From positions 1 to 64,000 of the forward strand of contig NW_021835996.1 of the NCBI RefSeq assembly GCF_006345805.1: a stretch of 64,000 bases of DNA, in the 5' to 3' direction. Positions within the stretch are counted from its first letter, which is position 1; the number at the start of each line of letters is the position of its first letter. Below, piece by piece: positions 1 through 64,000 of this stretch. A model generated the notes under the pieces. That model made no database searches and was not told the origin of the DNA. It saw only the letters and a program-made list of their open reading frames with translations. This DNA is from Octopus sinensis (lineage: Eukaryota). The position numbers and the translations under genes were made by a program.

Positions 1-151
1 TCGAGTGGCAGTTTCCGAGGAGCCCACCGCGACCGAGATTCGCGGGAAAGAGATTCCAGACTCGTCTCCCTCGGTCGTTGTCTTCCTGGCAATGTCGGCA
101 AGAAGGCGAGTCGCAGACCTACCGACGATTCTAGATGTTTCGAAGGCGAGG
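1..151 (-). mobile_element. CRE-clade non-LTR retrotransposon, 3'-terminal REL-endonuclease fragment (runs off window)
   Basis: Minus strand reads LAFETSRIVGRSATRLLADIARK...RISVAV. It closely matches the CRE end at 50620-50730 (FETSGIVGKAATQLLSDIGRR...QQISIAVLHGN). Confidence 0.7.
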
Positions 152-1344
152 TCCAAAATATCAAAATGTGTTGTTTCATTTAACAGGCTCCATGGATGTC
201 CGATATGGGGATATATAGATGTCATCTGTTTGGAAAGGTTTCTGGAAGTGGTCAGCAATTCCCGAGGCTTCATCCCCATCATTGAGTATTAAGTGTTCTG
301 GTTCGTCCATGTCGATATTTTCGAGTTTTGAAAACCCGGTTAAGCATCTGAACATTTAACTTCCAGGTGAGAGCTTTTTATTTCTGGGACTTTCTCGTCT
401 AGGTAGTTAGGTCATAATAAGGGTCCTGGGCTTTTATTTCATGAGGGGATTCTGTCGTCTGGTTTTTTTTTATAGCTAGTCCAAGTCGTCTTATATCTGT
501 CCAGAGTTGTTGTTAGAAAGTTTTATTACAGAGATAGAGGTTGAATGCCAGACAGAAGCCAATTAGAGACTCATTGGATGAATTACCTTGCCTTCTGATG
601 CATAATTTTTGGTTTTTTTAATGCATGCTTTGGCATTTTACTCTCGAGCCAGAAACACGATTGTTGTTTTTTACACTTTGGAAAGGCTCGCAATAAAATT
701 CGTCAAACTCATCGGAGGAAGGTACCTAATATTTCCGTATAGGGTACATAAATGTTAATAACAGTTAACAATTTACTCTATTATCTATGAATTTGGAATT
801 ACAGGGAAAAATCAACTCATACTCATTTGTCAGATTATATCAGGTGTTTTATTTTGAAAATAAATTATGAAAGTTTCAGTTATTAAATATAGATTTCGCT
901 TGTTTTTCTACTTGTAAAAAGCTGAAGTACTCTTCAACTTGTATACATAGTATAATGAATTTCTGAAGTATGAAAGAAAACTGGATTTGTAGATAAAGAA
1001 TTTCAGAAAGAATTCAATGATTTTTCGTATTTTGAAAGTGGATTTATATCACACCACCAATCGCTTCCGATGCTTCCAAAGACTGGCGACTGCTTCTGGA
1101 AACTGAGCATGTCAATTCTAATTTCTCGTAATAAGAAAACACCTACTTGCAGTATGCTGGACATAAGGGGCCCCGCGTTAGAGTATTAGTTGAATTTTAA
1201 ATTAAACATATTTGAAGTAGGAAAGTTTTTCAATGGCCAGTTCTTTAAAGATATGGAATTAATTAAAATATCCGCTCCTGAATCAATCGCCACAACTGCC
1301 GAATGTAAAAAATGAAAGCGAAGTACTCTTCACTTGTGAGAAGT

Positions 1345-1520
1345 ACCAATTTTTTCCATTCGTAGTTGAGACGTCGGGTCTTTGTGCGAGAGAGAGGCAA
1401 TCAGTTTCGTTCAGGAGATCGGGTCCCGGATGTCGACACTCACAAGCGACATCCACGAATCGAGATGGTTTTTTGTGCGGATATCCCTCGCAATAGTACG
1501 CTCGAACTCTTTCTAGATCG
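1345..1520 (+). mobile_element. CRE-clade retrotransposon 3' fragment
   Basis: FPFVVETSG, then after a frameshift EAISFVQEIGSRMSTLTSDIHESRWFFVRISLAIVRSN. This is the CRE C-terminal F.VET.G...RISLAI.RGN signature. Confidence 0.65.
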
Positions 1521-2129
1521 TTTAAAGGTGGTGGTTTCAATGTCGTCAAGCTTCTGGGCTCTCCGTTAGATGGCAAGCAGCTAATTGGTCGAAATGCAAC
1601 TATTATCTATTCTAATTTTACTTCTAGAAGATTTGAAAAACGTGAAGAGATACGACCGATGTAAAAAAACCATAGAAAACCGTAGAGAAGCCAAGTCTTT
1701 AATTAGATTTGGTTTTAAGGTTGGATTCTCAAAAATCACGGCGGAATGGTTTAGAAGGCCAGAGATTCAATACTATTGTTGCCAACTATTCGGACACATT
1801 GCGCACTTATGTGGAAATAAAGAAAGATTTCTATTATGTTCGGGAACCCACCGAAGATCAGAATGTAAATCTGATGGGAAGAACAGAAATAAGTACATTA
1901 ACAGACAATACAGCAACCAAAATTAAAATGGACAGTATTTTGTTCCGAAGTAAAGAACGTAACCAGGATAGTTCGTATGAAAGATCTAAACCAGAAAGAT
2001 CGGCATAAATAATAAAGATCTATTTAAACTAATGAGAATGTATGGAATATCACTCCGGAAAATATAAAAATTGATACTGGAGTACAGACGAGCGACTCTC
2101 ATTGTCCTCTGTTGGCGACTTTTCCCAGA

Positions 2130-2760
2130 CTAATCGAGTTCTAAGTTAAATCTAGGAATACCACGATATCTTTGGAATGAAATAACGTCTAGAAAATAAA
2201 AATTGCAATCTACATATGAATGAATGAGTTCTTTGATTGTACAAAACACAGCCTTTCGAATGTGTTTTCATCCACTTTATTGTGTCATCCGAAGCCATCA
2301 ATTTGTATAAAATCATAGTAATGTCTTATTAAATCGTCAACTATCTTAGGATTTTTCGGTCTTCCACGAATTTGAATTCTGTCCCGTTATCAGACTAGAA
2401 TATCTGAAAGGGTATGATCCATGAAATGCTGTTTAATTTTTCAGCGACGTCAATTACACTTTCATTTCTAAGATTCCTTGTGGTTGGCATATTCCGAATA
2501 GACGTCAATAACGGTTAACACCAAAGAAAATGATCATTGTCATTTACAAACCATGGAAAAACACAATTTTATACCTTTTATGTCAATGTCTTTGGAATAT
2601 GCTTAAAAATCTATTAGCTGATTGTTATCGTGATATATTTTCTTGTTTATCATTAAAAATTTGAGTTTTTCCATTAAGAGTAATGCGAGTATAGCGTACA
2701 CGAAAGGATTTGAAAAACATAGTTCGACTCTCAAAGTGGAGAATTTGTTCTTAAAGTTTT
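2130..2760 (-). mobile_element. Degenerate Ginger-like (Gypsy-type) integrase remnant
   Basis: Minus-strand pieces LTVIDVYSEY, SDNGTEFK and DDTIKW...KAVFLYNQRTHS are homologous to the integrase at 59109-59836. Many stops and frameshifts. Confidence 0.65.
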
Positions 2761-2892
2761 AAAGGATATCGGATTAACACAAATTGTTTCAAGAAAATTT
2801 TTTCCTAAATTTTGTTTAATTAAATTAAAAAATAATTTAATTTTATTTAAGTAATATTTTATTTAAATAATTTAACTAAAAAATAAAATTAA

Positions 2893-4595
2893 CGTGATCA
2901 AGTAGCTGAACATATTCACATGAACAACCTCTATATTATGCATACTCCGACAGTAAATTTACAGAATTGATTTTTAGACGAATTCACCGAAACCGACGAG
3001 GAAGAATATGTCCAAGAACAAGTACTCTTATAGAATATAACACTCAAACAGAAAAAAAATCAGCCAAACTCTCAATCGAGATCCGCAGTCCATCACTATC
3101 AGCCTATTAAAGGTCTATTAAAAAGTCTCAGTTCAGGTTTTTTATTTTTTTAACCCCAGACACGTTTAACTGCATAAACAAAATAATCGACAAAGATTGT
3201 CTTACTGCAGGGGACATGACAAAAAGTAAATGAAGTTATCCTACATAGAAATACCCTTCGAGAAAAGTCACAAAGGTCAACGGCCGAACAAGTTCTCGAC
3301 AACGAACCCTCCTTATTCTCTACCGACTTGTAAGAAGAAAAGTCCTTACCAAAATCAACGGATGTGTGAACACAGGAAAAGAGGCAAAGTCTATCACGGA
3401 ATTAGCGAAACCGGGGAATTGGCCGTGTGAAAGTGATTTTTCTTGAAAATTTTTTTAGGTATAAAAACGTCGATTTTGGTCTTTAAAGACCGTCAACGAT
3501 ATTTGGAGGGAGAACACCGATTCAGAAACCGATTTCGGGGAAATTCACGGAAGAGTATCCTCATTGGGCAGAAAAGGAGTTGGGGAATCTCAACCGGTGA
3601 TTCTACGGAAAACCCCGAGATTATACAAGGCTGGGATTCGTGTCCTCAGCCTTTTTATAAAAGAACATGTGATTGTGATGTCCTTTGTAGGGAGGGAAGG
3701 ATGGTGAATTAATGAGCTTTAATCTCTAGGCCAGCACCTCTTTTGAAGGAAAGTTAAGTTGTCCTTGTCCTCGGATGTCGTCTCTACGTTCAATGTGTGC
3801 TTATGATGAGGAGAAATGTACCACGACTGTCACCTTGTCCACGGGATTTGAGTGAATTCAACCTCATGTTTGTGTCCTTCCTGATTGGTTAGGATGTTGG
3901 GGATCAGCTTTTTATTATTGACGTGGCACAATCTGTGGAACATGACCACCCCAATGCTCTCCACTTTTTGAGATCAGATTGTAAAAATGTTATGGTTTGT
4001 TACTTTATTATTTTTTAGCATTTTTCCGTCGGAATGGTTGGTACCGACGATGGGAATAAGGCGGTTGTTTGACTTTGTTGTCGATTTGAGTCTTGGAGTG
4101 GTGGATGAATCATTTGTGGAGGAGATTATGGAGGGATGTGCGGAATGAGACTGTTCACGATGAGAGGGAAGAAGTGTTTATGAATTCCTTCATTCCTCGG
4201 ACTCTTGATCAACTCAAGGGCCGAACGTGCATTTGAGTTGAGGCAGAGAGGGAATTAGATGGGGTAGTATTTTTTGGTATTTTTAGCTTATCAACAATAA
4301 CGTGGTTGGACTCAACCAGGACTTTTGTGGGGCAGATGTGGGCGAGGAATCAGAAAACGGGAGAAGTGGGGATTCTGGGGAGTCGGAAAGTTTGGAAGAG
4401 GGAGAATTCGTAGAAAGGAAGGAAAAAAGAGATGACATTTCTGTGAGGTTACGGGAAATGTCTCCCAATAGTCGCAAAGTTGATTGGTTATTATTTTTTA
4501 AGAGTCATAAAAAAGAAATAAAAGAACAGAATCGACTCCGGAGGCAAGAAAAGACCCCCAAGCACATAAAGAAGAGGGAGCATATTTATCGATGA
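2893..4595 (+). CDS. RIOK1: RIO1 serine/threonine kinase, with micro-introns and several 1-bp frameshifts; start approximate
   Basis: Motifs across frames: [85 protein letters not shown] and C-terminal [10 protein letters not shown]. Confidence 0.9.
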
Positions 4596-5394
4596 GACTT
4601 CGTAAATGATTTTTACACTTTGTAATCATTTAATAACATTATTCTTTATTGACTGCATTTTCTTTTCAATTCCAAGTATTTGCGCGGATTACTCTAGTTG
4701 GCTCTATTTTTGTTGGAGTGTCTATCGATGGTAAATTCATGAGCTTTATTGTCACAACTGAGATTTTGTTTGTTGCAACTGACAGTATTTCAGTGTAAAA
4801 TTAGCATTTAATTGCAAGGTTATACATGTCAGCATATCGTGCTGCTTTGAAAATTACATTTATTTGATGAGTATATGTTATACTCTTTATTAGGATGATA
4901 TATTTATAGGCTCGATCACACGGGGAAAGGAACTTTTTTAGGGAGGGAACTTACTCGATTATAGTCTTTTAATATAGATTTCCTTTTTTAAAAATATGAG
5001 CTCGGGCTTATAATATAGAGAACATAGTAATTTATTTTATTTTCATTACCTTTGCAAATTTAAGAGATATTTCCTACTCAATGTCAGGAAATAAATTTAA
5101 CAATATCGAAATAAATTATTACTAACTTGCCAATTATTTTGGAAAATTTCCTAACTGAAAAATCTGAAATTCTTTATTTATTGATTATTCCATAATTTGA
5201 AGTATTAATCTACGTCAAAACACTCATTATGTTGTGAGATTGAGCTAAGTGTTTTTTATTATACAATTCTTTGATCATTCACTGTTGTGAAAATTCATTA
5301 TTTTTAAATTCTACTTTTTCTGATAAACAGAATATTTCTGTCTGTCTTTATCTTATTTATAGGGCTTGACTTATGTTGGATTTTATCCTTCCAA

Positions 5395-6825
5395 ACAAAA
5401 GAACCTCTGGTATAGTACCAATCAACGACCGAGAAATATTAATGCAAAGTATTGAGGGGATAGATTTTTTGTATTTTGGCATAGAGCGCAGTAACATCTG
5501 TGCTCCAAACTATATCAGCAGTAGACCTGCCTATACAAAAACCACTTTGGCCAGGGGATAAAAATTTGTTAACTTTTTATCCGGTGTAATGGGATGAGGG
5601 ATAATGTTTTGCGTATGGAAGATAGTAGAATTATTGGTCTAAAGTTGCAAACGGGGCCTTTAGCTTTCCCGGGTTTATGTAATGGGATTAGCCATCCTTT
5701 TCCGAGAGCCGACGGATTATCTTCCTGAAGAGACCGATTGTAAACATCGGTGATTATTTTAGCTAGCTCCACTAGTGCGTGTTTTAAAAGTTCTGTCGGG
5801 ATATTGTCTGGCCCTGCGGATCTTCCGGTGTTCAACTTTTTAATAGCTTGCAGAATTTCCGAGAGACTTATCGGGTTTGTTAATGTGGAATTGTCAGGTT
5901 TTAAAAATTTCAGTGTCTGATCAGTTTTAGTATACATATTGAATAGGGAATCAAAGTGCGAAGCTAGAATACTAGCTTTTTCGACGTCCTCGGTAACTGT
6001 ACGATCGAGATTATGACAATGATAGGGGCCTCTGTTGAGGATGCGAATTGCTTTAAACATCATTGGCCCGTGTTTGTATTTCATTATTTCGGAAACTTGT
6101 TTTTCTGCTTCACTTTTGGCAAGAAATTTTTGTAATTGTTTCATCTTTGTTAATACTCTACCTCTCTGCGTACAGAGTTCTTTGATTTTCTCTGTGTTTT
6201 CCGATTGTAGTCTGAGTTCTTTTTGTATTAGAGAAAGTCGTCCGATTTCTGGACTACTTTGTTTGTGTCTCGATCCGTGTGTGGAACCCAAGACGTCAGA
6301 CGAGGTATTCCGTATTGCGGTAACTGTTTCCTCCCAAATCTTGTTAGCTGGTTGATTTTAGTAGATACAGTCGATGCTGTTTTTGAGGGTCGTACAATAT
6401 CGAAGATTGGTGAAGTCTTCGTATCCAAGCCTCTCCGTATCGTATCGTGCTGGGGCGGTGTCTTTGAGCTTTCCACGTATTCCATGGATTCTGTACAGCA
6501 TTAACTGAGCCTCAACAAGTTTATGATCGCAGCTGGTTAAAGTCCACCATATGACCTCGAGTTTTTCATTAGGGCCTTTTTATAGTCTATCTGGTTATAA
6601 ATCGGAATGGTATTTCTAAATTTATCTTTTCTAAACCAAGTCCAGGTGATTTTAATTTATAATAAAGAGCACTGAGTTGAGAGTTTTCCACATTTGATTT
6701 GAAGCACTGCGACACGGTCAGATGCCGCCCACACTCTTGACACGTAGTTAATAAGGTCCCGGTGAGCTGCGAACCTGAAACCATAATGTCGGGATTCCGA
6801 TCCGAGGGTAATAAGATGGAATTCG
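5395..6825 (-). mobile_element. RTE-like LINE ORF2, 5' portion (APE endonuclease to RT domain 3), inverted relative to its 3' portion
   Basis: Reading leftwards from about 6825: HYGFRFAAHR..SDRVAVLQ, then ASHFDSLFN, AGPDNIPTELLK, NFRPIILLS and QSGFCIGRSTADIVW. Confidence 0.8.
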
Positions 6826-7669
6826 TCAATCGGTTTTGCACATTGCAAGAACCGAAGAGTTTTCTTCACCCTGACGACGTTAAAATAATACACCTGCTTA
6901 TGCAGAACACTCATCTTTCTGTCAAACTTGGCAAATGTTTTTCCAACTTTTTTCGGGCTTCTCGTGGAGTCCCACAGGGGGTTTCGCTATTTTCGGCCCT
7001 CTTCGTTGTATACCTTGAAGCAGCACTAAGAGAGTTCAGAGCTCTCGTTGGGAACAATTATGAGGAGATGATATATGCAGACGATCTGGACTTTGTTTTT
7101 GAGAAAATTCAAACACTTCAGCACATTTTCAACAAACTTCCATACGTATTCTCGAAATGGTTTTTATCCGTAAATTCCAATAAAACGAAATTTACAATGC
7201 TCACACGTATTGATCGTAGATCCGACGAATCTTGGAGAAGGCAAATGAAACTGGGCTCGCATCTAGGTGACTCAGAAGATGTTACTCGCAGGAAGATTCT
7301 TGCTATGGATGCATTAACAAAATATCGGCTATATGGAATCACAAAAAATAAGATTAAATACCAGGCTCAGGATATATAAGGCTTTTATCATCCCGGTTCT
7401 TACTTATAACTCTGGCACATAAGGAATCTCTAAACACGATATGGACCGTCTTGATTCTTTACACAGAACACAGCTAAAATCGTTAATCAAAATCAAATGG
7501 CTTTTGAAGATAACTAATGAAAATCTTAATAATAAATGCAAATCCGGTTTCCTGTCAGATGACATCTTCAGATCGAGATGGAGCCTTTTTGGCCATGTCC
7601 TACGTTTAAACGACCTGGTTCCAGCAAAGAATGCAATGGATTATTTCTTCGCGCAGACGGAGTCTAGAT
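6826..7669 (+). mobile_element. RTE-like LINE ORF2, 3' portion (RT domains 3-7 and C-terminus), interrupted by a hAT
   Basis: GVPQGVSLFSALFVVYLEAALRE, MIYADDLDF and RWSLFGHVLRL. The frame resumes after the hAT target site duplication as SRFRDRPRK. Confidence 0.85.
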
Positions 7670-9916
7670 CAGGGTTTCTCAAGTTTTTTAACGTCGGGGC
7701 CAAATCGATAATTAACCATTGTCTTCGGGGCCGCAGAATAAATTAAATTAAAACTTTCATTAACTTTTAACTAATTTTTTTTTAGATTCATTTTTTATTC
7801 AGAAACCGAGATAGTTAGTCTTAATTAATTAAAGGAAAATGACTAAAACGAAAAATTGTTAACTAAAACGAAAAATTGTTAGCTATTTTAACTAATTGTT
7901 AACTAATTTGTCATAACACGGAATATAGGAGGCACATGTAGATCGCAAAAGCTGGCATAAGTGATTATCAGTCAATTTATTTCGATATTTATTTTTTATG
8001 TGAATCATTTTACTGAAAATTGACTCACATAAATAAGTGGATCCGAACATTGAAGCATATTTATAAGCATTTATGAGTATATTCGGATATTTTTCTTTGG
8101 GAAGTGAACTATAAAATTCCATTAAATTTTCAATCTTTTGCACTGAGGTAAATTGCACATCTGATTGAAGGTCTATCAATTCTAATTGGAGTGATGGCGG
8201 AGCATTCTTAGGATCTATATTGAATGGTGCTGCAAAAATTTTCATTGATGGCAAAATTTCATCAAAATTCTTAAAATAAACTAAATTTTAATAAACCTTA
8301 GAACGTTTTTCAAATTCAACAATAAGGTGACTGATAATGGTAGTATATTTTTCAAATGAACCGTTAGCTTTATTTTCACTCAAACAAGTAAAATGAATTG
8401 TATCTTTGAGCATTATTTGATCCCTCCAAAGTTTTAATTTTGATATAAAAGAAGCAATAGATCCATAGAGTTGATGGCAAAATTTATATTTCCCCTGTAA
8501 TTCACAATTTAACGACGATAAATGAGAGGTTAGATCTACCCAAAAAGCTAAATCGGCAATCCACTCTTTACTGCTCAACAAATCATGGTATTTGTGGTCT
8601 TTAACAAATTCTCTTATTTGAGGGAGTAGTTCATAAAATCTAACTTCTATTCAAGCAAATATACCTTTTGAGGCACGCGGCACGACTCAACCATCGAACA
8701 GTGGTATGGTAAAGCACATCATTATGCACTGTGTCAATTTCCACTAACATTTTTTTAAATCTCCTGTGATTGAGAGATTTACCGCGTATCCAATTCACAA
8801 TGGACAACACCGTACTTATTACATTTTGCATTTTAAGTGACTTTGCGATTATATTCTCCTGATGAATGATACAATGTTGCCAAAATATAGGATCAAGATT
8901 TTTTTCAAGTCTCCATTCTGAATAAAGTCCATGAAACCCTTTATTACGACCAATCATATTCGCCCCCCCATCAGTACATATGGAAATTATTTTGGAAGGA
9001 TCAATGTCAAATTCTTTAATACTTTCAAGGAATTCGTTAAGTACATCCATTCCTTTTGTAGTGCCTTTTAATGAACGAAGAGAAAAAAATTCTTCAGAAA
9101 TTTTAAAATCCGAAGTGACACCTCTAATGCATACGACCATTTGTTCGGTATCAGAGATATCTTTACTCGTGTCGACAGCAAAAGAATGATATAAAAAATC
9201 TTTCGATGTTCTATAAAAATTATTTTTAATAGTAAAGAACTTGATTAGCTGACGGGCAAGGTCCTCAAAAATACATTCTATTCTTCTTGTAATAGTATCA
9301 TTACTTAATGGTAATCGTTTTGCAATATTTTGTATATTTGACGGACAACATTCATCACAAAAAATGGAAATAGCAGTTTTAATAATTTCTCCGTCAGAAT
9401 AAGGTTTCATATTTACAGCAAGAAGGTGGCTAATTTTATAAGACGTTAATAACTGATGCTTATTTTCCACTGGTTTAAATATTGAGGACTGATTTTTAAA
9501 TGACGTCTTTAATATATTGAGTTTTTTTTTCATTGACTCTCCGAGATATAAATTGTATATTTCGGAGTGCTTCTTATAATGACGTTCAATAGTATAATTT
9601 TTCAATGAATTAATGACACAGTTGCATATCAAACAAACAGCTTTACCATTCAGTTCAACGAAAAAAAACTTTTCTTCCCATTCAATTTGAAATTCTCTAT
9701 TTTCTTGAGATAATGTTCGATATTTCTTTGATGGCATGAAAAAATACTCAACCTGAAATATATTTACAAACACGTGTAGTTAAAATATTATCTTTAATAA
9801 TATTAATTTACAATTAATTTTATATCCAAAATTTATTTTAATGTTTGGAAGTCGGGGCCGCAAAAAAGATTCTCGGGGCCGCATGCGGCCCCGAGGGCCG
9901 CACTTGAGAACCCCTG
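7670..9916 (-). mobile_element. Complete Buster-type hAT DNA transposon (SPIN/GTF2IRD2-like), 2247 bp
   Basis: TIRs CAGGGTTTCTCAAGT and CAGGGGTTCTCAAGT. Perfect 8-bp TSD GTCTAGAT at 7662-7669 and 9917-9924. GGGCCGCA subterminal repeats. Confidence 0.95.
7892..9737 (-). CDS. hAT transposase of about 587 aa after removing micro-introns at 9211-9240, 8640-8664 and 8270-8296
   Basis: BED-type zinc finger (CLIC...HYKKH), VDTSKD, ICTDGG, HCIIHQE, VRWLSR, WIADLAF, LQG and STYLCESIFS. The spliced exons total 1764 nt in one open frame. Confidence 0.85.
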
Positions 9917-9924
9917 GTCTAGAT

Positions 9925-10140
9925 TTCGTGATAGACCAAGAAAGATTTGACTTTTCCAGCAGAACACTTAGAGACAATTATTAATAAGACCCAATGGGGA
10001 CTCTTTGGCCACAGACTACGGATGGTTCCCTCTGTTCCAGCTAATAACATCATGAAAACATTTTCATGCTCTGGGCCTTTTCGAGGTAGGCAACGGAGGA
10101 AGCTACCACTGACCATAATAACCCAAAGCATGCCAGATTG
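9925..10140 (+). mobile_element. LINE C-terminal remnants: tail of the 6826 element plus a second related fragment
   Basis: FRDRPRK, then QWGLFGHRLRM..PANNIM..FRGRQRRKLP. Confidence 0.6.
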
Positions 10141-10144
10141 TTAC

Positions 10145-10569
10145 TATAACATTTCCCATACTAAATGTTGTGGTCATGACACACTAAATATGGTTAACAT
10201 AAAACTTTGAACAAAGAATTTTTTGGTGTTAATCCCATTTAGTTTGGTGTTAATCCCATATTGTTTGGTATTAATCCCACTTAGTTTGATGTTAATCCCA
10301 CTTAGTTTGATGTTAATCCAACTAAGTTTTCTCCTAATCCCAGTTAGTTTGACGTTAATCCCAGTTAATTTGACGTTAATCCAATTTAGTTTGACGTTAA
10401 TCCCAGTTAATTTAACGTTAATCCAATTTAGTTTGACGTTAATCCCAGTTAATTTGACGTTAATCCCAGTTAGTTTGACGTTAATTCCATTTAGTTTTCT
10501 GATAATCCCACTTAGTTTTCTGCTAATCTCACTTAGTTTTCTGAAAATACATACTATAGAAAATGCATA
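10145..10569 (+). mobile_element. Internally deleted, non-autonomous derivative of the adjacent IS630/Tc1-like element
   Basis: Left end TATAACATTTCCCATACTAAATG resembles the left end at 10575. It contains the last codons of the transposase (LNMVNIKL* versus LNMVNTKF*), the 21-bp array, and an imperfect inverted end ...CTATAGAAAATGCATA. Confidence 0.7.
10229..10543. repeat. 15 tandem copies of a 21-bp unit, consensus about TTAATCCCASTTAGTTTGACG
   Basis: Units start every 21 bp from 10229. Inverted copies lie at 10591-10688 and same-orientation copies at 11813-11915. Confidence 0.95.
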
Positions 10570-10574
10570 CGATC

Positions 10575-11915
10575 TATACAATTTTCCATACTAAATGGGA
10601 TTAATGCCAAACTAAGTGGAATCAATAACAAGCTAAGTGGGATTAACAGTAAACTAAGTTGGTTTAATAACGAACTAAATGGAATCAATAAAGGATTACG
10701 TTTATTATAAATATAATTTTTCGATCCAGCGCAAAAAAATGCCACGTAAATCATTGGAAGAGAAAGAACAATTGCATAGAAATAAAATAGATTTAATTTC
10801 AGCTGCAGAATCTGGTGGAGATTGGAAAAAAACAGCAATTGAACTCAATATCTCAAGAACAACAGCATATCGTTGGATAAAGGATGGAGTTAAACCTGAC
10901 GCGAGAGGTGGAAATTATCGAAAAAAGTTTAACAAAGAACATGTCGATTTTATTATATCATGCATCGAAGACGATAACACAATTACCCTTCATGGAATAA
11001 AACAAAAATTTGAATTACATTTTCCGCAATTATCAATATCAAAAACGAGTATCGCTCGACATCTCGATCTAAGTTTATATACATTAAAGAAATTGAGATT
11101 CGACCCTGAAGAAGCTAATTGTGAAATTAACAAAATCAAAAGGAAGGAATTTGCTGAAAAATATTTAAAATTTCAATCGGAAAATAGACCAATTTGTTTT
11201 ATGGATGAATCAAATTTTAATCTTCATATCAGCAGGACAGAAGAAAGATCGCTAAAAGGAACAAGATGTACTACTCTAGCTGCTGCGTCAGAAGGGTCAA
11301 ATATACATCTAATTGGATGCATCTCAAATCTAGGACTCATTTACTATGAAATACAAAGGGGAGCTTTTAAAAAAGAGCAAGCTTGTCACTGGATGAAAAA
11401 TTGTTTGAGGCAAGCACGGATTAAACATGATGGTCCAGTTATTATGGTGTTGGACAATGCACTAGCTCACAGTGGTATCGAAGTTCTTCAATTGGAAGAA
11501 TTTAATGATTTTCATATTCTTTGTCTCGGTCCGTACAGTCCGATGCTTAACCCCGTCGAACATGTATGGTCCAAAATAAAAGCTCACGTAAAAAGAGACA
11601 TCTCTTCTCTAAAAAACCAAATTCTATTTCAACAAGGAAAAGATTTGTCAATTATAGATTATCGAACAGGGATACTTGAAAAAATAACTGTGGATAGAAT
11701 AAAAACAATTACATCTGATGATTGTGTGAGCTTTATTTCTGAAATACAGAAAAATATTGGTGACATGTTAAATATGGTTAACACCAAATTTTAAACAAAG
11801 AATTTTTTCGAGTTAATTCCATTTAGTTCGCTATTAATCCTATATTTTTGATATTAATCTTACTTAGTTTTCTATTGATTCCACTTAGTTTGTTATTGAT
11901 CACACTTATTATTAA
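10575..11915 (+). mobile_element. IS630/Tc1-mariner superfamily element with 21-bp subterminal arrays; right end truncated by a LINE 3' end
   Basis: About 5 inverted 21-bp units precede the transposase ORF and about 5 direct units follow it. Confidence 0.8.
10739..11794 (+). CDS. IS630-like DDE transposase, 351 aa, open and intronless
   Basis: HTH motif (ISRTTAYRWI), FMDESNFN, VLDNALAH and LGPYSPMLNPVEHVWSKIK. Confidence 0.9.
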   Translation: MPRKSLEEKEQLHRNKIDLISAAESGGDWKKTAIELNISRTTAYRWIKDGVKPDARGGNYRKKFNKEHVDFIISCIEDDNTITLHGIKQKFELHFPQLSISKTSIARHLDLSLYTLKKLRFDPEEANCEINKIKRKEFAEKYLKFQSENRPICFMDESNFNLHISRTEERSLKGTRCTTLAAASEGSNIHLIGCISNLGLIYYEIQRGAFKKEQACHWMKNCLRQARIKHDGPVIMVLDNALAHSGIEVLQLEEFNDFHILCLGPYSPMLNPVEHVWSKIKAHVKRDISSLKNQILFQQGKDLSIIDYRTGILEKITVDRIKTITSDDCVSFISEIQKNIGDMLNMVNTKF

Positions 11916-12509
11916 CACGTTCACGAGAGCCATAATATTTCAAATTCCTCATGTGCCGCAAAAGATATTAGAGAACTAGTTAGGTTGCTCCAAGCTCCTT
12001 GTTCTTAGCTAGGTTCCTCGGAGAGTCCAGATCGTCACCAGATGTCACTGTTTTCTTCAAGCTTTTTAGGTCATTTTGTAAAACGATTGGTAGGGTAGTT
12101 CTTGGTCTTCTACGAAAGCGTTTGATATTAAAGGAAGAGTAGTAATCTTCAATTGCGATATTCGGGAAGGATGTCGGGTTTAATTTCAGGAAGTGTCAAA
12201 ACAGTCTCTTAAAAGAGATAATAATCTCATGGCTTAAAGGCGTACAGTCACACTTATTGTACAGTCCACTCCGTGCGATCCTGGATGACCAGGACATTTC
12301 AGTTACAGTAAACCAAAATAAAAAACGAACACTACATTTTTCCTAAAATTTCCAAGAAACCAATAAAAAAAAAATCTAAATAGAATTTTAACAATATATA
12401 AACAATGACCAATATTTTTATTTTTGCAAAAAAAAAATATTTACTGACTTTTTACGGCAAAAGTATAATCTGAACCAAAATAAAAAACGAACAAAATTTT
12501 ATTTACAAA

Positions 12510-13526
12510 TTAAAATTTAGTATGCCCACCACGTGTCGCAATTACAGACAATATTCGTTCACTCATAGTTCCTACCAATGATTTTGCATAATCCGCTCCT
12601 ATCTCATTCCAAATTTTTTGTAATTCTTCAAAAAGTTCCTCTTTTTTGGAATACGATTTCCCCCTTATTTTTGCCTTCATATAGCTCCATATGTGTTCAA
12701 TGGGGTTAAGATCCGGGCTTTGCGCTGGCCAAGGTAGCAATTCGATATTATTTGTCTCAAAGAATCTTTTTGCAAGCACACATGTGTGTTTTGGGTCGTT
12801 GTCCTGTTGAAAAATTGGATCAATAATCCTATTTTTTTCCAGAAATGGCAACAAATTGTTTGCCAAAATGTTAACATACAATGATCCATTCATTATTTTT
12901 TTTATCCAAACCAAATTGCTAAAATATTCAGACGTAAATGCACCCCATATCATCACACTTCCTTTTCCAAATTTTACGGTTTCAGTAATATTACGTGAAA
13001 CAAACTTTTCGGATTGTTGTCTCCATACAAATCTTCGTCCGTCGTTGTTTACTAAGTTGAATTTGCATTCGTCGCTGAATATAACGTGATTCCAATAAGT
13101 AGATGGTAGCATATTCCATCTTTGACAGATTTCCATTCTTCGTTTTTTGTGTTTTTTAGTAAGATGTGGTCTTTTAGTAGGCGGAAATGCTTTGAAACCT
13201 CTTTGTTTTAGTGTATTTCTGATTGTTTCAGGTGTTACATTTTTCCCAGTTTCTTCTTTTAGTGCCTTCGCATATTTTACGCAATTAAAATTTGGATCTT
13301 CAATCCTTGCCTTATTGATTTTTTTAAAATCTTCTTCATTTAGGAGCCGGGGACGACCAGAACCATATTTTCTTGTGCATGGAATATTTTGTTTATATTT
13401 TCGAATTGTTTTCGATATGGTATCAAGTGATCTTTTAGTTATACGTTGTATTTCGCGATACGTCTTTCCGCATTTGTAAATACCGATAATTGTTCCCTTT
13501 TCTTCGAAACTCAATTGTCTGACCAT
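12510..13526 (-). CDS. Tc1 DD34E transposase, 338 aa, intact and intronless
   Basis: GRPR, WNHVIFSDECKFNL, FQQDNDPKHT and WPAQSPDLNPIEHIW. There are 34 residues between the second D and the E. Confidence 0.95.
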   Translation of the reverse strand: MVRQLSFEEKGTIIGIYKCGKTYREIQRITKRSLDTISKTIRKYKQNIPCTRKYGSGRPRLLNEEDFKKINKARIEDPNFNCVKYAKALKEETGKNVTPETIRNTLKQRGFKAFPPTKRPHLTKKHKKRRMEICQRWNMLPSTYWNHVIFSDECKFNLVNNDGRRFVWRQQSEKFVSRNITETVKFGKGSVMIWGAFTSEYFSNLVWIKKIMNGSLYVNILANNLLPFLEKNRIIDPIFQQDNDPKHTCVLAKRFFETNNIELLPWPAQSPDLNPIEHIWSYMKAKIRGKSYSKKEELFEELQKIWNEIGADYAKSLVGTMSERILSVIATRGGHTKF

Positions 13527-13727
13527 AATTATAGCGTGTAAGTTATTATAGCGTGCAAAATATTAATAATTTTTTAAAAAAAATCATATATTTAATAACA
13601 TTTACAAATAAAAAATTTTGTTCGTTTTTTATTTTGGTTTAGATTATACTTTTGCTTTAAAAAGGCGGTAAATATTTTTTTTTTTGCAAAAATAAAAATA
13701 TTGGTCATTGTTTATATATTGTTAAAA

Positions 13728-15037
13728 GAATAGAATAGAATAGAATAGTGTTTATTGAGCGAAAAGAAAAAGAAAAACAAGGAAGAAAAACATCGGCGGG
13801 GAGATAAAAACAAGGCACCGAAGTGTCTCTTTCCATGCGTATCCCCAATACTAGTCATGTTTGACGACAATTCTCCAAGACCATCCGGATCGTGGGCACA
13901 GAGGATTCTTGTGAGTCTTTAGCCTTCCGTCAAGTTGTACTCCGTAAGCCAATTTCATAGCGAAACGTCTTGTCTTTTCCAACTGTTCGATCAGGTAGTC
14001 ACTCTCCTCCGTACCGTACCAGCCCTCGTAGCCATATGTGAGGACTGGCTGCACACACGTTTTGTATACGTAGATGTACGTTTCCGGATCCAGATGGAAC
14101 CTGGTTAAGCTTTTGAGGATCCTCACACTCCTCTTTCTCTGATTTGCTATATGCTCTACGTACGAGCCACGACAGTTAATGGTTGCTCCCAGGTAAGAAA
14201 GATTTTTTCTTTTCGAGAGATCCATCACATAGCTACTCATCGCATATGCACAAGACTCCGCATAGCGACTCCCTCTCCGCAACCATGAAATGGTGCTCTT
14301 CTCCGGTGCTAGGGTCAAACCCTTCTCTATAGTCCACATCTTTAGCGTTGCAATGTATGATTTCAGTCGTCTCCAGGACTGCGATATCCTTTTCGAGGTA
14401 TCCATGACCAGGATATCGTCAGCATAGATAACGAGCTTGCCAGTACGTGTCGACGGCAGAGGAATGTCCGCCAAGAAGAGGTTGAACAGAAGTGGACTCA
14501 AGATAGATCCCTGCGGGACTCCCCTTCTAAGTTCCACACACCCCGATAGGCGGTTTCCACAGCGGACAAATGATTGTCTTCCTGACAAGAAGCTCTCCAG
14601 CCATCGATAGGTCTTTATCCCGGCTCCGATGTCATGGATTCTGGAGAGTAGGCCCAGGTGCCACACGCTATCGAAGGCTTTGGCCAGATCCAGACACACC
14701 ACAGTTAGCCATGCTTCATTTCTGTCAGCACGGGATAATTGGTGCTCTAACTCCCTGAGGCAGTCCCCTGTGGATCTTCCTCCACGAAATCCCCATTGTT
14801 CAGGTAAAAGCAAATTTTGTGATTCTATATGACCAGAGAGTCTGTTAAAGACAATCTTTTCCATTGTCTTAGAGAAAGCACAAATGAGGCTAATTGGCCG
14901 GTAGTTCTGTGCCAGCAGTGTCGATTTACCAGATTTTGGAATCATTCGAACAATCGTATGCTTCCACGCCGATGGAAGGTGTCCGAACGTCCAGCTGGCG
15001 TGAAACAACATAGTCAATGCTCGTATCAAGATGCTCG
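13728..15037 (-). mobile_element. 5'-truncated Jockey/I-group LINE with an open 392-codon RT frame and (TTCTA)n tail
   Basis: YRPISL, DLAKAFDSVWH, GVPQGSILSPLLF and IYADD. 13-bp TSD TATATTGTTAAAA at 13715-13727 and 15038-15050. Confidence 0.9.
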
Positions 15038-15375
15038 TATATTGTTAAAATTCTATTTAGATATTTTTTTAATTGGTTTCTAGGAAATTTTAGGAAAAAT
15101 GTAGTGTTCGTTTTTTATTTTGGTTTACTGTATGTTTCTTAGATAATTCCTGTGGAACGGGTCTGAAACGGAACGGGCCTTTCGAGGGATAGAGTTGAGT
15201 TAGTTGAGAACATTTTCATTTAGCAGTGGTGGGCGATTTTTGCAAAAAAGGGGTCCGGGCTATATTTTTGTGATTCTAAGTTTATCATATTTACCATGGC
15301 ATCTGTTATTTTTTTTAGTTTTTTACATGTTGTTTTTACTTCAAAAATTGTAATTGATCTTTTAAGGGTCTAGGC

Positions 15376-16759
15376 CAGGGGTTCTCAACCTTTTAGCTCA
15401 AGGGCCAAATCGATAATTAAGATTAGCTTCGCGGGCCGCACAAAAAATATTTATATATTTTTATATTTTCCAAGCCGGTAACTCGCTTGCAATCCGAAGT
15501 GCAGCCACTGCTGATGGTAATGAGTTTTTGGACTCTGTTTTTTCTTTTTTTAATTTCCATTTCCTTTATAAAGAATTACAAGCTAAAAAATCTAAAAAAG
15601 GCGTTGTAACTAAAAAGAAAGTATTATTTGTTTATTAAGTTTTTGAAATCCGGAATAAGTAAAGTCGAAGAAGTTCGTAAAAGCTGACTCGAGTGATTAT
15701 CCGTGAGATTGTACGATATTTATTTTTTATGCGAATCATTTTCCTAAATATTGATTCGCATAAAAAGTAGATCCAAACATTGATATATTCATATATGCAT
15801 TGTGTGTTATATTTTTGAATTTGTCTTGAGGAATTAATTCGTAAAAATTAATAATGGACGCTTTTTTGAACAATGCCGCCAGTTCTATATCATGTTGTAA
15901 ATTAATGAGTTCTAGTTGAAACTTTGCAGGCGCATCCTTAATTTCCACGCTGAATGGAGTTGCGAATATTTTCATTAAAGGAAGGAATTTTTTAAAATTC
16001 TAAAAATTAAATTTATATAAATGTACCCCAAAACGTGCTTCAAATTGATTAATTAAATCACCAATTATGGATATGTATTTTCATAAGCAGCGCCTTCGTT
16101 GTTTTCAGATAGTGAATAAAAATGAGATGTATCTCCCTCTTTAAGGGAAGTCATCCATAAATATAATTTTTCGATAAACAAAGAAATATATCCATATACC
16201 TGATAACAGAGTTTGCCTTTTCCTTGTAATTCAACATTGAGATCCGACAAATGCGTGGTTAAATCAACATAAAAAGCCAAATCGGCAATCCATCTTTCAT
16301 CGTAAAGTTCATCGAAAATTACTCTGTCTTTGGTAAACTCCTTAATTTCTGGAAGCAATTTATAGAACCTTTAATAAAATATTAAGGCATTTCGAACGAC
16401 TTAACCACCTCACTTCAGTATGAAAAATAACATCTCCATACTCAGCATCAACTTCTTCCAAAAAAGATTTAAAATATCGGTGATTGAGCGCTTTTGAGCG
16501 TATCCAATAAACGATATTAACGACTTTTTTGGAAACATGTTCCATTTTAATGGACTTGGCGATAAGATTTTCTGGTGAATTATGCAGTGATGCCATATTA
16601 ATTGATCGAAACTATTTTCGGTTATATCTTTGGAACAATCAATAAATAATTAAATTTTAACATTATTAAAAAATTAAAAAAGTTAGTTACTCTAGAGGGG
16701 CCGCAAAAAAAATCCTGCGGGCCGCATGCGGCCCCGGGGGCCGCATTTGAGAACCGCTG
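15376..16759 (-). mobile_element. Internally deleted Buster-type hAT, relative of the 7670 element
   Basis: TIRs CAGGGGTTCTCAA and CAGCGGTTCTCAA. Perfect TSD GTCTAGGC at 15368-15375 and 16760-16767. Transposase pieces EVRWLSRSKCL and WIADLAF. Confidence 0.92.
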
Positions 16760-17556
16760 GTCTAGGCTTTCCATTGAATGGGAGGATTGCTCTAATCACA
16801 TTGAAAAGTTTTTCAAAATGTGTTGCGATTACCTCCGTATACTATTTATTTATTAGGTAATGCCTTGCCACTTTTGTCCTTGATTCGTTTTTTCCGGATG
16901 GCGTGTCGTAGTAAACGAGCGGCCATATACATCTGTGAATTATCTTTTAGTTTGGATACTTCATTGATTTTGCCAAGCAGGCCTTCTTGGTGGAGTCTCT
17001 TGTTCAGTCTCCTGATTTTTCTACGGATTTAGTCCCTCTACCCCTGAAGAACTTCCCTCTTCCCTCTAAACCGATTCCTCTTGGGACCGACAGAATTTTC
17101 CGGTATAGATGGGAGGCCTGTATATTAAATTTGACAAAAAAAGTAAAACAGCAAAATTAATACAAATCTGTCAATAAGGATTCCCTCGTATTTAGCTTCA
17201 ATTTAGACATTGGTTTATTGTTCAGATAGATCTGTCTGTTGATGGGATCGAGTAATGCAGAGTCTTGACTGCAAGAAAAGTAGCAAATTTGGTCTAGCAT
17301 TTGTTTAACATTTGTGGATGTTAATTTCTCGAGATGTTTTGGCTTTGTTTGCTTATCAGAATCTGAGTCACTGTCATCATATTCACAACTTGAGACTGTT
17401 TGATATTGCTCATCTAGGATGATTCCCAATCTTTGAAATTTTCAGTGGATGGTTCCGAATCTAAGTTGACAAATTTTTCTTCTGTCATTTAATTATTGAC
17501 TAGTCTATTCATAAGGGGTATGAACAGTATATTGTTTGTAGGATTTTAGTTTATAT

Positions 17557-18352
17557 CAGGATTGTTTGATTTAAATCATTTGATATTAATCAAAAAAATC
17601 AATGATTTAAATCATTAAAAAATCAAAAAAATCATTTTAAATTGTATAAATTGATTAAACTTCGATAAACATATTATTCCTGAACGTTGATTAAGAATTC
17701 GAGACAAGGAAGAGATAAAAGGAGACGCACTGACACGGGATCACTTAATTAGACGATTACTATTCCTCTTTCCTGTGTTCCGGGCCGAAAGTTTAAGGTG
17801 GTTTAATCAGCGAATTACCCTTGAAAATGAGGGACCAATCATTAATCAATTTCGTTACTACGATGATGTTATCGAAAAAAATTTGATAGATATGTAATTC
17901 TCTAGACGCGTATATTCCACTAACACTCCTTTTTCTGCTGTTGAACATCCCGAATTTGTTCAAATGTTTCTTCTCTGAGTATCGTTTAGCTTATCGTCAT
18001 CAAATTGGTGGTCCATTGCTCGATTGAGTGTACGAACAACTACATGAGGACTGTCGACAAAGACTCAAGGACAAAACAGTGTCTATGATGCTAGATGGGT
18101 GGAGTAACATTCATAATGAACCTGTTGTTTGTGTTTCGGTTGAACATCGGGTGGAGAAAGCTGTCTAATTGACACTGTGGACACCTTTGGACACAGACAC
18201 ACTGCGTAGTATCTTCAAATTTGTTGCATTAGATTCTGCCAAATCTGCCGAGGAACGGTTTGGTTGTAAAATTGGTAGTCTTGTGACGGATCTGATTTAA
18301 ATCAAAAAAATCTGATTATTTTAAATAAAAATCATAATTTTTAACAACCCTG
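17557..18352 (+). mobile_element. Internally deleted hAT (DUF659-type) remnant
   Basis: Ends CAGGATTGTT and CAGGGTTGTT, GATTTAAATC subterminal repeats, and coding remnant VSMMLDGWSNIHNEPVVCVSV...GSLVTD. The putative TSD matches 6 of 8 bases. Confidence 0.65.
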
Positions 18353-18629
18353 GTTAATTTCACGTCCATTCAAGCTGTGCTAATGCACCGGATAGCATCC
18401 AAGAGATAAATTTTTAGATGCTATCGAGTCATTTATTTTTTTAAATAATCGATTATTTAATGAATAAGAGAAATCGTCAAAAAAAATCTAGCTATCATTT
18501 ATTATTTGAATTTTCTTCTTAAGGGCAATTTGCAACGTAATAGTTTTCTTTGCGGAGCTATCATCTTTTAGTTTTTAATTTTTTGTCGAGTTGTTAGCAA
18601 TTCAAGGTTAAAGGCGATTAATTAGATTA

Positions 18630-19060
18630 AAGATTGATGTCAGAAGGCCGGTTTATGATAAATGAAAATTCAAGTCGGGACCAGAAAATATGGCCGGTAT
18701 TCGGAATAGAGGAGATCCGGTATATCGAATATGAAATAGCAGTGATGGTCTATGAGGTGAATCGGGACCAGAAGTTTAGTCCGATTTTAAGGGAATTGCA
18801 GGATACCGAGGAGTCGGTTTAGAGGGGTTTTACTGTATTTTCTACGATCCCACGAAATACCTACTGTTAGGTCCTTCAGATGCGAGCAAATGTATTTTTT
18901 GTAATTTTTGACTGTATCTGGATGATGAGAGATTAGTTTTTCACGTTGCATATCCATTTCTTGTGTTCTCAATAATGTTTTTTGTAATGTTGTTATTTTT
19001 CTTATGTTTGATACCATGTTTCACCAGGTTCAAAACCAGGCTGAAGGTGACAATAATCAT
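18630..19060 (-). mobile_element. LINE-derived fragment, near-identical to 39453-39809
   Basis: Direct sequence match of 18703-19060 to 39453-39809. The latter adjoins an APE C-terminus (NQIDIII...SDQRMIIVTF). Confidence 0.7.
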
Positions 19061-20807
19061 CTCTGGTGTTATATACAGTGTCCCCTCTCCTGACACCCCC
19101 CTGGTATATCCTCACATATGTCAGTTGTCCGTACCGACCCGCCTGGAGTTAAAAACATGGAAACCTCCAGTTTGAAGCCCATTCCGACAAACAAATTTTC
19201 GTTATTTCGAGACGAATTTAACAAAAAACTTGTCGCGATGTCTGATTATGATCGTCGAAAAGCATAATTTTTGATTTGTGAGGGGTCTGGAAGGTATTCG
19301 ATGATAGCATCGAGGACTTCTTGTACGCCGTTATTCCGAAGAGCAGTGCCAAATAACACAGGTACCATCTGTCGGGAAATACAACTTGGGAATACTCGCC
19401 TGGAATTGCCCTTCTTGTGACCTTGATGCTGTAGAAATGAGCTATCAGCACAAATACAACCCACACTGTCCTTCAAAATAAACACTCTCTTGCTTCACAA
19501 GATCTATGACTCCAACATGAGCATGTTCTACCCCCATTGGAATTTGCAAAGGAATAACTGGTAATTTTAATTTATTTCTAAATTAATAATATTAATTAAT
19601 TTATAATTAATTATTATAATAAATACTTTTTTACAAAAAAGAAAACAAATTAAGTTATAATAAATCAGCGGTTCTCAACCGTGGTCCCCAGAAATTTTTA
19701 GTGGTCCCCAGGAATTTTCGAAAAATAAAAATATATTAAAGTTAAAACTAATTGTACAATTAAGTATAAATCAAAAACATTGAAATTAATCAAGCGGTTC
19801 TCAATCGTGGTCCCCAGAAAATTTTTAGTGGTCCCCAGGAATTTTCGAAAATAACAATATATTAAATTTAAAACTAATTGTACAATTAAGTATAAATCAA
19901 AAACATTGAAATTAATCTGATTTGATTAGCGTGGTTTATCATTCTAGTTATGGTTAACAAGAATCGTCGTCTTTGGTCGGATTCTTACGTACAATTGGAT
20001 TCACTAAATTCATTGCCCCAAATAATGAAATAAAGAAAAGGAATAACATCAATGTTCCCAATGCTTGAATATCATCTCGGACACAACCCACCGGATAATG
20101 TTCTTCTAAGTCTGATAATCAAACATCTGGAAAATCTCAAGACAAAATTTGATGATTATTTTCCTGTTGAAGACCAATTCCAAACTGGATCGTTCAACCT
20201 TTCTTGACCTCATTTAAAGAATATCAGGAACTCAATTTTCAGCAGAGCTTGATTGAACTTCAATGTAATCAGTCTGCTCAGATTATTTTCAAATGTACTT
20301 CATTATTAGATTTTTGGTATTCTCATTAATAATTACTTTTTATTGTTAGGTGTCAGATGGCGAAAGAATTCCCCATTTTGAGTAAAACTGCATTGGAATC
20401 AATACTTGCATTCCCCACTACTTATCACTGTGAAAATGTCACTTTTCTAAAAACAAAATATAGAATAGACTACGGGTACAAGATGATATGCGAGTAGCTT
20501 TGTCGAACATAGAGCCTGATATAAGTAAAATTATTCTGAGCAAACAAGATCAGAAATCTCACTAAATTACTATTAAATTTTCTGTTATTTTCATAATGTT
20601 CATGTTATTTTTATAATAAATATTCGAACATGTCTAAACCTGGCCCTGACGAGGCCAAAAATTGTGCGCTAATACCAAAAAATGTTTATTTTATTTAAGG
20701 TGGTCCCCACAAAATTTTATAGTGCAAAAGTGGTCCCCAGTCTAAAAAAGGTTGAGAACCGCTGTAATAAATGTTGTTTAAACCTCAAGTCTTGTATTGT
20801 CCTCGTT
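19058..20807 (-). pseudogene. Partial genomic duplicate of GFM1 (source 47001-47805, lacking 47329-47531), interrupted by a hAT
   Basis: About 9 substitutions in the first 330 bp by my count. Introns are retained. The match resumes after the hAT TSD at 20773-20807. Confidence 0.92.
19666..20764 (+). mobile_element. Non-autonomous Buster-type hAT, 1099 bp, with a duplicated left end
   Basis: TIR CAGCGGTTCTCAACC at both ends. Perfect TSD TAATAAAT at 19658-19665 and 20765-20772. Dimerisation-domain remnant DFW|CQMAKEFPILSKTALESILAFPTTYHCE. Confidence 0.93.
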
Positions 20808-20903
20808 TTCCATTTTCCATTATTTTAAATATATTATTATTTAACTTTAAAAAGTTTATATAAATAAATAATTGTTCGTTATATTTTCGATTCATTTTGA
20901 ATT

Positions 20904-22539
20904 ATGTCTACATTTTCACTTTTTTTCTCATTACTTGTACTGAACGAGGTTTTAGGGTACACCGTTTCATCTTAGATTACCAATAATACAATTGTTGGTT
21001 ATGCTGAACCATTCATTACAGAAATGATCATCGTATTCCTAAAATTTAATTTATGTGAATTAGTTTTTGGGTTATCAGGAACCACAAAAAGGTTATTATG
21101 TTGGGATTGTTCAGTCTTGTTTTTATATTGGACGAATTTTCGGCTGGTTGGTTGTTTGGGTCTTTAAATACCAAGTCTCGTGATTGGAAGAATTGCCGAC
21201 AAAATTAGCAAATATACTTTGCTGATTATTTGTTTTGGTCTTTCTGGCATTTTTGTATTTACTTTTGGTTTTACATTGAATATATCTTTGTGATAATTTT
21301 CCGTTTATTGATCGGGATGGTTTCTGGTATTCGAACATTCGTAAAGTGTAGGAATTTCTATAATTGATAAAGCATTGATTCACGACACATGCGATGAGGA
21401 GACTCAGGGTAAAGGAATGATGTTTTATGGGATTGGAGTCAGCATGGGAATTTTGATTGCTCCTTTGATTGGGGGTGTTTTATATTTTAAGGATATTTAC
21501 AAAATCTTGCCCATTTATATCCCTCTGTTCGATTTTTGTCAGTGCCTTTTTAAAAAAGTTCCCTATTTTTTTACTTCAATATGCGTGGTGCCTTGATTAT
21601 CTTTAAGATTATTCTTACTTTTATAACTCAAAAGTCATTTAAAAAGTATTAACAACATTTAATGAATGTAGAAAAGCGTTTCGCTCAGACCACGTGAACC
21701 TTAATCAAGAAGAACACCCCAAGAGAATCGAGTTTCAAAGTCTCATAAGGACAGTCAAGTGACCAATATCTTTTCATAAAAGTAGAGCCAAGAAAACGGC
21801 AATTTCACTCGGAATTTCGGTTCTCTACTCTTTTGTTACAATTGGAATAGACGAGCTTTATATTTTATTTTGTTCTCTACTAGCAAAAGCCACGTTCGGG
21901 AGTCTTTGATATTTCTAGGGGGGTTGGAGTATAGCATAGCAGTAAGGAAATTGGTTTATTTTTAATTTTTCTGCTCTTCCCACTGTTTATAATTCATCCT
22001 TTTCTATTCACTCGAATGCTGGACAAAATCGGAATTATTAACGTTTACATTAACTTAATAATTTCTAGTCCATTAAATTATGCCATTTGGGTTTGCTTCC
22101 AATCATGTTGGTAATTCCGTTTACTTATGTCCTCAGTGAAAAAGGGTTAATGTTTTGTTTTAAAAATGTAGACTTTATGTCGAGGTGAATGCTTTACTTT
22201 ACATTTTGGTTATTTTCAGCAGAATATTGGCAAATTTTAATAGTGGCACGGTGGCTCTTTTGCTCAACAATTCCATAAAAATAGAGGACGCCGGGACAGT
22301 AAACGGAATATGCCTGTCCTTATCCTGCATTTTTCGGTTTACTTATATAGAATTGGCATTTTAGAGCTTTGGCTCCTTTAACGTTCAATAGTATTTATAC
22401 TGCTGCGATTTCAGTGGATACAAGTGTCGGGAAAGTGTTTGCACCATTAATTGGATTCTACTCAATTGCAATTATGGTCATTTTAATTGTTGTGCTGTGT
22501 TCCTATATTCCTCGTAGCCTTAATTCGAGGATTTGTTGA
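20904..22539 (+). CDS. MFS transporter (ZIFL1/YCR023C-like), with micro-introns and apparent frameshifts
   Basis: KGYYVGIVQSCFYIGRIFG, GRIADKISK, KALIHDTCDEETQGKG...IAPLIGG and LLLNNSI..GTVNGI...RALAP. A 1-nt frameshift lies near 21290. Confidence 0.7.
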
Positions 22540-22807
22540 CTATAATTTTACTAACAGTATAGCTATTCTAAATATTTGTTACTTAAGAATGCTTCCTTAT
22601 ATAAATTTATTATTTTTTTGAATAAAAACCACGTAGGTATCTTTTTAAATATCCTTTTTTAAATATACGATCGATTGATTCAGATGCTGTTTGAAAGTCT
22701 TATTTTTATTTTTCCGGGTTCCTTTCATTGTAAAATTTGTCATTTATTTGATCCCTTTACATCACTTCACAGCCCTCCTTCACAGCCCTCTATTTTTAGA
22801 CAACGAC

Positions 22808-23335
22808 TATTATTATTATTAAGCCAAACAAAATCACCATCTTAACCATTAACTAACACGTTCAGATGATTCCGACACTTCTCAACAGTCGAGCCATCTT
22901 TTCACGATGTTCCGACCGTGACCCCACACACTTTCTGTATGTACGGTGAATGGTTTGTGGTCCATTTTACGATCGCCCCATTTGCCTCTACGAGAGACTC
23001 CAGTGTTCTATGGACAATTTCCCTATCGGTATGGTCCTTCAGTAGGTTGATAGATCTTTCTTGAATTTTTTCGATTTTTAGCCGGTTCGTTGCCGCCAGG
23101 TTACAGCCCCAAGCAGCACATGCATAGCCTATTGTTGGCTCGATATACTGCTTGTAAAGGGTCTCTACCCCTGGCGGATAAGTTCTCCCACAGTTCCAAA
23201 GGAAGGCTTTTACAAAATTGATCTTCTTTATACAGGTTGATACGATCGATTCTACGTGAGGTGAAAAACAGAGGAAAGTATCAAACGTTACTCCCAATAT
23301 TCGATTGAATATAAGGCTGGAAAAAACAAACACTA
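22808..23335 (-). mobile_element. Jockey/I-group LINE 3' fragment with (TAA)n tail
   Basis: LGVTFD...LYKQYIEPTIGYACAAW...EKIQ. A TAA repeat lies at about 22808-22822. Confidence 0.75.
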
Positions 23336-23446
23336 TTGTTTAATTTAAATAGAGATTCTTTAAATAACATAGAATTTAAATAATAATTAAAAAATAAATA
23401 TTTAACTTGCCACAACTTATTGACGTTGTTGAGTTTTTAAAAAATA

Positions 23447-24545
23447 ATGGAATGTGGAGACCAAGTAAGGAATGTGCCAAATAATTAAGCCTGCCCCAAT
23501 CTACACGTATTTTGTTCATGACAGAAACTGTTCGTTTTGCGGCAAATTCTTCAAAAACAAAATCGATTTAATTCGTCATAAACGAATTCACACAAACGAA
23601 AGGCCTTTCAACTGCCAGATCTGCGGACGGTAAGCCACCCTGGTGAAACAACAGGTCATTCTCACGTAAATTCACTCTGAACATCCACATGCTCTCCCAT
23701 TCCTCCCAGAAGACCTTTTCTTGCATGATATGCGGAAGACCCTTCAAATACACCAACAGTCTCCGCAAACACATGAAACAACATTTCGGATTTGCCTTAA
23801 AAAACGTAAAAAACAGCCAACAATCAGAGAACAGAATCCTCCGCCAATGACCGACCAGATATATTGTCTGAACAGTCAACTTACACGTCACCCCTGCGGA
23901 CATTGTGGGCGTAGTTTCAGTCGTCCGTCTTCCCTGGCAGTCCACGTGAGGATCCACACAGGCGAAAGACCTTTTTCCTGCGATGTCTGTCCTGCCAAGT
24001 TTGTGACCAAATCGGCTCTGGTCGAACACCGAACTGTCCATTCTGGGAGGGACGAGTCTTTAAAGTGTCCGTTTTGTGATTCGACTTTCACACGCAAGTC
24101 GAGTCTCAGTCGCCACAAAGCGTCAATTCACGGAATCGGGCTTCGGAGGATCCGGTCTAGTCTGACTTGTCGTTTTTGTGTGAGAAATTTCAACGTTCGC
24201 CAAAATTTAGCACGACATGAAAAAACTCACCAAAAAACCAATTCGGAAAATTGGCTCCCCTTCTCGACAGAAGAAATCATTTTGCAGGAAAGTGACTAAT
24301 TTGAAAACGGAGGACAGTCCGTGGTGTACCCCTCCTGTTTCTACCGACTGACCAACAGAAAAGGACAGAAAGGGGTGTTTCCTTATAACTGTCAGTTTTG
24401 TGGAAAGGGGTTTGCGAGGGCGTCTAATTGGAGGAGACATGTCAGTACTTTTCCAAGGAAACAATACGAGCGTGGGACATGTCATTTGTTCTTTGCTTGA
24501 GCAGGCGCCTTGAGGAACCACGAACAGCGATATCACGTGTATTGA
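23447..24545 (+). CDS. Multi-finger C2H2 zinc finger protein, at least 7 fingers, with micro-introns; 3' end degenerate or uncertain
   Basis: Fingers include [24 protein letters not shown]|RSF, CMICG, CGHCG..HTGERPF, CDVC, CPFC, CRFC and CQFCGKGF. Introns of 25, 25, 29 and 21 nt restore one frame. Confidence 0.8.
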
Positions 24546-25212
24546 ACAACTATTCTTGTCAGACAATTACATATTTTATTGAAACTGCACTCAGAAAAGA
24601 AGGAAATGACAAAAATGACACAAACAGTGACAAACCAGAACATTCCATTGCCCATCATTCCGGTCAACGGTTACACAAATAAACCTCTCACGGTCTTTAA
24701 GTAAAAAAGCCTACACACTAAGACCCAAAACATACATTGCAGAATAACTTGCAAAAAAAAGCAAATAAAACAAAATCTCGTCTTCCAAGTCCAACATCCC
24801 AAATCAGCATTCAAATTTCCTAGAAGTGGAAAAATGTAAATGAAATGCTGAATATTGAATTACGACTACCATTGTGATATTTTGCCATAGCGGGAGGTGG
24901 CACTGTCGGGAACTGAGGAGATATCTGTCGTAGTAAAACAGTGCCCAATAAGCGAGACAAACCCCCTACGGACAATGAAAATCCAACACCAACCATCCCC
25001 ACGGGGAAGGCCAAAGCAAAGTAGAGGACGCTGTAGAAATCTCTGATTCGAGGGTATTTGGAGCTCAGGCAGCAGAGGATGCACGTCAGACATTGAAGTA
25101 GCTGGACTATATTTGTTGTGTATATCAGATTCCAGTTGGTCAGGTAATATAACTTGGGGACCCCGCAAAATTGTGTTATATTCAATTTATTTACTCTAAA
25201 ATAGAGAATCAT
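24533..25212 (-). CDS. AIG1/ADTRP (FAR-17a)-like membrane protein, possibly defective; start uncertain
   Basis: YLTNWNL, RIRDF...ALAFPVGM, AYWALFYYDR and LPLWQNITM|HF. A TAA occupies the Tyr position of the conserved VYP motif. Confidence 0.55.
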
Positions 25213-25299
25213 GTCATCATGGATGGACCCCTTCTATTCAAAACCTCTAGTCCCTCAGCAATGTCATTATTTGTGGTGATATGATTGCAAAGAGCTAAA

Positions 25300-26250
25300 A
25301 AATCAATCTCTCAACTCAAGAGAATCTCTACTCATCTCACACCAGAATACCGTCAAGAAAAGGCGACGCAATTTCTTCTCCTGACATCTCGCTGTGTACT
25401 ATAATTCTGGCCCCTGCTACTTCTTGGAAGGTCATTTACGACCTAAATTCTGACCACAACCCGACTATTATTGAGAATGCCCTAAAATCCAACATTGACA
25501 TTCAACGGCGTTGTTATACGAATTACAAAAGAGTTTCCTGGGACGACTACCATCTCGCTCTAGAAAAATCATTGAATGATTTCGACATTATCAACTTTTG
25601 TTCGACTGACGCAGCAGTCAATTATGCACTTATCATTTCCACGTCCAAAAAATTCATTCCTCAAGGAATTATAAATAATTTCTCCCAAAGTTACAAGCAC
25701 GAAGTAAACACCCTTATAAAGACACGTAACAAACTGAAACGGGAAAATGGAAAATCTGCTGTGTCCTTTATAGAACTGAGGAATCTAAACAAACAAATCA
25801 CTGCTGCCATAAATCGGCATATTGACTCGAAGTGGAGTCAATTTATTGCTTCTATTGATTACAGATCCAATTCCTCCAAAATTTGGTCAACCCTTAAAGG
25901 GATGAATGAATTGATGTTCGAAAAGCCAAAATAGCATGAGTCTGTTGTTTCTCGTCCCCGTTCAGATACGCCACTCAATCCGGCTAACACATTAATGAAA
26001 TATTACACTTCATTAAGTCACAAAACATCTAACAAAACGACCGGAAAGTAGCTAAATCTCTTAGAAGACTTCCCGTCAAAGATTCTATAACGACTTTCAC
26101 TAGGGAGGAAGTCTCGCAAAGTAAACTCCTCTGCAACTGGGCGTGACAACATTTAAATCATCTCAAAAGATTAGGCCATAATGCTATCAAAGCAATAGTC
26201 CCTATTTTCAACAATTCTCAATCTTTAGGTTACGTGAAAAATGACAGTGA
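25300..26250 (+). mobile_element. Degenerate Jockey/I-type LINE ORF2 fragment (end of APE plus linker)
   Basis: NSDHNP, YTNYKRVSWDDY, KKFIPQG and LIKTRNKLKR...KIWSTLKGM, followed by many stops. Confidence 0.6.
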
Positions 26251-26479
26251 ATACCAAAATATTGTAAATGCACTACTCCAAATCCCCGTACAAACTACAA
26301 ATACAAACTTATTAAAAAAGCGAATCAATTTATGATAATTGATGATCGGTATATTTGATATTCCTAATTCATAGTCTCGAATTGATTATCTGTTTGGACA
26401 ATAAAATTGAGATGAAGACACTGGCATTCGCTATTCACCAAGAATGCCATCGGGGAATATTAACAAACCATCCCCAGTC

Positions 26480-27130
26480 ACAAGTTTATAAATTTGAAAT
26501 AAATTAGGGTGTATTTGAGCGCTTTAACCAAACATTGACACGGGGTATGGCAAAACTGATGGATCAAGAAGGAACTTAAAATTGGAAACAATTTTTAGAC
26601 AAAGTAACTTTTTCCTATAATACGACACACCACTCGGCGATCAATGAGAAAGTTTAGGGGTATTCCTGGAATTAACACTGTGATTCATGAAATACCAGGT
26701 TATAATCTTATTTATAATTTAGATGAAAATAATGAGGCATCGTTTGTCGAAGATGAACTTAATGGTAAATTTAAGATGTATTTATTTTTAAAAACGAATA
26801 ATAAAATTTTTAATTTCACTCCTCCAGACATGAATTCAGCGTATTTTAAAAGAATGAATAAAAAGCTGGGACTACACAGGCCAAAATATGATTTTGAAAT
26901 AGGGAATGAAATATAATTAAATAATAACAGTTTAGATTCGAATCTTAAAAGATTGTGGGACGAATCCGTCATTAAAGCTACCCAGATTTGAATCCCCATA
27001 TGAAGAAAATGGAAAAGTAAAAATATAATGTCTAATAAGTTATTAATTGTTCTAGATGTTCCATTATTGTTAATTGTGACAAAAATTTGCTGTGGATGCT
27101 CATCGTTTATCGAAAAAACATTCAAAAGCA
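26480..27130 (+). mobile_element. Degenerate Ginger-like integrase copy
   Basis: GVFERFNQTLTRG, YNTTHHS, RGIPGINTV, YFKRMNKKLGLH and GTNPSLKL align with 59109-59836, including micro-intron remnants. Confidence 0.75.
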
Positions 27131-27258
27131 CAAATAAAATTAGATAATATAGATTCACAAAAAATAAACAATTATTCATTTCTGATATCCAATCTGATAG
27201 ACGTGATTGGGCATTTACTGTTACAAAGACTTTTCTAGAGGCTAATATTCCTCTACAC

Positions 27259-28426
27259 CAGTGGTTCCCAAACTGGGGTCCGCGAAATTTATTATATTTA
27301 TTTCATAATAGTTTTTAATTATTAAAATATATTAAACATCCACGCTTATATCTTGTTTCTCTTTTGAGTTAGTTGGTCAATTTTATAAGATTTTTAATGA
27401 GAAACAATAATTGCATAAGAGATTCCAAAAAATATTCAAAAAAGGTTTTTTTATAATTATAATTTTAGAAAAGAAAATATGATGAAAGCTACCTCTCATA
27501 TGTTTTCTCAGAATGGATCTGATTTACCACATACGGCAGAATGTGTAATATGCCATCATATAATGCCTAACACATCTCTTGTTCCTGCCAAACTATCAAG
27601 ACATTTATTGATGAAGCATCCTCATTTAAAGGATAAAGATATTTCTTTTTTTCAAAACAAATTAAATGCATCTACAAGGTGCAAGTTGGAAATGTCCAAT
27701 TTTGCGAAAGACGACAATTTAAAATCGACCAGAGCATCTTATGAAGTATATAATTATTTTAATCAAACAGGTGAGTTATCTTGTAGCACGTTGTGGAGAG
27801 GCACATACAATTGCCGAAAATCTTATAAAGCCATGTTCAAAAAAATCATCGAGTGTATTTATGGCGAACAAATGTCTAAGAAACTGGATCTTGTTCCTTT
27901 GTCAAATAATACTATTTCAAGGCGAATTCAGGAACTTTCGGAAAATATTGAAACACAGTTACTAATTCGTTTGAATAATTCGAATGGTTTCGCTATTCAA
28001 ATTGATGAATCTACTGATGTTGAAGGATTGGCAGTTTTATTGGTTTTCGTTCGATACCCTTTTGACGATATTACTGAAGAAGACATGTTAATGTGCGAAT
28101 CGTTGGAGAGTAATTGTACTGGGGAAAATATTTTCAACACTATTAAAAATTTTTTTTGCAAAAAACATAATAATATTGCATTCTTTGCCGTTTTACAAGA
28201 GTATCTCGAAGAATCCGCTGATATGAGGATACAGTTGTCAACAATAACTCCCAACGTTACACAACTATGCTATGATAAAAAATTACCTCAATGTTCACAT
28301 TAAAATTGTTTTTTGTTATTACTATTATGTTTTAAGTGAAATTATAATAATTGAATTGGAGGGGTTCCGCAAAAAATTAATTAGCCCAAAAGGGTTCCGC
28401 GAGCACCTTAAGGTTGGGAACCACTG
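27259..28426 (+). mobile_element. Internally deleted Buster-type hAT (ZBED8/SCAND3-like), 1168 bp
   Basis: TIR CAGTGGTTCCCAA at both ends. Perfect TSD CTCTACAC at 27251-27258 and 28427-28434. BED finger (CVIC..KLSRHL..H) and QIDESTDV. Confidence 0.93.
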
Positions 28427-28439
28427 CTCTACACAAAAT

Positions 28440-30455
28440 GAGGTACCTTTCAATGATTCGACTGTTTCAAAATGATACATTTTAGCTTCCGTCAGAAAAC
28501 TGAAAATGAAGATTATACGATGAAAAATGCATACATGGATCTAGAATCAATTAAATTTGATTCAGATAGACATTCGGTTTCTTGCGCCACAGATGGTGCA
28601 ATGTGGGAAGTATAAAAGATTTGTAGCTTATTTGAAAAAAATTTGTCCTAATGTGATTTATATACATTGCGTTCTACATAGACACTATTTGGTTTCAAAA
28701 GCTCTTTTACCAATTCTACATGAAACGTCAAATATAGTTATTAAAACCATCAACAAAAATAAAGCAAATAGCAAGTATGATCGTCTTTTTAGAAATTTTC
28801 TTTGATTTGATTATTAATAATGAATTCATTTTAGTTAGTTAGTAACTAATTTTACTTAGTATTGTCTGTTGTATATAAAAATATTATAGTGCATCCCAGA
28901 AAGATAAATAATAATCCTATTATTATAAAGAATAATCCTAATATTATAAATACAAATCCCAAAAAGATAATTTTTGTATTCTTGTTGTTATGGCTCGTAA
29001 GCTTAGTCTTGAGTTAAAGATCAAAATTGCCAAGGAATTAAGTGAAAATAAACATCTTACTGAACGAGATATTGTAGATAAGTACAAAATTAGTAAAGGT
29101 TTTTTATTAATGTAAGTTTTTAGGCGCTGTGTCACGTATTAAAAAAAATTATCTCAATTTTTTTAATACTGGGGCTGTTCAAACAGATTTTCCCAGAAAT
29201 ATTCAACGCTCTCCTCATACTTTATCCCAAAAATTGGATAAAATTGTTTTTGAGGCTTGCACCAAGACAAGGGAAGAATTTATTCCTGTGTCCGGTCCTC
29301 TTTTAAAAATATTGCTTCCAAAGTAGCAAGGATGTTGAATTATTCGGCGTTCAAAGGGTCCAATGGCTGGTTGGAAAAATTTAAGAAAAGACATATGTTG
29401 TCATTTAAGACAATTAGTGGAGAGAAAAACTCTTCCGATGTTTCTTTGCTTGATATGTTTTTTTCCAAGTATGATGAATACGTAAAAGAATATGGTCTTC
29501 AAAATATTTTTAATTGCGACGAAACTGGGTTATATATTAAAAGGATATCTTCAAAATCATTTGTAAGTTCGGATGAAGATTGTTTCGGAATTAAAAGGAA
29601 TAAAGAAAAATTCACTATTCTTTTGTCGGTCAGTGCTTGTGGCGAAAAATTGAAGCCATTGTTAGTAGGAAAATATAAATCCCCACGTTGTATGAAAAAC
29701 TTTAACCCTGAAGAACATGGAGTTTCATATTCATTATCTAAAACAGTTGGATGACATCAGAAATATTTATTACATGGCTCACCATTACAAATGAACAAAT
29801 GATTACGCAAAAGAGAAAAATTGTTTTGTTACTTGATAACGCAAGCTGTCACAAATATATCCATCTTTCCAACATTGAATTGTTTTTCTCCCAAAAAATA
29901 CAACCTCATTAATTCAACCGTTAGACATGGGTATTATTAAATCTTTCAAGTCCAATTATCTTAACGCTTTATTGGATTTTACTCTTTATTTTGAGGACGT
30001 TGAGTTACAAATTGTTAATTTAAAAAAATAAATCTTCGTCATGTCATAATAATTGTTGGAAAAACATGGCAAAATTTAAATCCTGAAACAATAACGAATT
30101 GTTGGGAAAATTAATAACTGTCGGCAACAGATTCCTAGTTCAAATTTTTAGTTAACAGTGAGAAAGAAAATTTGGACACGATAATTGCAGACGTAATTGC
30201 TGAAAATGAAGAAGAAAATAATGATCCGACATAGAATATTTAGCAGTAAACATCAATATCAAGGGTCTCACTAATAATTTTTAATAAAAATTCAATTTTT
30301 TACATTTGATTTATTATTTTATATTTTGATTTTTGAATTATATACAAAAAAACCAATTAAGGGACAATGCCCAAAAATTTTTAAATTGTATGTGGACAAA
30401 GGGGCTATAAAATTTCAAAGGGGGGCGATGAACAAAAAAAGGTTGAGAATGCCTG
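28440..30455 (+). mobile_element. hAT remnants: transposase fragment at 28557-28805 and an orphan right end at about 30380-30455
   Basis: FVAYLKKICPNVIYIHCVLHRH. Terminus GGTTGAGAATGCCTG followed by CTCTAAAG. No matching left end found. Confidence 0.55.
28990..30240 (+). mobile_element. pogo/Tigger-type transposase pseudogene with a 25-nt intron at 29099-29123
   Basis: HTH KYKISKG|AVSRIK, FKGSNGWLEKFKKRH, IFNCDETGL, LLLDNASCH and IQPLDMGIIKSFK. Frameshifted. Confidence 0.85.
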
Positions 30456-31325
30456 CTCTAAAGTATTAACTAAAGAGAGGAATTACAAGCCGGAAAATAT
30501 TAATGATTATATCATTTCTATGTACAATAAATAATTTTTTTAATATGCTTTGAAGAATAATTTTTTTCTCTTTGATCCTCCAAATTTTAAAAAATGCTAT
30601 TTTTTGCTATTTTTTAAAAAATTGCTATTTTTTGGTTGCCCTAATAATTAGTTTCTCTTATTGCTTGTAACATACTTGCTCGAAGGGATTTTAGAAAAAA
30701 TCAAACGTCAATTAATGAAAATAGATTGTGATAATTTCTTAAATTGCTATTGAAAAGCGGATTGCCAAATGTCTGGTTCCTTTTCTCGTATTTTGCATTA
30801 TACTTGATATTTCTTGATGATTGTGACAATTTAATAAATCTAAATGTTACTTTTCATCTTGGAATCGGATACAAAATTTTTTTTAATACAAAAAAAATAA
30901 TTAATTATTCAAGAACCATCTGAAGGTCCTCGGAGTGGAGGACAGGGTGAAGTATATCCAGACACTCGTGTTGCGGAAGACTTTAGAGAGGATGTGAGCT
31001 GAGAAGAGGCATGGGTTATCGATCCCTGTTGAAGGAGTAGCCCCTGAACATAGATCTGCCCATCCGTGCACTTAACGTGGGGTCGGAGAGGATGTGGTTG
31101 ACGTAACAAAATACTACCGATTACAAAATCCTACCAATTACAAAATCCTATAATTAGTTTGCTACATTTTAGGAAAGTATAAAATTATCCAAGTAAGCTC
31201 AGTTGCTTATTCCGCTGAGCAGGTTAGCGAGTTTGAGTTGATTAACAACCGAAAATCGAAAATTATTTTTAAGTAAGCAATCCTTATTTAAAAAGCCTTA
31301 ATCAAAAAGTTTTGTGACCTAATTA

Positions 31326-36329
<5,004 letters not shown>

Positions 36330-36618
36330 AGTTAAACGTTAATTAGGTTAAATAAATCTTATATCAGAAATAAACATGTTTATAATTATTTTATTAACAA
36401 CAATTCCGCCTAATTGCCGTAACAGCAGGTTAGTCTCACAAATCAGTTATTCCATACTTCGAGAAAGGTCCTGGGTTCATTTGCTAGTTGCGGCTATATT
36501 TTAATTAAAAAGAGTTTTTCAATTAAAGTTTTTTTAACAAAAAATTTAAACGTTTTGTTATTTTGTGCAAAAAATAATTAATAGATATTTTAAAATTGAT
36601 GTGTGTTGTTACACAGTG

Positions 36619-37701
36619 ATGGGAAAAAAACAGTTAAAAACGAAAAGAAATGGAAAATGTATTGCCCCAACAGAACAATACCGTATCTAAAAATACTAAT
36701 TTAAAAGGAAAGTATTTAAAACACAAAGAACTGAAAAAGAATAAAAAACAGCGAACCACAACAAGGAATAATCTTCTTAGCGGAAAAGACCCACATCAAA
36801 TACTAAACGAATTGGAGGAATTAGACCGACAAGGTAATCCCTGCTATTTAACTCAGAATTCGAATCAGGAGACCCACCAAAGTTCCACCCCTCCGTCTAC
36901 AAAGATAAACGCAAAAAACTACGAGAAACCTTTGAAAAAATCATCAAATTTTTAGTATCAGGCAGTCCTAATCCCAGCAACAAAACGAGGAGTCTTCCCA
37001 GGCAGACAATCTGCGGAAACTCCTAAAGAACTACGACTACACCAAACTGCAGAAAATAGCCCTTCTGGGTAGAATCAGCCCCACTGAGTGACTAGAGAGA
37101 AGGAGAGAGGGCCAGTCGATCAGTTTGGAGGACATTCCCCTGCCACGTGACCTCCCTCCCACCATCCAACATCAAGGGAGACCATTCCTAAAAGGGTGAC
37201 CAAGCAGGTTTTGGGGAAGCCTCCTCCCCCGCCGGCCTGTTCTCCCCCCGAGTTGAGCAGTGAGGAGGAAGTGGAGACAAGTTTGGGTGTTTTCCATGGG
37301 AGTGTAGACTGGGAGTATTCTAGATTGGAATTCGAGAGGGAAATGGCCAGATATGAGGAGAATGTCAACTTTCCTTACCAATTGGTGAATCCTGTGTGCA
37401 CTGTTGGCCACTACGAGGAGGCCTTGGGGTCCTGTGGGCAGACGACGGGGAGTACTATCGAGTCGAAGCCACAAATCCGGAATCTGAGGGAGGCGGCGAC
37501 TTGCTTTAAGCCGACGACACTGAGAGTGGAGAGACAATACAAGGACGGAAAAGGGCGATTGAGGACTACTGGTTATAGGCCGAGTTGGTGTGTTTGTTAA
37601 GTTTAGAAAAATGGACTGACCCCCTGTCGATTGGAGGGGAGGGGCAGACCGAGGATGAGGCCTACGATCAGTTTATGAAGGAGATTAACGGGCTTTTATA
37701 A
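36619..37701 (+). CDS. WBP11: WW domain-binding protein 11 (splicing factor)
   Basis: MGKKQLKTKRNGKCIAPTEQYR|KYLKHKELKKNKKQR...KDPHQI, a proline-rich core, and C-terminus DEAYDQFMKEINGLL*. Confidence 0.88.
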
Positions 37702-37758
37702 CATTAAATAAACGTTATTTTATAAGACAGGAATATTAATTATTTATTAATATATTTG

Positions 37759-38779
37759 ATGTATAATTGGACGAGGATAGCGTCGGTGTCAATTCGAAAG
37801 TGGAGTGAATATGTGCCCAGGAAAGTATTCACGACCAATTCCAGGAAGACAGAGGAATTAAATCTATTAATATCCACAATAAAACCGTATTTATGACTAA
37901 TGAGTGGTAAAGTGAGGACGTGGGCATAAAGGCTCCTCTCAAAGTGAGAAGTCGGTTTATTCTCAACTATTCCCTCAGGCTACGATTTACGCTCGATGGA
38001 CTACACTCCAACCCCACTGAAATGCCAACGCACAGGCGGAAGGAACGCCCATGGTTGATTGACCAAGCAAACGAGTAGGCCGAATCATCATCGACCGGAT
38101 TGGCGGGGGGTTCCACAAATATTTCTGTTGGGCTTGTTCACGGAAAGGCACTCCCGGGAGAGTGGTGGAGGAAAGAGTGTGTGAGGTGACTCCTAGTCAT
38201 AATCGTAGCTCAAAAATGACGACTGGCACAGTGCGACGCTGGCCTTGGTCGCGGGGGGTGATGTCAGGCGGTGGGTGGTGGCCACTCCTGACATGAAAGT
38301 GGGGGACATAATCCGGACATACGGAGACATCCCCAAAGTGCCCAGTAATATATCCACTCATTTCCAGTCCTCGGCAGACCAGGAGACGCCCATCCTCTGG
38401 GTGCTCTCATTCCGGGGTCTCATGTCTGCTGTGTCGAGTTCTCCCCCAACGGTGGACAGAAAATAGCAGTGTCGCAGTGTTGGTGAATAAGGGAGTCTCC
38501 CTGTCCTAATGTGCAGATGGGGGAGTCCGTCCTTCTCCGTCTCCCCAGTGGACAGGAGTATGTGTTGAGCAGTAAGTGCATGTGTGTGGTGGGGAGGGTG
38601 TCCAATGTGGGTCACCGCGATGTCAAGTTGACCACGGCGGGAGGAGATTGGGTGTGCGTCCTCGCAGTTTTCAGAGGAAGGGAGGACGCTTTGGCCGTAA
38701 AATCAAAAAGCCGGGAAAACCCAAAGTGTATAAAATTAGGGAGAAAAGACACACCGATATTTATCCCCTGTCTGTCTAA
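37759..38779 (+). CDS. MRPL2: Mitochondrial ribosomal protein L2 (uL2m), with at least one apparent frameshift near 38640
   Basis: RTGGRNAH|GRI..RIGGG, ALVAGGDVRRWVVAT, GDAHPLGAL, LPSG..GRVSNVGH and LGVRPRS..RKGGRFGRKI. Confidence 0.88.
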
Positions 38780-39452
38780 TATTATTCCAATAAATGTTTC
38801 CTGATCTTGTGGTGTATAGAAATTACTTATGAAATCATCTTAATTCCAAAAAATTCATTTTTAAGGAATAATAATAAGTTCTGTCTAAGTTACATCCACG
38901 AAATAAACTTGTTCGTAAATCAAACGAGTCTACAAACAACTAGTCGATCCCGTACTAAATTACGCAAGTCCGAACTGGATTCTCTGTCTATTTACAAGCC
39001 CACTGAGGAACACCAATCAGTACAAAACAGGACAATGTGTATTATACCCGAATACCTGAAATAACACTCATCGACTAACTGCATTTTAAAATTTATCTTC
39101 TCTTGATAGAACATTTAAATATGAGAGAAACACAATTCTTATTCGCTTATCCGACCACCCTTGCACTGCTCTAAACATGCAAAATGATAATGGCTGTTTA
39201 CTAAAAAGTACGCCAGCAAAACAATACTCATTTCTAAAATCAATGGCCGACGATTACTCAACTAATCATTTTTCCACTCTCCTGGTCTTTCCCTATCCGC
39301 ACAAAATTTGACATTCACTTCTCTTTGGAAGCAACCTGGGCTACTGTGAGACAGATTGCTTTTAAGTAAGGCTAAGAAGTCACAAATAATTATGACATCA
39401 AGTCAGAAAATCCATTTGGACAACACGATCAATATTTTTAGTTTTATGCGAT

Positions 39453-39990
39453 GGAATAGAGGAGATCCGGTATATCGAATATGAAATAGCAGTGATGGTC
39501 TATGAGGTGAATCGAGACCAGAAGTTTAGTCCGATTTTAAGGGAATTGCAGAATACCGAGGAGTCGGTTTAGAAGGGTTTGACTGCATTTTCTACGATCC
39601 CACGAAATACACCTACTGTTAGGTCCTTCAGATTCGAGCAAATGTATTTTTTGTAATTTTTGACTGTATCTGGATGAGAGATTAATTTTTCACGTTGCAT
39701 ATCCATTTCTTGTGTTCTCAATAATGTTTTTTGTAATGTTGTTATGTTTCTTATGTTTGATACCATGTTTCACCAGGTTCAAAACCAGGCTGAAGGTGAC
39801 AATAATCATTCTTTGATCGCTGACAATTGTTGAACCTTCGTATGAGTGTGCGTTTATAAGAGAGCGTTTTTCATCAATCCGGCAAATGATAATGTCGATT
39901 TGGTTGTATATAGGAACAAGTTTTCCATCTGGGTTTATTTGTTTGCCCATCCAGATTATGTGTCATACACTATGGGAGAATGCTATGTTT
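39453..39990 (-). mobile_element. LINE fragment (APE C-terminus and linker)
   Basis: YNQIDIIIC...SDQRMIIVTF. Shares about 360 bp with 18703-19060. Confidence 0.7.
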
Positions 39991-40447
39991 CACAAGAAAA
40001 ATTTGTTTGTTTTAAGAATAAAAATGATAAACTTTGCTAATTGGAGTTTTCTTGATTAATTCGTTTTCTACAGTAATTGGATTGAAAGGACTGTTGCAGC
40101 ATTATTTTAAAGACGTTCAATGTTCCTGATTGTCAACTGAATCGCCGAATTATGGTTATTTATATGCATTTTCTGTTGTTTCACTTTATAAATACTTTGC
40201 GGATTGTTAGTATTTTTCTGGATATTGTCTTCAAAATTCTCCAGTATGTTTAATATAGATAGAGCTTCGGCATGACAATGACAGCTATAAAGTTTGAGTT
40301 CCCAAATATCTGTCACAAATGATTCTCTTTATATTTGTGATGCATTTTGTTCATGTAAAGGATATCTTTTATGCCTTTAATTGACTTTTGTGCATATTCT
40401 TGGTATTTTGGTCCATTTTTGGCGAATATCTTGATAATTCAGTTATA

Positions 40448-41180
40448 CACTTAATGCAGAAAAAAAGCGACCACTTAAAAATAATGCAATTCATCATGGT
40501 CCTGGTCATCTTTTAAAAAATTTTAAAAGCTAACAATATGTTATTTCTATTGATATAGACATTTAACTCAAAAAATTGAGTATTCGCATTGTAAAATTGT
40601 CTTAACAATGATTTTTTGAAAATCTATTTCTACTAAAAAAGTGACCACCTAAATATTTCCTTAAATATTAAATTTTTTATCATTATTTTTTTAAATAAAT
40701 ACTTTTCAATGCCTAAGCACTTGTCTGACATGGATAAAATATTAATTGCCGAAGATTTAAGGAACGGACTGTCTCAAAGACTTATTGCCGTAAAATACAA
40801 GATTTCGAAATCGGCGGTGCAAAAAATACATTCAAAAATACAAAATAATGAATCTGTCAAGAAGAATAGGTTCTGGAAGGCCATTAAAATTATCAAATGA
40901 CATAAAGCACGATATCTTTAAATATCATGATATCGATCACTTAATTACGTTGAGACAAATTAAGGATAAAATTGAACACGATCATGGTATCACAATATCA
41001 ACATCAAGTATATCAAATACGTTACGATCTGGCGGTCTTATTACCAAAACACTAGTTAAAAAACCACTTTTAAGACGGGTAAACATTAAAAAAATTATTT
41101 TCGGATAAATGTGGAAATGGAAGACATATTATTTATTAACTTTCTGTGGTACTTTTTTTGGAAACTGTTTTTTAATCATC
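40448..41180 (+). mobile_element. Tc1 element 5' half (left TIR plus N-terminal transposase fragment)
   Basis: TA-CACTTAATGCAGAAAAAAAGCGACCAC with an inner repeat AAAAAAGTGACCAC. MPKHLSDMDK...SKSAVQKI...GSGRP...KKPLL. Confidence 0.75.
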
Positions 41181-41499
41181 TTTATCACCAACTAATAAAA
41201 ATAAATAGTCGATTTTAAAAATAGTTTTCGTGGGTTTTTCAAAAATAGAAATTGTTAACTTTTGAAATTTTTTGGACTTGTAGTTATCTAAATTAAAATA
41301 GTCAAAAATTCAAAATTTCAAATAAAATTTTCCAAGAGGCTGAGATTTTACCCACAATTACGTACTTCCCAGAAAAACATGGTTAATAAATCATTCACCT
41401 TACGTCAGTTCTAGTGGAACTTATATATCATTCTAAATCGAAAATGTATTATTTTTCCAATTTTCAACATTTTAAATGAAGTTATCATGTTGATATTCT

Positions 41500-41750
41500 A
41501 ATAATTTTTTTAATAGATAGGAATTGAAATCAGAAACTAGTAGACCTATATGGACCTGGGGGCAGTTCGACGAAGACGCACTGCGGATCGAGAAACAGTT
41601 CCGCGTAGAATAGAGACCGTGACGTGCTGGAAGAGCTACCTCGCTTCCCTCCGGTCATGCGTCTTCAGACAATTTTATCGCCGAGCATACGCAAAAAAAT
41701 TTCTTGGCTCTTTACCGACCATAATAAGAATATATTTAAAATATGGAAGG
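41500..41750 (-). mobile_element. CRE 3' fragment (inside the duplicated unit)
   Basis: GKEAKK...GDKIVLKTHDRREAR*LFQHV.VSILRG. The 3' flank CGCAGTGCGTCTTCGTCGAACTG resembles 50738-50762. Confidence 0.7.
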
Positions 41751-42171
41751 GGAAAATTAGGATTTACAAGATTTCGAAATCGGCGGTGCAAAAAATACAT
41801 TCAAAAATACAAATAATGAATCTCTGTCAGAAGAATAGGTTCTGGAAGGCCATTAAAATTATCAAATGACATAAAGCACGATATCTTTAAATATCATGAT
41901 ATCGATCACTTAATTACGTGAGACAAATTAAGGATAAAATTGAAACAGATCATTTGGTATCACAATATCAACATTCAAGGATATCAAATACGTTACGATC
42001 TGGCGGTCTTATTACCAAACACTAGTTAAAAAACCATCTTTTAGACGGGTAAACATTTAAAAAAAATTATTTCGGATAAATGTGGAAATGAAGACTATAT
42101 TTATTAACTTTCTGTGGTACGTTTTGGAAACTGTTTTTAATCATCTTTATCACCAACTAATAAAAATAATA

Positions 42172-43985
42172 CAGTACGACCCCGGGTTTGGGGCAGACCC
42201 CAGGGTGGGGCACCCTCGGGTTTTGGGAACCCCCGCTTTAGGGGCATTTTTGAAAACAGTAAATTTTTCATTCTATTATTTATTTTTGATGACCCCGGTT
42301 TGGGGCACTTATTTAATTTATTTAATTACAAAATGTTAGTTATTTATTAATTATTAAAAACGAATCAAAGATTAATATGAAAAACAAAAAATTAAATCGC
42401 TAAGATATAAAACATGGTCAATTTTCAGAAAGAGATCTTGCTAAAAAGTAAAAACGAGCAAAGGATCTTTTTTAACTAATATTAATTACAGGTACTATTT
42501 CTCGCATTAAACAAAATTTTGTTTATTATTTTGACGCGGGATTAACTGAATCCGATAGAATCAAGGAATCACATGATCCAAATAATGAATTAGATAGATT
42601 AGTTTTTGAAACTTTTCTACGTCTGAGAGATGAATTTCTTCCAATTTCTGGAACTATCTTAAAACTGATTGCAAAAAATTATCTAAAAAGATAAATTATG
42701 AATCATTTAAGGCATCAATGGATGGCTAGACCGGTTCAAGAAAGACACGAGTTGCTATTTAAAACTATAAGTGGAGAAAAGAATTCATCTGACCTTTCTA
42801 CGGTTTCCAATTTTTTGCTGATTATGACAACTGTTTGGAAACTGTAGGAAGTGAAAATATTTTTAACTGTGATGAAAAGCTTTATACATAAAGCGAACGC
42901 CGTCGAAATCTTTTGTTCAATTTAATGACAAATGCAATGGAATTAAAATGAGCAAAGAGAAAGTTACCCTTCTCCCTTTGTTGTAATGCACTTGGTGAAA
43001 AGTTAAAACCTCTATAATTGGAAAATTCAAATCTCCTAGGGTTTAAAAATTTTAACGCTGAGGATCACGGAGTAGTATACTCTAGCGCATCAAAAAATTC
43101 GTGGATGACTAGTGATATTTTGGGAAATGGTTATGGAAAGTAAATCAAGATATGATCAATGAAAAGAGAAAAATGTGTCTTAATACTGGATAATGCGAGC
43201 TGTCACAGAAATACAGAATATTCCAATGTTTATTTACTTTTTCTTCCCAAAAATACGACCGCTTTAATTCAACCCCTAGATATGGGAATAATAAAATCCT
43301 TCAAGTCCCTCTATTTCAATAAACTGATTGATTTTACTCTTATATTTGAAAAAGAACAGCTTTGATTTGAATTTGAATAATGTCAATCTTAGACAAGTCA
43401 TTACAGTTGTGGGGAGGCATGGAAAATGATGTCAGAGACAACGATAACTTAATTGCTGGCAGAAAAAATAATGAAAACAGATCAAAAATTTCGGATAATG
43501 TACAGTTGGACGAAGAATTAATAGAGACGTGATTTCAGATGTTATTTCAATGGATTCGACAGATATTATTGAGGACAAAATTACTTATGATGGATATGAA
43601 TCTAAAAAAATCATCAATTAAAGAAATCATAAACATCGGTGAATTCTCTAGAAGATAATATTTCAGTACATGTCCACAATTTTTGAAAATCTACTACGAA
43701 TTTAGAAAAAACCTATCAGGAGAACTGAAAAAAAACCAATTCGGTGAGAAAATTACTGATTACTTTAATAGTATTTTGTTGGATTTATTAAATTTTTAAA
43801 TTTATTAAGAAAGGACTATGTTAGAATTTTTATTAATATTAAAATAATTTTAATTTATAGTCTAAAATGCAATAAAAATCTATTGAGGAGAAAATAAAAG
43901 CAAAAAATCTTTACCCTCGCATTTGGGGCACCCCCGCTTTTTGGGGCACTATGATAAAAATGCTGCCCCAAACCGGGGGGTACTG
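42172..43985 (+). mobile_element. Full-length pogo/Tigger element, 1814 bp, with a frameshifted transposase
   Basis: TIRs CAGTACGACCCCGGGTTTGGGGCAG and CAGTACCCCCCGGTTTGGGGCAG, TA TSD, TTTGGGGCA subterminal repeats, LILDNASCH and IQPLDMGIIKSFK. Confidence 0.92.
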
Positions 43986-44299
43986 TAGTCTGTGTTATTT
44001 AAAAATAGTTTTCGTGGGTTTTCAAAAAATAGAAATTGTTAAACTTTTGATTTTTTGGATGTAGTATCTAAATTTAAATAGTCAAAAATTCAAATTTCAA
44101 ATAAAATTTTCCAGAGGCTGAGATTTTACACAATTACGTACTTCCCAGAAAAACATGGTTAATAAATCATTCACCTTACGTCAGTTCTAGTGGAACATAT
44201 ATATCATTCTAAATCGAAAATGTATTATTTTTCCAATTTTTCAACATTTTAAATGAAGTTAATCATGTTGATAATTCTAATAATTTTTTTAATAGAATA

Positions 44300-44700
44300 G
44301 GAATTGAAATCAGAAACTAGTAGACCCATATGGGACCTGGGGGTCAGTTCGACGAAGACGCACTGCGGATCGAGAAACAGTTCCCGCGTAGAATAGAGAC
44401 CGAGACGTGCTGGAAGAGCTACCTCGCCTCCCTCCGGTCATGCGTCTTCAAGACAATTTTATCGCCGAGCATACGCAAAAATTTCTTGGCTTCTTTACCG
44501 ACCATAATTAAGAATATATTTCAAAATATGGAAGGGGAAAATAATTAGGATTCACCAAAGGATGCACCGCAAATAGCAAACGAGTTACCTCGCAGGATTG
44601 CTATAGATATTCTCTGATATAGCCAGCTGGTTTCCCGGTGGACAAAGGTCTTCTTCCCGATCAGGTTCCCAATTATAGACAGAATCTTCTTACTGTCTGT
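44300..44700 (-). mobile_element. Two CRE 3' fragments head-to-tail (about 44545-44700 and 44300-44520)
   Basis: RETSWLYQRISIAILRGNSF, then GKEAKKFLRMLGDK...LFQHVSVSILRGNCF. Confidence 0.75.
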
Positions 44701-44892
44701 TATTTTCATAATTTTCATGTTATTTTTATATAATAAATAGTCGAAAATGTCTAAACCTGTCCAACGAGACCAAAAATTATGCGCTAATAGCAAAAAATGT
44801 TTATTTTATTCAAAGTGGTTTATTTTATTTAAAGTAGTTCAAATTTTATAATGCAAAAATGGTACCCAGTCTTAAAAAATTAAGAACCGCTG
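44700..44892 (+). mobile_element. Orphan right end of the hAT family seen at 19666-20764
   Basis: Aligns with about 20620-20764 and ends AAGAACCGCTG, followed by AATTAGAC. Confidence 0.75.
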
Positions 44893-45766
44893 AATTAGAC
44901 AACTCTCCAAAAAATGGGCAATTACGTTTCTCATTAATAAGACTTCATTTTTTAAAATGAATTTTTATTTATTATTGAATTTTTGATTTGGACAACTGGT
45001 AAGAGGTGTCTCTTTAATTTGTCGAATTGGTTTTTTTCCAAAAGTATTTGCTGATCCCCGATCTCGACCTTGCCTTTTAGGCTAATTTTCTAAAATGAGT
45101 AAATTTCAATTGCAGATATTATTGAAGATATTAATCATATTATTAAAGAAAAAATATCAAGAATATATCAAGTTGTTGTTAAGAATTATAATAAATATAA
45201 ATGTGAAGAAAAATAAATTGACTATTTTAAAAGTTTTTGAAAAACATTTTTGGAGAAACATCTGGTTTGGGAGGATAAGTGCTCCAATCATAAATCGGAC
45301 TGTATAAAGATTCGAGAATTACTTTCCAAAAGCAATAATCCGTACAATAAATTCATATGCACTGGGAAACTCATTGCGTTTGCAGTCCGATAGAAACAGA
45401 ATTAGTCCATATTCTTCAAAGCGTTTATTAAATTCATTTTTACTCTTTTGGAGACAGCATTAATATTTCAAAGACCACACATTGTTGTTTTTTCTTCAAC
45501 CAATTATTGAGTCCTCTGGCGTTTAGAATAAGTGTAGAAAACCAGAAAGAGTCACTAATACGAGTATTCGAGAATTTGATATATTCATCAAAAAACCAAA
45601 TTATGAAAAATATTTACTTACATTTTAAAGCATTAGGGTCACCTAATTCTATTTAGTCACTCTAATATGCTCCAAAAAATAGTTTAAAGACCATCATGAA
45701 AATTCTATTACCAATTTATACAATCCTACGAGATAGTCACACAAACTCAATTTTAAAACAGACAAA

Positions 45767-48463
45767 TCATTTTTTCTTTTTAATTAATTTAGTAGCCTGT
45801 TTGTTCCGATATTCAGTTACGAGTGAATCATACAACTCGGGACTCACTGGCCTGTAGAAGGCATACTCCATGGTGTACTCCCCCAGTCCCCGAGTCGATG
45901 CTCGCAAGTCCACACAGAAACCAAACATTTTATTCAACGTGACTTGAGCTAATATCGTGCACATGTCATCGTCATATCTCTGGTCTGTCACAATTCCCTG
46001 ACGGTTATTCACAATGTCAAGAAGTCGTTGATAAAACTCAACAGGGGAGTAAACCTCCACGCTCATCACAGGCTCCAAAATATCCCAATTCCCGTAGTTG
46101 TAAGCTATCCCTCGACAACCAGACATACCCTGCTGGAATGCTCCCTTTGCAGCAGCAAGGAATGCGATTTCGTTCGAGTCTACTTGGTGGTGGTCTCCGT
46201 CAGTCAATTCAAACCTAATTCCAGAGACCCTTCTTCCCAAAAGTGACCCATCCAATGCATTTAAACGAATTCCCTAAAATGATACTCTGAAACTACCCTT
46301 TCTATCACAGGAACGAACTGCTTAGGCACATTAGTCCCCACAGTTCTGTCTTTAAACTCAAATTGAGTATAATCATCTCTCCCCAGAGGCTAAAAATGAC
46401 TAAAAGTGAACTTCTACCACAAAAGTCCCAATAACCCGACCATACTGTCCAGCTCCTCCAGTCTGCTGTTTATGTAGGTAATCCACCCTAATCTCAGAAC
46501 ACTAAAAATAACTCGATCGGATCTCTGAGTGTCTCCAGGAAGGATACGAGTGGTTTTCCTAATTCAACCTTAGTGTTATACTCTCGTTCCATTCTCTCAA
46601 GAGTCAAATAATGGGGTCACCTGAGCGTATATCTCAATGTGGAGTTCTCCCATTCCTGAAACAACTGCTTCCTTGTTCTCCACGTCGTAGTTGTAATGAA
46701 AGGTCGGGTCCTCCCGAGTGAAGCGATTTATTGCCTTGGAGAAACTCGCAAGCCGATTGCTGTCGACAGGACGAATGGCCATCGAAACCACAGGAGTGGG
46801 GACGTGCATATTTTCCAAATAAATTATCTCCTGTTTTGGATTGAGGGATGTGAAAGTGTCCCCACTGTAGCAATTTACTCCAAAAAACGTGACAATGTCC
46901 CCGGCATATGCCTCGTCGATGTCCTTCCATATCAATAAAAACAAAACGTGCATTTCACTTGCATGCATTCGCCCAATACGCCCAATCCTTATTTTCCCAC
47001 CATCTCTGGTGTTATATACAGTGTCCCCTCTCCTGACACCCCCCTGGTATATCCTCACATATGTCAGTTGTCCGTACCGACCCGCCTGGAGTTAAAAACA
47101 CGGAAACCTCCAGTTTGAAGGCCATTCCGACAAACAAATTTTGGTTATTTCGAGACGAATTTAACAAAAAACTTGTCGCGGTGTCTGATTCTGATCGTCG
47201 AAAGGCATAATTCTTGATTTGTGAGGGGTCTGGGAGGTATTCGATGATAGCATCGAGGACTTCTTGTACGCCCTTATTCCGAAGAGCAGTGCCAAATAAC
47301 ACAGGTACCATCTGTCGGGAAATACAACATTTTCTTATTCCTGCCTAAAATAAATTAACTCTCATTATTTAATTAAATTTAATAAACTCAATATTTTAAA
47401 TAAATAATATATTTTTGAAATACGTTTAAAATATCATGTGGGACAAATTTTTCCTCAATAAACAGCTCAGCGACAGAATCGTCAAATTGAGCCACAGTCT
47501 CAATTAGGTTGTATCTGGCTTCCTCAGCTTCTTGGGAATACTCGTCTGGAATTGCCCTCCTTGTGACCTTGATGCTGTGGAAATGAGCAATCAGCACAAA
47601 TACAACCCACACTGTCCTTCAAAATAAACACTCTCTTGCTTCACAAGATCTATGACTCCAACATGAGCATGTTCTACCCCCATTGGAATTTGCAAAGGAA
47701 TAACTGGTAATTTTAATTTATTTCTAAATAAATAATATTAATTAATTTATAATTAATTATTTTAATAAATGTTGTTTAAACCTCAAGTCTTGTAGTGTCC
47801 TCGTTGCATTGGCACCTTTTCTGTCAAGTTTGTTGACAAACACAAAGAAGGGGACTTGATATCGTTTCAACTGCCTGTAAACAGTATATGTTTGACTCTG
47901 GACTCCCCCTACTCCACAAACAACTAGGATTGCCCCATCCAATACTCTTAAAGCACGTTCAACCTCCACAGTAAAGTCCACGTGGCCTAAAAATGGGTCA
48001 AATTTCTAACCAGGCGTGTCAATTACATTAATATTGGCATTTTTCCACATCAAATATGTCGTGGCTGACTGTATTGTTATTCCACGTTCTCTTTCCAAGT
48101 CCATAAAGTCCATTGTAGCACCCACTTTGTCACGTCCTTCACCTAATTGGATTAAACATTCAATTTGTGATAAATAATGAAATGTGATGTTACTTCATGC
48201 ATTTCTTGTATTATTCCTGTGTAGAAAAGTAGTCTTTCGGTTAGAGTTGTCTTTCCTGAGTCAATGTGAGCGGATATGCCGACATTTCTTATTTTGGAAA
48301 GGTCGTGGATTACGTTCTTTATGGGGTTTGTTTAATTAAAATTGATTACAGAATCTTTTAGACGAGCAGAATAACCACGGAATGTTGAGTTTTTAATAAT
48401 TGACTTTAAATATTAAATTTTTTATACTTTCAATCTGACAGCTACACGTGACGATAACCTCAT
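45767..48463 (-). CDS. GFM1: Mitochondrial elongation factor G1
   Basis: MRLSSRV presequence, [60 protein letters not shown] and EYTMEY. Micro-introns throughout. Confidence 0.95.
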
Positions 48464-48762
48464 TGATGCAGTTAAATATTTTATTGATGTATTTTAATTA
48501 GTTTATTTTGAAAATAGATTTATTTACCTTATTTTATCTGTTATTATATTTAAAAAAATGTTGAATTAAAACGTCCGAATGTCTTCACGGCTATTGGTAC
48601 AAATATGTTAATTTCTGGCCATGGACGAGTATTTATTTCTTTTTTTTAGCACATTAGAAAATCCCGCAGATGCCAGGACGCAGGTCACTACACTATTAAG
48701 CTCAGAGTTGCGAGGGAATCGGCCAGCGGTATAACGGGAAGATAGCGAGTGTAATCCTAAAG

Positions 48763-48900
48763 CAGGGGTGGCCAACTTTTTTCACCGGCAAGGTACTTTT
48801 CATATTGCGATTTTTTGGCGATTGGCTTATATATTTTAATAACAAAATTTTTATTTTATGATTAAAAGTTGATGGGATTTTTGGCATTGTAATTCTTTTA
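48763..48900 (+). mobile_element. Orphan hAT terminus
   Basis: CAGGGGTGGCCAACTTTT preceded by TCCTAAAG (NNNTANNN). No partner end found. Confidence 0.5.
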
Positions 48901-48929
48901 CGATTATTTCGAATAATGTATACTTTTTT

Positions 48930-49330
48930 CAGGTGAATTCACATTGGCTATTATTGGTCGACAGGTTTTGAGAGAAATTAATTCCCCATCAAGCCAATTT
49001 TTTACTGTTGTAACAGACACAGACATTGAATAATTATTTCGTATTTTCTCCGCACATTCTTTCAAAGTGATCTGAGGATCAGCTTCAATCCAACTGATTA
49101 ATTCATTTATAATTATTTTATTTTTTTTGAATGTCCTTTACCTCTTCTTGGATGTCTTTCTTTATCTTTATTTTCAATCCAATGATAAGCTGTTCTCAAA
49201 TTCACTCCAAGAGAAGACATAGAGACTGCCAATCGCCAAAATTTTCATGTGTTTCAATTATTATTTTTTTGTATCATCACTGTACTTTCGATATCTTGTT
49301 TTTTCAGTCATCAAACAATTTTCGATGTAT
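48930..49330 (-). mobile_element. N-terminal fragment of a second IS630-like transposase
   Basis: GDWQSLCLLLGVNLRTAYHWI and ISWIEADPQITLKE...VSVTTVKNWLDGELISLK are colinear with the 10739 transposase. Confidence 0.65.
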
Positions 49331-49729
49331 TTTGAAAAAAAATTTTGGTACTTTTGTCGAACCTCGCTTTTTTTGAAGAATTAAAATTATAATTATTTTT
49401 AGTTGACAAAATACATTCCAAGGTAATGAATATCCAAATTTTGTTTGAATTCAGATAGTATATATTTAGTTTGTCTATCTTGTTTCTTCCTAAATATATG
49501 GATGACTGTGCATTTGTCGGGTGCCTTTTACTTCAGTGACTTGATCAATCTCCGCTGTACATGATCAATCTCGAAGATGCCCTGATCTATTTGTTATTAG
49601 GATATCATCAACGCAGATAATTAAACAACAGGCATCATTGGCTAGTTTTTTAATATCAGGCACATTAATATTGAATAACAGAAGACCTCTGTGGTACCTC
49701 TTTCTTCAGTGGAACAGGCTTCGATACAC

Positions 49730-50150
49730 TATATTTTTTATTTTTCTATTTTCTTTATATAAGGATTCAAATGTGGGCAGTTTCAATGAAGGATTAGTTT
49801 CATACTCTCTTAAAATTTGAATCTAAACAGTTACTATCTAATTATACCTCATTCCCTATTTTGAAATCATATTTTCACACGTGACCTTCCATCTGTTTAC
49901 TTATTATTTTTAATTGTAAAGAATTCATGTCTGGAAAAGTAAAATTAAAAGTCCATCTTCAACAAACGATGCTCATTATTTGTAATTAAATTCTAGTATT
50001 TCATGAATCACGCTGTTAATTTTAGAAATACGCCTTTATTTAACATGAATAAGATGTTTTGACTTCTTATCGTTAAAAGTTGTAAATCTTCAAGAATTTG
50101 GAATGTAATTTGCTATCTTTTTTCTACGTCGGCTTCCAGGAATTAAGTTT
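49730..50150 (-). mobile_element. Ginger-like integrase 3' fragment
   Basis: Nucleotide similarity to 26660-27030. Canonical 25-nt GT-AG intron at 49823-49847 in the same position as intron 3 of the 59109 copy. Confidence 0.7.
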
Positions 50151-50199
50151 TCTCAGTTCTACTTCTTTTACTCAAACTGAATGAGCTCTCAGAATACTT

Positions 50200-50820
50200 C
50201 TCTGAGGCCTTGATTTTCCAGCGATTCCTTTAGTCCAAAGAGGTTGGGACAAAATCTTCTGCTTAAATACTTTACGCAAACAATGTTCAAAGTCGGACCA
50301 ACTCCAGCTGACCTCACTAAACTGTACTTGTCAGCCGGATACTGGCTTAAAGCATTCCTTATCCCAAGCACGGGATTATTACTGGACGATGAATCCTTAC
50401 GGATCGGTATCTATTTACCCTTGGGCTTGGATATCTGCCAGCCCCACCCTTGCCCGTGCGGGTTTACAATTTCGTCGAACGGCTTACACGCCTTGTCGTG
50501 TAAGAAAAGTCCCGGTAGAAATCCTCGCCATACTCAAAACTCAATGACGTTGTCGGGAGGACTCTAAAGTCGGGTTGAGTATTCCGGTTTCTTTGAGTTT
50601 CCCCCTTTGCTTTCGAAACTTCAGGAATCGTAGGCAAGGCCGCGACTCAACTCCTCAGTGACATTGGTAGGAGAAAGACGAAGTGGCTCTATCAGCAAAT
50701 CTCAATCGCAGTGCTCCACGGAAACTGTTATTAATACGCAGTGCGGCGTCGTTAAACTGACCCTTAAGCTCTCGAGGACTCTTTCAGCCACTTACCCTAG
50801 CTAGAATCTAACCTTTTCTA
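50200..50820 (+). mobile_element. CRE-clade non-LTR retrotransposon 3' fragment with CCHC knuckle and REL tail
   Basis: AGYWLKAFLIPSTGLLLDDESLRIG..CPCG..GLHALSCKKSPGRNPRH and FETSGIVG...WLYQQISIAVLHGN. Confidence 0.85.
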
Positions 50821-51036
50821 TTTATAAATATATATAATTTTTTGTAAAAAATTTGTTTTATCATCTGTCACATTTTGGTTAGTTGATATTTAAATTGATG
50901 TACTTCTAAATGGCTCTTATATTAGACTTTAGGATTATTCTGGGTGAATATTTTTCATTTAATTACAATAAATTTTATTTTTATTTAATTATTATTAAAT
51001 TAACTAAATAGAATTTTCTCAAGCTTGTTGTTAGTG

Positions 51037-52695
51037 ATGGAGTCTAAGCCGAGCCGCAGGGTCGCATATTATTATGATGGTGTCCTCACTAATCATTAAA
51101 ATTAAGACAACGTCGGTAACTACTACTATGGGCCCAATCACCCAATGAAACCCCAGAGAATCCGCATGGCTCATGCCCTAATCCTCAACTATGGAATATA
51201 CAGAATGATGAACATTTTTGTATATATTTTCCCTTCAGTCACTTCTAGCGACCACGAAGGGCCACTGCCGATGAAATGAAGAGTTTCCACAACGTCGAAT
51301 ATGTGGACTTTTTGAATTCCATCCGTCCTGATAACTCTTCGGACTTTTCAAAGCAAATGTCCTCATGTTTTATTCTATTCTGACTTTTAGTCTCCGTTGG
51401 AGAAGACTGTCCTCCATTTTTTGGGCTTTTTGAATTTTGTCAGATTTCGGCTGGAGGCTCGATTGGTTTTTTCCTTAAAAAATCAAATTTTAGCCGCCGC
51501 CGCCAAATTGAACCACAAACAATGCGACATTTCCATCAATTGGAGTGGCGGACTTCACCACGCTAAAAAAAGCGAGGCTGCGGGTTTTTGCTACATAAAT
51601 GACATTGTCCTTGGAATATTGGAACTTTTGAAGTTTTTCCCGTCGTTTTTACTCCAAGGCATCACAAGCGTGTTTTGTACATTGATATCGACATTCATCA
51701 CGGGGATGGAGTGGAGGAAGCTTTTTTTACAACTGACCGAGTGATGACAGTGTCCTTCCATAAATACGGGGAGTACTTTCCGGGGACAGGAGACTTGAAG
51801 GTAGGGAGGTGTTGAGTCATTTCGAGGATATTGGTGCTGGTCCAGGACGGTACTATGCTTTGAATTTCCCCTTAAGAGACGGAATCGACGACGAGACATA
51901 TCAGACAATTTTTGAACCAGTTGGTTATAGAATTCTATTGCAGATAGTGACCCAAGTCATTGGATTCTACCAACCGGAGGTGATTGTCCTCCAGTGTGGG
52001 GCTGACTCACTAACAGGGGATAGACTTGGTTGTTTCAATTTGACTTTGAAGGGTATAAATCAAATTTTAGTCATTTGTAGGACATGGACATTGTGTTGAG
52101 TTTGTGCGTAAGTTCAACATCCCGATGATGGTGTTGGGTGGTGGTGGTTACACTGTCCGTAATGTAGCAAGAGCATGGGCCAACGAAACCGCAGTCATTC
52201 TCGACAAAAAACTTTCCAATGGTGAGAGTTGGAGGCATTGTGGTAGAACTGCCTTACAACGATTACTACGAATATTACGGCCCCGATTTTAAACTTAATA
52301 TATCTCCCTCGAACATGTTAAACCAGAACACGCGGGACTACCTCGATAAAATAAAGTATATGAGTGGAATTAGTCCAGGGAACATTTGTATGAGAATATG
52401 AGGAGAATCCCTAATGTGCCTTCAGTGCAAATGCAGAGTTGGTGTATAGTGGTCGAGTTTAGACATTCCTGACACTTTCATGGGTGATGTCGAGATGGAT
52501 GAGGATAGAGGTGACCCCGATGTGAGGATATCGAGTATTCCCGATCTGTTTAGTATCCTAGTAATGCAGAGTGACAAGATGATTCAGAATGATGCGGATT
52601 TGTACGATCATGAGGACATTGATGAGAACAATCGGGATAATTCTGATTTTAAGAGTGTTCCCGCCAAGAGACCTCGGTTGGATAGTGAAGGTTGA
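51037..52695 (+). CDS. HDAC1: Class I histone deacetylase (HDAC1/2, Rpd3) with 12 introns of 23-29 nt
   Basis: Spliced by hand into one open frame: [67 protein letters not shown] and GGGGYT. Confidence 0.97.
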
Positions 52696-53089
52696 TGGTT
52701 TCTTTTGGAATCTTTTAGATGATGTAATCGAGGTTAATGATTAGTCGGCTTAATTTGTTTATTCCATTTGATTTTTCTATGTGTTGCCATATATTCTATT
52801 ATTTGTAGCAGGGATTAGGTTTTCCGGTGTTCGGAAATTTTCCTCGTTTAAAAGTAAGGACTACTGCTCCTGAAAATTCTTGAGGGAGTGTCTTATTATA
52901 TTCCAGTTAGGCAAAATTCTTTTTCTGTAAAATCGTATTTAGTACTCGGATTAGACCGATAGTAATTAGAGAAATAAGTAAATGTCGTATTTGTTAATAC
53001 ACATGCCAAAGCTCATAATGTTTTGAAAGTGAGTAAATTTTTTGGCATCTGAATTATAAATAATTAACTTGGACAGCTACGCCACTTCC

Positions 53090-53947
53090 ATCTTTTTGGA
53101 CCTAATTAGTTTACGAAAACGGAAATGAATATGATCGGAGTAGAAAAACTTCATAAACACAATCTCCAATTCTGGAAATAGATCTATCAAAAGCCTTTGA
53201 ATTGGTTAACAGGAAAAAACTGATGACAGTGCTAAAACGAATTATTGACGGACCGAGTCAAAGAATGACTCAAATTCTTTTATCTAACACAGAGCTCCTT
53301 GTGAGAGTTGGAAAAACCTACTCAGGAAATTTGAAACAAACACAGGCACTACTCAGGGAGACTCCCTATCTCCGCTAGTATTCGCAATCTACTTGGAGGC
53401 TGCAATGAGGGAACTGAGACTATTATACCAAGAAAAATAGAAAAAGTGATTTATGCCAATGATGTCAACCTAATCTTTGAAGACAAAGAACTGAAATTTT
53501 ACTAGAAAAAGCATCAGATATACTTTGAAAATGGTTTCTCACCGTAAACAAAAAAAAAGCAGAATGGTCAGAAATAAGACAAATGAACAAATTTCTCGAA
53601 AAGAAATGGAGGAACACTAAGAAACTTAGCTCTCTCTTAGGAGACAGTGCAGACGACAAACTCAGCATTACACAGGCTGAAAAACCTATGGCTAAAACGG
53701 AAAAGGAAATAACATAAAACATCGCAATGGAGGATTAATGTAGGACGTAGGACGCTTTCGTGGAACCACCATCCTGATCGTTTTACAAAACGATCTGAAA
53801 ACCGTTAAGAAAATATTTGCATCTGGTGACAATCTTGAATCTCTGAGAAACCTAGCTAAAAACAGGAGAACTTGGAGTAATCTAATTAGTTCACTAATAT
53901 TTTTTGCTGCACATGCGGGGTTATAAACATTATGGCTCTCGTGAAAG
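53090..53947 (+). mobile_element. Degenerate RTE-like LINE 3' portion
   Basis: EIDLSKAFELVNR, TQGDSLSPLVFAIYLEAAMRE and VIYAND. The 3' end is shared with the LINE ending near 11915. Confidence 0.8.
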
Positions 53948-54208
53948 TGCTAATAATTTCTTTAATAATGCATTCAAAAAATCTTCCCAATAATTTTTTT
54001 CTACGCCAAATATACTCTGAAAAGTTAGCTTTTCCCATTTGTCCGACTTTCTTGTTAATTTCTTCCCTTCGATGTATTTATTTATTAACCCAGAAAACCA
54101 CCGTCATAGCCAAAAAATAACAAAATTCAGATGATCATAGGCTCCCTCAGCAGTTCTCGCAACCATTCCAAATGTTCCGACGTACCCCGCTAAATATCCA
54201 GTCTTTCT

Positions 54209-54256
54209 AGATCCAGGATTTTCCTCAACATCTCCGGAAATGATGAGTCGCCACCA
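54209..54256 (-). other. 2A/StopGo-like peptide motif (WWRLIISGDVEENPG-S)
   Basis: Direct translation of the minus strand: tgg tgg cga ctc atc att tcc gga gat gtt gag gaa aat cct gga tct. Confidence 0.7.
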
Positions 54257-54523
54257 AGAAAGCGCCCGAACTTGGAGAAAGTGCTGTCCAGGAAAGATCC
54301 TCTGAATGGATGTTGATAAATGGTTCTTTTTGGATACAATTTAAAATTATATCTACGCAATCAGACGAGCGCTAGTCTCGACAAAAACCACATGCTTTCG
54401 ATTTTTAGATTTTAATCTTAATAAAAAATAATTTAGGTCTGTAAATTATTTTTATTTTAATTTTTTAAAAATAAGATAATTTAAATAGTTTTTCTTTTAT
54501 AATTGCTCTTGTTGTCTTGCATT

Positions 54524-55600
54524 ATGGTTAATATTAAAGATGAAGATACATACATTCGAGTAACCTTTATATCGATTACTCCTAAGGAAATTGAACACAT
54601 CATCGAACGTGATTATTTCCCTGGAGTAGAAATGCCCAACGACATCTCATACATAGAACCAATGACTCCTGCGGATCTACCAAGTTCAAGAAGATTGTCA
54701 ACAGGAAAATTAGATCTGACAAACCAATCAACCATCCCAAAACACCCAAAGTCTCTCTCTTTGTCCCTGGATGACTATTTATTGAAAAATCAAAGTGAAG
54801 ATAACGTAGTTTTCTCTCAAATGCTCAAATCTTCCAATGCAGAGAGAGAACGTCACCGGGCAATAATGATCGAGCCAGGAAAGCCAATTCCAGCCCTAAC
54901 AAACCCCCTCCACTTCGTCCCAGACGGATCTGAATTAACTAACGAGGAAAAGTCCCAGCACGAGCAAACAAAGCAAATAATATGCAAAAATTCGACTCGT
55001 TTTTCTGCGGATTTTGTGAGACAACAAAACCGACGAAGCACAGTGGCAGAAGGAACTTTATTGGACAATTCCAGAAAGTCTTTGAGTGGACGAATAGGAC
55101 CAGATGGGCGGGAAATTATTGTATCGGAAGGGGTGGGAAGAAGTGGATATCTCCCTACACCTTCGCCTGTTCCTGGTAATTTGTGTTTGTTGACTGATTT
55201 AGGTGTTGGTGAGTCGCCGATTTTGTGTTGGGGACAAATAGACGGGACCCCGATGAGATTGGCAGGATCGACACCAATTCGAGAATTTAAGGTATTCTAG
55301 CGAGTAAGGATTGTTGTAGATTCCCGAGATTCCTCTCAGAGATAAAATTGGATTTGATTTATGCAATCAAGCAAAGAAGGAAAAGCAACGAAAGAGGGAA
55401 CTCAGTTCTATCAATTCGTTTTAATTTGAATGGGTGACTTTGCCTAGTTCGAAGAGGAGTTCTTCTATTCGGAACTCTTTCGAGTCGTTTTCTCCGGCGG
55501 CCAGAAATTTGTTTATGAACAGAGTTTCCAGTTCTCGACGGTTTGTTTTTATTTTTATCGTAGACAAACGCCCCTCTTAAAAAACGTCAAAAAGGACTAA
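54524..55600 (+). CDS. ESS2: Splicing factor ESS-2 (DGCR14)
   Basis: DEDTYIR|EIEHIIERDYFP, LSLDDYL..NQSEDN..F, TPSPVPG..SPILCWGQIDGTP, FK|IPE and SPAARNL. Confidence 0.85.
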
Positions 55601-56249
55601 TTTTGTTTTTAATAAATGATTTTAAGTTTCTTACCTATTTTGTTTTAAATTATTTTTGAAAAGTAGGAGAGGACGGTTGTTTTTATTTATTTGGACAACG
55701 TCTATCAAACCAGGTAATAACAGTAAGGATCTATTTCCAATGCAGACGGGAATAAACTTAATTTTTTTGACGCCTTTGTGGACTCAATTTTAGTCATTTA
55801 GGAAAAAATTAGTTAATCAAATTATTTATGTAATATAAGTGTGACTTCATATATTTTGATTTATAGAGATAAGTTGTCAGCAGAATTATAACTTTTTGAC
55901 ATGTGTTAAAATAATACAAACAAGGCAAGACCATTACGCAATAATGTGAGTGCTTGGTTTGACTTCTAAGGACTTCTAGATCTCAGACCCTGGGACATCG
56001 TCGTCTCAGGCCGATCATGCGGGCAGGATCGAACCTTTCAGTAGGATCTCCCTCGTTTGGATCGGCGATCACGGGGATTATAATAATTAACTGGCTTTAC
56101 CCGTGTTTGGTCTTTAATAAATAAATAATCAGTATATAGAAATATATAATAGGTCTTAAAATCAAATCAGTTTATGAAAACACGAGTTCAAATCCCCAAG
56201 AAAGGTTCTGAGTCGATTTAAAAATATAAAAATAAAAACAGCTATAAAT

Positions 56250-57050
56250 TAAATATAGTGCACTGACATCCATGGACAAAATTTTTCTATATTTGTACTC
56301 GGCACAGATAATCTATAACGAAATCACCCAGAGGCCTAAGCCAAAGAGTAAGTGGAAGGAGAACATTTACGAAGATAGTTGCAAGAAAGACCGAGCTGGA
56401 AGCGCTGACTGAGCAAATTTGTAATGTGAGTAAAGGGGTCCCTCTTGGTGCGTACTTTACTTCGTCAGGAACAAGCTGCCAAATGGGACATCAACGAGTT
56501 AAGGCGTGTCCGGGCAGAGAGGGAGGAGCTGATTCTCGTTTATCAGAAGAAGCTCTCAACTCATGAGTCTCGGTGTCAGCGCAGGCGAGAGAACAACCTG
56601 TTTGAGTTTAATCGCAGGCTGTTCTATCGACGGTTGCACGGAGAGACGAAGGAGGGTACCCAGCAAACGGCAGAAATGCTTGATACATGTGGGAGTATGT
56701 GGAAAGCACGTCCTCGCAAGCGTATTTCGTTTCCGTTTTGTAGATCCGATGCTCCCTTGATGACCTAGTCTTGTGATGTTTCTGACATCCGCAAGAAGTT
56801 CGATGAGGCAGTAACCCGTCTCTCTGACTGGAAGACATTTGGGATCGATAAGGTGTATAATTTCTTTCTAAAAAATTGCAAACCAATCCATGATTGCATG
56901 TGTCGAGCAATAGAACAGTTTACACTTGATCCTGGCTCGATTCCAGAGTGGTTATGTACTGGAGTCACTTATTTGATCCCCCATAGTAAATACCCCTTCC
57001 GCTCCAACAGATTATCGTCCGATAACGAAAAGTCAAAATACTCGGAATAA
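56250..57050 (+). mobile_element. R4/Dong-like non-LTR retrotransposon, degenerate fragment upstream of the RT core
   Basis: RRRENNLFEFNRRLFYRRL, DWKTFGIDKVYNFFLK and IPEWLCTGVTYLIP. Confidence 0.65.
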
Positions 57051-58299
57051 CCTATGATACCTCCCTGTCATTTTGCCAGCAAATTGAAAACCTGACTTAT
57101 AAATATAAAATAAATGCCCTCGCTTACTCACAGGAATTGATTTTAAACAAAAAAAAGAAAGCCTAAAATATTTTGCCTTAGCAAGTATAATAAAAAAACA
57201 TCAAATTTGCAATCTCACGACAATACCAACCCTTGATAGGAACATCAAAAACACGCCAGAACTACATTAGAGTCGTACTTAAACGCATTCACTAACAAAA
57301 AAGCAACGCATTCCAAAGTGTCACATAAGTTTTATATAATTTTCTGACAATTCCCTCCCACGTTAACACAATCGGAATGATTTTAATTTTTCGAATTATA
57401 TTTCCCCCCCAGTAGATCATATTTGTGTCTGTAAAAAACAACATGAAACTTTTGCCTTCGTGATATTATTTCCCTTAACAGCCATTCCAAATACATTGCA
57501 ATATCAACAACCGTGATTAATCTTCATCACAAAGTATTTAAATAACAGAGAGTGTAAATATTTGTGGTTAATCTTCATCAAGAACGATTCTTTTGGGGTT
57601 TGTTTTATTTGTTGTACCTCCACTTCTAGACTCAATATTTATTTTATATTTCAATAAATAGAAATTCACTGAAATTATCTGCTATTTGTATTAGGATTAA
57701 ACACTAAGTATAAACACAAACAATCGTTGGATTTTATTCTAAATTTTGTTAATATTTTAATATTCAACCCCAACACAAGTAAGTACACCTTTCCTCCACT
57801 ACGTTTAATATCCCTTACTCTAATGACTTCAACCTTAAAGACCGTCGAAAAAATCTTGATACAGCTGAAAACTACTTACAATGTAAAATTGACCCAATAA
57901 ATAATTCAAACGTGTAAGTCAAAGGGAAAAAATTAAACCTTTTGAAACATTAGATTTATTTATCATCATCCAGCAAATCAAAACTGATTTTCAGTACAAA
58001 TATATTCTCTCTTTGTAATTACAAATTGCCAAACCTTATAAATTTGGAAATAAGGCATTTCGCTGCTCCGAGTCTCGCCTACTTTGGAGTACTGGAGTCT
58101 TGAACAGTTCAAGCTAGAGGTTTTGTTATGAATAAGTTTGAACACAGTAGATAACTTCCGTCATTATCTTAGTCTACGATGTCACAACAATTTTGTGAAA
58201 TAACTAGATTATCAAAAATACCAAAAAAACCTTTTCTTATTTTGTTTGATGTTTTGTGTATTATTGTATATGTCAGAAACAAATTTGTTGAGTTTTGGA

Positions 58300-59060
58300 C
58301 AAAAAAATAAAATAAATAATTACTTAACTTTTTTTCCACAGTACTTTACTTCTCAGCTGCGTTAGGCAAATTTACTCTTATAATCATCTTCTGTTTAATT
58401 GTTCTCACTTATCTATTGAAGTGACACACACTTCGATGAGCAATATTAAATTCGCTTTTAGTCGATATCAGGCTTGTTATATTGTATTTTTAGTTTAGTT
58501 ATGATTGTAATACCGACCCGAATTTCTGCAAATCTATTTGACATAATACACTGCACAAAGTGATTTTTCAATTTCTTAGACTTTTTCATTCTAAATTGCG
58601 ACATAAATGCATTTGAATACACCCAAAATCTCAATATGCTTTCTGATTTAATCAAAATTTAACATCCTATTTTATTACTTTCTATAACAAAATTGCTGCT
58701 TTTCTCAACAAGATTAACTTTCGCCTTTCTAAGTTGGCTTTGAAGTTCAACATGTTTTTCTATGCCTTAAAATTAACCGATAAACTTTCTCTCTAAATGT
58801 AGATACTTATTTTATAGGCTGGCTTCGTGTCTATTTTTATGTCAACCAATAGCTTTCTGACATATTTCCAGATTGAGAATACCGATATAATAGTTAAACC
58901 GTGAAAGAGCATGCTCATTCATTGCTCTAAGTAGATTGATTGCACTTGGTTTGAATTTTAATAGTCTTCCAATATGGTGTTCCATTTCTTATTTAATATT
59001 TTGAGTACATCCTCTTTAATGACTTCACTGCATCTGTCTTCTAGCACTTTCAAATAACGA
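58300..59060 (-). mobile_element. R4/Dong-like non-LTR retrotransposon 3' fragment
   Basis: RLLKFKPSAINLLRAMNEHALSRFNYYIGIL and a REL-like AEIRV..I.TKLKIQYNKPDI. Confidence 0.55.
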
Positions 59061-59108
59061 TAGCTATTTAGTCTATCAATCAATACAGTTTCATTTCTTA
59101 ATAAATAA

Positions 59109-59943
59109 CAGTCAGACAACGGAACAGAATTCAAAAATTCTCATGTGACAAAAGTATGTGAAGAGTTTTGTGTTCGACAAATACATGGAAGACCAAACAA
59201 TCCCCAGAGTCAGGGAATTGTTGAACGATTTAATCAGACGGTCACAAGGAGCCTTTCAAAAATTATAAGTTTGGATGACACCAAAGAGTGGGTAAAACAC
59301 ATAAGAAAGACTGTGTTTTTGTACAATCAAACATCTCATTCATCTACAGGTGAATTATTTGTCTTAAATTTTTTGCAGGCGTTAGCCCCTTTGAGAGATA
59401 TCGTGGAATTCCTGGATTCAATACTGTTTCAGGAAATACTGATATAGAGGCAGCTGAACTTCAATACACTCCCGAAACTAACAGTAAATGTTTTAAATTC
59501 ACCTAAAGATGAATTCGAATTCAACTTCCCAAAAGTTAACTTGGATTCTCCATATTATAAGAGAATGAACAGGAAGATTGGAGTGCATGTGTCTAAATAT
59601 GAATTAAACATTGGAGACATTGTATTTATTTTATAATTACTTAAAAGGTTCGCATTCAAAAAGATTATGGGACGAATCCTTCCTTGAGATTAACCAGGTT
59701 TGAACATCCATACGGGGATCCATTCACTATTGTTGCAAAATTGTCTAACAATTTTGTCAATGTGAAAAATAGTGATGGATCAGTAATGAAAGTACATGCC
59801 AAACGACTCAAGAAGTTAGATAACAGTCAGAAATAATAATTGTCCTTGATCTATCAATAAAATAAGTTATTTTGACATTGATTGACATTGAGTAAATTTG
59901 ATTGGTGGCGTCTAGCGCTCGGTCGCTCGCTCGGCTCGCGACA
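59109..59943 (+). mobile_element. 5'-truncated Ginger-like integrase transposon with three micro-introns and a right terminus
   Basis: QSDNGTEFK, PNNPQSQGIVERFNQT and YNQTSHSST|GVSPF. SH3-like tail IGDI|VRI...PY.DPFTIV...VHAKRLK*. The terminus ...CGCTCGGCTCGCGACA reads TGT-first on the reverse strand. Confidence 0.75.
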
Positions 59944-59952
59944 TAATAAATC

Positions 59953-60630
59953 TCATAAAAAACCAATCAAAAAATTTAGTAGCAGGATCATTCGGTAGTG
60001 TCCATGTACTAGGTATATTCCGCATTTTTGTTTGGTCTCTTGTGAACATCCGATGTCAGCGCGATATTTGTCCATGTTACAAAGAGCTTGCTGTTTCCAG
60101 GGCTGGCAGAGCCTACGAACGTTGAAAGATAGAATAAATAGCTCACCCGGTTGTAGTGTGTGTGTTTTAGACATAGTTCAGGAGAGGCACGTCACCACCT
60201 CAATCAAAAAAACCCGTCTTAATGTATAATTTATCTACATGGGGCATTTCTGATACCGAACTAAGGAATATTGACTTCTTTCACAGAAAACAACTTGGTG
60301 TCCTAAATGGAGTACACTGGCCTCAGAAAATCATCCCTCTACAGGCTCAGAAACTCGGTGCCAATCAGCCGTAACATCATAGACGGTCGCTGGAGACAAT
60401 TCGGACACGTTCTAAGAATGGACCCAACCTGCCTACCAGGCCATGGAAAAATACTTCCTGTCGGATGCACCAAAATTCCGTGGACGACCCTGAACAACAC
60501 TGCCGGCCTGTCTGCAATACGACCTAACTTGCGAAAGGGAAAACACTAAACAACTGCGATGACCTGGACGAACTCTGCAGGCAGGCCCAAAACCGCGGGA
60601 AGTAAAAAACGATGGTTAAGAAGATTATAT
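59953..60630. mobile_element. RTE-like LINE with an inverted 5' piece (minus, 59953-60200) joined to a 3' piece (plus, 60205-60630)
   Basis: Minus strand: MSKT..ILSFNVRRL...DIGCSQET. Plus strand: KPVLMYNLSTWG..FHRKQL..WPQKI...WRQFGHVLRM. Confidence 0.7.
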
Positions 60631-61857
60631 CGTCTGTGGCATGTGTAGGAATATGACTTATTCTGTTCATATTTCTACGAAAATTGCTATAATAATTTTT
60701 TATCTTACAAGTCGAATAAGGTACAGTAAATATTTAAAGTTGAAGCCGAAAATTTTGTTTTTGTTTGGTAAAGTTTATTTTTGTAGTTGTTTTTTAATTA
60801 AGCAGATCATCTGTATTAACAGGTTTTTTGAAGTGATGATGTTATCGCTTATTTTGTCAACTAATTTTTCTTTTTGATTTTTAGTGAAATGATCTTTAGC
60901 AATTCGGGACTATATAGTGCCCACAATAAAAATAGGTTTGCTAAATTTAACTAAAACTATCTAAATTTTGTCAGGCACAAACAATAATCATGATGCAAAG
61001 AATGCAAAGACAGTGGAAAGGAGTCGTTTGTGTTGATCAACATACACCTCCAAAACTTTATTACAGTTTTCCGTATAGGTGGGGAGTTTTTATAGGCCCA
61101 GTTCCCATTTCTGTCAGCCTTCTACCGTCCCTGACAGAACTTGATTTGTTTTTCAACAAGATTCTGCGTAATGAAAAGTTCTGGATTTGAACTCACGACG
61201 GCCGTACACCAGAATCCCAAGCATACTCTTCAGCCAAAAAAATTGGTCAATACATTGAACCATAGTTTTTCTACTCTTGTGCTTCACGGAGACCGCTTTT
61301 ATCTTGGACATATTCGAGTAAAATCAAGGAGCATTGACAGCATATTTTCTCTCATAAAGTAGGTCAAATAAGTCACGGAACGCCTATCCTTTTTTTAATT
61401 TGACATGTTTTATAATGATTACTATTTTTGATATCTTTTATAACTTTTATAATGAAATCATGTATTCTTTTCAACCTTTTTTCTATTAATTATTTTCACG
61501 AATTTCAAATAAATATCATTGAAACTGCACTTTAATTAAAAAATGTCAAATTTTATGTGGGAAAAAGTGATGGGACTATCAAAGAAATATGGATTTTTAT
61601 CTTTTATATCTTTTAAATAGACTTCCCATTCAGGGGATGTAGGTCTCTTGTTTAGAACACGTGTTGATTCCCGGTCGGATATATTGTTTTTGTAAAAGTT
61701 CAATTTTAAAAAAAAAGATATGAAGGTTGTATGAATGATTATCTTTTGTTAGCTTCTTTTTTTAAAATAATTGATTAGCCGTAATTTCAGTGAAATTGAT
61801 TAATAGATTCTGATTAGTATAAATACACTTTCATTTTTTGTTCATATTAAAATGATC

Positions 61858-62035
61858 ATGCCGAAGAGAAAATAGCATTTTTTTGACCTGAAACAACGAG
61901 TTGTACCGGCCTGCCAAAGAGATAAAAGTTATGGAGAGATTTCCAAATTGCTGATATTACCCCAAAGTACTGTTTGGAATATTATTATCCGATTGAAACA
62001 AGACGGAACTGTCATTAATCGACCAAGATCAAGTA
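61858..62035 (+). mobile_element. Tc1 transposase N-terminal fragment
   Basis: MPKRK*...LKQRVV...KSYGEISKLLILPQSTVWNII.R...GTVINRPRS. Confidence 0.6.
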
Positions 62036-62136
62036 ATATATTTGCTATTTCCAGGTAGGGTTTTCCAACTTAAAAATAAGCAGGGTATCATATTAAAATT
62101 ATAAAATTTAATTATTCGTTCTATTCAAATATAACT

Positions 62137-63170
62137 TTAAAGTGAAAAAAGAAGCAATTCTAAGTAAGACACACAAATGCAGCGAACTGCAAAATTCCTA
62201 TAGAACTCAATATCCAGAGCACCCATATTATCCAAAACATTGTGACCAGTGAAAAACATACATCTCTGAGGATTAGCACACTGTAGTTTCCCCCGATCGA
62301 ATTCATACGATGTCTGAATTCCTCCCAAAAATACATGATAATAGAAAAGTATAAAAACCACCGTAAATAAGAAGGAATTGAATTAACTGGGATAAAATAT
62401 CCAGAAAAAAGAAGCATAGGTGTAGTCATAACAGGGGCTAAGAACACTCCAGTCTAAGTAATAAACCCACATAAACATACTTCCATAGAACAGCTAGTTC
62501 CAATCAGCAGACCCAACGACTGCGAGACCAATCCAGTTAGAATACAAATAGTAAGATATAATATAAATCGAAATCCATCACTCGACTGTGCAGTCATCCA
62601 GTATATAATCGTCCCGTACATCACAAAAAGAATGATCTAAATATACCACCACATTCCACCTGTAGAGGAATATCTGCAAATGTCTTGGCCATATAACAAG
62701 AGAATAGTGGATACCACGAATTCAACTGTTCTCTCAATAATACTTCTCTTTCACTGGGACTATTATACTAATTAAGATTGTTACAAGATAAAACAGTCGG
62801 CATTAGGGAGAGATCCATTATAAACATGATTGAAATGAACTTTAAGGAAGAATTCATTAAAGTTGAGTCATTCTTAGTTCCCACATTTAAATAAAGCAGT
62901 CCAACAACTATGGCCAACCCCAAATGTGATATCAATCGAAGACAATGCCTGAAATACTTTTTGAGTAAATATAAACCAACCGAGTCTTGAAAAAAACATT
63001 TGGTTGTTCTGATTAGAAAGATATAAAACTGATATATAAAAGATGTAGGAAAATGTTGCATTTTCTCTAATATTATCAAATTATATAACTTTTGACCGCA
63101 TTTTTGAATTGCCTGAAGCTTGACTGTTACTAAAAACAGAGCGACGTTGAGCAGCTAAATATAAACAAAG
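62137..63170 (-). pseudogene. ABCG (white/ABCG1-like) transmembrane half; the NBD is missing and the gene is cut off by a pogo terminus
   Basis: TSFIYQFYIFLIRT, LRLISHLGLAIVVGLLY and FLAPVMTTPMLLFSGYFIPVNSIPSYLRW. Frameshifts and stops present. Confidence 0.75.
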
Positions 63171-63172
63171 TA

Positions 63173-63240
63173 CAGTCTAACCCCGGCTGGGGCATCAAAG
63201 TGCCCCGAAAGCGGCGGTGCCCTTTCAAACAGGGGCCTGG
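63173..63240. mobile_element. pogo-type terminal inverted repeat
   Basis: TA-CAGTCTAACCCCGGCTGGGGCA...AGTGCCCCGAAAGCGGCGGTGCCC resembles the reverse complement of the right end of 42172-43985. Confidence 0.65.
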
Positions 63241-63285
63241 TTCAAACTATTGAATTATTTGAATAATATTAAAAAAATTCAAAAT

Positions 63286-64000
63286 ATGGATTTTCGAAGT
63301 GGTTATTTGAGAGGAATAAGCAAATATAAAAATACCATCGTAGAACCTAAATGGGATTATGGTACAGCCGGTTATCGGGGATGCGCCGATACATTGAAAC
63401 TACTTTTTTTCAAAGTTGGATTGTTTGCCTCTGTTCGGTCTATCTCTCTTAAATCAAATATCCGCTTAATGATTACAGCATTCCACAACCCTCCAGAAGA
63501 TAATGGAATAAAAATAGTAGACCCAGGTGGAGGAATGATGGTTCAAGAAGATGAAGAATTTTGTAATGAATTTGTTAACTCGAATGACCAACAATTATTA
63601 TCATCACTGCTTGATATACTAAAAACGAAAAATAAAACAAAAACTAATATTATAATCGGATACGACAGCCGAGGCTCCTCTCTTGAACCTTTATTATGTT
63701 TAATGGATGGAATTGATCTTTTTGTTGATTATATCGTTCCCATCAATATTGGACTCACCACAACTCCATGTCTGTATTTTTCCGTGTTTTATAACAACGA
63801 AAAATGTTGGAATCCTGAAAATTCAATCGAAATTTATTTAACTCGGCTTATCGGAGGCTATAAAAAAGCTACAGATCTTATAAATAAAGACTTTTTCAAA
63901 TCTTCCATCCTTATGTGCCAATGGAGTTGCTTCCGTCGTTCTCAGTGAAAGTTCCATAAAATCCACAATTTTTGATTATAAATTGAATAATGCAGCAATT
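63286..64000 (+). pseudogene. PGM3: Intronless phosphoacetylglucosamine mutase copy, apparently inactive (runs off window)
   Basis: YGTAGYRG, MITAFHNPPEDNGIKIVDP (canonical TASHNP), IGYDSRGSS and GLTTTP. A frameshift at the DCANG motif near 63915. Confidence 0.8.

Follow-up and report, generated by a model that had tools for sequence, protein, structure and literature searches.

A very young Buster-type hAT transposon whose transposase gene appears to contain three ultra-short introns of the host type

The element at positions 7670–9916 of the window (the whole 64,000-nt stretch analyzed, from the Octopus sinensis assembly GCF_006345805.1, contig NW_021835996.1) is probably an autonomous DNA transposon belonging to the Buster clade of hAT elements, and its enzyme would be active. 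Introns of 30, 25, and 27 nt would divide its transposase gene, located on the minus strand, into four exons; these introns would be ordinary spliceosomal introns of the kind used by the host. The host is most likely a dicyemid mesozoan that was co-assembled with the octopus.

Element ends and subterminal regions

The element is 2,247 bp long and is flanked by a perfect 8-bp target-site duplication (TSD), GTCTAGAT, with the left copy at 7662–7669 and the right copy at 9917–9924. The terminal inverted repeats (TIRs) are 15 nt long and differ at one position. The TIR at the 3′ end of the gene reads CAGGGTTTCTCAAGT (7670–7684, plus strand), and the one at the 5′ end reads CAGGGGTTCTCAAGT in minus-strand letters, i.e., as the reverse complement of 9902–9916. 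Both the perfect TSD and the near-perfect TIRs described in an earlier note on this DNA were therefore recovered. The TIR CAGGGKTTCTCAAGT, 15 nt with one mismatch, fits the short CAG/YARNG type of the hAT superfamily, and the TIR pattern occurs four times in the 64-kb window, compared to 0.25 expected.

The 3′ untranslated/subterminal region (7685–7891, minus strand) contains TCGGGGCC motifs at 7695 and 7726, AATAAA on the minus strand at 7794–7799, and a 20-nt tandem duplication at 7842–7881. In the 5′ untranslated/subterminal region (9738–9901, minus strand), the motif occurs at 9853 and 9874, with an inverted copy at 9887. Five of the ten TCGGGGCC occurrences in the 64-kb window fall within the subterminal ~70 nt of the element, and these motifs are putative transposase-binding sites.

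Gene structure and domains of the predicted transposase

The three separate open reading frames (ORFs) noted previously run stop to stop on the minus strand, at 8640–9779, 8288–8650, and 7892–8287. Three segments, 9211–9240 (30 nt), 8640–8664 (25 nt), and 8270–8296 (27 nt), begin with GT and end with AG on this strand. Excision of the 25- and 27-nt segments yields a frame of 1,794 nt (597 aa), and excision of all three reproduces the single open frame of 1,764 nt (587 aa) that had been claimed.

The coding part of exon 1 (9241–9737) starts with the ATG at 9735–9737, comprises codons 1–166, and encodes an N-terminal CCHH zinc finger (C35, C38, H53, and H57). Intron 1 (9211–9240, phase 2) splits codon K166 and contains no in-frame stop; its read-through would insert the peptide FFTIKNNFYR. 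Exon 2 (8665–9210) spans codons 166–348, including D179, D246, the H278-C279-x-x-H282 motif, and W339. It is followed by intron 2 (8640–8664, phase 2), which splits codon R348 and whose 3′ TAG is an in-frame stop if the intron is retained. Exon 3 (8297–8639) covers codons 348–462, and intron 3 (8270–8296, phase 0) has an in-frame TAA upon retention. Exon 4 (7892–8269) contains codons 463–587 and the TAA stop at 7892–7894; it encodes the hAT dimerization domain and the presumed catalytic E544 within a CES motif. Only an mRNA lacking at least introns 2 and 3 would give the full 587-aa enzyme, in which an RNase-H-like domain carrying D179, D246, and E544 would be joined to the zinc finger and the hAT dimerization domain.

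The hAT dimerization domain (PF05699) was detected with an E-value of 2.6e-6 and 27.6 bits, compared to the Pfam cut-off of 21.4. The N-terminal finger resembled the CCHH ‘Spin-doc’ zinc-finger model of Pfam, with a score of 25.3 just under the cut-off of 27.3; hence, the previously proposed ‘BED finger’ is only an approximate label. In an alignment of 11 sequences, the columns of the D, D, E, W, and HCxxH residues, which are D179, D246, E544, W339, and H278-C279-xx-H282 in the 587-aa numbering, are invariant or nearly so. We infer that D179, D246, and E544 are equivalent to D180, D248, and E572 of the Hermes transposase. The predicted model of a relative (P0003), 52% identical to the transposase and standing in for the element's own protein in this comparison, matched the Hermes hAT transposase with an E-value of 1.5e-10 and a probability of 1.00, and its top 12 PDB matches were all Hermes (E-values from 1.5e-10 to 9e-9). 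A sequence search of the PDB with the transposase returned no match, and a profile search of the PDB returned only chance-level matches to DNA polymerase lambda (E-value of 0.011).

The homologues are all GTF2IRD2-like, with FAM200-ZBED5 Pfam domains. With the Buster clade (TcBuster, SPIN, and the domesticated ZBED5, GTF2IRD2, and FAM200), the element shares an 8-bp TSD with a central TA and short TIRs beginning with CAG. Its protein likewise has a CCHH finger near the N-terminus, a DDE domain of the RNase-H-like type with an all-helical insertion, and a hAT dimerization domain at the C-terminus; the sequences aligned for this comparison were the relatives found here.

Copies and age of the family

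At least 13 full-length copies of the family were found, and for twelve of them we identified a separate 8-bp duplication. In these TSDs, T occupies position 4 in 12 of 12 and A occupies position 5 in 11 of 12, which matches the nnnTAnnn target preference of the Buster type. This preference is reportedly the rule for Buster elements. Eleven copies differ from the consensus by 0–3 substitutions over 2,247 nt. As assembled, the spliced ORF is intact in three of the 13 full-length copies. Frame-breaking single-base indel columns inside the element were observed in ten of the 13, mostly 1–7 per copy and in some cases more; these indels, most of which lie in homopolymers, may be long-read assembly noise. 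On the homologous contig C9002, the insertion site is empty: one GTCTAGAT is present there, and the element is missing. This contig is collinear with the window at 96–98.6% identity across more than 12 kb of the latter. Near-identical copies and an insertion polymorphism had been suggested as checks, and both are thus present.

By these measures, the family is very young, recently active, and still polymorphic, and its amplification would be very recent. The ends, the full spliced frame, and the near-identical copies bear out the earlier reading of an intact transposon, here a very young hAT/Buster element. Because the family is so young, its spliced cDNA is a plausible candidate for encoding an active transposase of the Buster type.

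Evidence that the three segments are introns

Frame restoration was rejected as stand-alone evidence for splicing because the first break can be bridged in frame by ten GT..AG pairs and the second by four. Among these pairs, only those chosen in the earlier note align gaplessly to the homologues and coincide with introns of a sister family. After removal of the 25- and 27-nt segments, the junctions align without gaps to ten of ten homologues, and the 30-nt segment corresponds exactly to a 10-residue insertion relative to all ten. All 13 full-length copies keep the GT..AG bounds of the three segments, and the segments also persist in older, decayed copies with 81–92% identity. The closest relatives outside this genome have uninterrupted single ORFs, so that the statement that Buster transposases elsewhere are single-exon held for those sampled. 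With 30, 25, and 27 nt, the segments are comparable to the sampled host introns of 23–28 nt, the 30-nt one being slightly above the range. From these comparisons, the three segments appear to be real introns, neither decay nor assembly error, and they would be removed by splicing; the proposal that the frame opens only upon removal of host-sized GT-AG micro-introns appears sound. The protein collection contained no exact entry for either spliced product (587 or 597 aa), a homology search gave no near-identical full-length product, and no spliced or alternative product was on record.

It is extremely unlikely that the interruptions are not introns and reflect a dead copy with small insertions, or sequencing or assembly indels. 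The assembly does contain many single-base indels between copies, but the segments are 25–30 nt long and occupy the same place in all 13 copies and in those of 81–92% identity, a distribution that also answers the call to check other copies for a degraded-coding or indel origin. Besides, their GT..AG bounds and the gapless alignment to ten homologues after removal, segments of different sequence at the same codons in the sister family, and exons that are otherwise open and conserved all argue against it. Removal from DNA instead of RNA, by programmed elimination resembling that of the internal eliminated sequences of ciliates, is just as hard to credit. Chromatin elimination and rearrangement do occur in dicyemid somatic cells (PMC6543705, citing Noto 2003 and Awata 2006); however, the segment boundaries are GT..AG and not TA, the size and weak signals are the same as those of housekeeping-gene introns on the same contigs, and among 63 matches no copy precisely lacks a segment. 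There is a somewhat better, though still small, chance that the 30-nt segment (9211–9240) is not spliced and encodes a 10-residue loop insertion before the first catalytic strand, leaving only two introns. The segment lacks an in-frame stop both in this family (family A) and in the sister family (family B), and in the P0003 model the site lies between helix 150–172 and strand 177–186, where a loop insertion might be tolerable. Nevertheless, GT..AG coincides exactly with the edges of the alignment gap, the segment is A+T-rich like the other introns, and the family B segment differs in length. Moreover, the read-through peptides, FFTIKNNFYR and YANCFVIFRI, have nothing in common despite conserved flanks. 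We regard the 30-nt segment as probably a constitutive third intron, because the corresponding codon of family B is interrupted in the same phase by a GT-AG intron of 27 nt. The earlier note had called it an optional GT-AG intron; the intron is probably right, and the optional character probably is not.

Sister families and the age of the introns

Family B, with at least eight copies, encodes a protein that is 51% identical to that of family A. Its introns of 27, 26, and 28 nt, all GT..AG, are located at the same three codons and in the same phases, and their sequences are unrelated to those of family A. A third, decayed family (window positions 15376–16759) has an insert at the position of intron 3 and probably also one at that of intron 2. 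The introns would therefore be old and would have arisen before two or more (probably three) related families of this genome diverged, their positions being kept while the intron sequence turned over completely. In the tree, computed without TcBuster or any Ac-clade outgroup, family A, family B, and the intronless outside clade form a trichotomy, in which the A–B sisterhood was not recovered. Given this trichotomy, parsimony favors a single intron gain but does not demonstrate it. The 660-aa protein P0002 was considered as a spliced family B transcript and rejected, because its identity to family B is only about 50%.

The Buster relatives found, in and outside this genome, have uninterrupted single ORFs, whereas this lineage has three introns of 25–30 nt. 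The same contigs also harbor intronless Buster families whose ORFs are intact, which indicates that introns are not required for the persistence of Buster elements in this host. A bolder reading, which we hold tentatively and consider rather doubtful, is that a Buster lineage gained three spliceosomal introns de novo in a genome with the shortest known animal introns and, while staying mobile, retained them as its proteins diverged by about 50% and its families split several times. If so, introns may form easily in genomes for which ‘GT...AG plus about 25 nt’ is enough. The element may profit from them as well, e.g., via export or translation, by escaping surveillance that targets intronless transcripts, or by limiting itself when introns are retained. 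In that case, it would serve as a natural reporter of intron birth and splicing fidelity in dicyemids.

The host of the element

The window's contig (C12467) appears to come from a second animal in the Octopus sinensis assembly, for which a dicyemid is the most likely identity. The CCT-zeta gene on this very contig has introns of 24, 28, 24, 25, and 24 nt, and those of a second CCT gene, carried by a small contig, measure 25, 26, 24, and 23 nt. These nine introns from two CCT genes constitute our host sample. Introns shorter than 30 bp have been reported among animals only in dicyemids and myxobolids (PMC13644364), and the median intron of Dicyema sp. is 27 bp (PMC6543705); thus, housekeeping introns of 23–28 nt fit a dicyemid. 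O. sinensis is a known host of D. japonicum, whose genome has 36.7% GC and 49% repeats (PMC6736024). 

We consider it very unlikely that the element and the contig are the octopus' own, with micro-introns foreign to the splicing habits of their host, even though the contig forms part of the Octopus sinensis assembly and its products carry octopus protein names in RefSeq. The CCT genes on chromosome-scale contigs have kb-scale introns, in contrast to the 24–28 nt on the window's contig, and a full second set of CCT genes is present on small contigs. The family is absent from the chromosome-scale (octopus) contigs. An innexin encoded on an element-carrying contig and annotated as O. sinensis, the one gene tested in this way, has no cephalopod orthologue outside the assembly, where its best matches are only 34% identical (rotifers). 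The host whose micro-intron splicing the earlier note invoked is thus very probably a second animal with introns of 23–28 nt rather than the octopus of this assembly. The innexin search gave no Dicyema-named match, and no sequence was directly matched to a named Dicyema record in collections that may lack Dicyema data. A search for a dicyemid COX1 yielded none, its matches being limited to the octopus mitochondrion, mitochondrial fragments in nuclear DNA, and octopus contigs rich in microsatellites; the mitochondrial COX1 of the assembly is identical to that of Octopus vulgaris/sinensis. An origin from a ciliate, or an alternative code, was also considered, as 25-nt introns are typical of Paramecium. 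It was rejected because exons are delimited by TAA/TAG, innexins (an animal family) are present, and the code is standard.

Possible intron retention and the predicted truncated product

If intron 2 is retained, with intron 1 also retained, read-through ends at the TAG after 365 aa. The last TAG of intron 2 is in frame with exon 2, in agreement with the ~365-aa protein predicted earlier, and RefSeq annotates exactly this product. The idea built on it is that regulated retention of the 25-nt intron, e.g., in soma versus germ line, yields a 355–365-aa transposition repressor with the DNA-binding region and two Asp residues, lacking E544 and the dimerization domain, similar to the 66-kDa P-element product. 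We find this quite unlikely. N-terminal transposase fragments are established inhibitors in P elements, and the truncated product here would retain the zinc finger, D179, and D246, its frame ending at the intron's own TAG. In dicyemids, moreover, germ-line-like axoblasts are distinct from the somatic cells, whose DNA is rearranged (PMC6543705). However, all four host introns resolved with a length divisible by three contain an in-frame stop, which in three of them is the 3′ splice-site TAG itself, and host introns of other lengths shift the frame on retention anyway. The stop in intron 2 is therefore generic and is not evidence of regulation. In addition, the splice signals of the 25-nt intron are not unusual compared to those of host introns, and the only 365-aa record is a gene-finder model from a pipeline that left introns shorter than 30 nt uncalled here. 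The P-element-like switch proposed in the earlier note thus gained no specific support, as the in-frame stop on which it was built is common to the sampled host introns, and we prefer to read the segments as ordinary host-type introns.

The likeness to the Drosophila P element, in which IVS3 retention gives the 66-kDa repressor, is formal: here, too, one retained intron would truncate the transposase after its DNA-binding part. The P element belongs to a different superfamily; its intron retention is imposed by a characterized somatic splicing silencer and its repressor has been demonstrated, whereas here there is only the in-frame stop.

Comparison with other elements and implications

Ac and Tol2 are autonomous hAT elements with a host-spliced transposase. 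Dependence on host splicing would be shared with the intron-containing hATs maize Ac, medaka Tol2, and Drosophila buzzatii BuT2, the last of which has a gene with five exons (PMC3942097). Those elements represent hAT clades other than Buster, and their introns are of ordinary length, whereas the introns described here are at the lower size limit known for animals, occur in the Buster clade, and are common to sister families. The ultra-short introns of dicyemids and myxobolid myxozoans are likewise 23–30 nt long, with signals reduced to GT(a)...AG (PMC13644364; PMC6543705); the reports on them cover host genes, whereas our introns sit inside a mobile element. In a literature search, we found no mention of ultra-short introns of this kind within a mobile element.

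The element would offer a clean, testable case of a mobile-element gene structure shaped to an extreme host splicing regime. The conservation of three intron positions across sister families, with all relatives sampled elsewhere being intronless, bears on the origin and maintenance of ultra-short introns. There is also a practical problem, as many RefSeq Octopus sinensis contigs appear to derive from a second animal, probably a dicyemid, whose genes are annotated as octopus proteins. These models are often truncated because the annotation left introns shorter than 30 nt unmodelled; the transposase itself is recorded as ‘GTF2IRD2-like’ octopus proteins of 365, 362, and 256 aa.

The hAT element and its transposase

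The hAT element, a Buster-type transposon that we call family A, occupied 7670-9916 (2,247 bp), and its gene ran on the minus strand. A perfect 8-bp target-site duplication (TSD), GTCTAGAT, flanked the element at 7662-7669 and 9917-9924, and terminal inverted repeats (TIRs) of 15 nt each with one mismatch, CAGGGTTTCTCAAGT and CAGGGGTTCTCAAGT, formed its ends. The TIR pattern occurred 4 times in the window versus 0.25 expected by chance, and 5 of the 10 occurrences of the TCGGGGCC motif in the whole 64 kb fell within the element's two subterminal regions of ~70 nt. The minus strand carried three stop-to-stop ORFs (8640-9779, 8288-8650 and 7892-8287) and three GT..AG segments, at 9211-9240 (30 nt, intron 1), 8640-8664 (25 nt, intron 2) and 8270-8296 (27 nt, intron 3). 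Excision of the 25- and 27-nt segments gave a 597-aa frame, and excision of all three gave 587 aa (1,764 nt). The coordinates and numbers that the earlier note gave for the element, the segments and the spliced frame were correct on recomputation. The element had inserted into a LINE-like repeat, in its 3′ part (7404-7669 and 9925-10140), with an RT ORF beside it at 6741-7379; paralogous copies of this repeat (74-91% identity) run uninterrupted across the insertion point.

In the transposase, the hAT dimerisation domain passed its Pfam cut-off, and a CCHH 'Spin-doc' finger narrowly missed its own. Residues D179, D246, E544, W339 and H278-C279-xx-H282 (587-aa numbering) occupied invariant or near-invariant columns. 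The fold was compared through the AlphaFold model (pLDDT 79.8) of P0003, a 52%-identical relative from outside the assembly; significant structural matches of this model were to the Hermes transposase only (E 1.5e-10 to 9e-9). Based on the alignment and the P0003 model, the intron 1 site separates a helix from the first catalytic strand, and those of introns 2 and 3 lie inside helices of the insertion domain.

Evidence for short introns

The open frame by itself proves little, because 10 GT..AG pairs restore it at the first break and 4 at the second. When the protein was aligned with ten homologues (34-53% identity), the 25- and 27-nt junctions, reading …RWLSRAACLKR/FYELLP… and …EFEKRSK/NFDEILP…, were gapless, and the 30-nt segment corresponded to a gap of exactly 10 columns in 10/10 homologues. 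The three segments were present with GT..AG in all 13 full-length copies of the genome, and at the same places in decayed, internally deleted relatives (81-92% identity). A decayed relative at 15376-16759 carried an insert at the intron 3 position and probably also at that of intron 2. Moreover, a sister family on the same contigs (family B; at least 8 copies, protein 51% identical) had GT..AG segments of 27, 26 and 28 nt that agree with those of family A in codon position and phase at all three sites (K166, phase 2; R348, phase 2; after K462, phase 0) and are unrelated to them in sequence. Since position and phase were kept while the sequence turned over and the length stayed at 25-30 nt, the segments bear the signature of functional spliceosomal introns. 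The same features exclude decay or assembly error as their source.

The nearest relatives outside the genome, P0003 and P0004 (52% identical), in a clade that includes a Clavelina lepadiformis protein, were uninterrupted ORFs on their contigs, as were families C and D, the other Buster families of the assembly. The tree joined families A and B with the intronless clade from outside at a support of 100/100, the order among the three being a trichotomy; a single intron gain in the A/B ancestor would be the parsimonious reading.

Besides families A and B, the small contigs carried two Buster-type families, one at C12467:85437-87161 (the contig of the window) and also on C12596, C8713 and C9729, the other at C8596:81688-83457. 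Both were intronless, with intact single ORFs of 597-603 aa and several equal-scoring copies. Introns are therefore no condition for persistence in this host. We must also note that the C8596-type family was 48% identical to, and grouped (98/98) with, a family with many intact ORFs of ~610 aa (open frames 598-640 aa) on the octopus chromosomes, a candidate parasite/host pairing.

The host of the element

The assembly is of Octopus sinensis (2.72 Gb, 13,516 contigs): its mitochondrial COX1 is identical to O. vulgaris/O. sinensis records, and RefSeq lists proteins from its contigs under that name. On the chromosome-scale contigs, CCT chaperonin exons lay kilobases apart; a second, full and compact CCT gene set was found on small contigs. 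One of its genes had introns of 25, 26, 24 and 23 nt, and CCT-zeta, at 485 kb of C12467, had introns of 24, 28, 24, 25 and 24 nt. The element had 63 DNA matches, every one of them on a small contig and none on a chromosome. An innexin gene on the element-carrying contig C9082, annotated 'innexin unc-9-like [Octopus sinensis]', had close relatives only among proteins of the same small contigs, and its best matches outside the assembly were rotifer proteins (34%); the gene is therefore of animal, spiralian-like type and has no cephalopod orthologue. Judged from these genes, the assembly appears to hold two animals, the second with 23-28-nt introns.

Among animals, introns <30 bp are known only from dicyemids and myxobolid myxozoans (PMC13644364), and the median intron of Dicyema sp. 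is 27 bp (PMC6543705). D. japonicum, collected from O. sinensis renal sacs, has a genome of 36.7% GC with 49% repeats and many LINE copies (PMC6736024), which the window resembles in its GC content (30-43%) and its several RT and transposase ORFs. Given the intron sizes, the innexin and these published traits, we take the second animal, the host of the element, to be probably a dicyemid; COX1 and innexin searches gave no match to a named Dicyema record. This second genome comprises C12467 and many other small contigs, and its genes stand in RefSeq as octopus proteins, XP_029654578.1 and the innexin among them. A COX1 copy on the nuclear-sized contig C1425 (413645-414982) had the same score as its mitochondrial counterpart (449 bits, 12 TGA); either mitochondrial DNA inserted here recently or the contig is mis-joined.

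Retention of intron 2

The earlier note proposed a P-element-like truncation switch, in which retention of intron 2 would give a truncated protein formally analogous to the P-element repressor. Translation would indeed halt at the intron's own TAG, after 365 aa with intron 1 read through, and RefSeq XP_029654578.1, 'GTF2IRD2-like [Octopus …]', is exactly this read-through product (sibling records, 362 and 256 aa). Such a protein would keep the finger and the two Asp but have neither E544 nor the dimerisation domain. Comparison with host introns gave the regulatory interpretation no support: 4/4 resolved introns of 3n length contained a stop in frame, which in three was the TAG at the 3′ splice site, and the remaining, non-3n introns shift the frame. 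A stop is expected of any intron here and is not evidence of regulation. We consider a regulated switch unlikely. The stops would suit surveillance of unspliced mRNA, which is described for other short-intron eukaryotes. Intron 1 had no in-frame stop in either family, which is mildly unusual; with n = 2, it has little weight.

Copies and insertion polymorphism

Twelve copies had their own 8-bp duplications (consensus ~nTCTAGAT; T4 in 12/12, A5 in 11/12, A7 in 12/12), a composition that fits the Buster-type nnnTAnnn preference. Eleven full-length copies differed from the consensus by 0-3 substitutions. Among near-identical full-length copies (L003-L013) substitutions were few, and most differences were single-base indels in homopolymer runs; these indels may be long-read noise, so that uncorrected long-read errors in the assembly may artificially break many ORFs. 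As assembled, the spliced ORF was intact in three copies (window, C8210 and C10954).

Contig C9002, which aligned collinearly with >12 kb of the window at 96-98.6% identity, had a single GTCTAGAT and no element at the insertion point. Haplotypes, or co-infecting strains, are therefore polymorphic for the insertion, which is much younger than their divergence. The alignment (window 2613-15375 versus C9002:484000-493611) contained several presence/absence differences: C9002 carries ~1.7 kb extra after window position 5972 and ~310 nt extra just after the hAT site, and lacks window 12306-15130 (~2.8 kb; a Tc1/mariner-type ORF and an RT ORF). The two contigs derive either from a pair of haplotypes or from a pair of co-infecting strains, in which TE turnover is active.

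Comparison and further features of the window

Introns are present in the hAT elements Ac and Tol2. They also occur in BuT2 (PMC3942097), and dicyemid host genes are already known to have ultra-short introns. In the literature searched, we found no description of a Buster-clade lineage with host-type 25-30-nt introns at conserved positions, or of dicyemid contigs within the O. sinensis reference. The element has a moderate bearing on intron evolution and TE-host adaptation, and practical value for annotation and contamination screening.

The decayed hAT-type element at 15376-16759 (1,384 bp) had the TSD GTCTAGGC, the TIRs CAGGGGTTCTCAACC and CAGCGGTTCTCAAAT, a subterminal GGCCCCG motif and an interior ~65% similar to families A and B; C9002 lacks the element, its empty site having a single GTCTAGGC. 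At 10174-10590, a tandem array of 21-nt units, which read (KLTGINV)n on the minus strand, produced multiple off-diagonal self-matches in the C9002 comparison. Tc1/mariner-type transposase ORFs with DDE_3 and HTH domains, at 10679-11794 (plus strand, 371 aa) and 12510-13562 (minus strand, 350 aa), were uninterrupted and without introns, unlike the hAT lineage. A LINE-type ORF of 397 aa (13851-15044, minus strand), with a complete RVT_1 domain (E 1.4e-35), lay in the stretch missing from C9002. Probable host genes encoded a C2H2 zinc-finger protein (23670-24299), an Es2/DGCR14-like nuclear protein (54503-55300) and a phosphoglucomutase-like protein (63181-63948).
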